The notes beneath the pieces were generated by a model. That model did not search any database, had not been told where the DNA came from, and was given only the letters and a program-made list of their open reading frames with translations. 64,000 nucleotides of DNA. It comes from Gammaproteobacteria bacterium. GTDB taxonomy: Bacteria > Pseudomonadota > Gammaproteobacteria > Arenicellales > JAJDZL01. A program made the translations under genes and the position numbers. Position 1 is the stretch's first letter. Each line of letters starts with the position of its first letter. Of this stretch, positions 1 through 64,000 are shown piece by piece. Location of the stretch: positions 7,430 to 71,429 of the forward strand of contig JAJDXD010000073.1 of NCBI GenBank assembly GCA_022823405.1. Direction: 5' to 3'.

Positions 1-148
1 GGACGTTAACTCCGTTTGCCATGAGTGCCGAAGCGAGCGTGTCGCCCTGAAATCCGACATAATCCCTGCCATTGAATTTAAATTGCAGACTTTGCGTTCG
101 ATCAATGTAACCGCCGAATTCGAGCCTTTTTGAATTTGCCCGACTCAT
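1..148 (-). CDS. soxA: sarcosine oxidase alpha subunit, N-terminal fragment (continues beyond window start)
   Basis: Own translation from the ATG at 148 gives MSRANSKRLEFGGYIDRTQSLQFKFNGRDYVGFQGDTLASALMANGVNV. There is an ATGA overlap with the soxD stop. Its position after soxB-soxD fits the soxBDAG order. Confidence 0.75.
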   Translation of the reverse strand, partial: MSRANSKRLEFGGYIDRTQSLQFKFNGRDYVGFQGDTLASALMANGVNV

Positions 149-399
149 GAGTCAGTATCCCCATCCATGATCTCGTGTGTTGCGGTATCGCGCCGCAACT
201 TGAACCACTCGCCACAACCTTTTTCATGGCACCAGTATTCTTCTAAAATTCCGCGGCGATTGTCCGCCTGATAAAGGTATTCAAGCCAGGCTTCGTCACT
301 TTTGTCGATAAACTCACTACGCGGAGGCTTCACTGGACCGGCACACCGGAACTCCGTTTCAGCGCGTAATCCACACCATGGACAATGAATCAATAACAT
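145..399 (-). CDS. soxD: sarcosine oxidase delta subunit
   Basis: 84 aa with a Cys/His zinc-type motif (CPWCG ... CHEKGCGEWF) typical of SoxD. It sits between soxB and soxA. Confidence 0.85.
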   Translation of the reverse strand: MLLIHCPWCGLRAETEFRCAGPVKPPRSEFIDKSDEAWLEYLYQADNRRGILEEYWCHEKGCGEWFKLRRDTATHEIMDGDTDS

Positions 400-501
400 T
401 GAGTGGTTATCCTAACCAGCGAATTGAATAATTTTTGGATAAGTTTGATCGGACAGAATACAAAATTGTGAACAATATTCGGTTACTACTGCGCAGATCA
501 C

Positions 502-1764
502 TCAATCGGTCGGAACTGTCGTTCCACCTTCAAGCAGATAATTCAATGTGGAAAATCTCTCCATCCCGTACCCCGCTGCCAGCGGGTGCGGCTCATCGCG
601 TGCGATTAAGTGCGCAAATGTCATGCCACCGGCAGGAATGGCCTTGAATCCACCCCACCAACCGGCACTGACGTAGAATCCTTTAACTTCAGTTGCGGAA
701 ACGATCGGACTGCCATCCTGAGCGAATTCCAGGGCACCGCCCCACTGCCGCATCAACTTCAGCCGTCGGAAAGAAGGAAAAAGCTCAAGTAGCCCCGAAA
801 CAGTGTCTTCCAGCATTGGGAATTTGCCACCTTTTCTAAATGAAATCTGCTGCGCATCAGTTGCTCCACCAATCACTAACTCTCCCTTATCAGAATGGCT
901 GAGATATACCCCTAAATCAGGGCAATTGACGACAACATCAAGAACCGGTTTGATCGGTTCAGAAACAAATGCCTGTAGGTTGTAGCACCGAAGCGGGAGT
1001 CTCAAGTCAACCAGACTCGCCACTGCAGCGTTTTCGTTACCGGTTGCAATCGCTAATTTGTTGGTCTTTATTCGCCCTCGACTTGTCTCAATTGCAGTAA
1101 CCGCACCATCTTCGCCACGACGGATAGCCGTGACTTCGGCATTTTGAATAATGTCGACACCGTAAGAGTCGGCGCCTCTTGCATACCCCCATACGATCGC
1201 ATCATGCCTGGCGATACCGGCACGTTCCTGAACCGAACCACCTAAAATGGGCAAACGGCAGTTTTCCATAGGAGCCAGAATCGGAATTCGCTGCCTCACC
1301 TGGTCAGGCGTCAACATCTGAAATTCGATACCCAGTCGATTCATGTTGAGCGCGCGTCTTCTCATGTTGCGCATACTCACGGTAGTCAGTAGCACATCGA
1401 CTTCGCTACGCTGGCTGAGCATGATGTTGTAGTTGAGTTCCCGACTCAGTCCTTCATAGAGCTGCAACGACTTGTCAAAAAATTGAATGCTGATGTCACG
1501 CAGGTAATTGGATCGAACAACTGCAGTATTACGACCAGAATTACCACCACCAATCCAGTTTCTTTCAACCACAGCGACATTATGGATACCGTGGTTTTTC
1601 GCCAAATAATAGGCAGTAGCGAGACCATGCCCACCTCCACCGACGATGACTACATCGTATTGCTTCTTAGGCTGCGGATTTCGCCAGGCTGGTTTCCAAT
1701 TTCTGTGAGCGCGAACTGCGCCACCAATCAGAGTGAAAATTGAATATCGTTGATCTGAGCGCAC
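502..1764 (-). CDS. soxB: sarcosine oxidase beta subunit (FAD-dependent)
   Basis: 420 aa with the N-terminal dinucleotide fold YDVVIVGGGGHGLATAYYLA and a SoxB-like N-terminus (NWKPAWRNPQPKK). Confidence 0.9.
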   Translation of the reverse strand: MRSDQRYSIFTLIGGAVRAHRNWKPAWRNPQPKKQYDVVIVGGGGHGLATAYYLAKNHGIHNVAVVERNWIGGGNSGRNTAVVRSNYLRDISIQFFDKSLQLYEGLSRELNYNIMLSQRSEVDVLLTTVSMRNMRRRALNMNRLGIEFQMLTPDQVRQRIPILAPMENCRLPILGGSVQERAGIARHDAIVWGYARGADSYGVDIIQNAEVTAIRRGEDGAVTAIETSRGRIKTNKLAIATGNENAAVASLVDLRLPLRCYNLQAFVSEPIKPVLDVVVNCPDLGVYLSHSDKGELVIGGATDAQQISFRKGGKFPMLEDTVSGLLELFPSFRRLKLMRQWGGALEFAQDGSPIVSATEVKGFYVSAGWWGGFKAIPAGGMTFAHLIARDEPHPLAAGYGMERFSTLNYLLEGGTTVPTD

Positions 1765-1769
1765 AGCAG

Positions 1770-2546
1770 TTAGTGCTGCAATATCTGGCTGAGGAAAAGC
1801 TCTGTTCGCTCACTCTTGGGGTTGGTGAAAAATTCAGTAGGAGGAGCTACTTCGACGATTTCGCCATGATCCATGAAGACCATCGTATCTGCAACTTGTT
1901 TGGCAAATCCCATCTCGTGCGTGACCACCATCATGGTCATTCCGCCTTCCGCCAACTCCACCATAATATCCAATACGCCGGATATCATTTCAGGGTCGAG
2001 GGCAGATGTCGGTTCATCGAACAGCATCACATCCGGGTGCATACACAACGATCGAGCAATCGCAACTCGTTGCTGTTGACCGCCAGACAGCTGACTCGGG
2101 TACTTTTTGGCCTGCTCAGCAATGCGAACCTTTTCCAAGTGGTGCATCGCTCTTTCTTCCGCTTCTTTTTTTGATACTTTTAAATTACGGATCGGTCCTA
2201 ACATCAGGTTCTGAATCACTGTGATGTGAGGAAACAGATTAAAGTTCTGAAACACCATACCGACTTTACGGCGAATGTCCTGCAATGACTTTGGGTCATT
2301 TTGGACGACAACTCCGTCGATCAGAATTTCACCGGCTTCGAAGGTCTCAAGCTGGTTGACGCACCGTATCATCGTTGATTTACCAGAACCGGACGGGCCA
2401 CAAACGACCACTCGCTCACCTGCATGGATTGTCAGGTTGATGTCCCATAGCGCACAAAAATCACCGTACCATTTGCCTACGTTAACAAATTTCAAAAGTT
2501 CCCTGCGCGACGGATCGGAATTCTTCATATCTGCATGGTCTGTCAT
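1770..2546 (-). CDS. polar amino acid ABC transporter ATP-binding protein
   Basis: Walker [10 protein letters not shown], signature [13 protein letters not shown] and Walker [12 protein letters not shown]. The start is moved to the ATG at 2546, which has an AGGAG Shine-Dalgarno about 7 nt upstream. The stop lies 5 nt before the soxB start. Confidence 0.9.
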
Positions 2547-2556
2547 TACAACACTC

Positions 2557-3468
2557 CTAGGTTCTTTGAATTCCCAAGCCGAATCGCTCAAATCTCTGGA
2601 ACAAAACCGCGAGCGGAAAACACATCATGAAATACAAGGCAGCTGTAATCATCCAGGCTTCGAAAAAGTGGGTCGTGGTATTGGAAACATCCTGAGTAAG
2701 AAAAGTTAATTCCTGAACTGAGATCAACGACACGATACTCGAATCTTTCACCAACGTAATAAATTGTCCAGCCAATGGCGGCAGGATCGTGCGCAGCGCC
2801 TGTGGCATGATGACATCGCTCAGCACACGAAAGCGAGAGAGTCCGATTGCACGAGCGGCTTCCCATTGACCCTTGTCGATGGATTGAATTCCTGCCCGCA
2901 CAATTTCAGTTATGTATGCACCTTCAAAAACCGCCAGACAGATGAGCCCGGCAAGAAAGTTGGTGAATAAATCGGTGGGGCCGAACAACACCTCCATTAC
3001 CGCGAGAGTTCCCGGCGAAAAGGTTTGCTCAATTCTATCCAGTCCCAACAAAGGAATAATCTGACTGCTGATAAAGAAGTAAAAAACGAAAATGAAAACC
3101 ACCGGCGGAATGTTCCGGATCAGTTCCACGTACAGCCGGCTGCCAAGTTTCAGGAAAAGGCTGTTACTGACCCGACACAGGCCCATGACGATTCCGATTA
3201 CGGCGGCAATGATGGTGCCCCAAAATGCGAGACGCAGCGTCATCGCGACACCCTTCAGAAATAAATTGGGGAATATTTCACCTGTGATTTCGTCAACTCG
3301 AATGACGTACTCGAAAACCAGCGCCCAATCCCAGGTATATACCAGGACATGCTCCACCCGGTGATATGTGTATATCAACACTACAATGACAACGCTGATT
3401 ATTGCGATGTCGAGTAGCGTAACTCGCCTGGTTTTTTCAGCCGGGGGCGGCAGTCGAGCTTCATTCAT
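2557..3468 (-). CDS. amino acid ABC transporter permease (His/Glu/Gln/Arg/opine family)
   Basis: 303 aa multi-TM protein with a permease EAA-like region ([22 protein letters not shown]). Confidence 0.85.
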
Positions 3469-3534
3469 GTCAAACTATCAGAAGTTATGTGTTTCCCCAG
3501 TGAGTTGCCGGGGAAACACATAAATCAAACAACC

Positions 3535-4359
3535 TTACTGTTCTTCTACCTGGTCTTTCCACGTCTGTGCCTTAAACCAGAAATCATGGCGCTCTTTCAA
3601 CCAACCGTTGCTCGTGTTTACGACAATCCAGTTGCTGAAGAAATTGAGCGCATCCGGGTCTCCCTTACGGAGTGCAAAGGCTTCATCTCCAGTCGTCAGG
3701 TTCTCATCAGTTGGCATGAAAAGCTTGCCTGGGTAGTTGCCCATCCAAAAGCGTGGCTTTGGTGCCGATGAAATCATTGCATGTGCATTCCCGTTGACAA
3801 CTTCCTGAAAGGCTTGAGCATCATCATCGAACCGGGCAAGGCTTGCCTTCGGAAAAAGCTCTTGCGCCGCATTACAGGGTGTCGCGCCGCGACGACATGC
3901 AATTGTTACGTCTGACGCATTGAAGTCTTCGACTGCAAACCCTTCTGCCAACTCGATATTAGCGACCATCTGTTGCCCAGAATGCGCATATGGTGCAGTG
4001 AAATTTACAGTCAGATTGCGTTGCGCGGTGATAGACATACCCCCAATGATCACATCAAACTTTCGAGCAATCAAAGCGGGAATGATTCCGGACCAAGCAG
4101 TGGGAACAAATTCGACTTGCACACCCATGTCTTCAGCAACCTTTGTTGCAACATCGATCTCAAAGCCAATCAGGTCACCCTTCTTGTCTCGCATCGCCCA
4201 AGGTACAAAGGTGGACATGCCAACTCGAAGCGTACCGCGCTTTTTGATTTCTTCCAAGACACTTTCAGCAGCCAACTCCTGCGACGCCGCACCGGCCATC
4301 GCTGAAAACGCAAGCGCGAAAGCTGTAAACATCGTAACGAAAAGGTTTCTTAGTTTCAT
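3535..4359 (-). CDS. periplasmic amino acid-binding protein (SBP family 3)
   Basis: 274 aa with the signal peptide MKLRNLFVTMFTAFALAFSAMAGA and SBP_bac_3-like sequence (GFEIDVA, IIGGMSIT). Confidence 0.85.
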   Translation of the reverse strand: MKLRNLFVTMFTAFALAFSAMAGAASQELAAESVLEEIKKRGTLRVGMSTFVPWAMRDKKGDLIGFEIDVATKVAEDMGVQVEFVPTAWSGIIPALIARKFDVIIGGMSITAQRNLTVNFTAPYAHSGQQMVANIELAEGFAVEDFNASDVTIACRRGATPCNAAQELFPKASLARFDDDAQAFQEVVNGNAHAMISSAPKPRFWMGNYPGKLFMPTDENLTTGDEAFALRKGDPDALNFFSNWIVVNTSNGWLKERHDFWFKAQTWKDQVEEQ

Positions 4360-4389
4360 ATTTAACTTTCTCCTAAAAAATAAATGACG

Positions 4390-5235
4390 TTACCGTCCAC
4401 GCATGGCTCTTGTCTCCATCCATGAAACGAATAACGAGAGTGATACAGTCACGACAAGATAAATCCCAGCAACTGTAAACCAGATTTCGAATGCCATAAA
4501 GGTCTCCGAAATAATGTTCAATCCTTCTGTCGTCAAATCTGCAACTGCAATCACGCTAACGATTGCTGAGTGCTTGATCAGATTGATGATCAAACCAGTC
4601 ATTGGCGGAAGGATGATCGGGATCGCTTGTGGAAGTATCACATCCCGATACATGTTGACGCGACTAAAGCCGAGTGCCTTGGCCGCTTCAGACTGTCCGC
4701 GAGATACTGATTGAATACCTGCGCGAATGATTTCTGCTGCAAACGAGCCCTCAAAAAAGCTCAGACACAGCACCCCGGTCCAGAACCGGTCGATTCCAAA
4801 AATTGGTGCAAAAATGAAATAGAACAGGAAAAGTTGAACAAGCAGCGGTGTATTGCGAATTGATTCAAGATAGAGATTCGCAATCAGTTTGCCTGAAAAT
4901 GAATTCGACATCCTCAGCAGTGCAGTAACCAACCCGATTACCACTGACAGCACCATGCTGACTGCAGTAATCTCGAAGGTGACCATCAGTCCCTTCATTA
5001 ACGCCCCCCAAATCAATTCACCATCAACAACCCGATAAATGAATTGCTCGACTCGATACCACTGCCAGTTGTATTGCATGGCGTCCGCCCCCTTATAGAT
5101 GACCCATGTAGTCAGTCCTCCAAGCAACAGCAGTTGCCCGAGGTCAATAAGGGGAGACTTTCGAGTAAACAGAATACTCGGTGTGGGCGGCCGGATTCTA
5201 TGCCCTGTCGCCGATTGTGCAGATTTATCCGCCAT
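4390..5235 (-). CDS. amino acid ABC transporter permease
   Basis: 281 aa and multi-TM, with the motif EAAKALGFSRVNMYRDVILPQA. It is a paralog of the 2557-3468 permease. Confidence 0.85.
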   Translation of the reverse strand: MADKSAQSATGHRIRPPTPSILFTRKSPLIDLGQLLLLGGLTTWVIYKGADAMQYNWQWYRVEQFIYRVVDGELIWGALMKGLMVTFEITAVSMVLSVVIGLVTALLRMSNSFSGKLIANLYLESIRNTPLLVQLFLFYFIFAPIFGIDRFWTGVLCLSFFEGSFAAEIIRAGIQSVSRGQSEAAKALGFSRVNMYRDVILPQAIPIILPPMTGLIINLIKHSAIVSVIAVADLTTEGLNIISETFMAFEIWFTVAGIYLVVTVSLSLFVSWMETRAMRGR

Positions 5236-5326
5236 TTCGAATGTGTTGGTAGTCGCCGCTGTTATATCGATTGTTTTCGCGGCTTGAATCGAATTTTTAA
5301 TTTGTTTTAGTTACAAAAGACTCAGC

Positions 5327-5914
5327 TCATTCCTGAAGATGTGATTGTAACCGAGATTTCAGTGCGTTTCGAAATATTACTCGGGTTTGTTCACTGTGAA
5401 GTGTAGCGTAATCCAGTGGATAGAACTCTCCAGGTTCGATATGCATGCAAACAAGCACCGGGCCTTCTAAATCCAAAATTCCTTCGATCTCTGAATTGAA
5501 CTGACCGATGTCATCGAAGGAAAATGCGTATCTGTACCCTGCCGCAATCGCCATTTGATCGAATTTGATGGTTGTCGCTGCAGGAATCGGATATTTTCCG
5601 TTCACTTCATACATGTTATTCTGGCTTACAAAATGAAAAAAGTTCCTCGGTGCCATATTGGCAACTGTCACCAGCGAGCCGAGATTCATTAGCAGACTGC
5701 CGTCACCGTCCAATACGACTACTTTTTCATCCGGGACGCCCAACGCCAACCCCAATCCGTGCGAAGATGCCTGACCCATCGCACCAGTGCACAGATAGTT
5801 CAGGTCATGAGGCCTGATGTGCATCCAGTCAAACGCCGTCTGATAGACAGCAACTACAATACCGTCCGGATAGTGCCGGGCCAGCGCCTGTAGCGCCTGA
5901 TCTCGTTTCATCAT
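5327..5914 (-). CDS. TPP-dependent 2-oxoacid decarboxylase beta subunit (sulfopyruvate/phosphonopyruvate decarboxylase-like)
   Basis: 195 aa with the TPP-binding motif VLDGDGSLLMNLGSLVTVAN. It represents the C-terminal half of a split decarboxylase, ComE-like. Confidence 0.7.
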   Translation of the reverse strand: MMKRDQALQALARHYPDGIVVAVYQTAFDWMHIRPHDLNYLCTGAMGQASSHGLGLALGVPDEKVVVLDGDGSLLMNLGSLVTVANMAPRNFFHFVSQNNMYEVNGKYPIPAATTIKFDQMAIAAGYRYAFSFDDIGQFNSEIEGILDLEGPVLVCMHIEPGEFYPLDYATLHSEQTRVIFRNALKSRLQSHLQE

Positions 5915-5920
5915 GCTGAA

Positions 5921-6427
5921 TCAGACTGGCGGATTAGGTACAAATATTGCGCAAGGTGAAGAGTTCTCGTATGCGGTCTCAATCATCTCAACAATCGAGA
6001 TGGCGCTCTCCTCGTCCGTGATAAATGCATAACAAAGTTCCAAGGCATCACAAATTGGTGCTAGTGCACGAATGCCAATACTTTTTGACTGATTCGGATG
6101 CGTATCGGGATCAGAACCTTGCAGTCCTACTACCATGACAACCGGTAGCTGGTATTCCACTGCAATCGCGCGTATTGCATTAATTGAATCCAGAAAGCCG
6201 GTATGCTGAATCAAAAGCAGTGCACGCTGCCCACAGAAAGAAAGGCTTGCACAAATCGAAACTCCCTCATCTTCCTTGCAGACTGGAATAAACATGAAAT
6301 TGGGGTTCGATGACAGTGGCCAGAGCACTGTATCGCAGGTAACAATATCCGGCAGCGCAACAATAGACTGAATTCCGGCATCCTCGAAAGCCTTGATAAT
6401 TGAAGCCCCTTTGATCGGTAGCGTCAT
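5921..6427 (-). CDS. TPP-dependent 2-oxoacid decarboxylase alpha subunit (ComD-like PYR domain)
   Basis: The start is set at MTLPIKGASIIKAFEDAGI (ATG at 6427), giving an ATGA overlap with the aminotransferase stop. The sequence is an N-terminal pyrimidine-binding domain. Confidence 0.7.
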   Translation of the reverse strand: MTLPIKGASIIKAFEDAGIQSIVALPDIVTCDTVLWPLSSNPNFMFIPVCKEDEGVSICASLSFCGQRALLLIQHTGFLDSINAIRAIAVEYQLPVVMVVGLQGSDPDTHPNQSKSIGIRALAPICDALELCYAFITDEESAISIVEMIETAYENSSPCAIFVPNPPV

Positions 6428-7539
6428 GATGTCCTCGCTTCTTGAGCCGTAGCGGGCCCGTTGATCAAGTCCTGAAGGACGTGTGAAACCTCTTTCATCT
6501 GAGAAGGTGTTCCAATCGTAAATCGAATGCAATCGGAAAACGCGTCAGATGCCAGGCGACGGGTGAAGATTCCCTGTGCCAATAACTCACGGTGCAGGTC
6601 GGATGCCACTACCAGCTCTGGTGGAAATTTTGCCAGTAAAAAATTGGTCTGGGAAGGAAATACACGGGCACCCAATCGCTCTAGAGTGGCAGCGAACGTC
6701 TGGCGCCCCTTCAAGTTGCGTTCAAAGACACTCTTCGTGTATTCACGGTCTGCCATTGCTGCTTTGGCGCACTCAAATGCGACATTCGAAATCGGAAAAG
6801 TCATTCCGATTTTTCGAATCGCATCAGTAATCCGTTTCGGTGCGTACATCCATCCCAAGCGCAATCCAGCAAGGCCGTAAATCTTTGAAAATGTTCTTGT
6901 CATTACCACATTTTCATTTTCTTCAACAAGAGAGACCGGGTCTCCAAATTCATCGTCATCGACATATTCGAGATAGGCAGAATCCAGTATCAGGAGGACG
7001 CTGGACGGCAGATTCTGCTGCAGTCGCCTGACTTCAGACCCACTTACCCAAGTACCAGAGGGATTATCGGGATTTGCGATCATGACGATTCGAGTTTTGG
7101 ACGACACACAACTCAAAACTTCATCGACATTTGTCGTAAAGTCGCTATCGTTTGCACGAACAGGAACAGCATCATTAGCGTACGCGTAGTTTGGAATTTT
7201 CTGATAGCCATTGATACTGCAGATTAATTCATCGCCCGGTCTTAGAAATGCACGAGCGAGTCTTGCCAGCAAGTCATCGGAACCGTTCCCACAAACAACA
7301 CCGTCAGGACTGAGTGCATGATGATGAGCAACGCGTTCGGTTAAAGCAGCTTCCGCACCATCAGCATATCGTTCCATACTCTGAATCGCTTCGGTGGCAG
7401 CAGCTATCGCCAAGTCAGCTGGGCCAAATGCACTTTCATTGGAAGCAATATTGATACGAGTTCCAGCTAGTGCTTTATCGTCCGCTGCAACCATGTGCGG
7501 CTTTATGCTCTCTAGGCCGGGACGCAGTTCAGGGGTCAT
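6424..7539 (-). CDS. class I/II PLP aminotransferase (histidinol-phosphate aminotransferase-like)
   Basis: 371 aa with HisC-family motifs (NESAFGP, NPDNPSG, FSKIYGLAGLRLGW with the PLP lysine). Confidence 0.8.
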   Translation of the reverse strand: MTPELRPGLESIKPHMVAADDKALAGTRINIASNESAFGPADLAIAAATEAIQSMERYADGAEAALTERVAHHHALSPDGVVCGNGSDDLLARLARAFLRPGDELICSINGYQKIPNYAYANDAVPVRANDSDFTTNVDEVLSCVSSKTRIVMIANPDNPSGTWVSGSEVRRLQQNLPSSVLLILDSAYLEYVDDDEFGDPVSLVEENENVVMTRTFSKIYGLAGLRLGWMYAPKRITDAIRKIGMTFPISNVAFECAKAAMADREYTKSVFERNLKGRQTFAATLERLGARVFPSQTNFLLAKFPPELVVASDLHRELLAQGIFTRRLASDAFSDCIRFTIGTPSQMKEVSHVLQDLINGPATAQEARTS

Positions 7540-7704
7540 GGGTGACGAAGAAAATTAAGAAATGTTGAAACTGGTCGAATAGAAGCCTTTTATTTTCTCA
7601 AAATCATCGTCGATTCTGAGAATAATTTATCGAAAGCCAAAATTTAGTTGTTGATATTTGTTTAATAACTCGTAGTTTGTGAGCTTAAGACCGCTACCAT
7701 TTTT

Positions 7705-8871
7705 TCAATACGATCTAGGCAACTCCAAAACATGTTCTGAGAGATAGCTCAAAATCAGATTGGTTGAAATCGGCGCGACCTGGTACAGCCGTGTTTCTCG
7801 AAACTTTCTTTCTACGTCAAATTCTTCGGCAAATCCAAATCCTCCATGCGTTTGCAGACAAGCCTCTGCAGCCTCCCACGAAGCATCAGCAGCCAGCAGC
7901 TTCGCCAGATTCGCCTCTTCACCGGGATTTGCACCTTCATCGAATAATCTCGCCGCTTCCCTAAGCATCAACTCAGCAGCCCGCATTTCTGCGTACGCTC
8001 TGGCAATTGGAAACTGTATTCCCTGGTTCTGTCCGATCGGGCGACTGAACACCACGCGTTCGTTGGCATAGGTCACTGCCCTTTCGACAAACCATTTCGC
8101 ATCGCCGATACACTCCGCAGCAATTAATATCCGCTCGGCATTCATACCAGAGAGAATGTACTGAAATCCCTTTCCCTCCTCTCCGATCAAGGCATCAGCG
8201 GGAACCTCCATGTCCTCAAAAAACACTTCCGTCGTTGAGTGATTCATCATGGTGCGAACCGGACGAATCATTAACTGTGATTCTGGTATTTTCCGAGTAT
8301 CAACCAGGAGGGTTGACAACCCGTCGCTTCGCTTTTTCACCTGATCAATTGGTGTTGTACGACACAATAACAGCATCAGATCAGAGTGTTCGGCTCGGGA
8401 GGTCCAGATTTTCTGACCATTCACGATATAGCGGTCACCGGAGCGAATTGCAGTGGTGTGCAATGATGATGTGTCGGTCCCGCTGCCAGGTTCAGTCACA
8501 CCGAACGCCTGAAGCCGAATGGAACCATTTGCGATGCCGGGCAGATATTTCTCCTTTTGTTCTTTTGACCCGTGCCGCAGTACCGTTCCCATCATATACA
8601 TCTGAGCATGGCACGCAGCAGCATTGCCTCCAGATCGGTGAACTTCCTCCAGAATGGCGGCAGCGGCTGAAATTGGCAGTTCGTAGCCACCATACTGCTG
8701 CGGAATTAGCGCGCCAAGATACCCAGAAGACGTCAGTGCATCGACAAACTCTTCGGGATATGAGCGATTCCGGTCACAGATTTGCCAGTAGTCCGATCCA
8801 AAATCGAGACAGAGTTTCCGGACTCCATCGCGTATGTCCTGGTGGTCAAGCTGATAATTCATGTCTAACAA
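7705..8871 (-). CDS. acyl-CoA dehydrogenase family protein
   Basis: 388 aa with ACAD N, middle and C-terminal domains (AFGVTEPGSGTD, QTHGGFGFAEEFDVER). Confidence 0.85.
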   Translation of the reverse strand: MLDMNYQLDHQDIRDGVRKLCLDFGSDYWQICDRNRSYPEEFVDALTSSGYLGALIPQQYGGYELPISAAAAILEEVHRSGGNAAACHAQMYMMGTVLRHGSKEQKEKYLPGIANGSIRLQAFGVTEPGSGTDTSSLHTTAIRSGDRYIVNGQKIWTSRAEHSDLMLLLCRTTPIDQVKKRSDGLSTLLVDTRKIPESQLMIRPVRTMMNHSTTEVFFEDMEVPADALIGEEGKGFQYILSGMNAERILIAAECIGDAKWFVERAVTYANERVVFSRPIGQNQGIQFPIARAYAEMRAAELMLREAARLFDEGANPGEEANLAKLLAADASWEAAEACLQTHGGFGFAEEFDVERKFRETRLYQVAPISTNLILSYLSEHVLELPRSY

Positions 8872-9058
8872 GTATGCTGCGCGAAGGTGACTGCAGGGTT
8901 TCGATAAAAATATCGTGCGGAAATTGTGTTAGCGGAATAGATTCGATTTTATCACCCGTTTGAATTTCAGTCCGTTCAGCAAAACAATATTCATGTGATG
9001 CCGATGCCAACAAAGACATTTTCATGCCACTGATACTATTGATTGATAGGGGATAATA

Positions 9059-9913
9059 GTGAGTGAAACTCAATGCCTCGTCTATGAGAATTTAAAAATC
9101 ATGCCACAAGCGCTTTTATCTTCTGAAAACTACCATACGTTGTTGATTGAATCAATCAGTGACCACATTTTCATCGTAACTTTAAACCGACCACAGGCTT
9201 CGAACGCCTTCAACACCCAGATGGTCCGGGAAATTTATCAGTTGTTTGAAGGAATTGCGCTAGATCAGACTGATTACCGCTGTATTGTCGTTACTGGTGC
9301 CGGGAAACGGGCATTTTGTGCGGGTGCCGATTTAAAGGAAAGGCGCTCAATGGACGACTCAGTCTGGTTGAGACAACACCTGGAAATCGAACGCATGGTG
9401 AGAGCGATCAAAGACTGCCCCATTCCCGTTATCGGAGCAGTCAATGGTGCAGCTTACGGTGGAGGATGTGAACTGGCATGTTTAATGGATTTTCTCTATG
9501 CTTCAGAAACTGCACGATTTGCGCTTCCGGAAACTGGGCTCGGAATCATTCCAGGTGCCGGCGGAACTCAAACATTACCGCGTACTGTTGGAGAACGTCG
9601 CGCCAAAGAGATTGTTCTGACCGGAAGGTCATTTACCGCACATGAGGCACTCGAGTGGGGTCTGGTCAATCAAGTCGTGCCAATTGATCAACTGTTAAGT
9701 TCGGCCATTGAAACAGCAGAAATAATTTCTGCCAACGCACCCATCGCGATCCGTCAAGCTAAAGAGTCCATTCAAAAAGGAATGCAAATGAGCCTGTCCG
9801 AGGCACTGGCGTTTGAAATCCAAGCCTACAACCGAACAGTACCGACCCGCGACCGGCGTGAAGGTATCCAGGCATTCAATGAAAAACGCAGACCAAAATT
9901 CGAGGGAAACTAA
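9059..9913 (+). CDS. enoyl-CoA hydratase/isomerase (crotonase) family protein
   Basis: Contains the crotonase motifs FCAGADLKE and GAAYGGGCELA. The GTG start has AGGGGA upstream; an alternative ATG lies at 9101. Confidence 0.85.
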   Translation: MSETQCLVYENLKIMPQALLSSENYHTLLIESISDHIFIVTLNRPQASNAFNTQMVREIYQLFEGIALDQTDYRCIVVTGAGKRAFCAGADLKERRSMDDSVWLRQHLEIERMVRAIKDCPIPVIGAVNGAAYGGGCELACLMDFLYASETARFALPETGLGIIPGAGGTQTLPRTVGERRAKEIVLTGRSFTAHEALEWGLVNQVVPIDQLLSSAIETAEIISANAPIAIRQAKESIQKGMQMSLSEALAFEIQAYNRTVPTRDRREGIQAFNEKRRPKFEGN

Positions 9914-9966
9914 GCGACGTGAAGTTGGTGATTAATGCAGCACTGACTTGATTGCACTGCGCTAAC

Positions 9967-12867
9967 TCAATCGCTACTCTGCAATGCGGATTCTAACAAC
10001 TGTGCGACATGTATGGACTGCCTGCCAGTACCCAGTTCAATCTGGTGGCGGCAGGACGTTCCGTCTGCAACGATGATTGTGTCCTCTTTCGCATCGCGAA
10101 TCGCCGGTAAAAGATCAAACTCTGCCATCTTGGTTGAAATGCGCCAGGTATCCCTATCGTAACCGAAAGCACCTGCCATACCGCAGCAACCGGAATCAAT
10201 GACACTTGAGGTCAATTCGGGAATTCGTGCCAGTACACTTTCCACAAAACTCATCTGATCAAATGACTTCTGATGACAGTGACCGTGAATCAAGGCAGCC
10301 CGATCAATAGGTTTCAATTTGAGGTCGGGGTTTTCTTTTTCCAGGAACTCTTCAAACAGGAACGAATTTTGTGCCAGCAATTCTGAGACATCGCTACGGA
10401 CCAATAGCGGAATCTCATCTCGCAGACCAAGCAAACAACTCGGCTCCAGTCCTACGAGCGGAATACCCTGTTTTAGATAGGATTCGACTGCTGTCAGCAA
10501 GCGGTTTACTTCCCGCTTTGCCTCATCGATCAGACCATTCGTCAGATAGGTACGCCCGCAACACAAAGGATGCTGACCGTCATCTGAAATCGGAAAGTGT
10601 ATGCGGTAGCCTGCCGCGATCAATACACTTATCGCGGCTCGCAGATTAGCCGGCTCAAACCACCTGTTGAAAGTGTCAGCGAACAGGACGACCGGCTTGC
10701 CATTGGATGGTCCTAGGCTTTGCGACTGTAAAAATGGATTACGATGCCATTTTGGCAACGGACGATGACGACTCAATTTCGTAACCGGTTCCAAAACTGA
10801 ACGGACAGTTGAAGAATTGGAAATTAGATTACTGATCCAGGACAAACGACTGGCATGCGGTGCGAAACGTGGCAAATGACCGATCAGTTTCTCGTGGGTT
10901 GTAACACCATGAGCACTTGATATAGCCGCCGTAGTTTCAATCTTCATTCTTGCCATGTCAACTCCAGTTGGACATTCGCGTCGGCAGGCTTTGCAACTGA
11001 CACAGTATTTCATCGCTTCACGCATCGCATCAGAGGTTAATGCATCCGTACCCAGTTGACCGGAAATAGCGAGACGCAAAACGTTCGCTCTGCCCCGGGT
11101 TACATGACGCTCATCCTTAGTTGCGCGATAGGAAGGACACATCACACCCCCAGCGAGTTTTCGACAGGCGCCATTGTTATTGCACATTTCAACTGCGCCT
11201 TGAAAACCGCCTCCCTGACCGGTCCAGCCCCGCCAATCCAAAACGGTACTGATTTCAGGTACGGTGTACTCGGGCGGAAAACGGAACAGTCGAGCATCAT
11301 CCATCTTTGGCGGGTTGATTATTTTTCCTGGATTCATTATTCCATCCGGGTCACACAACTGCTTGATTTCACCGAAGGTTTCGACCATCCGTTTGCCGAA
11401 CATCTTCTCGTGGAACTCCGAACGACACAATCCGTCTCCATGCTCTCCAGAGTGCGACCCCCTGTATTGGAGTACCATGTCAAAACACTCTTCGGCAATG
11501 GCGCGCATAGCCTTGACATCCCGTTCTTCGCGCAAGTTCAAAACAGGACGAACATGTAGACAACCCACAGAAGCATGCGCGTACCAGGTTCCTCGGGTAC
11601 CATGCTTATGAAAAATTTCTGTAAGTCTGGTGGTGTATTCGGCCAAGTCCTTAAGGTCGACAGCGCAGTCTTCCACGAAAGAAACCGGCTTGCGGTCATC
11701 TCGCATAGACATCATGATGTTGAGACCAGCCTTTCGAACTTCGAACACCGAAGCCTGGAATTTTCGGTCAATCGCATCAACCACACCGCCTCGAAATGGT
11801 TTTGGATTTGTAAACCGGTAACCGAGTTCAGCCATCAAATCACTCAGTGCCTTCAGACGTCGATAATTTTCGCTCTGATCACTTTCCGCAAATTCAACCA
11901 AAAGCAAAGCTTCTGGCTCACCATTGACCATATTTTTGACAGTGTCTCGAAACATCTCAATTTCACGGGACAATTCGATCATCGTCCGATCGATGAGTTC
12001 AACAGCAACCGGTCCCAATTTGACGATGTGCTGGGCTGAATCCATAGCTGCATGAAAAGTTGGGAAGTGACAGATGCCAAGCAGTTTGTTTTCTGGAATA
12101 TGAGAGAGTTTGAGGTCGATTGTACGACTTAGGGCCAGAGTGCCTTCTGATCCAACTAGCAGGTGTGCCAGATTGATTGAATCGTTTTGGGGAACCAGAG
12201 CATCAATGTTGTAACCACCGACCCGTCGCATTTGCTTTGGAAACCGCAAATCAATTTCTTTGTGTTCTCGTTCACCAATATCGATGAACTGTGTGAAAAG
12301 AGGGTGAAGACTTGCAGATTTCACAGCTGTCTTTCCAAAGTCAAGCGTTTCGCCACTTGGCAGCAAAGCGTCCACAGCAATGACATTGTCCCGCATCAAG
12401 CCATATCGAATGGATCGGCTCCCGCAGGAATTGTTACCGGTCATTCCACCAATTGTTGCTCGACTTGCAGTGGAAACATCAACAGGAAACCAGAGTCCAT
12501 GAGGCTTGAGAAATCGATTCAACTCATCCAGCACGATTCCGCCTTGGACCCGACAACGACGGTTTTCGATGTCGAGATCAATAACCCGATTCAGGAATTT
12601 GCTGTAATCCAATACGATTGCATGATTGACTGTCTGGCCGCACTGCGATGTCCCTCCTCCACGCGGCAAGAGCGGAATTCCCTGCTGTGCCGCATAGCCG
12701 AGTGTCTCTACAACATCGTTCTCGTGCTCTGCAAGTACAACTGCCAGAGGCATCATCTGGTAGCTGGAGGCATCGGTCGAGTATCGTCCGCGATCAAAAT
12801 TGCCGGTCAGCACTTCGCCTTTGATACGTTTCGTCAAGTCACGCTTTATTGTGGCTGTGTTGGACAT
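9967..12867 (-). CDS. FAD-binding oxidase fused to Fe-S/CCG domains (YdiJ / GlcD-GlcF fusion-like)
   Basis: 966 aa. It has an N-terminal FAD_binding_4 domain, a central pair of 4Fe-4S-type Cys clusters (CNNNGACRK, CVSCKACRRECP) and C-terminal cysteine-rich CCG repeats. Confidence 0.8.
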   Translation of the reverse strand: MSNTATIKRDLTKRIKGEVLTGNFDRGRYSTDASSYQMMPLAVVLAEHENDVVETLGYAAQQGIPLLPRGGGTSQCGQTVNHAIVLDYSKFLNRVIDLDIENRRCRVQGGIVLDELNRFLKPHGLWFPVDVSTASRATIGGMTGNNSCGSRSIRYGLMRDNVIAVDALLPSGETLDFGKTAVKSASLHPLFTQFIDIGEREHKEIDLRFPKQMRRVGGYNIDALVPQNDSINLAHLLVGSEGTLALSRTIDLKLSHIPENKLLGICHFPTFHAAMDSAQHIVKLGPVAVELIDRTMIELSREIEMFRDTVKNMVNGEPEALLLVEFAESDQSENYRRLKALSDLMAELGYRFTNPKPFRGGVVDAIDRKFQASVFEVRKAGLNIMMSMRDDRKPVSFVEDCAVDLKDLAEYTTRLTEIFHKHGTRGTWYAHASVGCLHVRPVLNLREERDVKAMRAIAEECFDMVLQYRGSHSGEHGDGLCRSEFHEKMFGKRMVETFGEIKQLCDPDGIMNPGKIINPPKMDDARLFRFPPEYTVPEISTVLDWRGWTGQGGGFQGAVEMCNNNGACRKLAGGVMCPSYRATKDERHVTRGRANVLRLAISGQLGTDALTSDAMREAMKYCVSCKACRRECPTGVDMARMKIETTAAISSAHGVTTHEKLIGHLPRFAPHASRLSWISNLISNSSTVRSVLEPVTKLSRHRPLPKWHRNPFLQSQSLGPSNGKPVVLFADTFNRWFEPANLRAAISVLIAAGYRIHFPISDDGQHPLCCGRTYLTNGLIDEAKREVNRLLTAVESYLKQGIPLVGLEPSCLLGLRDEIPLLVRSDVSELLAQNSFLFEEFLEKENPDLKLKPIDRAALIHGHCHQKSFDQMSFVESVLARIPELTSSVIDSGCCGMAGAFGYDRDTWRISTKMAEFDLLPAIRDAKEDTIIVADGTSCRHQIELGTGRQSIHVAQLLESALQSSD

Positions 12868-13126
12868 TACACCAATGAATCAGGTAGTCAAAATCAGTCG
12901 AGTGCATTTTACTTGGGCGCGGAAAAGGTAGTGGATTCCAAAGTGATTACGAAGGGAGTTGAAATTTCGTTGAACGTTTGGTTCCGATCAACCGAATTCC
13001 TTGATTTTGTAGAAACTTGTTGACTAACCAGACAGGGGGTTCAACACTTCAAAAAGCAGACTGAAATCAAAACCAAGTATACTTTGCTGTTTCTTTACAC
13101 TTCGTTGCGTTAAATTCCGAATTTCA

Positions 13127-14056
13127 ATGACTTCGATTCCTGTCATCGACATTTCTCCGCTGCACAACGAGTCTGATGCTGCACTCAGATCTGTCGGAAA
13201 AGTACTGCGCGCGGCAGCTGAGACTGACGGCTTCTTTTACATAACTGGTCATGGTGTAGACACCGATGTAATCAGTTCGACCTTTGAAACGGCCAAACAA
13301 TTTTTCTCGCTGCCTACAGAAAAGAAGGCTGAAATCCAAATGTCCGACACCCACCGCGGTTTCCTGTCGATCGGGGAGTCAACCATGGAAGGCTATAGTA
13401 AAGCCGACCTGAAAGAGAGCTTTATTTGGGGAATTGATGAAGATTTCGATGACCTTTCATCTAAAGGCCAGAATCAACTACACGCACCAAATCGCTGGCC
13501 GAATGAACCCGCTGATATGCGCTCGGTTCTTAACACTTTTTTTGATGAAGTTCACAAATGCTCCCGGAAGATACTCCGTGCACTAGCTGTATCTTTGGAT
13601 GAGTCTCCAAATTTTTTCACCCGAAACTTCAATCACCCAACCTCCAGAGGATCACTGATTTATTACCCAGCGACTGAAGAAAAATCCAATGGTTATGGTG
13701 TATCGCCACACTCAGATTTCGGATGCCTGTCCATGCTGTTGCAAGGAGGGCCGGGCCTAAGCGCTCAATCTTCCGATGGCAACTGGTATGAAGTCAACCC
13801 GATTCCGAATACATTTGTTGCCAACATCGGTGACCTGCTGTCACGGTGGTCAAATGGTCGTTTTCGTTCGGTTCCACATTTTGTTGTGAACAAGGGTGGC
13901 CAAGCGCGTTATTCAGTTGTAGTGTTTGTCGACCCTGATTCCCATACCGTCATAAATCCCATTCTTCACAATGGCGAGGCCGCACAATTTGAACCAATCA
14001 CCTGCGATGCTTATATCAGCGGTCGATTCAATCGATCCTTCGCGTATCGAAACTAA
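13127..14056 (+). CDS. 2-oxoglutarate/Fe(II)-dependent oxygenase (isopenicillin N synthase-like)
   Basis: 309 aa with a DIOX_N-like start (IPVIDISPL) and a facial triad context (SPHSDFG ... SVPHFV ... RYSV). Confidence 0.8.
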   Translation: MTSIPVIDISPLHNESDAALRSVGKVLRAAAETDGFFYITGHGVDTDVISSTFETAKQFFSLPTEKKAEIQMSDTHRGFLSIGESTMEGYSKADLKESFIWGIDEDFDDLSSKGQNQLHAPNRWPNEPADMRSVLNTFFDEVHKCSRKILRALAVSLDESPNFFTRNFNHPTSRGSLIYYPATEEKSNGYGVSPHSDFGCLSMLLQGGPGLSAQSSDGNWYEVNPIPNTFVANIGDLLSRWSNGRFRSVPHFVVNKGGQARYSVVVFVDPDSHTVINPILHNGEAAQFEPITCDAYISGRFNRSFAYRN

Positions 14057-14064
14057 TCGATGAA

Positions 14065-14634
14065 ATGACAGCCTGGATCAAAATGCTCTCCGATGAAGAG
14101 GCGACGGGAGAAGCAAAAGAAGCTTTGGAAACCACCAGAACGCCACACGGAACAGTGGACAACGTGATGCGAATTCACAGTCTGCGTCCTAAGACCATGC
14201 ATGGTCACGTTGCACTGTATCGAAGCGTACTCCACAGCAGCGACAATTTGCTGCCATTCTGGTTTCTTGAAACTGCTGGAACCTATACCAGCCTTCTGAA
14301 TAAATGTGATTACAGCGTTACACATCACAGCCTAAATTTGCGCAAATTACTGAACGACGACGAACGATACGAGCAGATCTATTCAGCTTTAAATAACCGC
14401 CAACCACACTGCGCCTTCCAAGGTAAAGAGCTGGCAATGCTAAACTATGTGGAGAAGCTGACAGTCGCTGTTGACTCTATGCTTGAGACAGACATTGAGG
14501 CTCTATTTCAAGCGGGATGCAATGACGGTGAAATCCTGGAGTTAAACCAGGTAGTCGGTTATTTCTGCTACGCCAACCGTCTTCTCAATGGTTTAGGCGT
14601 GACCACCAAAGGTGATGTGATCGGGTACTATTAG
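14065..14634 (+). CDS. carboxymuconolactone decarboxylase/AhpD-like peroxidase-related protein
   Basis: 189 aa with a CMD-family core (CDYSVTHH, corresponding to the CxxC/H motif with the second Cys replaced by Ser). Confidence 0.6.
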   Translation: MTAWIKMLSDEEATGEAKEALETTRTPHGTVDNVMRIHSLRPKTMHGHVALYRSVLHSSDNLLPFWFLETAGTYTSLLNKCDYSVTHHSLNLRKLLNDDERYEQIYSALNNRQPHCAFQGKELAMLNYVEKLTVAVDSMLETDIEALFQAGCNDGEILELNQVVGYFCYANRLLNGLGVTTKGDVIGYY

Positions 14635-14693
14635 TTCACTCCCAAATTTGGAATGAGGAGTATTGACCAACAAGTAGAATTCAGGGTATTTCC

Positions 14694-15752
14694 ATGAGCA
14701 AACAATATTCCGACATCAAATGGAATGAAACACGAATTCAATCGGGCCTCGATTTTACCTCTCCAGGAAAACGGTCCGGCGACCTGCGCCTAAAGTATTC
14801 CGACAACCAGACCCCTTTGGGTTACATACCCATTCCTGCGGGTGTCATAATCAACGGAACCGGTCCAACAATCCTCCTGACCGGCGGGGTACATGGCGAT
14901 GAATTTGAAGGCCCCATTTCTCTTGTCAAGTTTCTTCGCGAAACCAATGTTGACGACATTCAGGGACGAGTCATCATTTTTCCGGCAATCAATGCTCCAG
15001 CATTGAATGCCTCGGCCAGAGTTTCACCGCTTGATGACGGAAATCTTAATCGAGCGTTTCCCGGAGACCCCAACGGAACCCCAACTCAAGTCATCGCTCA
15101 TTTTGTCGAAAGCGCGGTGATGCCAGTCTGCGATGTGGCAATTGACCTGCACGCGGGTGGTAAGGCCTACTGGTTTTCTCCCTGTTCAATGGCAACCTAT
15201 GATGACGACCCAACTCGTCAGGCAATGATCATGGAACTGGCAGATGTATTTGGTTGCCCCTTAGTTTGGGTGATGGGAATTTTCAATGATGATCGCAGTG
15301 TGAATGGTGCTGCTGTTCGCAACAAAATCCCTTCAATTGCGGCCGAACTGGGCGGTACGGGCCACGTCTCTCCGGATACCATGAAACTTGGAGAGAAAGG
15401 CATCCGTAACTGTCTGCGTCACTTAGGGGTTTTGTCAGGTGAAGTTGAACCGCGAAGAGAACCGGCAACTTTTTTCAAGATTGTTGATGCAAATCAAACT
15501 GTTTATGCAACGCACCGCGGCTTGTTTGAACCCGCTTTTACACCCGGTGATCGGGTTTCAGCGGGCGACCTGGTTGGCTATATTCATAGTATCAGCCATA
15601 TTGAAGAACCACCAATCCGAATTGAATTCCCAATCGGTGGTGTAGCCTATGTGCGATGCCATAGGGGGTTGGTCGAGCACGGCGAAGGTCTCGCAGTGGT
15701 GGGCGTTGAATCCGACAATTCCGGTGAAGAATTCGAGCGGAACTCGTATTGA
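14694..15752 (+). CDS. succinylglutamate desuccinylase/aspartoacylase family deacylase (DoeB-like)
   Basis: 352 aa with the zinc-binding motif GGVHGDEFEG and AstE/AspA family architecture. Confidence 0.75.
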   Translation: MSKQYSDIKWNETRIQSGLDFTSPGKRSGDLRLKYSDNQTPLGYIPIPAGVIINGTGPTILLTGGVHGDEFEGPISLVKFLRETNVDDIQGRVIIFPAINAPALNASARVSPLDDGNLNRAFPGDPNGTPTQVIAHFVESAVMPVCDVAIDLHAGGKAYWFSPCSMATYDDDPTRQAMIMELADVFGCPLVWVMGIFNDDRSVNGAAVRNKIPSIAAELGGTGHVSPDTMKLGEKGIRNCLRHLGVLSGEVEPRREPATFFKIVDANQTVYATHRGLFEPAFTPGDRVSAGDLVGYIHSISHIEEPPIRIEFPIGGVAYVRCHRGLVEHGEGLAVVGVESDNSGEEFERNSY

Positions 15753-15781
15753 GAATGTCGCAACAGACCTGTTGTGGATGA

Positions 15782-17098
15782 TCAGTGAACGCCGCGTCGG
15801 TACACGCAGCGACCCATACTCCACGTTTCTCGAATATTCAAGGAGTCACCAAGAATAATCAGTGCAAACAACTTCTCTGATATGGATTGCGACTGCTCAA
15901 ATCTTTGCCGTATCAATCGTTGCCCGCCATCGTCCAGTATTACGAAATCCGCTTCTTTACCTATATCCAAATTACCGACGTGCTCTTCAATCTTAAGCGT
16001 CCGTGCACCGCCTAGAGTCGCGAGATAGAAAAGATCCAACTCGTCGACATTTCGGTCGCCGCCAAGACTCACAATCTTGTACATCTCTTGCATGGTCTTA
16101 AGCATTGAAAAACTCGTGCCTCCACCTACGTCTGTACCAAGAGATAGCCCAATGTGATAATCATCTAGCTGATTTAGCGGGACCAAACCACTGCCAAGAA
16201 AAGAATTAGATGTCGGACAAAGCGCGATTGATGCACCAGCATCTGCCATCCGCTGCTTCTCAGAGTCACTCAAATGGATGCAGTGAGCGAACACTGAATG
16301 GTCTGAAACCACGCCAAACTTTTCATAGACACCCAGGTAGTCAGAACAGTCTGGATATAGTTGCATTGTCCATTCATTTTCGGGTAGTGTTTCTGCCAGA
16401 TGTGTGTGAAACAAAAGGTCAGGATACCTTTGCACCAATCGTCTGCATACCTCCATCTGCTTGAGAGTGGATGTTGCTGCAAACCGCAATGTGATTGAGT
16501 AGCTTTGACGTCCTTTGCCATGCCATTTTTTGATTAACCTTTCTGTTTCGGCTTCGCCACCATCATTCCCATCAAGCAACCCTTCTGGCGCGTGCCTGTC
16601 CATGAGCACCTTTCCTGCCACCATTCGAAGGCCCCGCGAATGCGCCTCTTCGAAGAACAAATCCGTAGAGTTTTCATGAACTGTCGGATAGACCTGTGCG
16701 CAGGTAGTTCCATTGCTGACCAACTCGTCGAAGAATTGTGATGCAACGGCTGCTGAGTGATTTGGATCACTAAACCTGAGTTCTTCAGGAAACGTGTAGG
16801 TCTCAAGCCATTCCAGCAGGCCGGGTGCGGGTGAACCGATAATCCGCGTTTGAGCATAGTGAATATGGGTATCTATGAATCCAGGACAAATGAAGCAACC
16901 GGGATATTCAAGAATCGGATACTGCTCCTGAAAGGTGTCTAGACATTCTTTCGTCTGAGCAATAGATTCGACGCGCCCATCCGAGATAACCATAATGGCA
17001 TCCTCAAAAAAACGGAACGCCTTTGAACTCTGCCTTGGGTTCGCAACAAAGTCAAATACTGCACCACGAATCCCAAATTTTTTCATTTCTTCAGACAA
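15782..17098 (-). CDS. guaD: guanine deaminase
   Basis: 438 aa amidohydrolase with PGFIDTHIHYAQ and a later HLAE motif. The overall GuaD-like sequence sits next to purine catabolic genes. Confidence 0.85.
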   Translation of the reverse strand: MSEEMKKFGIRGAVFDFVANPRQSSKAFRFFEDAIMVISDGRVESIAQTKECLDTFQEQYPILEYPGCFICPGFIDTHIHYAQTRIIGSPAPGLLEWLETYTFPEELRFSDPNHSAAVASQFFDELVSNGTTCAQVYPTVHENSTDLFFEEAHSRGLRMVAGKVLMDRHAPEGLLDGNDGGEAETERLIKKWHGKGRQSYSITLRFAATSTLKQMEVCRRLVQRYPDLLFHTHLAETLPENEWTMQLYPDCSDYLGVYEKFGVVSDHSVFAHCIHLSDSEKQRMADAGASIALCPTSNSFLGSGLVPLNQLDDYHIGLSLGTDVGGGTSFSMLKTMQEMYKIVSLGGDRNVDELDLFYLATLGGARTLKIEEHVGNLDIGKEADFVILDDGGQRLIRQRFEQSQSISEKLFALIILGDSLNIRETWSMGRCVYRRGVH

Positions 17099-17186
17099 AC
17101 GAATTAGTCCTCAACCCGTTATATTTATACAAATCAGTGAAGTAATGAGTTCTTTCAAGTTGCCCTGAAAATTTCGGCCGTCAAAT

Positions 17187-18401
17187 CTATTTTCCCGAAA
17201 GTCGTAAGTATCCGTCCCGAGTTTGCGGTGCCTTAATTCCCAACAGACGGCTGCCAACCTGAGTCTTCAATATCTGCGCAGTTCCCCCGCCAATGGTAAA
17301 CATGCGTACGTCTCGATACATTCGCTCCAATGGTTCCTGATCACCGTATCCTCGAGCACCAAACATTTGTAGAGCATCGCTAACGACTCTGATCGCGCTT
17401 TCCGACGCAAAAAGTTTTGCCCTAGCAGCCAACAAGGGGTCAGGGAATTGGCTCTCCCTTTCTTCGGCAGACTTTGCCGCTTCGTAAAGCAGTAATCGCG
17501 ATGCATGGACTGATGTATCCATGTCTGCAATCATCCACTGCAAGCCTTGAAACTCAGCGAGCGGTCGTCCAAACTGGTGCCGGTCAGTCATATAGCGCTT
17601 TGCATGGTCAAGTGACCCGGCCGCTATACCCATTGCAATCGTTCCCGCTCCGACTCGTTGACTGTTGTAGGCATTCATTAGATCAGCAAAACCTCGACGA
17701 AATCCTGATGGCGTTGGAAGCATAAATGCTTTGTCCACTTCCAGGTCATTGAAATGGAGCTCGGCTTCTGGCATTCCACACAAACCCAGAGTATGCTCTC
17801 GACGAGCAACAGTAAATCCGTCAGGCTTGATGTTGTTAGCTGGATCGTAGTGAACCAGAAATCCCCCAATTCCCAGATCCTGTCCCTCTTCATCCAAAAC
17901 TCTAGCGAAAATCAAATGGAGTTTCGATACTCCACCTCCGGTAATCCAGTGCTTAACGCCATTGAGAATGTATTTTGCACCCGCTTTTTGGGCAACGGTT
18001 TTCATTTCAGTTGCAGCACTGCCAGCTTCCGGTTCAGTGATGCAAATTGCCGGTTTGTCTCCCTTGAGCACCAATGGCGCGCAGTAATTTTTCTGCTCTT
18101 CTGTGCCATAAGCCATCACTGCGCTGATGCCTCCCATATTTGATTCAACGACAATTCGTGCGCTCAGTGCGCAACTGCGCGCAATCTCCTCAATTACCAA
18201 TACTGCTTCATAGAAAGATGCAGACTGTCCACCATACTGCTTTGGAATCGTCATGCCCATAAGACCTGCATCAACCAGATCGTCAACATTTTCCCAGCAG
18301 TATTCACGGGATCTGTCCCACAAACCCGCTTTTGGTGCGAACTTTTGAGATAGCTCCTCGGCAATTGATGTGAAATGAGCGGAATGATGGGATTTATTCA
18401 T
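17187..18401 (-). CDS. acyl-CoA dehydrogenase family protein
   Basis: 404 aa with ACAD motifs (CITEPEAGSA, MFGARGYGDQEPLERMYRD). Confidence 0.85.
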   Translation of the reverse strand: MNKSHHSAHFTSIAEELSQKFAPKAGLWDRSREYCWENVDDLVDAGLMGMTIPKQYGGQSASFYEAVLVIEEIARSCALSARIVVESNMGGISAVMAYGTEEQKNYCAPLVLKGDKPAICITEPEAGSAATEMKTVAQKAGAKYILNGVKHWITGGGVSKLHLIFARVLDEEGQDLGIGGFLVHYDPANNIKPDGFTVARREHTLGLCGMPEAELHFNDLEVDKAFMLPTPSGFRRGFADLMNAYNSQRVGAGTIAMGIAAGSLDHAKRYMTDRHQFGRPLAEFQGLQWMIADMDTSVHASRLLLYEAAKSAEERESQFPDPLLAARAKLFASESAIRVVSDALQMFGARGYGDQEPLERMYRDVRMFTIGGGTAQILKTQVGSRLLGIKAPQTRDGYLRLSGK

Positions 18402-18466
18402 GAAATTAATTTGAGGTTCAAAGTAAATGTCGCTGTATCAGTTGAGTGAAAAAGACTATGCCACTA

Positions 18467-19060
18467 TTATTCCTTCACTGAAATGGATTCCAGCATCGGA
18501 GCAGCCCACGCCTTGTGAACACGAATCTCATCCAAGCTGAGACCAGAGAGTTCGTAAGGCAGGACTAGCCAACGGTCGGTTTCGTTTATGAAGTACTCGG
18601 GGGCTGGACGTTTCGCTACTGGCCTGTACCACACGGTTGCTACCCGGATATCTTCCGGTAAATTCTTACGCAGTTTTTGACGAAGTTTCTCTTTCACCGC
18701 CTGCATGCTGTGACCGCTGCTAAACACATCATCCACCAGCAAAAGTTGATGTTGAGCCTCCAAGCGGTCCACCAAATATTCATATCCATGAACTCTGATG
18801 CTTTCAGAATTCCGTATCATGTCGGAGTAATTATCCATTCCGCGGTAGGATGTCCGAATAGCGATGTGATCTGTTTCCACTCCCAAATGTTGCAGGCACT
18901 CCTGCACAACGATGCCGACAGCACTGCCCCCACGCCAGATTCCGACAATGAAGTCAGGTCGAAAGCCGCTTTCATAAACGCGGCGGCCGAGTCGAAATCC
19001 ATCCAGAATCAGATCATGCTCTTCAACAAATATTTTTTCTTGAGCCTGTAGATTTTCCAT
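18467..19060 (-). CDS. type I phosphoribosyltransferase (purine PRT-like), paralog A
   Basis: 197 aa with the PRPP-binding loop LLLVDDVFSSGHS. It shares FIVGIWRGG, DHIAIRTS and YLVDR with the divergent neighbour. Confidence 0.75.
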   Translation of the reverse strand: MENLQAQEKIFVEEHDLILDGFRLGRRVYESGFRPDFIVGIWRGGSAVGIVVQECLQHLGVETDHIAIRTSYRGMDNYSDMIRNSESIRVHGYEYLVDRLEAQHQLLLVDDVFSSGHSMQAVKEKLRQKLRKNLPEDIRVATVWYRPVAKRPAPEYFINETDRWLVLPYELSGLSLDEIRVHKAWAAPMLESISVKE

Positions 19061-19077
19061 GGTGTACTATTTTAACC

Positions 19078-19635
19078 ATGAGTGCCAAACTATACATACA
19101 ACCCCAGGACCTGCTGAACGATGCCATGCGACTCGGTGCAATGGTGGTCAACAGTGGGTTTAAACCGAAGTTCATTGTTGGTATATGGCGCGGTGGGACG
19201 CCAATTGGTATTGGCGTTCAGGAAGTTTTGGCCTGGGCAGGAATAGAATCAGATCATATCGCTATTCGGACATCCTCTTACGGATCCACAATTGACCAGC
19301 GCGGTCATCTTGTTCGCATACATGGATTGAGCTATCTTGTGGACAGAGTCAATGCAGAAGACGGTCTGCTTCTTGTAGACGATGTTTTCGATACAGGGCT
19401 GACCATCGAAGCGATCGTTGACAAATTGCGCCGGAAGGCGAAATTGAATACGCCTGAAAACATTCGGGTTGCCGTTCCCTGGTATAAACCCACGCGCAAC
19501 CGGACCGTCAGGGTGCCTGACTATTACTTGCATGAAACAGAACGATGGATCAAATTTCCTCACTCGCTTGAAGGTTTGAGTGACGAGGAAATTCGTACTT
19601 TCCGACCTGAAATTTGGAAAGTTCTGAACGAGTGA
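19078..19635 (+). CDS. type I phosphoribosyltransferase (purine PRT-like), paralog B
   Basis: 185 aa with the PRPP loop LLLVDDVFDTGLT. It is clearly paralogous to 18467-19060. Confidence 0.75.
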   Translation: MSAKLYIQPQDLLNDAMRLGAMVVNSGFKPKFIVGIWRGGTPIGIGVQEVLAWAGIESDHIAIRTSSYGSTIDQRGHLVRIHGLSYLVDRVNAEDGLLLVDDVFDTGLTIEAIVDKLRRKAKLNTPENIRVAVPWYKPTRNRTVRVPDYYLHETERWIKFPHSLEGLSDEEIRTFRPEIWKVLNE

Positions 19636-19671
19636 AACGGACTGTTAAAAATTATAAAGACCAGCAAAAGT

Positions 19672-19703
19672 TTCAGGGGCGATTGATATCAAGCACCCCT
19701 GAA
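19672..19703. terminator. hairpin between convergent genes (possible bidirectional terminator)
   Basis: TTCAGGGG (19672-19679) and CCCCTGAA (19696-19703) form an 8-bp stem with a 16-nt loop. It lies between the ends of the PRT-B and BMP-SBP genes. Confidence 0.45.
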
Positions 19704-19734
19704 CTGTAAAGTCTATTGATTCAACCAGTAATCG

Positions 19735-20811
19735 CTACTGCGGTAACGAGCCTTCGACACCCATTACGTAGTAGTTCATTCCAAGCAGATCCCCATCGCT
19801 TAAAGTGGCACCCGCTCCGATAATTTCGTTACCAGACTGATCCTGGATCGGCCCAGCGAATGGGTGTAATTCTCCAGAACGAATCGCTGCGATTGTCGCT
19901 TCCGCGTCAGCAATGACTTCCGCAGACATGGATTCTGCATTGAATTCGGACGATTTGATCATATCAGCGGAATATCCACCCCAAACGTCGCCCGATTTCC
20001 AAGTGCCATCCATCACCGCTCTCGTGCGTTCAACATAGTAGGGGCCCCAATTGTTAATGGCTGAGGTCAGATGCGCTCTTGGGCCAAAGGCGGCCATGTC
20101 GGACGCCTGACCAATTGCCCAAACACCGCGTTCTTCAGCAACCTGAAGCGGTGCTGGGGAATCCGTGTGCTGAGTGATGATATCGGCACCCTGATCGATC
20201 AGAGCTTTGGCAGCATCGCCTTCTTTACCAGGATCAAACCAAGTGCTTACCCACACGACTTTGATGGTTGCATCTGGATTGACGCTACGCAAACCTAGGG
20301 CAAAAGCATTGATGCCTCTTACAACCTCTGGAATGGGGAAAGATGCGATATACCCAATCGTATTGGTCTTTGTAACGTGGCCTGCGACTCGACCATTAAC
20401 GTATCGTGCTTCATAAAAGCGCGCCAGGTAAGTGGCAACGTTATCTGCACGCTTGTAGCCGGAGCAATGCTCGAAATAAGTATCTGGAAAACTTTGTGCA
20501 ACCTTGATCGTTGGGTTCATATAACCAAAAGAGGTGGTAAAGATTAACTTGTTTCCGTCCGCAGCAAGCTGTCGAATAACTCGCTCGGCATCCTGACCTT
20601 CAGGAACGAATTCGACAAAACTCGTTTGTACTTTGTCACCGAATGCTTCTTCGACCGCAAGACGTCCATCGTTGTGCTGATATGTCCAACCGTGATCACC
20701 AACCGGACCGATGTACACAAACCCAATCTTTAAGGGGTCATCGGCCAACGCTAAACCCGAACTGATTGCGTAGGTAAATGCCGCAATGGCGGCGATTAAG
20801 AACTTTTTCAT
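19735..20811 (-). CDS. BMP-family (PnrA-like) nucleoside ABC transporter substrate-binding protein
   Basis: The start is set at MKKFLIAAIAAFTYAISSGLALA (signal peptide). The rest is BMP/Med family sequence. Confidence 0.85.
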   Translation of the reverse strand: MKKFLIAAIAAFTYAISSGLALADDPLKIGFVYIGPVGDHGWTYQHNDGRLAVEEAFGDKVQTSFVEFVPEGQDAERVIRQLAADGNKLIFTTSFGYMNPTIKVAQSFPDTYFEHCSGYKRADNVATYLARFYEARYVNGRVAGHVTKTNTIGYIASFPIPEVVRGINAFALGLRSVNPDATIKVVWVSTWFDPGKEGDAAKALIDQGADIITQHTDSPAPLQVAEERGVWAIGQASDMAAFGPRAHLTSAINNWGPYYVERTRAVMDGTWKSGDVWGGYSADMIKSSEFNAESMSAEVIADAEATIAAIRSGELHPFAGPIQDQSGNEIIGAGATLSDGDLLGMNYYVMGVEGSLPQ

Positions 20812-21057
20812 TCTTCCATTTCTCCTAATTCTTGTTTCTTCGCTAGTGATCAAATACAGAATCACCCAAAGAAATTATGCGTTAAATTTGAGCTTCTCTA
20901 GACTGCTCCATCGAATTATTTTAACACCAACAGACAGCCGCCATAACTTGTGAGAATAACCCGAATTCTTTTCATCCAATTCACCACGAACATCAAGCGA
21001 GATTCAAAAAATCCCAGTATGTTCCAGATGATCTCCTGTTATTGAAAATGAAATCAA

Positions 21058-21987
21058 TCAGGTGTTGGAATGGAATATCTGACCCAGACAGGCTGGTGCG
21101 CTCAGCTTAACGCGCGAAGCATTTCTTGAAATCAGCACCAGCACGAGTATCGTAACCAGGTACGGCAACATCGACAGTACCTGTCCGGGTATTTGCACAC
21201 CAAATCCTTGCAGATGTAGCTGAAAAATGGTCACCGCTCCAAACAGATAAGCGCCAATTAGGACTCGACCGGGTTTCCACGTTGCGAATACCACCAAAGC
21301 CAGCGCTATCCATCCGCGGCCTGCGGTCATTTGTTCAACCCACATTGGTGTATAGGATAAAGACAGGAAAGCACCACCCAGTCCTGCCATCGCGCCGCCA
21401 AACATCACTGCGAAAAACCTGATTCTGATCACCGAATATCCAATCGAGTGAGCAGCATCATGTGATTCCCCAACTGCTCTCAGTATCAGCCCGGCTCTGG
21501 ACCGAAACAGGAAAAAATTAACAGCAACGACCATAAAGACCGAAAAATAAATCAGAAAATCCTGTTCGAACAATAAGGGGCCTAAAATCGGAATGTCTCC
21601 TAGAACTGGAATATCAAGCGTCGGCAGCTTTTCAATCGGCAATCCGATAAACGGAATTCCGAGAAGAGAACTGATGCCGATACCAAACAAAGTCAGCGCA
21701 AGTCCAGAAGCAACTTGATTGGCGAGAAAAAACAGTGTAAGCACCCCAAACAGCATAGACATGATGACACCCGCAGCAGCGCCGGCAACAATTCCAAGCG
21801 CCCAACTGCCTGTCGTTAGCATCGCGATGAATGCGCTAACCGCACCGACCAGCATCATCCCTTCTACTCCGAGATTCAGAATCCCGGATTTTTCCACCAC
21901 TAACTCACCGGTTGCCGCAAGCAACAGCGGAGTGGCAGCACTCACAACAGTAAGCAGAATTAATTCAACTGTAGTAATTGCAGCCAT
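21058..21987 (-). CDS. ABC transporter permease (nucleoside/simple sugar type)
   Basis: 309 aa, highly hydrophobic with about 8-10 TM segments. It is in an operon with the BMP SBP and a tandem ATPase. Confidence 0.85.
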
Positions 21988-23108
21988 CAGGTTGACCCTG
22001 CTGAGCTGCTGAGGCTCGTTTTTCTAATTTCAATTCGGTAGTGAATCAGAATGTCGCAGGACAGCAAAAAGAACAGTAGCATGCCTTGAAAGACACCAGC
22101 AATGCCGAGTGGCAATCCAAGCTTGATCTGTACAAACTCACCACCCAAATAAGATAGTGCTAACACCAAACTGGCAAACAATATACCGACCGGGTGCAAA
22201 CGTCCCAGGAAGGCAACAATGATCGCTGAAAAGCCATAGCCGGGGGAGATAATCGGCTGTACTTGTCCAATCAATCCTGAAACTTCAATAATGCCCGCTA
22301 GTCCTGCGAGCCCGCCAGCACCCAACAAAACACACCAAATCATGAGGTTTGAACGAACCCCGGTATATCTTGCAGCCTGAGGTGCCAATCCAGATACTCT
22401 GACCTGAAATCCCGCCAGGGTTCTGGAGATCAATATCCAACCTGTGATGATTGCCAGCAAAGCAAATATCGTTCCAAGATGCAATCGTGTCCCAGACACA
22501 ATCACCGGCAGTGTCGCCACGTCTTGAAAAATAACACTTTCAGGAAAGTTGTAGCCTGCCGGGTCCCGCCAAGGGCCATGAACCAAAGTGCTCAACAGCA
22601 ATATTGCGACGTAGACCAGTAGCAGACTGGTCAGAATTTCGTTGGTGTTGAACCGTGTCTTTAGGAAAGCTGGGATCGATGCCCATGCCATACCACCTAA
22701 TATGCCAAGAATCAGCATGGCTGGCAGCATCAGAATATTATTTGACTCGGGAAAATATATGACTAGCGCACTGCCAGCTAAAGCACCAACGGTTAACTGG
22801 CCTTCTGCACCGATATTCCAAACATTGGCTCTAAACCCCATTGAGAGCCCTACTGCGATCATCGCCAGTGGTGAAGCCTTGACCAGGAGCTCGCAAACTC
22901 CATAGAGATCACTGATCGGACTGATGAAAAATGCATACAGACTCTGAAGAGGCGGATAGCCAAGCAGGTAAAACACGACCGTCCCCGCAACCAGACTCAA
23001 TCCCAAGGCCATCACTGGGGTCAACCAGGTCATCAACCTGGAGTGGGTCTGTCGAGGTACCAACTTAATTCGCACTGGTTCTACCTCATGCCGCTTCAGG
23101 ATGAGCAC
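21987..23108 (-). CDS. ABC transporter permease (nucleoside/simple sugar type)
   Basis: 373 aa multi-TM protein. It has a 1-nt overlap with the downstream permease and overlaps the ATPase end. Confidence 0.85.
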   Translation of the reverse strand: MLILKRHEVEPVRIKLVPRQTHSRLMTWLTPVMALGLSLVAGTVVFYLLGYPPLQSLYAFFISPISDLYGVCELLVKASPLAMIAVGLSMGFRANVWNIGAEGQLTVGALAGSALVIYFPESNNILMLPAMLILGILGGMAWASIPAFLKTRFNTNEILTSLLLVYVAILLLSTLVHGPWRDPAGYNFPESVIFQDVATLPVIVSGTRLHLGTIFALLAIITGWILISRTLAGFQVRVSGLAPQAARYTGVRSNLMIWCVLLGAGGLAGLAGIIEVSGLIGQVQPIISPGYGFSAIIVAFLGRLHPVGILFASLVLALSYLGGEFVQIKLGLPLGIAGVFQGMLLFFLLSCDILIHYRIEIRKTSLSSSAGST

Positions 23109-24597
23109 CGCCCATCAGAAGACCAATTTTCTCAGCTGTCAGACTCGAAACTGGATGGGGCTCGGATAAACTACCAGCAAACATCACAGCAATTCGATTG
23201 CATAACTCAAGCAACTCATCCAGATCCTGTGAGATGACCAAAACCGCTGTACCATTGGCGGCCAAGTCGAGTAGTGCCTTGTGAATGGCCAATTGAGAGC
23301 CTGCATCCACACCCCAGGTCGGCTGTGAAGCGAGCATTACCAATGGCTCCTGTAAAATTTCACGACCGATCAGAAACTTTTGCAGATTTCCGCCGGACAG
23401 ACTACCAGCATCAACGTGAATTCCCGCGTGTCTGACATCAAAATCATCACAGGTTTTCTGCGCAAAGGTTCGAGCATTTGAATAATTCATCCAAAGCCTG
23501 CGAGCCAGGTTGAAACGCTGGTGTCCGCCCAGAAATACATTTTCGATCAATGACATACTACCAACGGCGCCATGGCCCAAGCGTTCTTCCGGAACAATAG
23601 CCGCACCGAGTTCTCTGCGCTCACGAATACTTCGCTGCCCACACTCAACACCATTGATGCTTATGGCGGCGTTGTCGTCGGCCAGCACCTCACCGGCCAG
23701 CATTTCCATCAACTCGGTCTGTCCATTGCCGGCGACACCAGCTATTCCGAATATTTCTCCTTCACGAACATCAAAATTGATGTTCTTTAATGAAATGCTG
23801 CGTTCATCTTCAGCAATCCGCGAGAGGTTTTGAACTAAAAATTTTGTCGCACCCGTCTTTTTTAACTCGTAAGCTGGAGGATCGAGCGACCTTCCAATCA
23901 TCATTTCGGCAAGGCTTCGCGTACTTTCCTTAGTTGGGTCACATTCTGCGACCACTTTACCCTGCCTTAGGATTGTGGCGTGGTGACACAACTCCTTGAT
24001 TTCTTCAAGCTTATGACTGATGTAGAGAATTGCACAACCTTCCTCAGCGAGTTGGTTCAAAACTTTGAACAGGTTGTCTGCTTCCTGCGGCGTCAGAACC
24101 GAAGTCGGCTCATCCATGATGAGCAGTTTTGGAGATTGCAGCAGACAGCGAACAATTTCCACCCGCTGCCGTTCACCAACTGACAGCGAAAATACATCGC
24201 GTTCGGGATCAAGTCCCAAACCGTAGGTGTTGGAGACTTCATGAATCTTTTGTGAGAGCCCATCGCCACCCGCTTTGGAAGAAATGGCTAGTTCGATATT
24301 GTCCCGTACCGACAGCGCATCAAACAGCGAAAAATGCTGAAACACCATGCCGATTCCGATCTGGCGCGCGTGGGCTGGACTCGTCACGCTAACCGAGTTT
24401 CCCATCCAGTACATGTCGCCTTCGTCGGCGGCATAGTATCCGTAAATGATCTTGACTAGAGTGCTCTTGCCGGCACCATTTTCCCCAAGAAGCGCATGAA
24501 TCTGGCCTTCTGGAATTGAAATGTCAACCGAGTCGTTAGCCAATACTCCAGGGAAAGCTTTGGTTACACCCCGAAGTTCCAGCAACGGTGAACTCAC
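23086..24597 (-). CDS. ABC transporter ATP-binding protein with duplicated ATPase domains
   Basis: 503 aa with two ABC cassettes (GENGAGKST with LSVGERQRVEI, then a second LSGGNLQK). Confidence 0.9.
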   Translation of the reverse strand: MSSPLLELRGVTKAFPGVLANDSVDISIPEGQIHALLGENGAGKSTLVKIIYGYYAADEGDMYWMGNSVSVTSPAHARQIGIGMVFQHFSLFDALSVRDNIELAISSKAGGDGLSQKIHEVSNTYGLGLDPERDVFSLSVGERQRVEIVRCLLQSPKLLIMDEPTSVLTPQEADNLFKVLNQLAEEGCAILYISHKLEEIKELCHHATILRQGKVVAECDPTKESTRSLAEMMIGRSLDPPAYELKKTGATKFLVQNLSRIAEDERSISLKNINFDVREGEIFGIAGVAGNGQTELMEMLAGEVLADDNAAISINGVECGQRSIRERRELGAAIVPEERLGHGAVGSMSLIENVFLGGHQRFNLARRLWMNYSNARTFAQKTCDDFDVRHAGIHVDAGSLSGGNLQKFLIGREILQEPLVMLASQPTWGVDAGSQLAIHKALLDLAANGTAVLVISQDLDELLELCNRIAVMFAGSLSEPHPVSSLTAEKIGLLMGGAHPEAA

Positions 24598-25649
24598 GTT
24601 TGCACCTCTGCCTGAAAAACCGATTTTTCTGTATCTTCACTAATCCCGATTCGATTTCGAACTTCCTGCAACTGCGCAGCTGTCGAAAGAGCAATGACCG
24701 CGGGGTATTTTCCGCGAATGCTGGGAAGTCCGATTGGACAGATCAACCGCTGCAGTGTAAATGAATTGATGCCATCTTTAATTAAGCGCTGCTCGAATCT
24801 TTGCCGTTTGGTATTTGAACCGATCAACCCGAGCCAGCCAAAGTTCCGTCGCTTGAGAATATGCAGACACAACTCATAATCCAATCCATGATCGTGGGTC
24901 ATCACAACGAAAAAAGTCCCATCTGGCTGTGCATCAATGAAGCTGGTTAAATCATCTGGCGAAAGGGCTCTTGCATTGTCTGGGATACTCGAAGGAAACA
25001 CGTCTTCACGCTGGTCCACCCAGTCAATCTGAAATGACAGATTCTGCAGCAGCGGTACAAGCGCTTTGCCAACATGTCCGGCTCCAAATAATACAATCTT
25101 GATTGGCTTCTCATTGAGGTGCGTAATAAACCATTGAGTCGAACCTTCCAAAACCAGTCTGCTGTACTCGGAACTGCCAGCAACCAGTTCCCTAGCAGTG
25201 TCCCAAACCGAATTAGGTAGATCTTCAACATCGTTTCTGCGGGACACGACCATAGTCGGGCGGTCATCGGACACGCAAGAAACCAAGTACCGTGGTCGCC
25301 CGTCACCTTCAATACCAAGCTCATGAATCAATTGATCAGCCGAGTTTCCAGAAAACATCTCATACATCAGCTGCACCGCACCGCCACAGCACTGCTTCAA
25401 CGTAATGCCCAATCCTGAATACTCGGTATTTCGGGTAAACTTCTGGGGTTGGACAAGCATCGCTTGGGCGTTCTGAATCGCCTGATACTCCAGGTTTCCG
25501 CCACCGATACTGCCTTGCGAAGACTTGCTAGTAACGATCATTCGCGCCCCAACCTCTCTCGGTGCAGATCCATTGATTTCGATCACGGTCACGATCACGA
25601 AGCGATCAAGCCCGACCAGATATTCATAGAGGTCCTGCCGAAGACTCAT
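24594..25649 (-). CDS. xdhC: xanthine dehydrogenase accessory protein XdhC
   Basis: XdhC_CoxI and XdhC_C architecture with a Rossmann-like VLFGAGHVG. The start is set at MSLRQDLYEY (25649), just after the xdhB stop. The stop overlaps the ABC ATPase start (ATGA-type, 24594-24597). Confidence 0.8.
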   Translation of the reverse strand: MSLRQDLYEYLVGLDRFVIVTVIEINGSAPREVGARMIVTSKSSQGSIGGGNLEYQAIQNAQAMLVQPQKFTRNTEYSGLGITLKQCCGGAVQLMYEMFSGNSADQLIHELGIEGDGRPRYLVSCVSDDRPTMVVSRRNDVEDLPNSVWDTARELVAGSSEYSRLVLEGSTQWFITHLNEKPIKIVLFGAGHVGKALVPLLQNLSFQIDWVDQREDVFPSSIPDNARALSPDDLTSFIDAQPDGTFFVVMTHDHGLDYELCLHILKRRNFGWLGLIGSNTKRQRFEQRLIKDGINSFTLQRLICPIGLPSIRGKYPAVIALSTAAQLQEVRNRIGISEDTEKSVFQAEVQT

Positions 25650-25653
25650 TGAC

Positions 25654-28023
25654 TCACACCCCACTCGAACGCATTTCATTGATTGCCATCAGCACACGCT
25701 CAGGTGTGGCAGGCGCATCAATAGCTGACCATCGTTTGTAGTCCGATAGACTTGAAACAGCATCCGTAATTGCACTGAATACGGAGACAGCCAACAGTAA
25801 CGGCGGCTCACCGACTGCCTTGGATCGATAGATTGTCTGCTCGACGTTTCGGCCGCGTTCCCAGATCTTCACATTGAAGGCTTCTGGTACATCACCGCTA
25901 GCAGGAATCTTGTAAGTTGAAGGAGCGTGGGTTTTGAGTACTCCGTTATCATCCCACCACAATTCTTCGCTCGTCAACCACCCAGTGCCTTGAACAAATC
26001 CGCCTTCGATCTGACCGAGATCAACAGCCGGATTCAGTGAGCGGCCAGCATCATGAAGAATATCAACCCGGGTGATCCGATATTCGCCCGTTAGACGATC
26101 AATCGCGACCTCACTCACTGCTACGCCATAGGCGAAATAGTAAAACGGATGCCCAGTCATAGTTTTTGGGTCCCAAGTGATTTTTGGCGTTTTGTAATAT
26201 CCGGTAGATGACAGTGAAACGCACGCTACTTGAGCCATCTTTGCCAGCTTCTGGAATGAAACCGATGATCGGCCCGCAATAACTGAGCCATTCAGGAAGA
26301 TGACTTCGTCTTTTTCCACACCAAATGCCTTGGCAGCTACACCGATTAATCTATTTTTAATCGTTCGTGCAGCGGCTTTTGCAGCCATGCTGTTTAAATC
26401 TGATCCAGATGATGCAGCAGTTGCGGAGGTATTCGGAACCCTTGAAGTGTTGGTTTCCGCCAACTTGACCCATTCCAACGGTACTGAGAATTCATCAGCC
26501 ACAACTTGTGCAACTTTGATGAATAGTCCCTGTCCCATTTCCGTCCCACCGTGATTGAGATGAATGCTACCGTCCGTGTAAACATGAACCAGTGCACCTG
26601 CCTGATTGAAGTAGGACATTGTGAATGAAACACCAAATTTTGCGGGTGTTAGCGCAATCCCTCGCAATAGGTTGGATTCACCCTGATTCAATTGTCGGAT
26701 TCTCTGGCGGCGGGCATGATAGTCTGAAGATTCAACCAGTTCCACGGTCATCTCGTTCAATACAAAATCGGAAACTTTCATGCCGTAAGGGGTGATATTC
26801 CGAGTCCGTTTTCCGTAATAGTTTCGCTGCCGTACTTGAAGCGGGTCTTTTCCAAGATGACAGCCAATTTCATCAATAATTCGCTCGATACAGAGCACCG
26901 CCTGAGGCGCCCCAAACCCTCGAAATGCCGTGTTCGATACAGAATTGGTACGGCAAAGATGTGTCGTTGCAACGACATTTTCCAGGTAATAGGCATTATC
27001 AATGCTCAGGAGAGCACGATCATTGATGGGTTTGGAAAGGTCGGCGGAGTAACCGCATTTTGAAGCCATCTCAACGATCAGGCCATGAATTGTTCCATCA
27101 TCTCCGAACCCTACTCGATATCTGAAAGAGAAGTCATGCCGCTTGCCGGTCGCCAGCATATCAACATCTCGATCAAGTCGAATCTTTGCGGGTCGTCCGG
27201 TTCGTTCGGCAGCCATCGCCGCAATACAGGCCCACTGCGAGGCTTGTGACTCCTTGCCGCCAAATGCGCCACCCATTCGGCGAACTTCGACTATGATCGA
27301 ATGTAATTTTTTGTTCAGCAGTTTCGAAATCAGAAGCTGAATTTCAGAAGGATGTTGAGTGGAACAGTAAATCACCATGTCCCCGCCTTCTCTCGGTATC
27401 GCCATTGCGGCCTGACCTTCAAGGTAAAAATGATCCTGACCTCCATTTCGAACCGTTCCTTCAAGTTGATGTGGTGCGTCCTGAATTGCACGTTCAGGCT
27501 CACCACGTCGAATGGTTGCAGAAGGTAGAACGAATGATTCCCGTTCGAGTGCCTGTTCAATTGTCAGAACAGGCTCTTCAAGTTCGTACTCGACAACAGA
27601 CTCGAGGCAAGCAAGTCGTGCCTGTAGTTCCGATTCAGCTGCTACCGCAAACAAGACCTGTCCGGCAAAGTCAACCCGACCCTCCGCAAAAACCGGATCA
27701 TCTCCAATTGTTGGACTACAGTCATTTTTTCCAGGCACTATACTCGCATCAAGTACAGCAACGACACCTGGTGCACTGCCAACCCGACGTGTGTCCATCG
27801 AAGTTACTCGAGCTGCGGCATGGGGACTGAGTGCTGGCCAGATGTGCAGCAAATTTCTTGGTTCCGGAATGTCATCAATGTAAACCGCTTCGCCGGTTAC
27901 ATGACGTTCAGCACTATCATGGGCAATGGGCTTGTGCACACTTGCTGGCAGCAGGGACTTTGTCGGTCGATCAAGCACAATCTGCCTCCCAAACAATAGG
28001 CCTTTCGTGTCCCGAAATTTCAT
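25654..28023 (-). CDS. xdhB: xanthine dehydrogenase molybdopterin-binding subunit
   Basis: About 790 aa with the Mo-hydroxylase large-subunit motifs GGAFGGKE and FRGFGAPQ. The start is uncertain: the ATG at 28023 overlaps xdhA by 53 nt, and an alternative GTG at 27978 gives a GTGCTTGA overlap. Confidence 0.85.
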   Translation of the reverse strand: MKFRDTKGLLFGRQIVLDRPTKSLLPASVHKPIAHDSAERHVTGEAVYIDDIPEPRNLLHIWPALSPHAAARVTSMDTRRVGSAPGVVAVLDASIVPGKNDCSPTIGDDPVFAEGRVDFAGQVLFAVAAESELQARLACLESVVEYELEEPVLTIEQALERESFVLPSATIRRGEPERAIQDAPHQLEGTVRNGGQDHFYLEGQAAMAIPREGGDMVIYCSTQHPSEIQLLISKLLNKKLHSIIVEVRRMGGAFGGKESQASQWACIAAMAAERTGRPAKIRLDRDVDMLATGKRHDFSFRYRVGFGDDGTIHGLIVEMASKCGYSADLSKPINDRALLSIDNAYYLENVVATTHLCRTNSVSNTAFRGFGAPQAVLCIERIIDEIGCHLGKDPLQVRQRNYYGKRTRNITPYGMKVSDFVLNEMTVELVESSDYHARRQRIRQLNQGESNLLRGIALTPAKFGVSFTMSYFNQAGALVHVYTDGSIHLNHGGTEMGQGLFIKVAQVVADEFSVPLEWVKLAETNTSRVPNTSATAASSGSDLNSMAAKAAARTIKNRLIGVAAKAFGVEKDEVIFLNGSVIAGRSSVSFQKLAKMAQVACVSLSSTGYYKTPKITWDPKTMTGHPFYYFAYGVAVSEVAIDRLTGEYRITRVDILHDAGRSLNPAVDLGQIEGGFVQGTGWLTSEELWWDDNGVLKTHAPSTYKIPASGDVPEAFNVKIWERGRNVEQTIYRSKAVGEPPLLLAVSVFSAITDAVSSLSDYKRWSAIDAPATPERVLMAINEMRSSGV

Positions 28024-29434
28024 CGAACAGTTTTTCAAGAAGATTTCCAGCAACCCGAGTCCGGTAGTCAGAATTTCCTCTAAAGTCAGTAATGGGGGTG
28101 AAGTCCCGCTGCAATGCCTGCCGGCCCCTGTCAATTACATCGCCTGATATAGGAGAACCGATTAAGGCTTCCTCACAGTGAAATGCTCGCCTTGGTGTTG
28201 CAGCCATGCCACCGAATGAGATTCGAACCGTTTGAATAATTCCAGCATTCAGGGTCACAGAGAATGCGCCACAAACCGCGGAAATGTCCTGATGAAATCG
28301 CTTGGATAATTTGTAAACCCTGAAATGCTGTCCTTCTACGGGCAGGGGCAAATCGATTCGTTCCAGAAATTCACCAGGTCTGAGGTCCTGCCTGCCATAG
28401 TCTATGAAGTAATCCTCAGCGGGTAAGGTACGAGAACCGGCAGCACATGAGATAATCAATTTTGCATCCAGCGCGATTAGAACAGGCAGACTATCTCCTA
28501 TCGGCGATCCATTCGCAACGTTGCCACCGATGGTGGCCTGATTTCGAACCTGTACCGAACCATAGCGCCTAAAGAGTTCATCCAGCGATGGATAGTATAG
28601 AGAAAGCGTATCCATTGCGTCAGTTATGGTCATTGCAGAACCAATCCTGATCATCTCCTTTTCGATTGAAATGCTTTGAAGCTCCTGAATATCAGAGACT
28701 GATATGACACAATCCAGGTGTCTGCGCTCTTTGGTAACCCACAGCCCAACATCGGTTGCACCTGCCACAATTCGGCTTTCCGGATTTTCTTTGAGAATCT
28801 GTTTCAGTTCTTTAACGGTTGCCGGTGCGTGGTAGCTTTGCTGACTCATGTCAAGATGAACTGAAGGTGCGGCATCTAGATCTGACAGAGACCGTAAAGT
28901 TTGTTTTTCGCGATGATCAAATTGATCTGGACGGTGTCCATGCAAGGCCTGACGGGCCGCTCGTACAATCGGTGCATATCCGGTACAGCGACAAAGATTA
29001 CCCGCCAATGCATCATCGATTGCAGCCCGGCTCGTATCACATCCATTGTGATACATGCCAAACAACGACATCACAAATCCTGGCGTGCAAAATCCACACT
29101 GCGAACCATGCTGGTCAACCATAGCCTGTTGCACCGGGTGCAGCTGTTCGTTCCTGTCTTTCAGGTGTTCAACGGTAATCAACTGCTTGCCGTGAAGAAA
29201 GGGTACAAACATGATGCAGGAATTACAGGCTTTGTATCGCAGTTTGCCATTTACATCTTCTGCGATGACGACTGTACAGGCACCGCAATCTCCTTCAGCG
29301 CACCCTTCCTTGGTACCAGTCATCCTCTCGACTTTACGAAGATACTCCAGTACGGTTGTAGTCGGCAGAATATCCGTCAGAACACGGGTTTCACTGCCCA
29401 ATAAAAATCGAATTGACTGGCGGTCCTGCATCAA
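27971..29434 (-). CDS. xdhA: xanthine dehydrogenase small subunit (2Fe-2S + FAD-binding)
   Basis: 487 aa with two [2Fe-2S] Cys clusters (CAEGDCGACTV, CGFCTPGF ... CRCTGY) followed by a FAD_binding_5 domain. Confidence 0.9.
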   Translation of the reverse strand: MMQDRQSIRFLLGSETRVLTDILPTTTVLEYLRKVERMTGTKEGCAEGDCGACTVVIAEDVNGKLRYKACNSCIMFVPFLHGKQLITVEHLKDRNEQLHPVQQAMVDQHGSQCGFCTPGFVMSLFGMYHNGCDTSRAAIDDALAGNLCRCTGYAPIVRAARQALHGHRPDQFDHREKQTLRSLSDLDAAPSVHLDMSQQSYHAPATVKELKQILKENPESRIVAGATDVGLWVTKERRHLDCVISVSDIQELQSISIEKEMIRIGSAMTITDAMDTLSLYYPSLDELFRRYGSVQVRNQATIGGNVANGSPIGDSLPVLIALDAKLIISCAAGSRTLPAEDYFIDYGRQDLRPGEFLERIDLPLPVEGQHFRVYKLSKRFHQDISAVCGAFSVTLNAGIIQTVRISFGGMAATPRRAFHCEEALIGSPISGDVIDRGRQALQRDFTPITDFRGNSDYRTRVAGNLLEKLFDEISGHERPIVWEADCA

Positions 29435-29811
29435 CTTCCTCGATAAGTCGAATACCCGTATCGCGATAGCAGAAGCGGAACGTGATAGTGCTGCGTCGGA
29501 TCAGAAATACCGAATCGAATCACAACCGCATCCAAAAATTTGGGTTCAGCCTGGCTGTCACTCCAGGAATCAAAGTATGCGCCTGCCTGAAATACGATTT
29601 CATAACAGCCCTTGACAAATGCGTCACCCTCCAGCAAGGGCTGATCACAGCGGCCATCGAAGTTGGTTGTATCGGATGCAACCAGTTCCCATTCGGTATC
29701 AGAATCGTCTGCTTGATCTTCATCCGATGTCAGACGATAGAGCTCGATTGCAATACCTCGCCCGGGACAGCCGTGTACCAGATCAAGTACATGTGTCGTT
29801 AATTTATTCAT
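29431..29811 (-). CDS. uraH: 5-hydroxyisourate hydrolase (transthyretin-like)
   Basis: 126 aa with an N-terminal LTTHVLD and the C-terminal YSTYRGS signature. Confidence 0.9.
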   Translation of the reverse strand: MNKLTTHVLDLVHGCPGRGIAIELYRLTSDEDQADDSDTEWELVASDTTNFDGRCDQPLLEGDAFVKGCYEIVFQAGAYFDSWSDSQAEPKFLDAVVIRFGISDPTQHYHVPLLLSRYGYSTYRGS

Positions 29812-31049
29812 TGAGATGCCCTACCGAGTTGTGTGTACCAATCTCCAATGAGCTGACGTTCGGCTTCAGTCATTTGTGAAAGATTGCCAATAGGCATTGA
29901 CCGGGTGGCTACGGAGGTAGTGTAGATGCGTGATGCAAGTGTGTTGATCTGTTCGTCAGTATCCATCACGATGCCCCCCGGTGCCACTTGAAAATCATTA
30001 TGCACCGGCGCCGCGGAATGACAGATAGTACAACGTTCATGAATGACGCTGCGTACGTTTTCTATTGAAACTGATTTTACAGTATCCAAAGTCGACCGAG
30101 ATTCGGGCAAAGTCATCAGCGCAATCAGGATGAAGATACCAGCCCCGACCAGTAGTAGCCACCACTTCGTACCCGGCAGATGGCGAACGTTAAAGTAGTG
30201 TCGGACGACGATTCCGGCAACAGCAATTCCAATCAATATCAGCCAATTCCAGCTGCTGCTGAAAGTTGACGGGTAATGACTGCTGATCATGATGAACAAC
30301 ACTGGCAACGTCAAATAATTGTTGTGCCGGGAGCGGGTCAGTCCTGCCCTACCAAGTGCCGCATCCCGTTCTCCGCCTGTTTCCATTGCCCGAACCAGTG
30401 ATTTTTGTGAAGGAACAATCACTGCCATCACATTAAGCACCATGACAGTACCAATGGCCGCACCCACATGGATAAATGCACCGCGCCCACTAAACGTATT
30501 ACACAGAAGAATCGTCAGGAGACAAAAGTATGTAAATATGATGAGCGCAAGAAGCAAGTGCCGCTCGGCAAAGGCCGACCGGCACATCAGATCGTAAAAT
30601 ATCCAGGAGATTGCCAATGTAGCAACTCCGATCGTTATCCCCTGCCAGGGAGCAATTTGAGCGACTGACTGATCCAGTAAGTAAGCGTTGGCATTTCCAT
30701 AAAAGATCAAAACCAGCAATCCCAGGCCCGTAAACCACGTGAAATAAGCCTCCCACTTGAACCAATGGAGCTGAGCTGGTAACTCATCCGGGGCAACCTC
30801 GTACTTTTGAACGTGGTAAAACCCACCGCCATGTATTGCCCAGAGGTCCCCTTCAATGGAGGGGTTTACCGACTGCTGTCGAATGAGACGGTTTTCGAGC
30901 CAATTGAAATAGAACGACGCACCGATCCATGCGATGCCAACTGTCAGATGGGCCCAGCGTAACGACAGTTCAAGCCATTCTTGGAGGTGGACTTCAATCA
31001 TCGATATTTGATTGAGATTCCTGATTGATAAGCCAGGAGCGAATTTCAT
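29808..31049 (-). CDS. puuD: membrane urate hydroxylase with C-terminal cytochrome c domain (PuuD-type)
   Basis: 413 aa and multi-TM with RWAHLTVGIAWIGASFYF plus a C-terminal CTICH heme-binding motif. It has a 4-nt overlap with uraH. An alternative start lies at 31001. Confidence 0.8.
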   Translation of the reverse strand: MKFAPGLSIRNLNQISMIEVHLQEWLELSLRWAHLTVGIAWIGASFYFNWLENRLIRQQSVNPSIEGDLWAIHGGGFYHVQKYEVAPDELPAQLHWFKWEAYFTWFTGLGLLVLIFYGNANAYLLDQSVAQIAPWQGITIGVATLAISWIFYDLMCRSAFAERHLLLALIIFTYFCLLTILLCNTFSGRGAFIHVGAAIGTVMVLNVMAVIVPSQKSLVRAMETGGERDAALGRAGLTRSRHNNYLTLPVLFIMISSHYPSTFSSSWNWLILIGIAVAGIVVRHYFNVRHLPGTKWWLLLVGAGIFILIALMTLPESRSTLDTVKSVSIENVRSVIHERCTICHSAAPVHNDFQVAPGGIVMDTDEQINTLASRIYTTSVATRSMPIGNLSQMTEAERQLIGDWYTQLGRASQ

Positions 31050-31269
31050 TCGCTCTCATTTAATTTTTCCGAGTAGAAGCAGATCGCGTGAGAATTATAG
31101 TGAACGAACTGATTGCAGAGATGCTGGCCATTCGTTCAATTGGACTACTTTACCTAGTTGATAACACTCCATTTCGCTTGTTATAACTCGAAAAAATCAC
31201 TAATCTCCTTTGGGTCCGGTCAACACAATATTTCGACCAGGTGGATTCACTTATCTCCTGAACTTGATC

Positions 31270-32163
31270 TTACGCGGAAACCTTGGTGTTTCGCACTTCT
31301 GACTGCGAAAGAAAAATGATGGCAAGCACAATTAGTAATGAACCGAAAATTGTCCAAAAATCCGGAAACTCTCGAAATACCAGCAACCCTATGATTGCAG
31401 CCCAGACTAGCCGGGTACAGTTCACTGGAAGAACGACCGTTGCATCATACATCTTTAAAGATTTTGTCATACCTAGATGGCCAACTGTCCAGCACAATCC
31501 AATCAGAATCACATTAATAAACTGCTCGGTCGACATGGGCGTCCAGACAGAAAAGGCAAAAAGTGCTGAAACCAGGCATGTGACCGCGAGTGTCCAGGTG
31601 ATGATCACAACCGGTGTTTCCGTTCGAGCGAGTACTTTAGCAGCAACCAGCGCAAACCCCCAGATAAGTGAAGCCAAAAGAACTGCATAGGCCCCCAGCG
31701 AAGCTTCTATATATCCCGGGCGAAGAATTGCTACGATCCCAACAAATGTAACAATCACACTGACCCAACGGTGAAAATACATAATTTCTCGCAGAAAGAG
31801 GACTGATAGAATCACAGCGAAAACAATGCCAACAAAGCTGAGAGATGTCGCTTCAACGAGCGGTGTCAGCGTCAATCCTAAGAAAAAGAGCAGGTTTGCA
31901 ACCGCAACCAGTGTGCCGCGAAGAACAAGTAGCTTTTTGCGCTGAGATTTGAACTGATGCTGCTTTCTGAATGTTGAAAGAACACCGAGTGAGATTAACC
32001 CGACAACGCTGCTGATAAAAGTAATCTGAAAACTATGAATGTCCTGTCCGAGGTGACGCACCAGCGCGTGCATGGTTGCAAGAAAAAACGTTGAAGTCAC
32101 CATCAGAAGAATTGCGCCGATGGCTGGTGAGATTCGCTTCACGTGCTTAAAAGATGGTAACAC
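31270..32163 (-). CDS. DMT superfamily (EamA) transporter
   Basis: 297 aa with 10 predicted TM segments arranged as two EamA-like halves. Confidence 0.75.
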   Translation of the reverse strand: MLPSFKHVKRISPAIGAILLMVTSTFFLATMHALVRHLGQDIHSFQITFISSVVGLISLGVLSTFRKQHQFKSQRKKLLVLRGTLVAVANLLFFLGLTLTPLVEATSLSFVGIVFAVILSVLFLREIMYFHRWVSVIVTFVGIVAILRPGYIEASLGAYAVLLASLIWGFALVAAKVLARTETPVVIITWTLAVTCLVSALFAFSVWTPMSTEQFINVILIGLCWTVGHLGMTKSLKMYDATVVLPVNCTRLVWAAIIGLLVFREFPDFWTIFGSLLIVLAIIFLSQSEVRNTKVSA

Positions 32164-32223
32164 ATGACCGACACAACGCGTGTCAGAAAGATTGTGGGAT
32201 GAAAGAGATTCTTTACGAAAGTA

Positions 32224-33300
32224 TTATTCTGTGCTCAAAACCAAAGCATCCTGTGCGTTCCAACACACTTCAACCGGTGTGTTGATCTCCAAAGGAACTT
32301 GATCAGGCCGCTGTTCCACCAGAAATGGCTTATCTGCTCCAACATCAACAAATATATCCAGCAGATTACCGGAAAATGTAGAACTGACGACTTTCCCCGG
32401 AATTTGATTGTCATATCTGTCTTCGTGTCCTGACCTGCCAATCGCAAGTTTTTCCGGTCGAATGCCGACGCAGAGAGATTTCGACTGTACTTCGGTCGCA
32501 ATTTTTGCACGAATATTCACGTCATTGAGGATCCTCAGATCTGCAATCCCTCCTGATTTGTCCAACAGCTCTGCATCAAGTAGGTTGATGCGGCCGACGA
32601 AATCGGCAACAAAAGAACTTTGCGGAAAGTTATAGATATCCCGAGCAGTCCCTACCTGTTCAATCTCACCATTCCTCATAACGGCAATTCGGTCAGACAT
32701 GTTCATTGCTTCAGTTTGATCGTGAGTGACGAAGACCGTTGTAATTTGGAGTTCCTGTTGAATTCTTCGCAATTCCAACTGCATAGCTTCCCGAAGCTTA
32801 AGGTCCAAAGCGCCTAGCGGTTCGTCCATTAGTAACACTTTCGGTGGATATGCTACGGCACGTGCAACTGAAATTCGCTGTGCCTGTCCGCCACTCAGTT
32901 CTGAGGGATAGCGTTCTTCCACGCCAGGCAAACGCACCAACTCAAGTAGTTCCACTACCCTGTCATTGATTTTTTCTTTTGGGGTACGCCTTTCCCGCAG
33001 AGGAAAGGCAATGTTCTCTTTAATGGTGAGATGCGGAAAAAGCGCATAGTCCTGAAAGACCATACCGATTTCCCTTTTTTGCGGGGGGAGATTCGTGATG
33101 TCCTGATCACCCAGAAGAATCTGTCCCTGATCTGGATCATTAAATCCCGCAATTAGCCGGAGAGTGGTTGTTTTGCCACAACCAGAAGGACCGAGGAGGG
33201 TGATGAATTCACCCTCCTCTATATCCAAACTAATGGTCTTTAGAGCGACTACACTGCCAAATCTCTTGGTAACATTCCGCAGAGCAACGCGCTGTGACAT
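32224..33300 (-). CDS. ABC transporter ATP-binding protein (PotA/CUT1-like with C-terminal TOBE region)
   Basis: Walker A GPSGCGKTT, signature LSGGQAQRISVAR and Walker B LLMDEPLGALD. Confidence 0.9.
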   Translation of the reverse strand: MSQRVALRNVTKRFGSVVALKTISLDIEEGEFITLLGPSGCGKTTTLRLIAGFNDPDQGQILLGDQDITNLPPQKREIGMVFQDYALFPHLTIKENIAFPLRERRTPKEKINDRVVELLELVRLPGVEERYPSELSGGQAQRISVARAVAYPPKVLLMDEPLGALDLKLREAMQLELRRIQQELQITTVFVTHDQTEAMNMSDRIAVMRNGEIEQVGTARDIYNFPQSSFVADFVGRINLLDAELLDKSGGIADLRILNDVNIRAKIATEVQSKSLCVGIRPEKLAIGRSGHEDRYDNQIPGKVVSSTFSGNLLDIFVDVGADKPFLVEQRPDQVPLEINTPVEVCWNAQDALVLSTE

Positions 33301-33337
33301 AGTTGGCGATCAGTGAAATTTATCGCACTGCTGAATA

Positions 33338-34402
33338 TTACTGAGCAATTGCTCTGTTCCACTGGTCGGTCCAGTCCGGTATGATGACTTTCGAATAGTC
33401 AACTCTCAGTTGGTTGGCAACCTTTTCGGGATCCAGTACGATCATTTCCGCGACAAGCGGATCTTCCGCCATTGCTTCAAAAACGCTCTGATTGACGGGA
33501 ACCAGACCGGTTTTTATGGCCATCTTCAGCTGATAGTCAGCACTGATGAACTGATTAATGTACCATTGGGCAGCTTCAGCATTCTTACTGTTTTTCATGA
33601 CTCCAAACCAGCCTTCTGAGGCGACACCAACAAGCTCGTCATTGATTCGTGGATGGACGGTAGTCACATTCTGGCCGGCGAGTTTTTTGGTGCGCAAACA
33701 CCAACCTGCATGAACGACTGAAGCAATGATGTCACCTGACTCAAACTGCGCCATCGTCTCGCCACCACGGGCCCAAAACTTCAATACATTCATTTCCTTA
33801 ACAAGATTCAGTCCCGGTTCAATGTTGGTTTCGTCGCCACCTTCAGCAAACGTTACACCAGCCAGACCGGTAAGGCCACCACCCGAATTGATGTCAGGAA
33901 ACTGGATCCGTCCGGCAAGTTTTGGATGGACAAGATCACGATAGGTTGTGGGTACCGGAATCCCTTCTTCTGCAAATTTATCCTTGTGGTAGCAGATGAC
34001 TTCCTGGGTTTCCCACGATCCGACCAACCACTCGTTGTAGCGACTTTCCGACAGGAATTCAGTGTTGGGAATTAAGCTCAAATCCAGTGGATGAAGCACG
34101 TCAAGTTCATGATAGTCTTTTACTTGAGCAGCAAGAATTTCAACCACGTCAAATGGTGCTTGACCACGCGCTGCAACAATTTTTGCGAAATTTGCCGCTG
34201 GGGATCCGGTTACAAACTCGACTTTTCCGCCTTCTGCTTCAAATTTTGATACGATGTTTTCCACCTGGTTGTCTTTCCACAACCCTCCCCACGTACCAAC
34301 GAGAAGCGTTACACCATCAAACTGACCCGCTGCTAAGGCCGATGATGACAAAAATAATGTAATAAATATGCCAGCCATGGCATTTTTAACTGATTTAAAC
34401 AT
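33338..34402 (-). CDS. ABC transporter periplasmic substrate-binding protein (PotD/SBP family 1-like)
   Basis: 354 aa with the signal peptide MFKSVKNAMAGIFITLFLSSSALAA. It sits in the operon between the permeases and the ATPase. Confidence 0.8.
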   Translation of the reverse strand: MFKSVKNAMAGIFITLFLSSSALAAGQFDGVTLLVGTWGGLWKDNQVENIVSKFEAEGGKVEFVTGSPAANFAKIVAARGQAPFDVVEILAAQVKDYHELDVLHPLDLSLIPNTEFLSESRYNEWLVGSWETQEVICYHKDKFAEEGIPVPTTYRDLVHPKLAGRIQFPDINSGGGLTGLAGVTFAEGGDETNIEPGLNLVKEMNVLKFWARGGETMAQFESGDIIASVVHAGWCLRTKKLAGQNVTTVHPRINDELVGVASEGWFGVMKNSKNAEAAQWYINQFISADYQLKMAIKTGLVPVNQSVFEAMAEDPLVAEMIVLDPEKVANQLRVDYSKVIIPDWTDQWNRAIAQ

Positions 34403-34635
34403 CTCTCACTTTCTCCTTATTCAATTTTTTCAATCAACCATTGAATTTTCAGCGTTGAGACGAATTCTTTTGCAGGTCGATACCATCAGGTATTTGCCAA
34501 ACAATAACGTGCATTGCGTCTGACATCACAAGAAAATTCAGCTAGTTTGTAGAGTTTACAACAAAACTCTTCGACTGCCATAAATTTCATCGATGCACGC
34601 TTGCTTTGTGGGATTGTGCGAATGGCTCCAATCGA

Positions 34636-35499
34636 TTATCCCACTCCACGAGAACCACCTACTTTCAATAACGCATCAAGTCCAATGACCTTTTGAACAA
34701 GCAGGAGCAGAAGCAGGCAAATGATAATCACCAATGTAGCAGATGCCATCAGGCTCGGTTCAAAATCGTTTTCTAGTGCGAAGAATATTTCGACTGGATA
34801 GGTTACAAATCCTGGCGAACTCAAAAATATGGCAACCGGAACATCTGAAAATGAAACCATGAACGCATACAGCGCTCCCGCATAGACTCCGGGCATGATC
34901 ACCGGTAGAGTAACACGGAAAAAGGCTCGCCTCGGTGATGCCCCATGAATGACAGCAGCCTCCTCAAGACGCGTATCGAATCTTTGCAGAATCGCAGTGA
35001 CCGTGCCGACAACATAAGGTGTGGCGATGAAGATATGACCGAGTGCAAGGCCGATGATAGAGCCTTGCCAATAGAATCCGGTCAAGTCGCCAATCCAGTA
35101 GAACAGCTGCAGAAAAGCAATTCCGGTTACGATTGCCGGAATCTGCAATGGTGCGCGAAAAATTGCACTGATCAGAGCTTTTCCGGGAACGTTACTGCGT
35201 ACCAGACCAAGCGCAGCGGGCACGCCCAAAAGACAGCCACACAGTGATGCTACTGTCGCAAGCACGAAGCTCAACAGCAGCGCGTCGATCTGGCCTTCGG
35301 GAATCTGGGTGTACCAGTATAGCGAGAAAGAATCAGGTGGGAAGGTGAATGAAGCCTCAACGTTTTCCGTCGGACCGTTCAGTGATGTACCGATAACAAC
35401 CACCATGGGTGATAGGAGAAATATGTACGAAATGGAGCAGTAAAGTCCAAAGAAGAATCGGCCGATTGCCTTTTGTAATCTGTAGGTTACAAACTTCAT
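34636..35499 (-). CDS. ABC transporter permease (PotC-like)
   Basis: 287 aa with 6 TM segments and a BPD_transp_1-type loop (EEAAVIHGASPRRAFFRVTLPVIMPG). Confidence 0.85.
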   Translation of the reverse strand: MKFVTYRLQKAIGRFFFGLYCSISYIFLLSPMVVVIGTSLNGPTENVEASFTFPPDSFSLYWYTQIPEGQIDALLLSFVLATVASLCGCLLGVPAALGLVRSNVPGKALISAIFRAPLQIPAIVTGIAFLQLFYWIGDLTGFYWQGSIIGLALGHIFIATPYVVGTVTAILQRFDTRLEEAAVIHGASPRRAFFRVTLPVIMPGVYAGALYAFMVSFSDVPVAIFLSSPGFVTYPVEIFFALENDFEPSLMASATLVIIICLLLLLLVQKVIGLDALLKVGGSRGVG

Positions 35500-35508
35500 G
35501 AAATGTCC

Positions 35509-36363
35509 TTAGACAACTACGAGATGAGCGGCGCGCAAACGTCGAAGCAGATAAATTGACAAAAGATTGATGATAATCACCGAAACCAGCAATACTGCAG
35601 CAATCGTCGCCCCCATGGAATACTTGATATCCATCATAACGATCCGTTGAATCATCACGGGGAGCGTGAAGACAAGTCCACCCCCAAGAAGTGCTGCAGA
35701 CGTGAATGCCCCCATACACATGTTGAACACCATGAGAAGCATCGCTGTAACACCTGGCAAAGACAGCGGGAAAATGATGCGGTAGTACACACGCCAGCGA
35801 TTTGCACCATGAATTTGCGCGGCGGATTCCAGCGATTTTGGTATTGTTTGAATGATGCTGTACAGCAGAAGAACACCAAATCCAAGCGTAAAGTGCATCA
35901 ACCCAATAACCACGCCTGTTTCATTACCGAACACTGAAAAAGGTTTGTCAAATAGCCCGATGGCAAGCATTGTCTGATTAAAGAGGCCATTAGCGGAGAA
36001 TATGACAATCAACCCGTAGACTTTGATCACGATAGTGATAAAGGTCGATACAACAATTCCCGCGAGCAAGATCATCGACCAACTCGATCGCATGCGCGCA
36101 ATCAGATAAGCGACCGGAAACCCCAGAATCAATGTCGACAGTGCTGCAAGTGCTGAAGTCTTAACAGTAACCCAGAGAATCTTGAGATAGAAACCATCTG
36201 TGAGAAATTGAACATAGTTTTCAATGACCAACTCGTCACCAACGCGCCCAAGGCCAAGATCTTCAAAAAAACTTGCTCTCAGAAAGACAAACTGTGATGC
36301 CGCAACCAGAGTGAACCCGACAATAAGCGGAGGAATTAGCAGTATCCACCATCTAACCCACAT
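35509..36363 (-). CDS. ABC transporter permease (PotB-like)
   Basis: 284 aa with 6 TM segments and the loop ESAAQIHGANRWRVYYRIIFPLSLPG. Confidence 0.85.
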   Translation of the reverse strand: MWVRWWILLIPPLIVGFTLVAASQFVFLRASFFEDLGLGRVGDELVIENYVQFLTDGFYLKILWVTVKTSALAALSTLILGFPVAYLIARMRSSWSMILLAGIVVSTFITIVIKVYGLIVIFSANGLFNQTMLAIGLFDKPFSVFGNETGVVIGLMHFTLGFGVLLLYSIIQTIPKSLESAAQIHGANRWRVYYRIIFPLSLPGVTAMLLMVFNMCMGAFTSAALLGGGLVFTLPVMIQRIVMMDIKYSMGATIAAVLLVSVIIINLLSIYLLRRLRAAHLVVV

Positions 36364-36480
36364 TGCAACACCCCATCTGCCTGCGAGACTGTTGGTCAGA
36401 TCTTTTTAATGACATATAGTAGATATTTGAATGGTGTTGTACGATTTTAACGGCTTTTAATGACTTTTAATGAAACCACA

Positions 36481-37509
36481 TCAGCCTTTCTTCTGCCGAA
36501 TTTCTCGGGCCTTGGCACGCATGTGCTCTTTCAGTTTCGCTTGCGCCTCAGCAGTGCCATCGTGAAATGTCCCGACAAACTTGTCCATGGGAATTTCCAG
36601 TCCACCGTAATTGCAGTGAATGAACCGATGATGCATCTGATGATGAAAGGTTCCAAGCGAAATGATCTTACGCCGTTTCCCTGCTATCGAGTTGTAGCCA
36701 CAATGTGTGGTCACTGCAGACAAAGCGAAATACTGAAGATGATAAAGAACATGAATAGGATGAGACAGGATAATCCAGTGAACTAAAACCGATCCCAAAA
36801 AGATCAGGTGTTCAATCGGATGCATGGACATTCCCGACCACGGGCCAACGTTGGTGTTTCGATGATGCACATGATGGGCAATCTTGTAGAGTGGTTTCCA
36901 GTGTAGCCAGCGGTGAACAATATAAAAGTAAAGAGTCTCCCAAACCGGCACAATCAGGAATATCGCAACGAACCAGACCGGATTTTGAGCCCACTCCATG
37001 ATTTCCAGGTAACCGTTCGCAAATCCCCAAATGAGCAATGCTTCGTATCCTGTCCAGATCGTAACGCCACTAACAATTGTCCAGAACATGTTATCCAGTA
37101 CCTGGTCTCGGAAGGTATAGAGGCGCCCTTTGCCGAAGCGCTTGCTATCGTATCGTCTTCTGTCTTTCTGAAAGCGGAATACATAGAAGTAAAGATGCAG
37201 ACCACCGGCAAAAATCATCATCAAAACGAAATTTCTGAGCCACATCAGGCCAATCCAATCGAAGGCAAAACTCTTTGACACCTCAAGCGGTGGCTGGAAA
37301 TAATTCCAAGACAGCCACGCAGCGAAAACGATGATCAATTTCTCCGAAATTGGAAACCAACTTCGAACGAACCAGTTCATAATTTTCAAAGGGTCCATGG
37401 GCCACTCAAATAGCGGTGATACAGCCAGGGGAGTGTCAGGCTGATAGTTCCAGTGAGGAACGCCATCCTTTTGTGACCGAGGATTCGGTGAAATTGTCTC
37501 AGCAGTCAT
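36481..37509 (-). CDS. fatty acid hydroxylase/sterol desaturase family membrane di-iron oxygenase
   Basis: 342 aa with histidine boxes HRWLH, HHVHH and HHQMHH, plus several TM segments. Confidence 0.75.
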   Translation of the reverse strand: MTAETISPNPRSQKDGVPHWNYQPDTPLAVSPLFEWPMDPLKIMNWFVRSWFPISEKLIIVFAAWLSWNYFQPPLEVSKSFAFDWIGLMWLRNFVLMMIFAGGLHLYFYVFRFQKDRRRYDSKRFGKGRLYTFRDQVLDNMFWTIVSGVTIWTGYEALLIWGFANGYLEIMEWAQNPVWFVAIFLIVPVWETLYFYIVHRWLHWKPLYKIAHHVHHRNTNVGPWSGMSMHPIEHLIFLGSVLVHWIILSHPIHVLYHLQYFALSAVTTHCGYNSIAGKRRKIISLGTFHHQMHHRFIHCNYGGLEIPMDKFVGTFHDGTAEAQAKLKEHMRAKAREIRQKKG

Positions 37510-37558
37510 GTTCAGATCATCTTTTTGAAGCTCTAATCAACACATCATACACACGCGT

Positions 37559-39088
37559 ATGTCTCAGAACAACAATTTTTTTGAATTGATTCAGCGGCAA
37601 ATGCTGGAATCGTCCCAAAAGACCTTTCTGGAGCTGCATGACTCACGCTCGATTTCCTTTTCGGACGCAAACCGACTTTCAGCTCAACTCGCCAACAAAC
37701 TGAACGAATTAGGTTTGCAACCTGGCGATCGAGTAACCGCACAAATTGATAAATCAGCACAAGCAGTCCTACTGTATTTGGCTTGCATCAGAGCAGGCCT
37801 TGTTTTTCACCCCCTGAATACTGCCTATACACTGAAAGAACTGGATCATTTCCTGGAAGACGCACAACCGATGCTGTTTGTGTGCGGTTCGAAGCGCGCG
37901 GATGATGCAACTGAACTGATGGAAAAATACAAAATCCAGCTGGTTGAAACGCTCGAAGCAAATGGGACGGGTACATTGTGTGAAGATATTACTGATTATG
38001 ACGAGCGCTTTGAAACGGTGGTGCGTGATGGGAACGACACTGCTTTATTGATCTATACATCCGGAACGACTGGCAAACCCAAGGGTGCGATGATTACGCA
38101 CGAAAATATCAGATCGAACGCAGCCAGTCTGAGCCAAGTTTGGGGCTGGCAAAGAAATGATGTCCTGTTGCACGTACTGCCAATTTTTCATGTTCACGGC
38201 CTTTGTGTTGCGTTGCACATACCCTTACTGATGGGCACAAAAATTCTGTTTCAACCCAGGTTTTCGGTTTCGGAAACCATTAAATTGCTTCCGCAGTCCA
38301 CTGTTATGATGGCGGTACCCACCATTTACACGCGTCTATTGTCTGATGCGGAATTCAAGACAGATGTATGTGATGGCATGCGGCTGTTTGTATCCGGGTC
38401 GGCACCCCTGTTGCCGGAAACGTTTACACAGTTTGAACAACGAACTGGACACCGAATTTTAGAGCGCTATGGAATGTCAGAAGCGCAAATGATCACGTCA
38501 AACCCCTTGAATGGTGCTCGACGGAGCGGAACTGTTGGGTTTCCATTACCCGATGTTGAAGTTCGCGTGTGTGATGATGATGGCAGACCACTTGAATGTG
38601 GGGAGATTGGCGCACTTGAAATCAAGGGCCCTAATGTATTCAAGGGATATTGGCGTAATCCAGATGCCACACAATTGACGTTTCGCGAAGATGGCTACTT
38701 CATCACTGGAGATGTAGCAAGAATTGATGAAGATGGTGTGGTTTCCATTGTCGGGAGGGAAAAAGACTTGATCATTTCAGCGGGTTTTAACATTTATCCC
38801 AGTGAAATTGAATTCCAAATCAATCAAATTCCATTGATAAGCGACTCGGCGGTTTTCGGAGTGTCTCACCCAGATCTGGGGGAAGGAGTTGTCGCTGCAG
38901 TTATCCGACAATCGGACCGGTTGAGTGAATTACAAATTATTGAGTCGCTTGAAAAAAACCTATCTGCGTTCAAGATTCCTCGGCAAATTGTATTTGTCGA
39001 TGAGTTCCCGAGAAACGCGATGGGGAAAATTGAAAAAAATCGACTGAGAGAATCGTACCGTTCAATCTTTACTGATGAAGGTACCTGA
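37559..39088 (+). CDS. AMP-dependent acyl-CoA synthetase (malonyl-CoA synthetase MatB-like)
   Basis: 509 aa with the AMP-binding motif YTSGTTGKPKGA and an N-terminal region resembling MatB (HPLNTAYTLKELDHFLEDAQP). Confidence 0.75.
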   Translation: MSQNNNFFELIQRQMLESSQKTFLELHDSRSISFSDANRLSAQLANKLNELGLQPGDRVTAQIDKSAQAVLLYLACIRAGLVFHPLNTAYTLKELDHFLEDAQPMLFVCGSKRADDATELMEKYKIQLVETLEANGTGTLCEDITDYDERFETVVRDGNDTALLIYTSGTTGKPKGAMITHENIRSNAASLSQVWGWQRNDVLLHVLPIFHVHGLCVALHIPLLMGTKILFQPRFSVSETIKLLPQSTVMMAVPTIYTRLLSDAEFKTDVCDGMRLFVSGSAPLLPETFTQFEQRTGHRILERYGMSEAQMITSNPLNGARRSGTVGFPLPDVEVRVCDDDGRPLECGEIGALEIKGPNVFKGYWRNPDATQLTFREDGYFITGDVARIDEDGVVSIVGREKDLIISAGFNIYPSEIEFQINQIPLISDSAVFGVSHPDLGEGVVAAVIRQSDRLSELQIIESLEKNLSAFKIPRQIVFVDEFPRNAMGKIEKNRLRESYRSIFTDEGT

Positions 39089-39091
39089 TTT

Positions 39092-39907
39092 TCAATGCTT
39101 CTCCATTTCCTTTGACAACTCGTCCATCAAACCTGACACACCTCCCAATGACCAACCTCCATCGACAGGTATAACGGTACCTGTGACATAATCTGCCAAC
39201 GGTGATGCCAGAAACATCGCCATCCTTCCAATATCCGAAGATTGTCCAAGTCGTTTAAGTGGTACAGACTCGACAACTGAATTCAGCAACTCTGGAGTGG
39301 GTGCCAATCGTTTCATTCCTTCAGTATCCTGTATTGGACCGGGGACGATTGAATTGACGCGAATGCCTTCGCCACCCCATTCCATGGCGAAAGTCCGAGT
39401 AATCATATCGACACCAGCCTTCGCGGCGCACACGTGCGATTGCAGAATCATCGGGATGAATGCCTGCGGTGCCGAAATATTAATTATTGAACCTCCGGGT
39501 TTTCTCAAATGAGGGTAAGCTGCTTTCAACACGTGAAATGTGCCGAGCAAATCAATATTGACGACCGCGGCAAATCCGTTTGGTGACATATCAGTTGCCC
39601 GGGCAGGGAAATTGCCGGCAGCACCAGACACTAAAACGTCAAATTCTCCAAACTCATGCGCAAAATGTTTGAGGCCTTTAGTTATCTGATCATAATTTCG
39701 GACATCCGCGATAAACCCGAGAACTTCACCACCTGACTGCCTTAGAAACTTGACAGCAGATTCAACTTTCTCTGGTGTACGGCTGATGACCCCGAGTCTT
39801 GCACCCGAATCGGCAAAGTTTTTTGCTACACCGAGGTTGATGCCACTGGTACCACCGACCACAATGACAGTGTTGGCGGAAAAGTTGAAATCAAGATTTT
39901 CGCCCAT
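39092..39907 (-). CDS. short-chain dehydrogenase/reductase (2,4-dienoyl-CoA reductase-like)
   Basis: 271 aa with the Rossmann motif VVGGTSGINLG and an SDR core. Confidence 0.8.
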   Translation of the reverse strand: MGENLDFNFSANTVIVVGGTSGINLGVAKNFADSGARLGVISRTPEKVESAVKFLRQSGGEVLGFIADVRNYDQITKGLKHFAHEFGEFDVLVSGAAGNFPARATDMSPNGFAAVVNIDLLGTFHVLKAAYPHLRKPGGSIINISAPQAFIPMILQSHVCAAKAGVDMITRTFAMEWGGEGIRVNSIVPGPIQDTEGMKRLAPTPELLNSVVESVPLKRLGQSSDIGRMAMFLASPLADYVTGTVIPVDGGWSLGGVSGLMDELSKEMEKH

Positions 39908-39968
39908 GACTAATAGTCAGGTCGAAAGGCTGGTTCTGATGAGAAAAGAAGAGGAATTCGTATAAGAT

Positions 39969-40136
39969 TCAAGATGCTGCGGAATCTTTTCCTTCGACTG
40001 CGGAAAGAATCATGTAAAGGACGGACATACCAGCGCCCCACCATGCAACATTTGATAAAACTGACCCGGTAAACGTATCAAAAGAAGCCAAAACGAGGCA
40101 ACATACAATTGAAACAATTCCCATAAGATAATTCAT
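39969..40136 (-). CDS. hypothetical small membrane protein (55 aa, below the ORF-track cutoff)
   Basis: Own translation gives MNYLMGIVSIVCCLVLASFDTFTGSVLSNVAWWGAGMSVLYMILSAVEGKDSAAS, with two hydrophobic segments. No homolog was recognised. Confidence 0.3.
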   Translation of the reverse strand: MNYLMGIVSIVCCLVLASFDTFTGSVLSNVAWWGAGMSVLYMILSAVEGKDSAAS

Positions 40137-40541
40137 GCCCAAACTCCAATAAGTTAAATTGACGATTCGATCAAGCTTAATTTGATTTTATCAAACATGG
40201 AAGTGTAAAAACTTCTAGCGCTCGATTTCATTTAACATCGGACAAATTTTAACTACTGCGAGCAGTAGCAATTCTAACCCCAATACCTAGTAAGCGTTAT
40301 TCAATGTCGTTTTACCGTGCCCGCTCCCTGTGGTGTATTATTTTGTAACCTCCGATAAATTCCCCTCGACTGACCAACCGCCAGCCGATGGGATTATCAA
40401 ACAAACGAAGAGCCTTGAACGTGTCGGCATACGACGCTGACTATCGAAACCGTATAATCTGTGCGCTAAGTGCCATTCTAAACCTGGCTGCCTAAGTTCA
40501 GAGTGGAAGTCAGGTCTGAAGAGATGACAAACCGGGGAATA

Positions 40542-40664
40542 ATGAGCGAAATCCAAGACCCAGGCACCACAACTAAAAATGTCAAAGTAGACCTGAAACA
40601 GTGTCGAGTGACAGACCAGACTGCATACAATATGCCGATACCATTTCAAATTTTCATATTTTGA
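40542..40664 (+). CDS. hypothetical 40-aa peptide ORF directly upstream of the dioxygenase (speculative)
   Basis: Own translation gives MSEIQDPGTTTKNVKVDLKQCRVTDQTAYNMPIPFQIFIF. GGGGA lies just upstream of the ATG, and an alternative ATG at 40524 would give 46 aa. The stop is 60 nt before the 40725 start. Confidence 0.2.
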   Translation: MSEIQDPGTTTKNVKVDLKQCRVTDQTAYNMPIPFQIFIF

Positions 40665-40724
40665 CCTTTGCCATAAAAGGAACTTAGCAACTGCAATTCT
40701 GTACTATGTTTTCAGGGGGTGATC

Positions 40725-41723
40725 ATGGAAGTTCTTGACCTGTCACACGAATGTAGCGCCCAAAAACTCCACCTTCCAGCAACTGGCGGATTTGCATGGA
40801 CCGGCGATAGCATCGATCCGAAATCTTGTATCGTTGCGATTAGAACCGCCGCGCGGAACGAATTGTTGCGGGTCGTTGACATCATGGAATCGAATCCACT
40901 GCCCACTCTGCTTAGACGTATGGAAGATTTTGAAATTCCACACACCCTACAGATGATGGCAGAAGTTAAGCGTCGACTTGATGAACCACCCGGGGTAGCC
41001 GTGATTAACAGTCTACCGCTAAATCAACTGAGCGAAGCGCAGGCAATCGATCTATTCTGGATAGTCGGTCAGAAAATCGGGCGAAATGTTGCGCAAAAGT
41101 GGGACGGAACGATGATTTACCACGTCCGAGACACAGGTGCAGAATATGGATATGGCGTACGCGGCTCCTATACCAGTGTTGAACTAGTGTTTCACAACGA
41201 TAACGCTTTCGGAATCGCCATGCCTCACTATGTAGGTCTGATGTGCTTAAGACCTTCAGCGCAAGGAGGCTTGAGCCGATTTTGCAGCCTCTACACTGTG
41301 CACAATCGAATGCTCGATAAATACCCGAAAGAACTTGATCGTCTTTACGAGCCTGTTTACTGGGACAGACAGGCAGAACACATTTCTGGTGCGCCACTAG
41401 TAGCAAAAGCACCTGTTTTCCGTTTTGATAAAGAACGCCTATGGACTCGAGCAAACCCGAGTCTCATCACGAAAGGCTATGAAGTGGCTGAAATCAAAAT
41501 GGATAGCGCAACGGAAGATGCAGTACTTGCCCTTAAAGAGGTTTCTGAAGATCCATCAATTTGGTTTGAGTTGCCGCTTGAAAGGGGGCACCTGCAGTAC
41601 ATCAATAACATTGACATCGCGCACTATCGCAGTGAGATAGTTGATGATCCAAATTCAGATAAAAAGCGCCATTTGGTTCGTACCTGGCATCGCGATACGG
41701 GTAAAGCCATCTACGACGGCTAA
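40725..41723 (+). CDS. TauD/TfdA (clavaminate synthase-like) Fe(II)/2-oxoglutarate dioxygenase
   Basis: About 332 aa. The facial-triad region ELVFHNDNAF followed by PHYVGLMCLR resembles the CAS-like amino acid hydroxylases, and a distal His is in IAHYRSE. The start is set at the ATG at 40725, which has AGGGGG 5-6 nt upstream. Confidence 0.75.
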   Translation: MEVLDLSHECSAQKLHLPATGGFAWTGDSIDPKSCIVAIRTAARNELLRVVDIMESNPLPTLLRRMEDFEIPHTLQMMAEVKRRLDEPPGVAVINSLPLNQLSEAQAIDLFWIVGQKIGRNVAQKWDGTMIYHVRDTGAEYGYGVRGSYTSVELVFHNDNAFGIAMPHYVGLMCLRPSAQGGLSRFCSLYTVHNRMLDKYPKELDRLYEPVYWDRQAEHISGAPLVAKAPVFRFDKERLWTRANPSLITKGYEVAEIKMDSATEDAVLALKEVSEDPSIWFELPLERGHLQYINNIDIAHYRSEIVDDPNSDKKRHLVRTWHRDTGKAIYDG

Positions 41724-41986
41724 CTGAATTCCATCATTCACGTCCTTGTCCATAACAAGTTCCGTGCGGAGAGTTACAACCCAACCAGCACAAATTCTGG
41801 TACCACCATGTTTTGTGTTCACAGACAGCTGCTCGCCTGTGACTAGTAGTTTTTCTGGGTAAATCACCGACCCCAAATTTCTGCGCTTTTTCTGGATTGA
41901 ACCGTTCGGAATGTTTCGATAGAAAGTCGAATTTTTCATTGACAAAGATTCGCGTAAAATTTTGAGTTATCACCTCGGTGCAATCA

Positions 41987-42724
41987 ATGACCAAACTAAG
42001 TATCAATCTGAACAAAATTGCATTGCTAAGAAATGCAAGAGGCATGAATTTCCCTAAGGTACTCGACTTTGCTGAGCTTTGTGTCAAATACGGTACCCAC
42101 GGCATAACCGTCCATCCGCGTCCAGATCAGCGTCATGCCACTTATCAGGACACTTTCGAGTTAGCAGAATTTTGTCAGGATTTTCCTGATGTTGAGTTTA
42201 ACGTTGAAGGTTATCCGACTACAGACTTTTTGGAAGTCGTAAAATCCGCCAAACCCGATCAGTGTACGTTAGTACCGGATGCGCCAGATCAAATCACCTC
42301 CGATCACGGTTGGAACACTCAGTCAGAAAACCATTTTCTTCGACCGCTACTTGCCGACCTCAGAGAACATGGCATTCGAACCAGTATTTTTCTTGACCCG
42401 GATCCATCTTTGATTCCGTCTGCAGCAGAAACCGGTGCCGACAGAATTGAACTCTACACAGAAGAATACGCCCAGACCTACAACACTGAAGATCACGAAC
42501 AGGTTTTTGAAAAATACCGAAAGGCTTCAGTCATTGCACAGGAGCATGGGCTTGGCGTCAATGCTGGCCACGATTTAAATCAAGAGAACTTAGGGAAGTT
42601 TCTGACTATCCCAGATGTTCTTGAAGTGTCTATCGGGCACGCTCTGACAGTTGAGGCTTTAATCCAGGGCTTTGAATCGACAGTTCGATCTTACGTATCA
42701 ATTGTGGAAAAGTCAGCGACCTAG
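41987..42724 (+). CDS. pdxJ: pyridoxine 5'-phosphate synthase
   Basis: MTKLSINLNKIALLRNARG ... HGITVHPRPDQRH is a typical PdxJ sequence. Confidence 0.9.
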   Translation: MTKLSINLNKIALLRNARGMNFPKVLDFAELCVKYGTHGITVHPRPDQRHATYQDTFELAEFCQDFPDVEFNVEGYPTTDFLEVVKSAKPDQCTLVPDAPDQITSDHGWNTQSENHFLRPLLADLREHGIRTSIFLDPDPSLIPSAAETGADRIELYTEEYAQTYNTEDHEQVFEKYRKASVIAQEHGLGVNAGHDLNQENLGKFLTIPDVLEVSIGHALTVEALIQGFESTVRSYVSIVEKSAT

Positions 42725-42755
42725 TGTTTGCGTCGCAAGGGGATTTCGATTTTGA

Positions 42756-42781
42756 CCATTCCAGTCGTCACGATGGAATGG
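42756..42781 (+). terminator. putative rho-independent terminator after pdxJ
   Basis: CCATTCC and GGAATGG form a 7-bp stem with a 12-nt loop, followed by CTTTCCTGATTTT. Confidence 0.4.
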
Positions 42782-42811
42782 CTTTCCTGATTTTCAGATA
42801 TTTAGCTGCGC

Positions 42812-43660
42812 CTACCCCTGGAAATCAACCACGTTCTGCACTTGCTCGCCTAATCCTTCCACCCCAAGCTTGACTTGATTACCCGGTCGGAGAAACACCG
42901 GTGGATTCAATCCAAATCCGACGCCTGATGGGGTGCCAGTCAGAATCAGGTCACCAGGCATCAGCGTCATGTACCGGCTCACGTAACTGACAATATGAGC
43001 CACCCCAAAAATCATGTCATCTGTTGAACCGTCTTGATATCGATTACCGTCTACATCGAGCCATAAGTGGAGATTCTGTGGATCGGGAATTTCATCGCGC
43101 GTGGCAAGAAAAGGCCCCAAAGGGCAGAAAGTGTCCGCACTCTTACCCTTCACCCATTGCCCGGTTCCCTCAATTTGAAATGCGCGTTCGGATACATCGT
43201 TCGCAACACAGTATCCGGCAATGTAGTCAAATGCCTCGCTTTCCTCGACATACCGTGCGACACGTCCAATAGCGACAGTCAATTCAACTTCCCAATCGGT
43301 CTTTTCACTGCCCATCGGCAACATTAAGTCGTCATTCGGCCCGACGATTGATGTCGTTGCCTTCATAAACAGGATAGGTTCTTCCGGGATCTTCAAACCC
43401 GCTTCTTCGGCGTGTAGACGATAGTTGAGACCTATGCAAACCAGCTTACCGACGTTCGCGACGGGCGGTCCAATTCTAGGCGCACCTTCAACACGACTCA
43501 AGTCGTCTAAGTTAAGACTTGCTAGTTTGTCCAGGTTATCGGGTGCCAATACCGATCCATCAATATCATGAACGTGTTCGGACAAATCTCGAATGTTGCC
43601 CTGCTGGTCAAAAATACCAGGTTTTTCCTGGCCTGCTTCGCCATAACGCACGAGTTTCAT
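42812..43660 (-). CDS. fumarylacetoacetate hydrolase family protein
   Basis: 282 aa with FAH-domain motifs (CIGLNY, EVELTVAIG, GDLILTGTPSGVG). Confidence 0.85.
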   Translation of the reverse strand: MKLVRYGEAGQEKPGIFDQQGNIRDLSEHVHDIDGSVLAPDNLDKLASLNLDDLSRVEGAPRIGPPVANVGKLVCIGLNYRLHAEEAGLKIPEEPILFMKATTSIVGPNDDLMLPMGSEKTDWEVELTVAIGRVARYVEESEAFDYIAGYCVANDVSERAFQIEGTGQWVKGKSADTFCPLGPFLATRDEIPDPQNLHLWLDVDGNRYQDGSTDDMIFGVAHIVSYVSRYMTLMPGDLILTGTPSGVGFGLNPPVFLRPGNQVKLGVEGLGEQVQNVVDFQG

Positions 43661-43725
43661 AAATATCTCCTAATGTAAATTCTTGGTGAAAAATTCTTGA
43701 TCTGCACCAATCCAAAACAATCCAA

Positions 43726-46044
43726 TCAATTCGCATTTTGAATTAAGCGCCATATGCTTTCTGAAGTCACTGGCATTTGCACCTCTTCGATTCCCAACGG
43801 CCGCAACGCATCAACTATGGCATTCATAATTGCTGCAGGCGCCCCCGTTATACCTAGCTCTCCAACACCTTTGGTTCCGAGTGGGTTTTCATCGGTTTCA
43901 ACAGGATTCCACAAACTCTCAAACATGGGCAAATCATCAGCCCTCGGCAGTGTGTAGTCCATGAAACTACCACTTAACAGCTGCCCTGTGGATTCATCAT
44001 AGTGCGCTTTTTCCAGTAGTGCGTGTCCAACACCTTGGGTAACTCCACCATGAATTTGTCCTTCACAAATCACTGGGTTGTAGATTTTGCCAGGATCGCT
44101 CACTGTTACAAATCGGCAGATGCGAACTGTACCCGTTTCAGCATCAACCTCAACTTCACAGGATTGAGCACCGCTGGCGAACATCCCTGCTTGAATAAAG
44201 TGTTCATGCTCGACCGTCAGTGGTTTGCCAGTTTCTTCGATGATCAATTTGGTAATTTCAAACAGACTGACCTGCCGATCAGTTCCAGAAACAGTAAACG
44301 ACCCATAAGCATATGCCAAGTCGTTCTCTGCAACTTCAAGATGCTGTGCCGCATACTCGCGTGCCTTTTTCAGTACTTTCTCAACGCCGAAATGAATTGC
44401 TGAACCTCCCATACGAAGAGATCGGGATGCGTGAGTGCCACTTCCAGTGCGAACCCGGTCCGTATCGCCATCGACTATCCGAATCCTGTCAAGTGGAAGT
44501 TGCAAACGACTCGCCAAGAGTTGTGCGAATACGGTTTCATGCCCGACGCCAATCGATTTGGTTCCGACTCTCGCCTCGACAACATCGCCAAGAACTGATA
44601 ATTCTGCAAACTCATTGGGTGAACCACCGACACTGTCGAGATAAACCGAATAACCCAACCCGCGATACATACCCTGCTGGGCGGAAACCCGCTTTCTAGT
44701 CTGATACTCATTCATATCGAGATACTCTAACAGCTTGTCAAAGTTAGCCGGATAGTTACCTGCAAAATACTGAGCACCACTTGGCGCTTTCCAAGGCATT
44801 TCACCTGCCTGGATCATATTTAATTTCCTGAAACGAACAGGATCTATACCCAATTCATAAGCGGCTTTATCAACAACTCGTTCCAGTGCAAAAGACGCTT
44901 CTGCTCGGGCTACCCCGCGAAAGGCCCCAATATTTGCTGTATTGGTAAACACACCTTTGATCTGAAAATTGCTGACTGGTATCCGATAAACGCCACAATT
45001 GACTAGGTGCATATAAGACGCGTGAAGCCAGATACTGCGTTGATTCAAGTAAGCTCCAAGCCGCCACGCGCTCACAAGTCGAATTGCAGTCATTTTGCCT
45101 TGATGATCAACTGCAAGTTTGGCAGTTAAGCGTTGATCCCTCGATTGAGAGTCGGTCAGAAAGCTTTCAGACCGTTCCAATGTGCATCGTACCGGTGTAC
45201 CTGTTTGCTGAGCAAGCCAAGCAAGTACCGCAAATTCGGGGTAGGGCGATGTACGCGCACCAAAGCCTCCTCCCGTATCTGGCGAGATGACCCTGACTTT
45301 TTCGGGCGGTTCATTCAGTATGTCGGCAATTCCCTTTTGGTGCCAATGAACTGACTGACTACCACAAATTACCTCGTATCGATCTGTTTCTTGGTCAAAC
45401 CGCGCAATGACAGCCCGCGGCTCTAAGAATGCAATGACGTGACGAGGATAGTCGACCGTTACCGAAACAACCTTGAAAGCTTTAGCAAAAGCATCATCAA
45501 CAGCCTGTGCATCTCCATATTCGGCGTCCACACAGAGATTACTCTCAAGTTCATCCCACACCAGTGGTGCCTCTGACTTCAGTGCCTGGTTGATATCAAC
45601 TACAACTTCAAGTGGTTCGTACTCCACATCGACCGTTTCAGCTGCATCCCGCGCAGCTAGGCTGCTATCTGCAACGACCACTGCGACCGGCTCCCCTACA
45701 ACACGAACCTTATCCCTGGCAAGTGGCCATCGCGACACAACGGGAAGTTGGCTACCATCTTTGTTAATGATTGGAAAGTCTGGGTTACGCGTCAGAGGAT
45801 CAATCGGCTTCAGACCAACTTTGGCTAGTGTTTCACCAGTCGCAATTTTGAGGACACCTGGCATTTTTGCCGCGTTGGAGGTGTCGATGGAATTAATGCG
45901 CGCATGGGCATATGGGCTACGCACAAAACAGGCGAACAATTCACCCTCAAAGTGCAAGTCATCCGTGAAGGAACCATTGCCAGTGAGCAATCGATCATCT
46001 TCAACACGCAATATTGGTTTGCCGATCAAATCTCCCATTTTCAA
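43726..46044 (-). CDS. molybdopterin-dependent hydroxylase large subunit (CoxL/aldehyde oxidase family), no adjacent Fe-S or FAD partners
   Basis: 772 aa with the N-terminal IGKPILRVEDDRLLTGNGSFTDD and the active-site-loop region GAFRGVARAE. The C-terminus is typical of the family. Confidence 0.8.
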   Translation of the reverse strand: MKMGDLIGKPILRVEDDRLLTGNGSFTDDLHFEGELFACFVRSPYAHARINSIDTSNAAKMPGVLKIATGETLAKVGLKPIDPLTRNPDFPIINKDGSQLPVVSRWPLARDKVRVVGEPVAVVVADSSLAARDAAETVDVEYEPLEVVVDINQALKSEAPLVWDELESNLCVDAEYGDAQAVDDAFAKAFKVVSVTVDYPRHVIAFLEPRAVIARFDQETDRYEVICGSQSVHWHQKGIADILNEPPEKVRVISPDTGGGFGARTSPYPEFAVLAWLAQQTGTPVRCTLERSESFLTDSQSRDQRLTAKLAVDHQGKMTAIRLVSAWRLGAYLNQRSIWLHASYMHLVNCGVYRIPVSNFQIKGVFTNTANIGAFRGVARAEASFALERVVDKAAYELGIDPVRFRKLNMIQAGEMPWKAPSGAQYFAGNYPANFDKLLEYLDMNEYQTRKRVSAQQGMYRGLGYSVYLDSVGGSPNEFAELSVLGDVVEARVGTKSIGVGHETVFAQLLASRLQLPLDRIRIVDGDTDRVRTGSGTHASRSLRMGGSAIHFGVEKVLKKAREYAAQHLEVAENDLAYAYGSFTVSGTDRQVSLFEITKLIIEETGKPLTVEHEHFIQAGMFASGAQSCEVEVDAETGTVRICRFVTVSDPGKIYNPVICEGQIHGGVTQGVGHALLEKAHYDESTGQLLSGSFMDYTLPRADDLPMFESLWNPVETDENPLGTKGVGELGITGAPAAIMNAIVDALRPLGIEEVQMPVTSESIWRLIQNAN

Positions 46045-46253
46045 AGTTCAACTGTCAGTTCGAAATTCTTACCAGTGTTTCCCAAATTGATTGTCGGCTC
46101 GTGCAAGTGGTGTGAAACTGAATTCGCTGAGAACTCAGCGCGACTTAACTGCAAATAATTCGCAGCTCAAAACGCTTGAATTCTGGTAATTACACACTAA
46201 CTATAAATGCCAAATACGACAAATCATGTTTTTCGGTAACATGGAGTACCTCG

Positions 46254-48158
46254 ATGTCAGAAGAAACAACAATAGACAAAATTGATTTTCAAGCTGAAGT
46301 CCAGCAACTACTGAACCTCGTTATTCACTCTTTGTACTCGGAACGGGAAGTATTCCTGCGAGAGTTGATTTCCAATGCTTCAGATGCCTGTGGACGACTT
46401 CGGTTCGAGTCTCTAACCAATCCCGACATGCTGGAGTCAGAACACACGCCAGCCGTTGAATTGGAAATTGCGAAGAGGCCCAAGACCATCACCATCCGAG
46501 ATAACGGCATTGGAATGACCCGCGAAGAGGTCGCAGAGAATATCGGAACGATTGCCCGGTCAGGCACCAAGAAATTTGTTGAGGCTCTCACTGGAGAACA
46601 GTCCGAAGATGCTAATCTGATCGGACAGTTTGGAGTCGGCTTCTATTCTGTGTTCATGGTTGCCGAAAGAGTCGTCATGAAAACTCGCAAAGCAGGTACT
46701 GCAAAGGATCAAGGTGTCGTTTGGGAGTCAGATGGAGTAAGTGGCTACACAATTGAAGATCAGTCAATTGAAAATCATGGCACTGAGATCATCATTACAC
46801 TGCGTAAGGATGCCAAAGAATTTTTAGATACAGGTCAGGTTTCAAGCGTCATTAAGAAGTATGCAGATCACATCTCTGTTCCAATTCGACTTCGAGCCGC
46901 TCCAACTGCCAAAAAAGAAGAAGAGTGGGAACTCGTAAACGACGGTTCAGCGCTCTGGACCCGGGCGCGCAAAGACATATCCGATGAGGAATATGACAAT
47001 TTCTATAAGTCACTCACCTTCGATTTTGAAAATCCGCTGCTAAGATTGCACAATCGTGTCGAGGGGCGACTGGAGTATTCCGCTCTAGTCTTTATTCCAG
47101 TTCATGCGCCATATGACCTGTGGGATGCCGACCGTCAGCGCGGTATCAAGCTCTATGTTCGACGCGTATTCATAGCGGATGACACAAAAAACCTGATGCC
47201 AAGCTACCTTCGGTTTGTACGTGGCGTTATCGACTCCGATGACCTGCCATTGAACATTTCACGGGAATTTCTTCAGAAGAACAAACAAGTCGAACGAATT
47301 CGCGCTGGTGTTGTCAAGAAAATACTTGGCGAACTCAAGCGCGTTGCCAAGAAGGACATTGAGAAATATCAGACCTTCTGGAAAGAGTTTGGTCGGGCGT
47401 TTAAAGAAGGAATTACAGAGGACGAGGACAACCGGCAGACAATTGCTGAATTGCTTCGATTCGCTACGACAAAGAGCGAAGGTGATGAACAGACCGAATC
47501 ATTGCAGCAATACATTGATCGCATGCATGAAAAACAGGATGCGATTTATTACATCACCGCTGACAGCCACGCTTCCGCTCAAGGCTCTCCACATCTTGAG
47601 GTTTTCAAAAAGCATAACATCGAAGTCATTCTGATGAGCGACCATATTGATGAGTGGGTAGTCATGCATTTGACCGAATTTCAAGACAAACCTCTGAAAT
47701 CAATTGCCAAAGGCGACCTTGAACTGGACTGGCTTGATTCCGAGGAAAAAGCTGAAGACCAGCCCGATGAAAAAGTGGAGGCACTGGTCGGCAAACTGAA
47801 AGATGTATTGGGCAGTCGAATTACTGATGTACGAGTCACATCCCGATTGACTGATTCACCGGCATGCCTGGTCGTTGGCGATTACGGACTCAGTCGTAAT
47901 TTAACGCGTATTCTGAAAGCCACCGGTCAGAGCTCGTACAACGTACCACCAATTATGGAAATCAATCCGAATCACCAGATTATTCGAAACTTGGTGGAAT
48001 CAGATGACAATCTGGATGACTGGGCACATGTCCTGTTTGATCAGGCTGTCTTGAGCGAAGGTTCTGCGCTGGATGATCCTGCCGATTATGTTCGACGGAT
48101 CAATACTCTGCTCTCAAGCGCTTCCGGCGAGAAAAGCCCAATCATAATTGCTCCGTAA
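46254..48158 (+). CDS. htpG: molecular chaperone HtpG (Hsp90)
   Basis: The start is set at MSEETTIDKIDFQAEVQQLLNLVIHSLYSEREVFLRELISNASDA, with GGAG upstream. The protein is full-length Hsp90 architecture. Confidence 0.92.
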   Translation: MSEETTIDKIDFQAEVQQLLNLVIHSLYSEREVFLRELISNASDACGRLRFESLTNPDMLESEHTPAVELEIAKRPKTITIRDNGIGMTREEVAENIGTIARSGTKKFVEALTGEQSEDANLIGQFGVGFYSVFMVAERVVMKTRKAGTAKDQGVVWESDGVSGYTIEDQSIENHGTEIIITLRKDAKEFLDTGQVSSVIKKYADHISVPIRLRAAPTAKKEEEWELVNDGSALWTRARKDISDEEYDNFYKSLTFDFENPLLRLHNRVEGRLEYSALVFIPVHAPYDLWDADRQRGIKLYVRRVFIADDTKNLMPSYLRFVRGVIDSDDLPLNISREFLQKNKQVERIRAGVVKKILGELKRVAKKDIEKYQTFWKEFGRAFKEGITEDEDNRQTIAELLRFATTKSEGDEQTESLQQYIDRMHEKQDAIYYITADSHASAQGSPHLEVFKKHNIEVILMSDHIDEWVVMHLTEFQDKPLKSIAKGDLELDWLDSEEKAEDQPDEKVEALVGKLKDVLGSRITDVRVTSRLTDSPACLVVGDYGLSRNLTRILKATGQSSYNVPPIMEINPNHQIIRNLVESDDNLDDWAHVLFDQAVLSEGSALDDPADYVRRINTLLSSASGEKSPIIIAP

Positions 48159-48163
48159 CATTT

Positions 48164-48184
48164 CCGGTCGACACTGTCGACCGG
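48164..48184 (+). terminator. hairpin immediately after the htpG stop
   Basis: CCGGTCGAC act GTCGACCGG forms a 9-bp perfect stem with a 3-nt loop. No U-tract follows. Confidence 0.35.
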
Positions 48185-48368
48185 ATGCATTCGAAGGAGA
48201 GTTCGACCGCTCCGGCTGATGGTGGGATTGCCGAATTTGAAGCACATCCACAAGCTGTCCGATGAGCAGCTAGTCATCGGACAGCTTGTAAATCCGTACT
48301 GGCTGTACTTTTGCGGCGAGAGTCATTATCAGATCGACTGTCCGATTGATTCAGGGTCGACCAGCTAG
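48183..48368 (+). pseudogene. relic of an IS5-family (DUF772 N-terminal domain) transposase gene
   Basis: Own translation gives GCIRRRVRPLRLMVGLPNLKHIHKLSDEQLVIGQLVNPYWLYFCGESHYQIDCPIDSGSTS*. From memory it matches the conserved RLMVGL..LKH...LSDE..V..WVENPYWQYFCGE....ELPIDPSS block of IS5-type transposases. Neither the DDE domain nor terminal repeats are present. Confidence 0.6.
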
Positions 48369-48386
48369 AGTAAGCGGAACAGACCA

Positions 48387-49604
48387 GTGAAGCAAGCTGT
48401 CAGAATCATGGTTTCGGTCGCAATCCTCTTGGCTACGCCGAAAACAGCAGTGGGAATTTCCGTCAGCACCATACTTCCAATTCCCGAAATAACCAAACCA
48501 GGAGCGGTTGCGGTCGATGTGCCGACAAGAAGGAACCAATTGTCCCTGTTGGCTGCAACGCACCTGTGTCCGAATTCTTTGCCATTTGGAGATGCTCTTT
48601 TGTTCGACAGTGTGTTGGCCCCGAGCGGTTATGGACTCGATGATCGATTTAACGCAGTCAGTGCTCGATTCAGAACTCTTGGTGCAGCTTGCCTGGGAGG
48701 AGTTAAAGAAGCTTGCAAATCCATTTACGACTATGCTCTGGATTGGGCTCAGAATTCAGGGCTCGGAGGGCCAAAGGGTGGCAAGAATGATGGACTCTTC
48801 TGGAATGGTACACTAACCGCCAATATGCGTCTTCTTTCCCCGATGCTCGCTGCGCTTGGTGTTGCAGAGCAAGTCAGTCCGCTTCCAACGCAAGATCGGG
48901 ATGTTTTGGACAGGTGGCTCAACACTAAAGTTGACGAATACGAACATGGAATGCGCGGCGAGGGCAGGTATAAAAGAGGAAAAGATGGCACAAGCGCGTT
49001 AAAGTCTGCTCACAACCATGCAGTTCAGTCATCGATAGTGGCGATGTCATACGGTGCTTGGAGTAATAACAAAAAGTATTTCAAGACTGGCATAAAGCAG
49101 TGGTTCATTACACTGAAATCAATGCGCAAGGACGGTAGTTTGCCGATAGAAACTCGTCGAGGGGCACGCGCTCTTTTCTATCATGGTCGTACGCTCAGTG
49201 CATTAGTGCAACTGGCAGAGAGAGCTGCTGTGCAGGGAGTCGATTTATACAATTCAGCCCCTAGGAAGAGAAAGACAATTCACCAGGCTGTGGCATTCTT
49301 TATCGACGCCATCGAAGAACCTGATTTGGTATTGAAGTATGCAAAGACCAACAAGGCTCCAGGTCCAAGCAAGAACTACAAGATCCAGGATTTGGGCGGA
49401 CTTGGCAGCACAATGGGCTGGATTGCGCCTTATATCAGCCGGTTCCCCGATCATCCCAACAGCCTGCGACTTCGGGCAATACATTCGAAACCCACGAATC
49501 ATTTGATGAGAGAGTTAGCTAGTGCCGTAAGTATCAATGGATATTCTGCCGAGTGGATTGGTGTCGACGCGAGATGCTTCTATGCAGACCCTCGCCTTCC
49601 ATAA
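48387..49604 (+). CDS. alginate lyase family protein (AlgL/PL5-like)
   Basis: 405 aa. The block NHAVQSS...LPIETRRGARALFYHGRTLSALVQLAERAAVQGVDL parallels the AlgL block NHSYW...[22 protein letters not shown]...VNGVDL (from memory). It has a weak N-terminal hydrophobic segment. The start is GTG at 48387 or ATG at 48408. Confidence 0.6.
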   Translation: MKQAVRIMVSVAILLATPKTAVGISVSTILPIPEITKPGAVAVDVPTRRNQLSLLAATHLCPNSLPFGDALLFDSVLAPSGYGLDDRFNAVSARFRTLGAACLGGVKEACKSIYDYALDWAQNSGLGGPKGGKNDGLFWNGTLTANMRLLSPMLAALGVAEQVSPLPTQDRDVLDRWLNTKVDEYEHGMRGEGRYKRGKDGTSALKSAHNHAVQSSIVAMSYGAWSNNKKYFKTGIKQWFITLKSMRKDGSLPIETRRGARALFYHGRTLSALVQLAERAAVQGVDLYNSAPRKRKTIHQAVAFFIDAIEEPDLVLKYAKTNKAPGPSKNYKIQDLGGLGSTMGWIAPYISRFPDHPNSLRLRAIHSKPTNHLMRELASAVSINGYSAEWIGVDARCFYADPRLP

Positions 49605-49760
49605 CTAGTCGGCCCTGAATAAAACACTAATCGTCGATATATCGTTGTTACTATTAAATATTGCTGTCGTTTTTCCTGGTTTGAAATTATCGGAAACGAT
49701 CTATTGATCAACTAGAGTTTCGGTCAAAAACGAACTCCGAAAGTCAAGTTCCTTGAGAGT

Positions 49761-50117
49761 TCAATTGTTTTCGTGGGTGGAATCGGAAAGTCTGGAATTC
49801 AATCCAGAGTAGTACGCCGAAATATCTTCAATATCCTTGTCGCTCAAATTAGCACTGAGTTCATTCATCACCTGATGTTTACGAACACCGGATCTGTAAT
49901 CACTAAGTGACTTCATCAGATAGTCCTGATATTGTCCGGATATGATTGGCGTCTTCTCACCGAGTACAACGTTGCCTTTTCTGTGGCAGGTCAGACACGG
50001 CTGCGCTTTGTTTCTGCCTGCTACAGCGTCACCCGTCGCTAAGCAATCATCAGGAACAGCAAGTAGGAATAATGCACCAAACAGAATCTGTGCTGCGAAT
50101 GGAATTACTTTTCCCAA
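49761..50117 (-). CDS. periplasmic class I cytochrome c
   Basis: 118 aa with a signal peptide, a single CLTCH heme-binding motif and a distal Met region (HQVMNE). Confidence 0.8.
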   Translation of the reverse strand: MGKVIPFAAQILFGALFLLAVPDDCLATGDAVAGRNKAQPCLTCHRKGNVVLGEKTPIISGQYQDYLMKSLSDYRSGVRKHQVMNELSANLSDKDIEDISAYYSGLNSRLSDSTHENN

Positions 50118-50355
50118 AGCAATGCAATGAATTAATCAACCAATCGGAAATAAAGCAATCAAAACCAGAATGTAAACCACTACAAGCCATATCGCCTAGC
50201 GTGGGAACATGGCTTGCAGTGAATACAGGACCGCCTATACACTTCCCCCGTAAAACCGACGTAAATCGAAACTACAAGATCTCAAAAGCGTTGTTTTGTA
50301 GCCGTGATCAGCTTAGTGTGTTCGTCAATTCTCGCTGATAAACAGCGACTGGACT

Positions 50356-50802
50356 TTACTGCCCCACAATATCGTCATGCATACCGCCTAACACGCCCAT
50401 AATCGTGTCATGCTCGTCCTGACCAACACCAGACGACATCATGGCTTTCGACATTTGTTCAGCAAGCGCACCGAACTCCGCTTCCGTGATATCCATACCT
50501 GTGTGAGCATCCTTCATATTCATTCCGGAATATGTACAAGGACCGCCTGTCGCCTCACAAACCTGTTCAATTAACAGCATCTTTAAGTTATCAAGATCTG
50601 TATTTGCAAAACGTGCATTGATTCGATCGTCCCCGCCAACATTGGTCAAAAATGCCTCCACAACGGTAGTAATTCCATCTGTACCACCAATTTTGTCATA
50701 CAGGCTTTTCTCTTCCGCGAGAAGGTTATCCGATGATGTTGAAATAAACAAACAAAACGAAAATGCGGCAACACCCAATACCAAATGATTTAACTTAGTC
50801 AT
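50356..50802 (-). CDS. group I truncated hemoglobin (trHbN-like) with N-terminal hydrophobic signal/anchor
   Basis: The globin core is SLYDKIGG ... INARF ... MKDAHTGMDITEAEF. The start is set at MTKLNHLVLGVAAFSFCLFISTSS. Confidence 0.75.
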   Translation of the reverse strand: MTKLNHLVLGVAAFSFCLFISTSSDNLLAEEKSLYDKIGGTDGITTVVEAFLTNVGGDDRINARFANTDLDNLKMLLIEQVCEATGGPCTYSGMNMKDAHTGMDITEAEFGALAEQMSKAMMSSGVGQDEHDTIMGVLGGMHDDIVGQ

Positions 50803-51072
50803 TGAATCTTCTCCATTAACTGATTTAGTAACGTTCAATTTAATCATTAGAACGCTTTACCCAATCCAATTCCATTATGGCACAAAATATCAAATGGTCA
50901 ATTTGGACGTAGTTGCAAAGAAATTCCAATTTGGCAAATTACCCAAATTGATGATTTCCAATCGAACATCTGGTTGTTAATTCACTCAGCTAGGGATTTT
51001 TCCAGACGACAATTAGGATGAGTGATTGGGAGACTTGCTTCAGCACACCACCTACTGGTTCAGCGATACAGA

Positions 51073-51343
51073 ATGAGCGGGGTACTATATTCTCGAAAAT
51101 ATCCTCGTATTTCATCCAAGTAATGGACGATATACGAGGATGATTACTAAATAAGTTGAAAATGAACTCAACAAAGCCCTGCAAAAGCAAGCGGCTGTCT
51201 TACTATTTTGTCCTCGTCAAGTTGGTAAAACAACACTTTCGCATGTCTAATGAAGAAAAAATGACTCGCTTTATTTGGATTTAGCAGAATTGTCGAATCA
51301 GGATAGACTCGTAAATTTGATTTCGAATACTATTCGTCAATGA
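51073..51343 (+). pseudogene. decayed AAA_14/DUF4143-family ATPase gene fragment
   Basis: Three frame-shifted pieces are present: MSGVLYSRKYPRISSK*, ELNKALQKQAAVLLFCPRQVGKTTLSHV* (Walker A) and YLDLAELSNQDRLVNLISNTIRQ*. They are collinear with the N-terminus of the intact paralog at 62060 (MYPRFVEHRVNEALADTRIVLLCGPRQSGKTTLAQ...ITLDDP). Confidence 0.6.
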
Positions 51344-51560
51344 GTTTTCAAACTTGCGAAATTTAATTCTCTATTGCAGTGTTTGTTTTGTGGCCGACTG
51401 AATTCTAGATAATTACTTCAAACCAAAGTGAATATTGGTGAATCTACAGGTTGGGTTGAATCGACTTTCGCCAGCAACCTGTCAAACTCTATATAATCTG
51501 CGGGATTGTCGCGGCTGATCAGTATCAATTTGTTGTTCGTTCAAATCTCGACAAGCGTAG

Positions 51561-51637
<77 letters not shown>

Positions 51638-51646
51638 GTGTGATAT

Positions 51647-51931
51647 GCGCCTGTAGCTCAACTGGATAGAGCAACGGCCTTCGACAAGGAGCCTTTTCAG
51701 GGAATTAAACCTGTTAAGTGGAGGGCACTGTATCGGTGAAACCTTAACGCGTAAGGGCGATGGCAATACCGAGGAAACCGTCAAACCACGGGATCCGTAG
51801 AGACTATACGTGCCCCACCTGAGATGGTGAAGATATAGTCCAGACTACAAACCGGCTGATCAACGCCGGGCAATGAAAATTGTAGTAGTATGCTAAGCCG
51901 TAGGTTACAGGTTCGAGTCCTGTCAGGCGTG
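51647..51931 (+). tRNA. tRNA-Arg (anticodon UCU) interrupted by a group I intron; exons 51647-51681 and 51893-51931
   Basis: The 5' exon is GCGCCTG-TA-GCTC-AACTGGATA-GAGC-A-ACGGC-CTT. The 3' exon is CTAA-GCCGT-AGGTT-ACAGG-TTCGAGT-CCTGT-CAGGCGT-G. The spliced anticodon loop is CUUCUAA, and the sequence is collinear with E. coli argU-type tRNA. CCA is not encoded. Confidence 0.9.
51682..51892 (+). ncRNA. group I self-splicing intron (IC3-like, 211 nt, no ORF)
   Basis: The 5' exon ends in U and the intron ends in G. Readable pairings: P1 CUU/GAG (51679-81 with 51689-91, U-G at the splice site); P2 CAGG/CCTG; P3 GGGCAC (51723-28) with GTGCCC (51810-15); P6 CCGT/ACGG; P7 GACTATA (51802-08) with TATAGTC (51834-40); P8 CACC/GGTG; P9 ACTACAA/TTGTAGT enclosing CCGGC/GCCGG. 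The order P3-P4/5/6-P7-P3'-P8-P7' is the group I pseudoknot. GTAGAGACTA...ACG.GC.CCCACCT resembles the Azoarcus tRNA-Ile intron core (from memory). Confidence 0.88.
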
Positions 51932-52000
51932 CATTTTTGGACTTCAGTTCAACACACTGCCATAGTGTAGAAACTGGAGTAATCAAGTACTTTGGTAAGT

Positions 52001-52077
52001 GGTGGGCGTAGCTCAGTTGGTAGAGCCCTGGATTGTGGTTCCAGTGGTCGTGGGTTCGAATCCCATCGTCCACCCCA
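52001..52077 (+). tRNA. tRNA-His (anticodon GUG)
   Basis: The extra G-1 is present (GGTGGGCG...). The anticodon arm is CTGGA-TTGTGGT-TCCAG, the T-loop is TTCGAAT, and the 3' end is CCACCCCA. It is near-identical in layout to E. coli hisR. Confidence 0.95.
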
Positions 52078-52112
52078 CTCTTGACCGATGCACAACCGGG
52101 GAATGAAGCCTG

Positions 52113-53072
52113 ATGCAACTGCCGTCACTCAGCGAAATTGAAAACGCTGCCGCTCAAATCGCACCATATGTATCGCCGACACCACAATACCAGTGGCCAC
52201 TCCTCAGTGATCGATGTAATTCTGAAGTCTGGGTTAAGCACGAAAACACCACACCCATCGGATCATTCAAAATTCGCGGCGGTATTACTTATATGGCCGA
52301 TCTGGACACAGATCGCGTTATCTGCGCCACCCGCGGCAATCACGGTCAGTCTGTCGCGTACGCTGCGCGTATTTTTGGGATGCGGGCAACGGTAGTTGTT
52401 CCCAAAGACAACAGTGCTGCAAAAAACACTTCCATGCGCGCATTCGGCGCAACACTGATTGAATACGGTCGAGACTTTACGGAAGCGCACGAATATGCTC
52501 ATCAGCTAGCTGATGAGCAAAATCTTCACTTTGTTCCTTCATTTCATCGCAAACTGGTCGTGGGTGTCGCCACTTGCGGACTGGAACTGCTTAAGCGTGT
52601 TCCAGACCTTGATGAAGTTTATGTTCCCGTTGGCTTGGGCTCCGAAATTTGTGCAATGATCGCCGTACGTGAAGCACTTGGACTAAAAACCGAAATAATT
52701 GGTGTAGTAGCAGACAAAGCGCCTGCATATGCACTGTCTTTTGAAAAAGGCCAGGTTGTATCAACCGATTCGGCCGACACCTTCGCCGATGGTGTTGCAG
52801 TTAGAGTTCCCGATGCAGAAGCACTCGCCATCATGACACAGCATGTTTCCCGATTCATTCGAGTGACTGAGCGAGAAATCGCTGAGGCCATGTGCATCTA
52901 CTTCACTGATACCCACCATGTTGTTGAAGGTGCCGGAGCATCTAGCCTGGCAGCCTTGATTAAAGACAAGTCTCGTTCTGACAGCCGATGCGCGGGTGTC
53001 ATTGCATCAGGTGGCAATGTCAATCAGGACCTCTACTGCAAAATTCTTAACGGCAGTTACTGCTTCGATTAA
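52113..53072 (+). CDS. PLP-dependent serine/threonine dehydratase family protein
   Basis: 319 aa with the PLP-lysine motif GSFKIRG and a glycine-rich phosphate loop region. It has no ACT/regulatory domain. Confidence 0.8.
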   Translation: MQLPSLSEIENAAAQIAPYVSPTPQYQWPLLSDRCNSEVWVKHENTTPIGSFKIRGGITYMADLDTDRVICATRGNHGQSVAYAARIFGMRATVVVPKDNSAAKNTSMRAFGATLIEYGRDFTEAHEYAHQLADEQNLHFVPSFHRKLVVGVATCGLELLKRVPDLDEVYVPVGLGSEICAMIAVREALGLKTEIIGVVADKAPAYALSFEKGQVVSTDSADTFADGVAVRVPDAEALAIMTQHVSRFIRVTEREIAEAMCIYFTDTHHVVEGAGASSLAALIKDKSRSDSRCAGVIASGGNVNQDLYCKILNGSYCFD

Positions 53073-53083
53073 GCCCGGTTCCA

Positions 53084-54646
53084 ATGACAGCCTCAAAAAG
53101 ACGCATTTCTAGAGACAGAAAGAGGCGAGGTTCTCAGTCTGTCCCACGGCTCAAATGGCAGCGGGTAGTCAATCCCTATCCACCATTTGAAATTCTATCC
53201 GCGGATCAGATTGAGACCATTCACCAGGCCACGCTGGAAGTCCTGAGAGACACCGGGATCAAATTCTTAAGCCAAAGGGCGCGTGATGTTTTCCGCAGAG
53301 CCGGTGCAGAAATCGATGATGCACAAGCGATTGTAAAACTTGATCCGGATTTGGTTGAAGAACTCGTCTCGCATACTCCTGACAGTTTTACGCTTGTTGC
53401 CCGCAATTTGAACCGTTCCATCGAAATGGGTGGCAACAACATTAACTTCGCCACTGTCGGCGGACCATCATTTATCTCCGACCTTGATGGCGGTCGGCGA
53501 AACGGAACGCTTGAAGATTTGAATAGGTTTTTCAAGATTGTGCATCAGCTTGAAATCTTTCACTTGGGCGGTGCAAGTCCATTTGAGCCACATGAACTTC
53601 CGGCAGAAACGCGGCACCTTGACAAATACCTTGCCGCAATTACCCATCACGACAAAATTTGGCTTTCCAACATGTTGGGTGCCTACCGGGCATGCGATGG
53701 CCTGAGAATGAGGGCCATTGTGCACGGTATAGACCTTGATCAACCGCCTGATGAGGTATTGACGGTAGGTAATATCAACATTAATTCACCACGGCAGGTC
53801 GATGAATCAATGTCGGATTCTCTCATTGAATTCGCAACCATGAATCAGGGCACACTGATCACGCCTTTTACTCTGCTTGGTGCAATGGCTCCAACAACGA
53901 TGGCCGGAGCACTGGTTCAGCAGAACGCAGAAGCTCTCGCCTGTATCGCTCTTTCTCAAGCCGTTCAGAAAGGTGCGCCTGTCATCTACGGCAGTTTTTC
54001 AAGCAATGTTGACATGAAATCTGGCTCCCCTGCATTCGGAACCCCAGAATATGTACGCACCACGCTGGCCAGTGCCCAACTTGCCCGGCGCTATTCATTG
54101 CCGTTCCGAGCCAGTGGTTCGAACGCCTCGAATGCCCCCGATGAACAGGCAACCTATGAAACCTGTATGTCGACATGGGCGGCGGTAATGGGTCACACCA
54201 ATCTGTTACTTCACGGTGGAGGCTGGCTGGAAGGCGGCCTCGTTGCATCGTTCGAAAAACTCATCATCGATGCGGAAATCCTACAGCTGATGGCCGAGTC
54301 TTTGAAGCCGATACCAATAAACCGAGATACACTGGCCGTTGAAGCGATCGCCGAAGTTTCTCCCGGCGGGCACTTTTTCGAATCCTCTCACACCATGCAA
54401 CGATACCAGGACATCTTCTATTCGCCACTGCTATCGGACTGGCGTAATTTTGAAACCTGGTATGACGACGGAGCACTGCACGCCTTCAAGCGCGCCAATC
54501 ATGTCTGGAAAACCTTGGAGAATGAATATGAAGCTCCGCCGCTAGACAAGTCGATCCGGGAGGAACTGGAAGCGTATGTTGTGCGTCGTAAAACCGAAAT
54601 CGAAAACGGTGACGAAGACAGAGTTCTATTCGGTCGCTGTCCCTAA
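53084..54646 (+). CDS. MttB-superfamily (trimethylamine methyltransferase family) protein, non-pyrrolysine type
   Basis: 520 aa with no in-frame stop. The N-terminus is typical of MttB homologs (PFEILSADQIETIHQATLEVLRDTGIKF). Confidence 0.8.
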   Translation: MTASKRRISRDRKRRGSQSVPRLKWQRVVNPYPPFEILSADQIETIHQATLEVLRDTGIKFLSQRARDVFRRAGAEIDDAQAIVKLDPDLVEELVSHTPDSFTLVARNLNRSIEMGGNNINFATVGGPSFISDLDGGRRNGTLEDLNRFFKIVHQLEIFHLGGASPFEPHELPAETRHLDKYLAAITHHDKIWLSNMLGAYRACDGLRMRAIVHGIDLDQPPDEVLTVGNININSPRQVDESMSDSLIEFATMNQGTLITPFTLLGAMAPTTMAGALVQQNAEALACIALSQAVQKGAPVIYGSFSSNVDMKSGSPAFGTPEYVRTTLASAQLARRYSLPFRASGSNASNAPDEQATYETCMSTWAAVMGHTNLLLHGGGWLEGGLVASFEKLIIDAEILQLMAESLKPIPINRDTLAVEAIAEVSPGGHFFESSHTMQRYQDIFYSPLLSDWRNFETWYDDGALHAFKRANHVWKTLENEYEAPPLDKSIREELEAYVVRRKTEIENGDEDRVLFGRCP

Positions 54647-54666
54647 CTTTGAACCCCGCTCTGGAA

Positions 54667-55701
54667 TCAGCATGTCACCGTCTCAACAGCATCCGAATTG
54701 TGCTTTTCTTTCTCGTTAATGACTATTCGAAGCCAATTGCGATAAAGAAGTTCAGCATGGACACGCCATGTGTTGTCAATCAGCGGTAAGATATTTGACT
54801 CTGGCAGTTCCGGCAAGTCCAAACCCTGCTCCAAAGCAAGTAAAAATTCAGTGCGGTATTCATCAAGGCTCTGCTTTGCTGAATCGGGCAAATAATTCAG
54901 CGGATAATCAGGGTAATTGGAGCGCTCTCTCAACCTGAAGCGATTGATTTCACGCTTGTATTCTTTCAACAGGCTGACTGAATCGTATTCCGGGTGCCCC
55001 TGCAGAAACACCCACCTGCTGCCGTCTTCGCTGACTGCGATACCAAAGTCCGCATCTTGACTGGAGGCAAGAACCTGAACGCCATGTGGTTCCATCTGCT
55101 CGGCGGTCATTTCAAAAACATGCGACCGCGGTTCTTCATACTGCTCAGGCAGATCCGCCATCAACGGATGTTTGGTTTGGGTTACCCGATGAGAGAATAC
55201 TCCCCACCGCTTGTCCGGCTGGCAGCGGATTCGTTCAATTCCATGAAATATCTTCAAAATGGCATGCGATGCCAGACACGAACACAAAATTGTCGGAACA
55301 TACTCATTCGCCCAGAGTACCACCTCTTCAAAGTAAGGCCAGAACTTCTCCGCAGTGATTTCAAAGTTTCCTGGGTTTGCGCCAGTCAGAACCAAGCCAT
55401 CCAGTTTGATTTTCGTGATCTCATCGAACGAAACGTAGGCCTTGGAAACATACGCCAGAGTATCAGCAGACCTTGGCAGGCCTTCGATACTAAATGGATG
55501 AATCTGAACGACGCAGTCATCAGCACCAGCCGCCAACAGTCTGTAAAACTGCCGCTCAGTCGCTCTAAGCGCCCGGTCTGGCATCATGTTTAGAAAACCG
55601 ATTTGAAGCGATGGCGTATCTGCGTTCTGCCCCGTAATTTCAATATTCTCGCAGACAAGACGCTCCCAGGAGTCTAGATCGCGATAGCGCAATAAAGGCA
55701 T
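54667..55701 (-). CDS. metA: homoserine O-acyltransferase, MetA family
   Basis: 344 aa with MetA/HTS-family sequence (LQIGFLNMMPDRALRATERQF, GANPG, a C-containing catalytic region SCLASHA). Confidence 0.8.
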   Translation of the reverse strand: MPLLRYRDLDSWERLVCENIEITGQNADTPSLQIGFLNMMPDRALRATERQFYRLLAAGADDCVVQIHPFSIEGLPRSADTLAYVSKAYVSFDEITKIKLDGLVLTGANPGNFEITAEKFWPYFEEVVLWANEYVPTILCSCLASHAILKIFHGIERIRCQPDKRWGVFSHRVTQTKHPLMADLPEQYEEPRSHVFEMTAEQMEPHGVQVLASSQDADFGIAVSEDGSRWVFLQGHPEYDSVSLLKEYKREINRFRLRERSNYPDYPLNYLPDSAKQSLDEYRTEFLLALEQGLDLPELPESNILPLIDNTWRVHAELLYRNWLRIVINEKEKHNSDAVETVTC

Positions 55702-55734
55702 GAGTTAATCTTGGATTTACAGATTGGGATTAAT

Positions 55735-56574
55735 TCAGTCGTCCAAAACGGTGCAGACAAGATCAACAAAATCCTGTTCATCACGCACACGGTCCAGTTC
55801 ATCCGCTGCAATGGTATAGCCGTACTTTTTGGCGATGCGTTCATACTTTGGTCGACGAGAGTGCACCAGCTTTGGAAAGATCCATCGAACGAACTGATTG
55901 GGATCAATTTGGTCGGTTTGTGTCAACTGATTCGTTTCCAAATACTCAGCCAATTGCACTTCAAGAAAATTCGCTTCATAGTAGAGCGGTTTTGGATGCT
56001 TGATCTGCCGTTCAATAATTTCAGACTCAAACTCCGGACTCACGTCGATCAACAAAATTAGCGTCTGTCGGGCCAGTTCTTCAAGCACGCGTTCGTCGCC
56101 TAATTCACACAAACTACCGCTTGAATCATTAACAAAATTGTCGTAGCCGTATATCGACTTCGCTTTGCCGACAAACTCCCCGACGTCGTACATGGACTGA
56201 ATTTCGGCCTCACGGTGCAATTCCTGACGCCGCATGAACTCTTCCAACGGCAGTCCTCCTTTCGTCTGGTCACCCAGCATCCCGACGAACTTGGATAGAA
56301 GGTCCAGATTTTCGAATGTCATGGCACTTTCGATGCTAATGGAATCGCTGCGCAGCAAATCCCTGAGAAAGTCAATTTGCATCGCCTTTTCCTTGATGTT
56401 ATCAATGATTGGTTCATCCAGATAGCGAGTGCCAATGCGATAGTCTGCAGAATAGTGAAACCAGGAAGTTGTAGGGAGTTTGCGCGCCAGCGTTGTCTTT
56501 CCACAACCCGACATGCCCATCAGAGTTACGATCTTGCGCTCGGCACTTTTGAACTCTTTTTTAGTCAATTTCAT
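55735..56574 (-). CDS. P-loop NTPase/kinase-like protein of unknown function
   Basis: Walker A GMSGCGKTTLARKL lies near the N-terminus. The start is set at MKLTKKEF. No further family was recognised. Confidence 0.55.
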   Translation of the reverse strand: MKLTKKEFKSAERKIVTLMGMSGCGKTTLARKLPTTSWFHYSADYRIGTRYLDEPIIDNIKEKAMQIDFLRDLLRSDSISIESAMTFENLDLLSKFVGMLGDQTKGGLPLEEFMRRQELHREAEIQSMYDVGEFVGKAKSIYGYDNFVNDSSGSLCELGDERVLEELARQTLILLIDVSPEFESEIIERQIKHPKPLYYEANFLEVQLAEYLETNQLTQTDQIDPNQFVRWIFPKLVHSRRPKYERIAKKYGYTIAADELDRVRDEQDFVDLVCTVLDD

Positions 56575-56636
56575 AACTGTAACTGGATTGGATTCGGCAC
56601 AGTATCGCGCACGTATCATTCATGATTTTGTTTTGA

Positions 56637-56897
56637 TCAGTCAGAATTTGGCTGTCTGCGGAGCAATTCGTGAATATCCAGCCGGGTAAGCTCATCAAAT
56701 CCACCAACGCTGACACCATCTACAAAAATTTGGGGAACAGTGCGCTGACCAGCACTTCGTGTCAACATCTCACCTTTTCGAGTCGAGTCAATGAGTACGT
56801 CGTATTCGGTAAACGCAATTCCCTCCTTGTTTAGCAGACTCTTAGCTGCCTGACAGTATCCACAAAGGGGACTGGTATAGATTTCAACTCTTTCCAT
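56637..56897 (-). CDS. grxC: glutaredoxin (GrxC-like)
   Basis: 86 aa with the active site CGYC and the TVPQIF and GG.DE motifs. Confidence 0.85.
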   Translation of the reverse strand: MERVEIYTSPLCGYCQAAKSLLNKEGIAFTEYDVLIDSTRKGEMLTRSAGQRTVPQIFVDGVSVGGFDELTRLDIHELLRRQPNSD

Positions 56898-56903
56898 TAT
56901 CTT

Positions 56904-57359
56904 CTAACTAACACCTGTGCTTCCAAATCCACCGACTGCTCGGGCAGTTGGTTCAAATTCATCAACTCTAATCAGTTTTGGCCGAATGACAGGAACAAAT
57001 ACCATCTGTGCAATTCGGTCGCCGGGGTGAATTGTGAAATCGTCACCACCCCGATTCCAACATGAAACGAAGACCTGACCCTGATAATCCGAATCAATCA
57101 ACCCCACCAGATTACCCAGTACGATGCCATGTTTGTGACCCAGTCCTGAACGCGGCAACAAGATCGCGGCAATTCCCGGATCGCGAATATCGATGGCAAT
57201 GCCGGTCGGAATCAGTTCACAATCTGAGGGTTGAAGAATTAATTCAGTTTCGATACAGGCCCGAAGATCCAATCCCGCTGCACCTTCGGTCGAACGCTCC
57301 GGTAAGGGTATCGACTGACCGATCCTGTTATCGAGTACTTTGTAGCGTACCTCTTGCAT
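56904..57359 (-). CDS. dut: dUTP diphosphatase
   Basis: 151 aa with the motifs [31 protein letters not shown] and [10 protein letters not shown]. Confidence 0.92.
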
Positions 57360-58575
57360 GGAATCGTGCCGAAATCTCTTGGATCAAGTCTACTGCAATT
57401 CTGGTTTTCAACGCTGGTCCTAGTGACACCACGCCTGTCCGATCAATAAGCTGCAAGGTATTGTAGTCCGAGCCAAGTGCGTTTGATTCGCCACTGACTG
57501 CATTTGCTGCAATCAGATCTGCACGTTTGGCCAGCAATTTCTTACGAGCCTCAGAGATGAGATTGTCCGTTTCTGCCGCAAACCCAACACTGAACAAATC
57601 AGGCGCTTTTTCTTTAACTTTTGCCAAGATATCGGGATTCCGTACAAATTCCATTTTAAGTACTTCCTCACCCTGTTTCTTGATTTTGCTCGCTGCCTGA
57701 GTCTGAGGCCGATAGTCAGCAACTGCTGCAACTGCAATTAAAATATCCTGTCCATTAAGATTCGCCATGACTGCTTCCAGCATTTCCCTGGCGCTGGTGA
57801 CCTTGATGACTTTAGCAACCCTTTTGGGCAGTGGCTGTGTTGCTGGGCCTGAAACCAGAGTAACATCGGCACCGGCTTGGACTGCGGCATCGGCGATCGC
57901 ATACCCCATTTTTCCGGAACTTAAATTTGTGATGCCTCTCACTGGATCAATTGCTTCCCAGGTAGAACCAGCTGTAACAAGAACGCTCAGTCCACTTAAT
58001 TCTTCACTACTGAACAATTCACTAACCTGTCTGACAATTACTTCAGGCTGCAGCATGCGTCCTGGTCCAACTTCACCGCAAGCCTGATCTCCACTATCTG
58101 GCCCCATCACTGTAATTGTGCGCTCTCGTAATTGATTGACATTGTTTTGAGTTGCTGGACTTGACCACATGACGCGGTTCATAGCAGGGGCGATAGCAAT
58201 TTTGGACTCAGTTGCCAGACATAATGTCGTCAAAAGATCATCTGCAAAACCATGCGTCAAGCGCGCAATAAATGCGGCGGTTGCCGGTGCGATAACAATC
58301 GCATCCGCCCAACGTGCCAGTTCGATGTGACTCATACCCGCTTCAGCTTCCTCATCGAATGTTTCACTTCGAACCGCATTGCCACTCACTGCCTGCATCG
58401 TAAGACTTGAGATGAAGGCCTCGGCGTTCCTGGTCATGACAACACGCACTTCAGCACCGACTTCACACAGTCTGCGTGCCAACTCTGCCGATTTATAAGC
58501 AGCAATTCCACCCGTTACACCAAGCAGAATTCGCTTGCCGTGCAAAGAAACGGGGTGACTTTTTGGGCTGTTCAC
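57328..58575 (-). CDS. coaBC: bifunctional phosphopantothenoylcysteine decarboxylase / phosphopantothenate-cysteine ligase
   Basis: [15 protein letters not shown] ... [13 protein letters not shown] matches the Dfp N-terminus. The start is uncertain. The GTG at 58575 gives 416 aa, which is closer to typical family lengths. The longest ORF (ATG at 58641) would run into the rpmB promoter region. Confidence 0.85.
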
Positions 58576-58587
58576 AGTATTTATCGC

Positions 58588-58615
58588 TTTGATTTTTTCA
58601 ACTAATAGTATAGAA
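58588..58615 (+). promoter_or_regulatory. putative sigma70 promoter of rpmB-rpmG
   Basis: TTGATT (58588-93), a 16-nt spacer, then TAGAAT (58610-15), about 45 nt upstream of the rpmB ATG. Confidence 0.3.
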
Positions 58616-58660
58616 TGTGCGCCTTCATTCACACATTTCAATCTTCAGGTTCTGGGAACG

Positions 58661-58897
58661 ATGCCAAGGATTTGTCAGGTTACTGGAAAAAAGACGGTTA
58701 GCGGAAACAACGTTTCGCATTCGCACATCAAAACCAAGCGCAGGTTTCGCCCCAACCTGCATTATCGGCGCTTCTGGGTTGAGAGCGAAAATCGCTGGGT
58801 CAAGCTTCGGGTCAGTCGAAAGGCGATTCGTACCATCGACAAAAATGGCATCGAAAGTGTGTTGGAAGACTTGCGAGCTGATGGTATCAAGGTCTAA
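58661..58897 (+). CDS. rpmB: 50S ribosomal protein L28
   Basis: The 78-aa product begins [33 protein letters not shown]. Confidence 0.93.
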
Positions 58898-58913
58898 CCG
58901 GAGAATCTGAACC

Positions 58914-59069
58914 ATGCGCGAGAAAATTAAACTTGAGTCATCCGCCGGAACCGGACACTTCTACACAACCTGGAAAAACAAGCGCAACACCGAAAAGAAA
59001 CTTGAATTGCGTAAATTTGATCCAGTAGCCGGAAAGCACGTAATCTACAAGGAAACCAAACTGAAGTGA
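58914..59069 (+). CDS. rpmG: 50S ribosomal protein L33
   Basis: Own translation (51 aa, below the ORF-track cutoff) gives [51 protein letters not shown]. Confidence 0.92.
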
Positions 59070-59107
59070 GCTACGGCTACTTTCAGATTCTCATTACTGA
59101 TTAATTG

Positions 59108-60283
59108 TCAGTTCGCAGTAGCGCCTTTCAGTCGGGCGGAAAATTTCATTAGGGCATCGATGTCAGATTCTTCTGCTCGCTGACACCACTCCTCCAGCGA
59201 CTGACACACCTGTTCATACGAATTTGACGAACGTGAAGCGATGTTCTGTAAAGACTCCTTCATCGCATAAACTGTCGCAATTCTTGAATTGGTCTCCAGA
59301 ACTTTATTCAACCATTCTTTTTTCAGGTCGCTCAATCTTGAGTGATCGGAGGCTAACAGTCGCTTAGCTTGTTTGAGCAGACGCCGCGTTTCTCCAGAAG
59401 CTGAACGAATTTCTTCGCGGCAAACCCCTTTCACTACGTCATTGGCATATTTTGACATCACCTGAAAGCGATTTGCCACAAACACCTTAACTGTTTCAAA
59501 ATCACAGTGCTGTTTGTTCTGGTTAAACGTCAGTTTCGGAATTTTTCGCTGAATTTTTACCAGTTTGAATTTATTCAGCAACCGTACATAGCACCACCCA
59601 AGATCGATTTCCCACTTTCGTGCAGAAAACTGTGCTGAAGCGGAGTACGCGTGGTGATTGTTGTGCAGTTCCTCACCGCCGATAACGATCCCCCACGGAA
59701 CAATATTGCGACTGGCGTCAGGTAAATTAAAGTTCCTGTATCCCAGATAATGCCCGACACCATTGATTACACCGGCAGCCCAAAACGGAATCCACACCAT
59801 TTGAACAGCCCAAATGGAAACCCCAGCGACAAGCCCAAATGCAAAAACGTTGATCAGGAGCATCAAAAATAAACCCGTATTAGGGTACTTTGCATAGACA
59901 TGCCGTTCCAACCAGTCATCCGGTGTACCGACACCGTACTGATCTAAAATGCCCGGTAGCCGTGCTGCACGGCGATACAAAATCAACCCTCCCCATAGTA
60001 CGCGGTTAATTCCAACCTTCTGTGGACTGTGCGGGTCGTCGTCACTTTCGACCGTAGCATGATGTTTACGATGGACCGCTACCCACTCTTTGGTGATGAT
60101 TCCAGTTGTAAGCCAAAGCCAAAAGCGAAAGAAGTGGCTCAGTACAGGGTGCAGTTGTAGTGCTCCATGAGCTTGATGCCGATGGAGAAAAATCGTAACT
60201 GATACAATCGTAATATGGGTAAGCGCCAGGGTGACAAGCACATAGCCCCACCACGGTAGTTGAAACAGAAAGAATTCCAGCAC
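59108..60283 (-). CDS. membrane fatty acid (acyl-CoA/acyl-lipid delta-9-type) desaturase
   Basis: 391 aa with histidine boxes HRHQAH, HRKHH and HNNHH, N-terminal TM segments and a long C-terminal extension. Confidence 0.8.
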   Translation of the reverse strand: MLEFFLFQLPWWGYVLVTLALTHITIVSVTIFLHRHQAHGALQLHPVLSHFFRFWLWLTTGIITKEWVAVHRKHHATVESDDDPHSPQKVGINRVLWGGLILYRRAARLPGILDQYGVGTPDDWLERHVYAKYPNTGLFLMLLINVFAFGLVAGVSIWAVQMVWIPFWAAGVINGVGHYLGYRNFNLPDASRNIVPWGIVIGGEELHNNHHAYSASAQFSARKWEIDLGWCYVRLLNKFKLVKIQRKIPKLTFNQNKQHCDFETVKVFVANRFQVMSKYANDVVKGVCREEIRSASGETRRLLKQAKRLLASDHSRLSDLKKEWLNKVLETNSRIATVYAMKESLQNIASRSSNSYEQVCQSLEEWCQRAEESDIDALMKFSARLKGATAN

Positions 60284-60306
60284 GCAGGTTGCCTCAGATC
60301 AAAAGT

Positions 60307-60525
60307 CTACCGTTCTCGGTAGACGATGCGACCTCTGGTCAGGTCGTAAGGAGTCAATTGAACCACAACTCGATCACCGCGCAGAATGCGTATGTAGTTC
60401 TTGCGTATCTTACCGGAAATATGGGCGGTTACGATGTGATCGTTATCCAATTTGACTTTAAAATTAGTGTTTGGCAGTGTTTCAAGTACAGTACCGTTCA
60501 TTTCGATTTGGTCTTCTTTAGCCAC
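60307..60525 (-). CDS. infA: translation initiation factor IF-1
   Basis: The 72-aa product begins [48 protein letters not shown]. Confidence 0.95.
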
Positions 60526-60637
60526 AATATTCGAGTTTTCCCTCCGAGATTGTCAAAGTCATATTAAGTATATGCCAAATGTAACTGCTTTCCTTAGTCT
60601 GTAATTTTTCCGATTTGGCAATTGAGGGAATGTAAAA

Positions 60638-61051
60638 ATGCTCTGGATAAAAACATTTCACATCGTATTCGTGGTTACCTGGTTCGCTGGTCTTTTTTAT
60701 CTGCCACGACTATTTGTCTATCACGCGATGACTGAAGATGAAATCAGCAATCAGCGGTTCAAAGTGATGGAACGAAAACTCTACTTTGGAATTGCAACTC
60801 CAAGTGCCGTATTGGCGCTTGGTACGGGGATGTGGTTATGGTTGGGCTACGGATTCGGCGGGATGTGGCTGATGTACAAACTACTACTGGTACTGATCCT
60901 CATCACCTACCATTTGTGGTGCTGGCGATATCTTGCAATTTTCAAAACCGACCGCAATGTTCGCTCGCATACGTTTTTCCGACTGTTCAATGAACTGCCA
61001 GTCGTACTTCTAATCGTTATTGTAGCGCTGGTTGTACTTAAGCCCTTCTAG
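60638..61051 (+). CDS. hemJ: protoporphyrinogen IX oxidase HemJ (CopD-like membrane protein)
   Basis: 137 aa beginning MLWIKTFHIVFVVTWFAGLFYLPRLFVYH, with 4 TM segments. Confidence 0.8.
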   Translation: MLWIKTFHIVFVVTWFAGLFYLPRLFVYHAMTEDEISNQRFKVMERKLYFGIATPSAVLALGTGMWLWLGYGFGGMWLMYKLLLVLILITYHLWCWRYLAIFKTDRNVRSHTFFRLFNELPVVLLIVIVALVVLKPF

Positions 61052-61072
61052 TGCTTGAACGTCACTCTTGAA

Positions 61073-61846
61073 TTACGCAGACTCACACTTGGCGGCGCCC
61101 AGAATGGGACCGGTGATGCGTGCTTGAAACGCGTTGTACTGCTGAATGATGATTGCACAGCCCTGATTGTCTGAAAGCGGTTCAAGTTCTGATTCAATCA
61201 CAAGGGGTTCACCCTGCCACTGGCCAATTGACCGAAAGTCGCGAACAACGTTGGAATTCGTCAGTGTTTTGCCCATGTTTTCGCCGGATGGAATCTCAGT
61301 GACATGGTGCCTGTCGAATGTAACCAACCAAACATCGGCTTTTGCCGAGTGATCACCGTCCACCTTTATAGTCAACTGACCATCTTCAGATACCTTGGCA
61401 GACGCTTGCAGCTGAAGCTCAGATGCTTTGCTTATCAGATTCTGTGCCTGCAGTGACCTGCTGCCAACAAATGCGTAGGAACCATTAACGACCATTTGAG
61501 GTGTGTAAACACCTGTTCGACCAGCTAATCTCATTCTGTTGTAATTACGCTGTCTTTGACTATATTCGGGTGAAGAGTACGGATCTTTCCATTGTCCAGC
61601 AGAACCGTAAACCAAGGTGTCCCAGTAATCGACATGAAACTCCAACGCCAACACTTCTTCGTTCTCTTCCACTATTCGGGTGAGTAGAGATTCAGCAGGC
61701 GGACAGGAATAACACGATTGTGAAGTGAACAATTCAAAGACATGTTTGGTTTCGGAATCCGCATGGGATGCTGGCGGGTAAGCAAACACGACCAGGACCG
61801 CTGTAAAAATTCCAAAGATGCGAGTTCGGAAAGACATAATGACCAT
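61073..61846 (-). CDS. DUF1223 thioredoxin-fold secreted protein
   Basis: It has a signal peptide (start set at MVIMSFRTRIFGIFTAVLVVFAYPPASHA) and the motif ELFTSQSCYSCPPAE. Confidence 0.7.
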   Translation of the reverse strand: MVIMSFRTRIFGIFTAVLVVFAYPPASHADSETKHVFELFTSQSCYSCPPAESLLTRIVEENEEVLALEFHVDYWDTLVYGSAGQWKDPYSSPEYSQRQRNYNRMRLAGRTGVYTPQMVVNGSYAFVGSRSLQAQNLISKASELQLQASAKVSEDGQLTIKVDGDHSAKADVWLVTFDRHHVTEIPSGENMGKTLTNSNVVRDFRSIGQWQGEPLVIESELEPLSDNQGCAIIIQQYNAFQARITGPILGAAKCESA

Positions 61847-61961
61847 CCCCTTGATTACGTTTGATAGCTGATTAGACAGGTTAAAGAGCATTTTGTTTGG
61901 AAGGCTCTGTGAAGATCAGGTAATTTTCACAAGGTAAGCACTTCCATTCATAGCATTTCCG

Positions 61962-62042
61962 CTTTCAATTAGTCGGACATAATCTTTCAATCGGTCGGCA
62001 TATGTTTAACAAACGGTCATATAATCACTTTCAATCAGTCAA
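61962..62042 (+). repeat. three direct repeats CTTTCAATnnGTCrr upstream of the AAA ATPase gene
   Basis: The copies are ctttcaattagtcgg (61962), ctttcaatcggtcgg (61984) and ctttcaatcagtcaa (62028). The offsets are 22 and 44 bp. The copies are interleaved with GTCGGACATAAT / GTCGGCATATG / CGGTCATATAAT. Confidence 0.5.
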
Positions 62043-62059
62043 ATCAAAAAGAACACGTT

Positions 62060-63280
62060 TTGTATCCTCGATTCGTTGAACACCGAGTCAACGAAGCTCT
62101 AGCCGACACTCGGATTGTTTTGCTTTGTGGGCCTCGTCAATCAGGTAAAACAACGCTTGCACAGCAGATTGCGAGTGATAAATATCCGTTTATTACGCTT
62201 GACGACCCTTTTGTACTTGAAAGTGCTACAGACGACCCTGTTGGTTTTGTGCGCGGCATAAATCGAGCTGTAATTGACGAAGTTCATCGCGCTCCAAATC
62301 TTATTCTACCAATCAAGACCTCGGTAGATGCCGACTTGAGAGCAGGTCGGTTTTTGCTAACCGGGTCTGCGAATCTGATGATGCTTCCCCATCTCGCCGA
62401 TTCGCTTGCAGGGCGCATAGCAATAATGCGCTTGCTACCCTTATCGCAAGCTGAATTAATTGAGCGTCAGTCGTGTTTTCTGGAACAAGTGTTCTTGGGA
62501 AAATCACCAAAGCCTGCGAACTTGCTCATCGGCGATGACCTCGTCAGTGCTGTGCTTACAGGTGGATACCCTGAAGTGCTGGCGCGTTCAAGTTGGCGCC
62601 GTCGACAAGACTGGCATCTGGACTATATCGAAACAATTGTCCAGAGAGACATTCGTGACATTGCTCGGATTGAAAAATTGGGTGTTATGCCAAGGTTGTT
62701 GAGAGTCCTCGCCGAGTTTTCCGGACAACTTGTCAATTACTCGAGTCTCGGTTCAAGGTTGGGTATTAACCATGTTTCCACCCAAAAATATGTGGACATT
62801 TTTGAAAGTCTGTATATCGTCCACACGTTACAACCATGGTTTACGAACAAACTAAAGCGTCTAACAAAGACTCCGAAATTGCATTTTCTTGACTCTGGCT
62901 TACTTGCCACACTCAGAGATCTGTCTCCAGATAGATTGGTTAATGATCGGGTGATATTTGGCGCGTTGCTGGAAAGTTTCGTTTTCGGTGAACTACTCAA
63001 AAACGCAAGTTGGTCCAAGGAACGGTTTGTATTCTCACACTTCCGGGACAAAGAGCGCAATGAAGTAGATTTTGTGATTGAAGACAGACGCGGTCGAGTC
63101 GTCGGGATAGAGGTAAAAGCATCCGCGACCGTAACTAAAAAAGATTTTTCTGGGTTGCGAAAACTGGCAACTGCGTGCGGTAACAAGTTTGTTTTTGGTC
63201 TGGTGTTGTATGACGGCGACCAGTCAATACCTTTCGGAGAAAGTATGGTCGCCGCCCCGGTTTCGGCACTGTGGGCGTAA
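62060..63280 (+). CDS. AAA_14 + DUF4143 family ATP-binding protein
   Basis: 406 aa with Walker A GPRQSGKTT and Walker B-like VIDEVH, plus a C-terminal DUF4143/restriction-endonuclease-like region (EVDFVIE ... GIEVKAS). The start is TTG. Confidence 0.75.
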   Translation: MYPRFVEHRVNEALADTRIVLLCGPRQSGKTTLAQQIASDKYPFITLDDPFVLESATDDPVGFVRGINRAVIDEVHRAPNLILPIKTSVDADLRAGRFLLTGSANLMMLPHLADSLAGRIAIMRLLPLSQAELIERQSCFLEQVFLGKSPKPANLLIGDDLVSAVLTGGYPEVLARSSWRRRQDWHLDYIETIVQRDIRDIARIEKLGVMPRLLRVLAEFSGQLVNYSSLGSRLGINHVSTQKYVDIFESLYIVHTLQPWFTNKLKRLTKTPKLHFLDSGLLATLRDLSPDRLVNDRVIFGALLESFVFGELLKNASWSKERFVFSHFRDKERNEVDFVIEDRRGRVVGIEVKASATVTKKDFSGLRKLATACGNKFVFGLVLYDGDQSIPFGESMVAAPVSALWA

Positions 63281-63462
63281 ACTAATGTTCGTAAATGTTC
63301 TACAGGTAACAGATCTAAAGCCTACCTGTGGTTGTTAAAATGCATTTTCAACTGCAGCAATCGCACCAACCTATCAGGCGAATTCTGTTCATTTTATCGA
63401 GGCAGGGCATCACTTATATCGGGATGAGATCGAGCAGGCCAATTTAACTGAAGTAAGTCCAA

Positions 63463-63930
63463 TTGTTTAACATCGTTCTGGTTGCACCTGAAATTCCCCC
63501 AAACACTGGAAATATCATACGCCTTTGCGCGAACACTGGCTGCAGATTACACCTGATTGAACCGCTCGGCTTTGAGATGAGCGATGCCCGCTTGAAACGA
63601 GCTGGGTTAGATTATCGGGAAGGCGTCCAGATTGAGACTTATTCGACTTTTGAAGACTTGACCCGATCTTATCCACTAAGTCGCAAATTGATTTTCTCGC
63701 GACGCTACAGCAGGTTCTACACTTCTGTGAGATTTTTGCCCGACGACCTTTTGATTTTTGGCTCAGAAACAGCGGGCTTACCGGAACACATTCACCAAAG
63801 TGTCGGCGATGAACAAAAATTGACGTTGCCCATGCTGCCGGACAATCGAAGCCTCAACCTGTCCAACTCCGTTTCGATCGTAGTTTTTGAGGCATGGCGC
63901 CAGCACGGGTTTCAGGGATCTGCGTGCTAG
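63463..63930 (+). CDS. trmL: tRNA (cytidine/uridine-34 2'-O)-methyltransferase TrmL (SpoU family)
   Basis: 155 aa. MFNIVLVAPEIPPNTGNIIRLCANTG is near-identical in pattern to E. coli TrmL. The start is TTG. Confidence 0.88.
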   Translation: MFNIVLVAPEIPPNTGNIIRLCANTGCRLHLIEPLGFEMSDARLKRAGLDYREGVQIETYSTFEDLTRSYPLSRKLIFSRRYSRFYTSVRFLPDDLLIFGSETAGLPEHIHQSVGDEQKLTLPMLPDNRSLNLSNSVSIVVFEAWRQHGFQGSAC

Positions 63931-64000
63931 GTGACTGACCGTATTGAATTGGTGCGGCTACTATAAAGAGCGCACCCGAAATTCTTACCAAACGCCAGAA

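Follow-up and report, generated by a model that had tools for sequence, protein, structure and literature searches.

Among described group I introns of bacterial tRNA genes, the class that shares both its tRNA and its insertion site with the locus examined here is Arg.3Ug, whose seed, Rba190.Arg.3Ug, appears in the seed alignment of a 2020 preprint (Williams KP, bioRxiv 10.1101/2020.01.27.920355). The small IC3 intron of the Azoarcus pre-tRNA-Ile(CAU) ("Aol6.Ile2.5Ug") resembles ours in being ~200 nt long and ORF-less with a 3-bp exon-guide P1, but it resides in another tRNA and at another site, after position 36. The alphaproteobacterial tRNA-Arg(CCU) intron (Agrobacterium; "Arg.5Ug" in the same source) is likewise a group I intron in the anticodon loop of an arginine tRNA in Proteobacteria, whereas its isoacceptor is CCU and its site, after position 36, is displaced by two nucleotides towards the 3' end. 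The cyanobacterial and plastid tRNA-Leu(UAA) intron ("Leu.3Ug") occupies the same insertion point, between U34 and position 35, although the tRNA is a different one and the classical cases have another host range. The Synechocystis tRNA-fMet intron, with its PD-(D/E)XK enzyme I-Ssp6803I, differs in its tRNA and site and in that our intron is ORF-less; its likeness is to long members of our intron's family, which encode a PD-(D/E)XK endonuclease.

The split gene and its detection

The window, by which we mean the whole 64-kb stretch of DNA that was analysed, derives from a marine Arenicellales bacterium and carries at 51647-51931 on the forward strand a tRNA-Arg(UCU) gene in which 211 nt of other sequence separate U34 from C35. 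Very probably, this gene belongs to the chromosome of an Arenicellales gammaproteobacterium, lies within a conserved Pro(UGG)-Arg(UCU)-His(GUG) cluster and is interrupted at U34|C35 by an ORF-less group I intron. The locus has the attributes of Arg.3Ug as given in the preprint, namely an Arg tRNA with anticodon UCU, an intron after the third anticodon-loop nucleotide (CUU|CUAA), U at position -1, and an omega-G. The intron belongs to an existing class and is an annotation catch rather than a discovery. A preliminary description of this DNA had called the host and the site unusual, but both are common, and Arg.3Ug is already present in the preprint's seed alignment.

The 5' exon (51647-51681, forward strand; positions 1-34) reads GCGCCUG UA GCUC AACUGGAUA GAGC A ACGGC CUU and ends in C32-U33-U34. 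The 3' exon (51893-51931, forward strand; positions 35-73) reads CUAA GCCGU AGGUU ACAGG UUCGAGU CCUGU CAGGCGU G, with a G1.U72 wobble and G as the discriminator. When joined, the halves form a 75-nt cloverleaf that ARAGORN identifies as tRNA-Arg(tct). The intron between them (51682-51892, forward strand) starts with CGACAAGGAG and ends with GUAGUAUG, its omega-G at 51892 directly preceding the 3' exon. It had been proposed that only one junction qualifies, and indeed U34|C35 alone combines a 7-nt loop, U at -1, and a terminal G. The same U(-1) and omega-G junction, restoring CUUCUAA, is found in each of the split genes described below when their junctions are read gene by gene; the step that extracted the introns demanded a terminal G, and this reading is an independent check of the omega-G. 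As had been noted from the letters, the intron lacks a homing-endonuclease ORF, and the minus-strand ORF at 51804-52118 is an artefact without a Pfam match, lying opposite the intron core, the 3' exon and tRNA-His.

The first gene of the cluster is tRNA-Pro(UGG) (51561-51637, forward strand; ARAGORN, and RF00005 with 67.6 bits), 9 nt upstream of tRNA-Arg, and the last is tRNA-His(GUG) (52002-52077, forward strand; ARAGORN and Rfam). CCA is only partly encoded after the tRNA-Arg(UCU) 3' exon (GCA). The incomplete CCA and the G1.U72 wobble distinguish this tRNA from both neighbors and are common to close relatives. A consensus scan located a promoter-like site, TCGCCA-18-TATAAT, at 51468-51497 on the forward strand, upstream of the cluster. 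A similar number of such sites is expected in shuffled sequence, and this one may, as a weak suggestion, drive a Pro-Arg-His precursor. Minus-strand promoter-like and terminator-like sites inside the intron are by-products of P7/P8 and P9a.

The Rfam model RF00028 aligns end to end (model positions 1-253) with 51671-51885, scoring 28.1 bits with an E value of 3.6e-5 in a 601-nt search. The proposed check of the intron against this model is therefore borderline, in that the match is full-length but falls below the gathering score of 50 bits. That score is also reached by 0 of 16 diverse relatives, which makes significance against RF00028 a poor test for this intron family. The preprint points out that the Rfam seed for group I introns lacks bacterial introns, and it worked with cut-offs of 18-20 bits (bioRxiv 10.1101/2020.01.27.920355); the sub-threshold score is therefore a property of the model, not of the RNA. 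In contrast, a covariance model that we built from 12 family members outside Arenicellales (model R1) yields a single match in the whole window, both strands included, at 51719-51845 with 146.5 bits and an E value of 2.3e-35. This match, at least 120 homologous split genes, and near-universal covariation of the helices uphold the original proposal of a group I intron between U34 and C35.

Predicted fold and comparison with known introns

The predicted structure, with all coordinates on the forward strand, has the canonical order of a group I core, with P3-P4-P5-P6 and P7-P3'-P8-P7' joined in a P3/P7 pseudoknot. P1 (51679-51691) pairs C32-U33-U34 and intron nucleotide C1 (51679-51682) with G7-G8-A9-G10 (51688-51691), so that C32-U33-U34 face G10-A9-G8 and the splice site falls at a U34.G8 wobble; this wobble and the terminal G had both been anticipated. 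The CUU/GAG pairing forms in 40/40 aligned sequences without variation because the exon fixes its sequence, and the +1 pair is present in 65%. From sequence alone, A6-G7 and 3'-exon nucleotides C35-U36 constitute a candidate P10 of 2 bp. P1 is just 3-4 bp and P10 just 1-2 bp in length, and short versions of both are usual among tRNA introns.

The P2 hairpin (51693-51718) pairs 51693-51701 with 51710-51718; compensatory changes occur in 8 of its 9 pairs, pairing is kept in 95% of cells, and RNAalifold agrees, with two U.U mismatches occurring in the window's lineage. P3 pairs GGGCAC (51723-51728) with GUGCCC (51810-51815), the strand that closes the pseudoknot in the alignment, and is 100% paired with compensatory changes in 5/6 pairs. 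The P4-P5-P5a domain (51733-51772) comprises P4 (UCGGUG/UACCGA, 51733-51738/51767-51772), P5 (CC/GG, 51742-51743/51762-51763), and P5a (51748-51750/51757-51759), with AAA as J4/5 and CAA as J5/4. P4 and P5 are 100% paired, a P5 CG pair becomes GC in three sequences, and two of the three P5a pairs are compensatory. Across the family, one A of J4/5 is invariant and its other positions vary. The P5 internal loop, CCUUAAC/GAUGG, appears by eye to resemble an 11-nt GAAA-tetraloop receptor when set against CCUAAG/UAUGG of Azoarcus in the preprint alignment.

P6 (GGA/UCC, 51773-51775/51794-51796) and P6a (CCGU/ACGG, 51778-51781/51788-51791) together span 51773-51796, are 92.8% paired, and show compensatory changes in 5/7 pairs. 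The 5' strand of P7 (51800-51808) consists of G, a bulged A, and GACUAUA, is preceded by J6/7 (GUA), and pairs with 51834-51841; by analogy, P7 would hold the guanosine-binding site. Its helix, GACUAUA/UAUAGUC, is perfect and invariant across the family and agrees with the Rfam consensus AGACUA...AAGAUAUAGUC. J8/7 (AAGA) and the 3' strand of P7 (UAUAGUCC) occupy 51830-51841, as seen in the sequence, the RF00028 match and the alignment. P7, J6/7, and J8/7 offer no independent covariation evidence because their invariance stems in part from their use as the search pattern. P8 (51816-51829; CACC, loop UGAGAU, GGUG) is 100% paired with 2/4 pairs compensatory.

The P9 domain (51844-51889) contains P9 (ACUAC, 51844-51848, with GUAGU, 51885-51889), P9a (51852-51856/51865-51869), and P9b (GCAAU-GAAA-AUUGU, 51870-51883). 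Pairing of the 5-bp P9 reaches 98.5%, and 13 sequences have U-A in place of a C-G pair. Four of five pairs are compensatory in P9a and likewise in P9b, which is 99.5% paired and has an invariant GAAA loop. The CCGGC/GCCGG hairpin of the preliminary description is present, but the 7-bp P9 drawn there (ACUACAA/UUGUAGU) is mis-registered and gives way to the 5-bp P9, P9a, and the GAAA-capped P9b: the longer register can form in the window sequence but is not conserved, with 80.7% pairing across the family and a C.A mismatch in 20/40 sequences. The other helices first listed (P1, P2, P3, CCGU/ACGG under the name P6, P7, and P8 CACC/GGUG) were all found where expected, and P4, P5, P5a, and P6 proper, which were missing from that list, are present as well.

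Of the 64 modelled pairs, 62 form in the window sequence itself. In the 40-sequence alignment, 97.0% of cells are paired, versus 35-40% in slid controls, and compensatory changes affect 33 of the 64 pairs, a number attained by 0 of 500 shuffles. Unprompted, RNAalifold yields the same helices. Outside the search pattern, the invariant elements are the guide GGAGC, J3/4-P4 (CUGUAUCGG), positions in J5/4-P4-P6, and the GAAA loop of L9b. RNAalifold also adds a candidate AGC/GCU helix, invariant in sequence, that would join the guide to the 3' splice site (G|CU).

The comparison with the Arg.3Ug seed reveals an identical P1 (CUUC/GGAG) and the same layout of P2, P3-P8, P9, P9a, and a GAAA-capped P9b. 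However, the seed has an Azoarcus-like core (GUCAAAUUCGGGG, GACUAGACGG, AAGGGAUAGUCC), whereas the window's family has CACUGUAUCGGUG, GACUAUACG, and AAGAUAUAGUCC. At ~68% identity, Rba190.Arg.3Ug is no closer to the window intron than are seeds from other tRNAs, and pairwise identity to nine seed introns from that source is 62-69% throughout. With Azoarcus, the window intron shares a near-identical P4-J4/5-P5 and J5/4 (UCGGxGAAACCU..AUGGCAAxxCCGAG), J6/7-P7 (GUAGAGACUA), and a P9 domain with a GAAA tetraloop. The two differ in J3/4 (AAAU in Azoarcus, UGUA in the window) and in P6 (GCC/GGU versus GGA/UCC), and relative to Azoarcus, the window's P8 is a bare 4-bp hairpin without a receptor and its P9 domain has three helices.

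An IC3-like core had been suggested. The architecture bears this out, with a compact core that lacks P5abc and P7.1/P7.2, a P2, and a multi-helix P9 domain with the invariant P9b GAAA loop; in the predicted structure, P3' follows P7 without additional helices. In contrast, the sequences typical of IC3 in Azoarcus and Anabaena (J3/4 AAA(U), P6 GCC/GGU) are replaced by UGUA and GGA/UCC in the window's family. The intron is therefore IC3-like in architecture, with the subgroup not assigned. A literature search on group I introns, tRNA-Arg, and UCU returned organelle papers only. A cyanobacterial tRNA paper (PMC5733544) was set aside as not relevant, its "introns" being 22-49 nt.

The intron family and its uninterrupted counterparts

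A scan of species-representative genomes recovered at least 119 loci. At least 121 sequences, namely the window's own, those of genome loci, and those of a few viral contigs, have a homologous intron inserted at CUU|CUAA as in the window, and among the matches listed, in silico splicing produced a tRNA that ARAGORN calls tRNA-Arg(tct) in 121/121 sequences. Hosts among the matches listed include Arenicellales, other Gammaproteobacteria, Bacillales, Bacteroidota, Chloroflexota, and Nitrospiraceae, and this intron is found at the site in well over 100 bacterial species and some phages. In INPHARED, we found partial matches of ~70% identity in two uncultured ~485 kb phages and one match to the 3' exon only; no cultured phage with a split tRNA-Arg(UCU) gene was found in that collection.

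The family of the window intron includes both endonuclease-carrying, mobile-type members and ORF-less ones. Long introns encode a PD-(D/E)XK homing endonuclease matching PF11645 (E values of 5e-34 and 4.5e-37), which we take to be the Pfam family of I-Ssp6803I. Judging from one such relative (L128), the ORF is located at L6a, and this intron ORF had no match in a PDB sequence search. An endonuclease-free intron is present in dozens of species-level genomes of Arenicellales, Poriferihabitaceae, and Acidiferrobacterales. The intron also occurs on complete Arenicellales chromosomes, for example OZ242211.1 and OY761535.1. Relatives with ~91% identity in the flanks have introns 96-98% identical to that of the window; at a flank identity of ~70%, intron identity is 88-91%. 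The intron is more conserved than its neighboring genes.

Among the matches listed, Pro-[Arg+intron]-His is the commonest arrangement of intron-bearing loci. A survey for intron-less alleles had been recommended, and uninterrupted genes do occupy the same cluster in other bacteria: uninterrupted Pro-Arg-His is the commonest arrangement in a set of at least 120 metagenome loci, and many of these share with the window an htpG gene upstream. The target sequence at the uninterrupted junction is GAGCAACGGCCTTCTAAGCCGTAGG. An exact metagenome search with the full spliced tRNA, including its G1.U72 acceptor stem, gave 0 matches, and that search thus found no very close relative with an intron-less allele. 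No second tRNA-Arg(UCU) was found within 1.5 kb at intron-bearing loci where ARAGORN found neighboring tRNA genes.

Proposed splicing, rival explanations and annotation

Given its anatomy and the established group I mechanism, we infer that the window intron splices and probably does so by itself. The Pro-Arg-His cluster would be transcribed as a single precursor, in which the intron would fold through P1-P9 with the internal guide GAG (51689-51691) paired to C32-U33-U34, so that the 5' splice site coincides with the U34.G wobble. A free guanosine in P7 would attack after U34, and the terminal G (51892) would next occupy the guanosine site. The 3' OH of U34 would then attack before C35, perhaps aided by the 1-2 bp P10 and the tRNA body. 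Release of the intron would leave the anticodon loop CUUCUAA; the tRNA would then have its ends trimmed, its CCA completed, and U34 and A37 modified in the ordinary way.

It is very unlikely that the intron is instead a decayed, non-splicing relic, in which case the split gene would be a tRNA pseudogene and a different tRNA-Arg(UCU) copy, located elsewhere, would have to decode AGA. The intact state of 62 of the 64 modelled pairs, compensatory changes that preserve every helix across phyla, conservation above that of the flanking genes, and the position of the split gene, orthologous to that of the uninterrupted gene, all speak against decay. Such a relic would fit the missing endonuclease ORF, the two U.U mismatches in P2, the G1.U72 wobble, the incomplete CCA, and the low Rfam score, but the other copy that it calls for is not seen within 1.5 kb at loci with ARAGORN-found neighboring tRNA genes. 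Many group I introns require helpers in vivo, and the very short P1 and P10, together with the P2 weakened in the window lineage, might indicate that splicing in the cell depends on a protein such as an RNA chaperone or a maturase-like factor. We consider this dependence unlikely for an intron of compact build with an invariant P9b GAAA loop, a receptor-like P5 loop, and, in the window, no intron-encoded protein. This build resembles that of small tRNA introns such as Azoarcus. Such introns self-splice well.

Perhaps the ORF-less intron is kept in Arenicellales and related orders because its splicing now controls how much tRNA-Arg(UCU) is available, for instance through coupling to GTP or Mg2+ levels, or because it protects the gene or its precursor; it would then be more than a neutral passenger. 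Strong conservation is to be expected of any intron that must leave an essential tRNA, and uninterrupted alleles are common at related syntenic loci, so such a role appears quite improbable even though dozens of species-level genomes in Arenicellales, Poriferihabitaceae, and Acidiferrobacterales carry the endonuclease-free form and its conservation exceeds that of the flanks. We give similarly little credence to a broader scenario in which this form became fixed and vertically inherited across marine and sponge-associated orders (Arenicellales, Ca. Poriferihabitaceae, Acidiferrobacterales) and was co-opted as a checkpoint for maturation of the AGA-reading tRNA. In that scenario, related introns in the tRNA arrays of phages and others with an endonuclease (Bacteroidota, Thermoactinomycetaceae) would explain the spread across phyla, and the sub-lineage, distinct from the Arg.3Ug seed of the preprint, would represent a second colonization of the site. 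By comparison, the chance that the resemblance to a group I intron is fortuitous, or that the halves are separate genes, is vanishingly small. The silence of Rfam at its gathering threshold and of ARAGORN by default might be cited in its favor, but the spliced products, the strong covariation, the R1 match, and the shared junction of the homologous split genes refute it.

The window's split gene is unseen by ARAGORN without intron search and by Rfam at the gathering threshold, which reflects limits of the tools rather than absence of the gene. According to its authors, tRNAscan-SE 2.0 was likewise not built with group I introns in mind (PMC8450103). Because standard annotation misses the gene, genomes with this family appear to lack an AGA-reading tRNA, which can distort assessments of tRNA complement and completeness, especially for MAGs of Arenicellales and sponge symbionts. 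The family is a well-populated example of bacterial tRNA introns, spanning several phyla and partly phage-borne, with endonuclease-carrying and ORF-less forms; the window intron leaves the existing picture of such introns unchanged. One genome match to the core pattern lies in a tRNA-Leu(UAA) gene of a Blastocatellia MAG (L143).

A group I intron within tRNA-Arg(UCU)

The tRNA-Arg(UCU) gene on the + strand is split in its anticodon loop. The 5′ half (nucleotides 1-34; 51647-51681) comprises the acceptor strand GCGCCUG, the D arm GCUC/GAGC, the anticodon-stem strand ACGGC and C32-U33-U34, and the 3′ half (51893-51931) comprises CUAA, the stem strand GCCGU, the variable loop, the T arm, the acceptor strand CAGGCGU and the discriminator G. 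The insert between them (51682-51892) is 211 nt long, starting with CGACAAGGAG and ending with GUAGUAUG. When spliced, the halves form a 75-nt cloverleaf that ARAGORN identifies as tRNA-Arg(tct). These halves and insert match the preliminary description base for base. Without an intron search, however, ARAGORN leaves the split gene unreported and calls only the flanking + strand genes for tRNA-Pro(UGG) (51561-51637) and tRNA-His(GUG) (52002-52077). Rfam at gathering thresholds likewise finds these two and nothing at tRNA-Arg. Unlike its two neighbors, which encode CCA, tRNA-Arg is followed by GCA in place of GCCA, and it carries a G1.U72 wobble (51647 and 51930-51934). Both features are common to the closest Arenicellales relatives, and three slightly more distant loci (L133, L229 and L235) encode CCA.

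The insert is a group I intron, as had been proposed from the sequence alone. A sensitive Rfam scan covering 601 nt aligns the full length of RF00028 (model positions 1-253) to 51671-51885 (E 3.6e-5). The score of 28.1 bits is below the curated 50 bits, which makes the Rfam check suggested earlier borderline; nevertheless, the alignment includes the diagnostic AGACUA...AAGAUAUAGUC core. Stronger evidence is the match to a catalytic-core covariance model (P3 to P7′) built from 12 members outside Arenicellales, drawn from Nitrospiraceae, Bacillales, Lactobacillales, Chloroflexota, Sedimenticolaceae and viral contigs. A search of both strands of the 64-kb window yields a single match (51719-51845; 146.5 bits, E 2.3e-35), which excludes a chance match. 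Furthermore, a scan of one genome for each GTDB species with a more specific core pattern gives at least 119 loci, and nearly all of those listed read ...CCUU/intron...G/CUAAG... by ARAGORN intron search and the U(-1)/omega-G rule. All 121 cleanly extracted sequences, window included, splice in silico to tRNA-Arg(tct).

Among 16 diverse members (L123, L128, L129, L138, L148, L163, L169, L174, L196, L133, L144, L150, L158, L047, L073 and L062), no sequence attains the RF00028 gathering score and no split gene is called as a tRNA. Detection of tRNA genes split by group I introns also lies outside the design of tRNAscan-SE (PMC8450103). In practice, the whole intron family is missed by standard, threshold-based annotation.

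Structure, covariation and a proposed splicing pathway

The 40 shortest members were aligned with MAFFT, and pairs were counted for a structure drawn up from the window sequence. In intron numbering (nucleotide 1 = 51682, + strand), P1 pairs C32-U33-U34-C1 with G7-G10, P2 12-20 with 29-37, P3 42-47 with 129-134, P4 52-57 with 86-91, P5 61-62 with 81-82, P5a 67-69 with 76-78, P6 92-94 with 113-115, P6a 97-100 with 107-110, P7 119 and 121-127 with 153-160, P8 135-138 with 145-148, P9 163-167 with 204-208, P9a 171-175 with 184-188, and P9b 189-193 with 198-202 around a GAAA loop. In the window sequence 62 of the 64 modeled pairs form, the two exceptions being U.U mismatches in the peripheral P2. 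Across the alignment, 97.0% of cells pair, vs 35-40% with partners shifted by 1-3 columns, and compensatory changes occur at 33 of the 64 pairs, a count reached in none of 500 shuffles. P3 is 100% paired, with five of six pairs compensatory (for example, GGGCAC/GUGCCC, UGGUAC/GUACCA, CGACAC/GUGUCG and UCUCGC/GCGAGA). These helices, the 5-bp P9 and P9b among them, also emerge from RNAalifold given no input structure.

The 7-bp P9 originally drawn (163-169 with 199-205) did not survive this comparison. Only 80.7% of its cells are paired and half of the sequences place a C.A mismatch in it, whereas in the 5-bp register C-G is cleanly exchanged for U-A. The longer helix thus arises by coincidence in the window sequence alone.

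P7 and the junctions beside it do not vary, and as they served as the search pattern, this invariance is neutral as evidence. Invariant positions that the pattern did not select include the guide GGAGC, CUGUAUCGG (J3/4-P4), positions of J5/4-P4-P6 and the P9b GAAA loop; in J4/5 one A is invariant and the remaining positions vary. In sequence, the internal loop of P5 (CCUUAAC/GAUGG) is similar to the 11-nt GAAA receptor, which suggests a possible tertiary contact between L9b and P5.

Given this anatomy and the known course of group I splicing, the following steps can be proposed. The guide G8-A9-G10 would pair with U34-U33-C32, and exogenous guanosine would attack after U34. Omega-G (51892) would then displace the guanosine from the P7 site, and the 3′ OH of U34 would attack before C35, where A6-G7 can pair with C35-U36 as a minimal P10, to leave a CUUCUAA loop. 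Because U34 sits at the junction, its wobble-base modification would be possible only after splicing. RNAalifold also draws an extra pairing of guide A-G-C (51690-51692) with G/C-U at the 3′ splice site (51892-51894; alignment columns 41-43 with 351-353), possible because CU is present at 32-33 and again at 35-36. All its positions are invariant, and hence there is no covariation by which to judge it.

A known class with a new member

The host and site had been called unusual by comparison with four classical bacterial cases. They are not. A preprint by Williams raised the classes of bacterial tRNA introns from 4 to 21, and its seed Rba190.Arg.3Ug is an Arg tRNA split as CUU/...g/ (doi 10.1101/2020.01.27.920355), so the class is already catalogued. 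It is also common in genomes, as the GTDB species scan shows, and the window holds a new Arenicellales member. P1 (CUUC/GGAG) is identical in that seed and the window; overall, the window family is ~68% identical to this seed, as it is to preprint seeds from other tRNAs, and so stands no nearer to it than to those. At the P5-loop position, the preprint alignment gives Azoarcus the GAAA receptor CCUAAG/UAUGG, where the window has CCUUAAC/GAUGG. The suggested IC3 likeness holds for architecture, but J3/4 and P6 differ from Azoarcus-type IC3 introns, and we therefore describe the family as IC3-like in architecture, without a subgroup label.

Inheritance, mobility and other carriers

The neighboring genes are cellular: HtpG (46176-48158), a PALP-family enzyme (52113-53072), and MttB- and HTS-family genes, whose Pfam assignments were taken from identical genes in the near-identical metagenome contig L001. 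Over 5-6 kb, the flanks share ~91% identity with three MAGs (L174, OZ242211.1; L200; L191), two labelled Arenicellales and one Gammaproteobacteria only, and ~70% with other Arenicellales, which identifies the host as an Arenicellales gammaproteobacterium. Intron identity is 96-98% where flanks are ~91% and 88-91% where they are ~70%, and thus the intron changes at a lower rate than the mostly protein-coding DNA around it; intron divergence rises with host divergence. Together, these trends are consistent with a functional, mainly vertically inherited element in Arenicellales. L001 differs by one intron substitution, in the P2 loop. Upstream of the tRNA cluster, L001 (~337-427) has ~91 extra bases between CAAACCAAA and GUGAAUAUUGG relative to window ~51437, a strain indel.

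Most proteobacterial members share the Pro(UGG)-[Arg]-His(GUG) arrangement, with or without Lys and Leu; in Bacteroidota the upstream neighbor of the split gene is Ser(GCU), and in Bacillales it is Gly(UCC). An exact metagenome search for the spliced tRNA with the acceptor stem of the window lineage gave no match. A search for the spliced junction together with matching anticodon and T arms gave at least 120 metagenome loci. Most of those listed are tRNA-Arg(UCU) genes that lack an interruption and likewise sit in a Pro-Arg-His cluster, many with htpG upstream (64-68% nucleotide identity). Such loci are the syntenic empty sites of more distant relatives, the intron-less alleles for which a survey had been recommended. 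The placement of htpG (46176-48158) upstream of the cluster (51561-52077) is a conserved neighborhood, handy for locating empty sites.

Members from Bacteroidota and Thermoactinomycetaceae with introns 590-650 nt long carry a ~140-150 aa ORF in the P6a loop that matches Pfam PF11645, a PD-(D/E)XK endonuclease (E 5e-34 and 4.5e-37). Such ORFs occur in L128 (~6700-7350, - strand), L150, L136, L164, L165, L166, L193, L222, L228 and L241, some copies are visibly decayed, and in L134, L135, L216 and L217 the ORF is broken or absent. The window intron is the ORF-less form, as first described. With endonuclease-bearing forms, ORF-less forms and empty sites, the family thus shows the familiar mobile group I intron cycle.

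A broad core pattern matched more than 120 viral contigs, and 6 of 127 such matches hold split tRNA-Arg(UCU) genes (IMG/VR contigs L062:1856-2171 (-), L047:3832-4071, L073:188-428 (-), L083:189-430 (-), L057 and L088). The first four are split at the window's site by an intron ~70% identical to the window's. L062 is an 82-kb contig with phage-type genes, and its split gene is part of an array of tRNA genes, Leu(UAA)-[Arg]-Pro-Ser-Asn, adjoining genes with HNH-endonuclease and HisRS-like PHROG matches. Among INPHARED genomes, no cultured phage carries a tRNA-Arg(UCU) gene split in this way. Sequences ~70% identical to the intron core occur in two uncultured phage genomes of ~485 kb each (LR745208.1:167893-168065 and LR756508.1:12151-12276). 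One genome match to the core pattern, in a Blastocatellia MAG (L143:~1400-1700, +), is a tRNA-Leu(UAA) gene split at the classical site between U34 and A35, and this type of core is thus not confined to tRNA-Arg genes.
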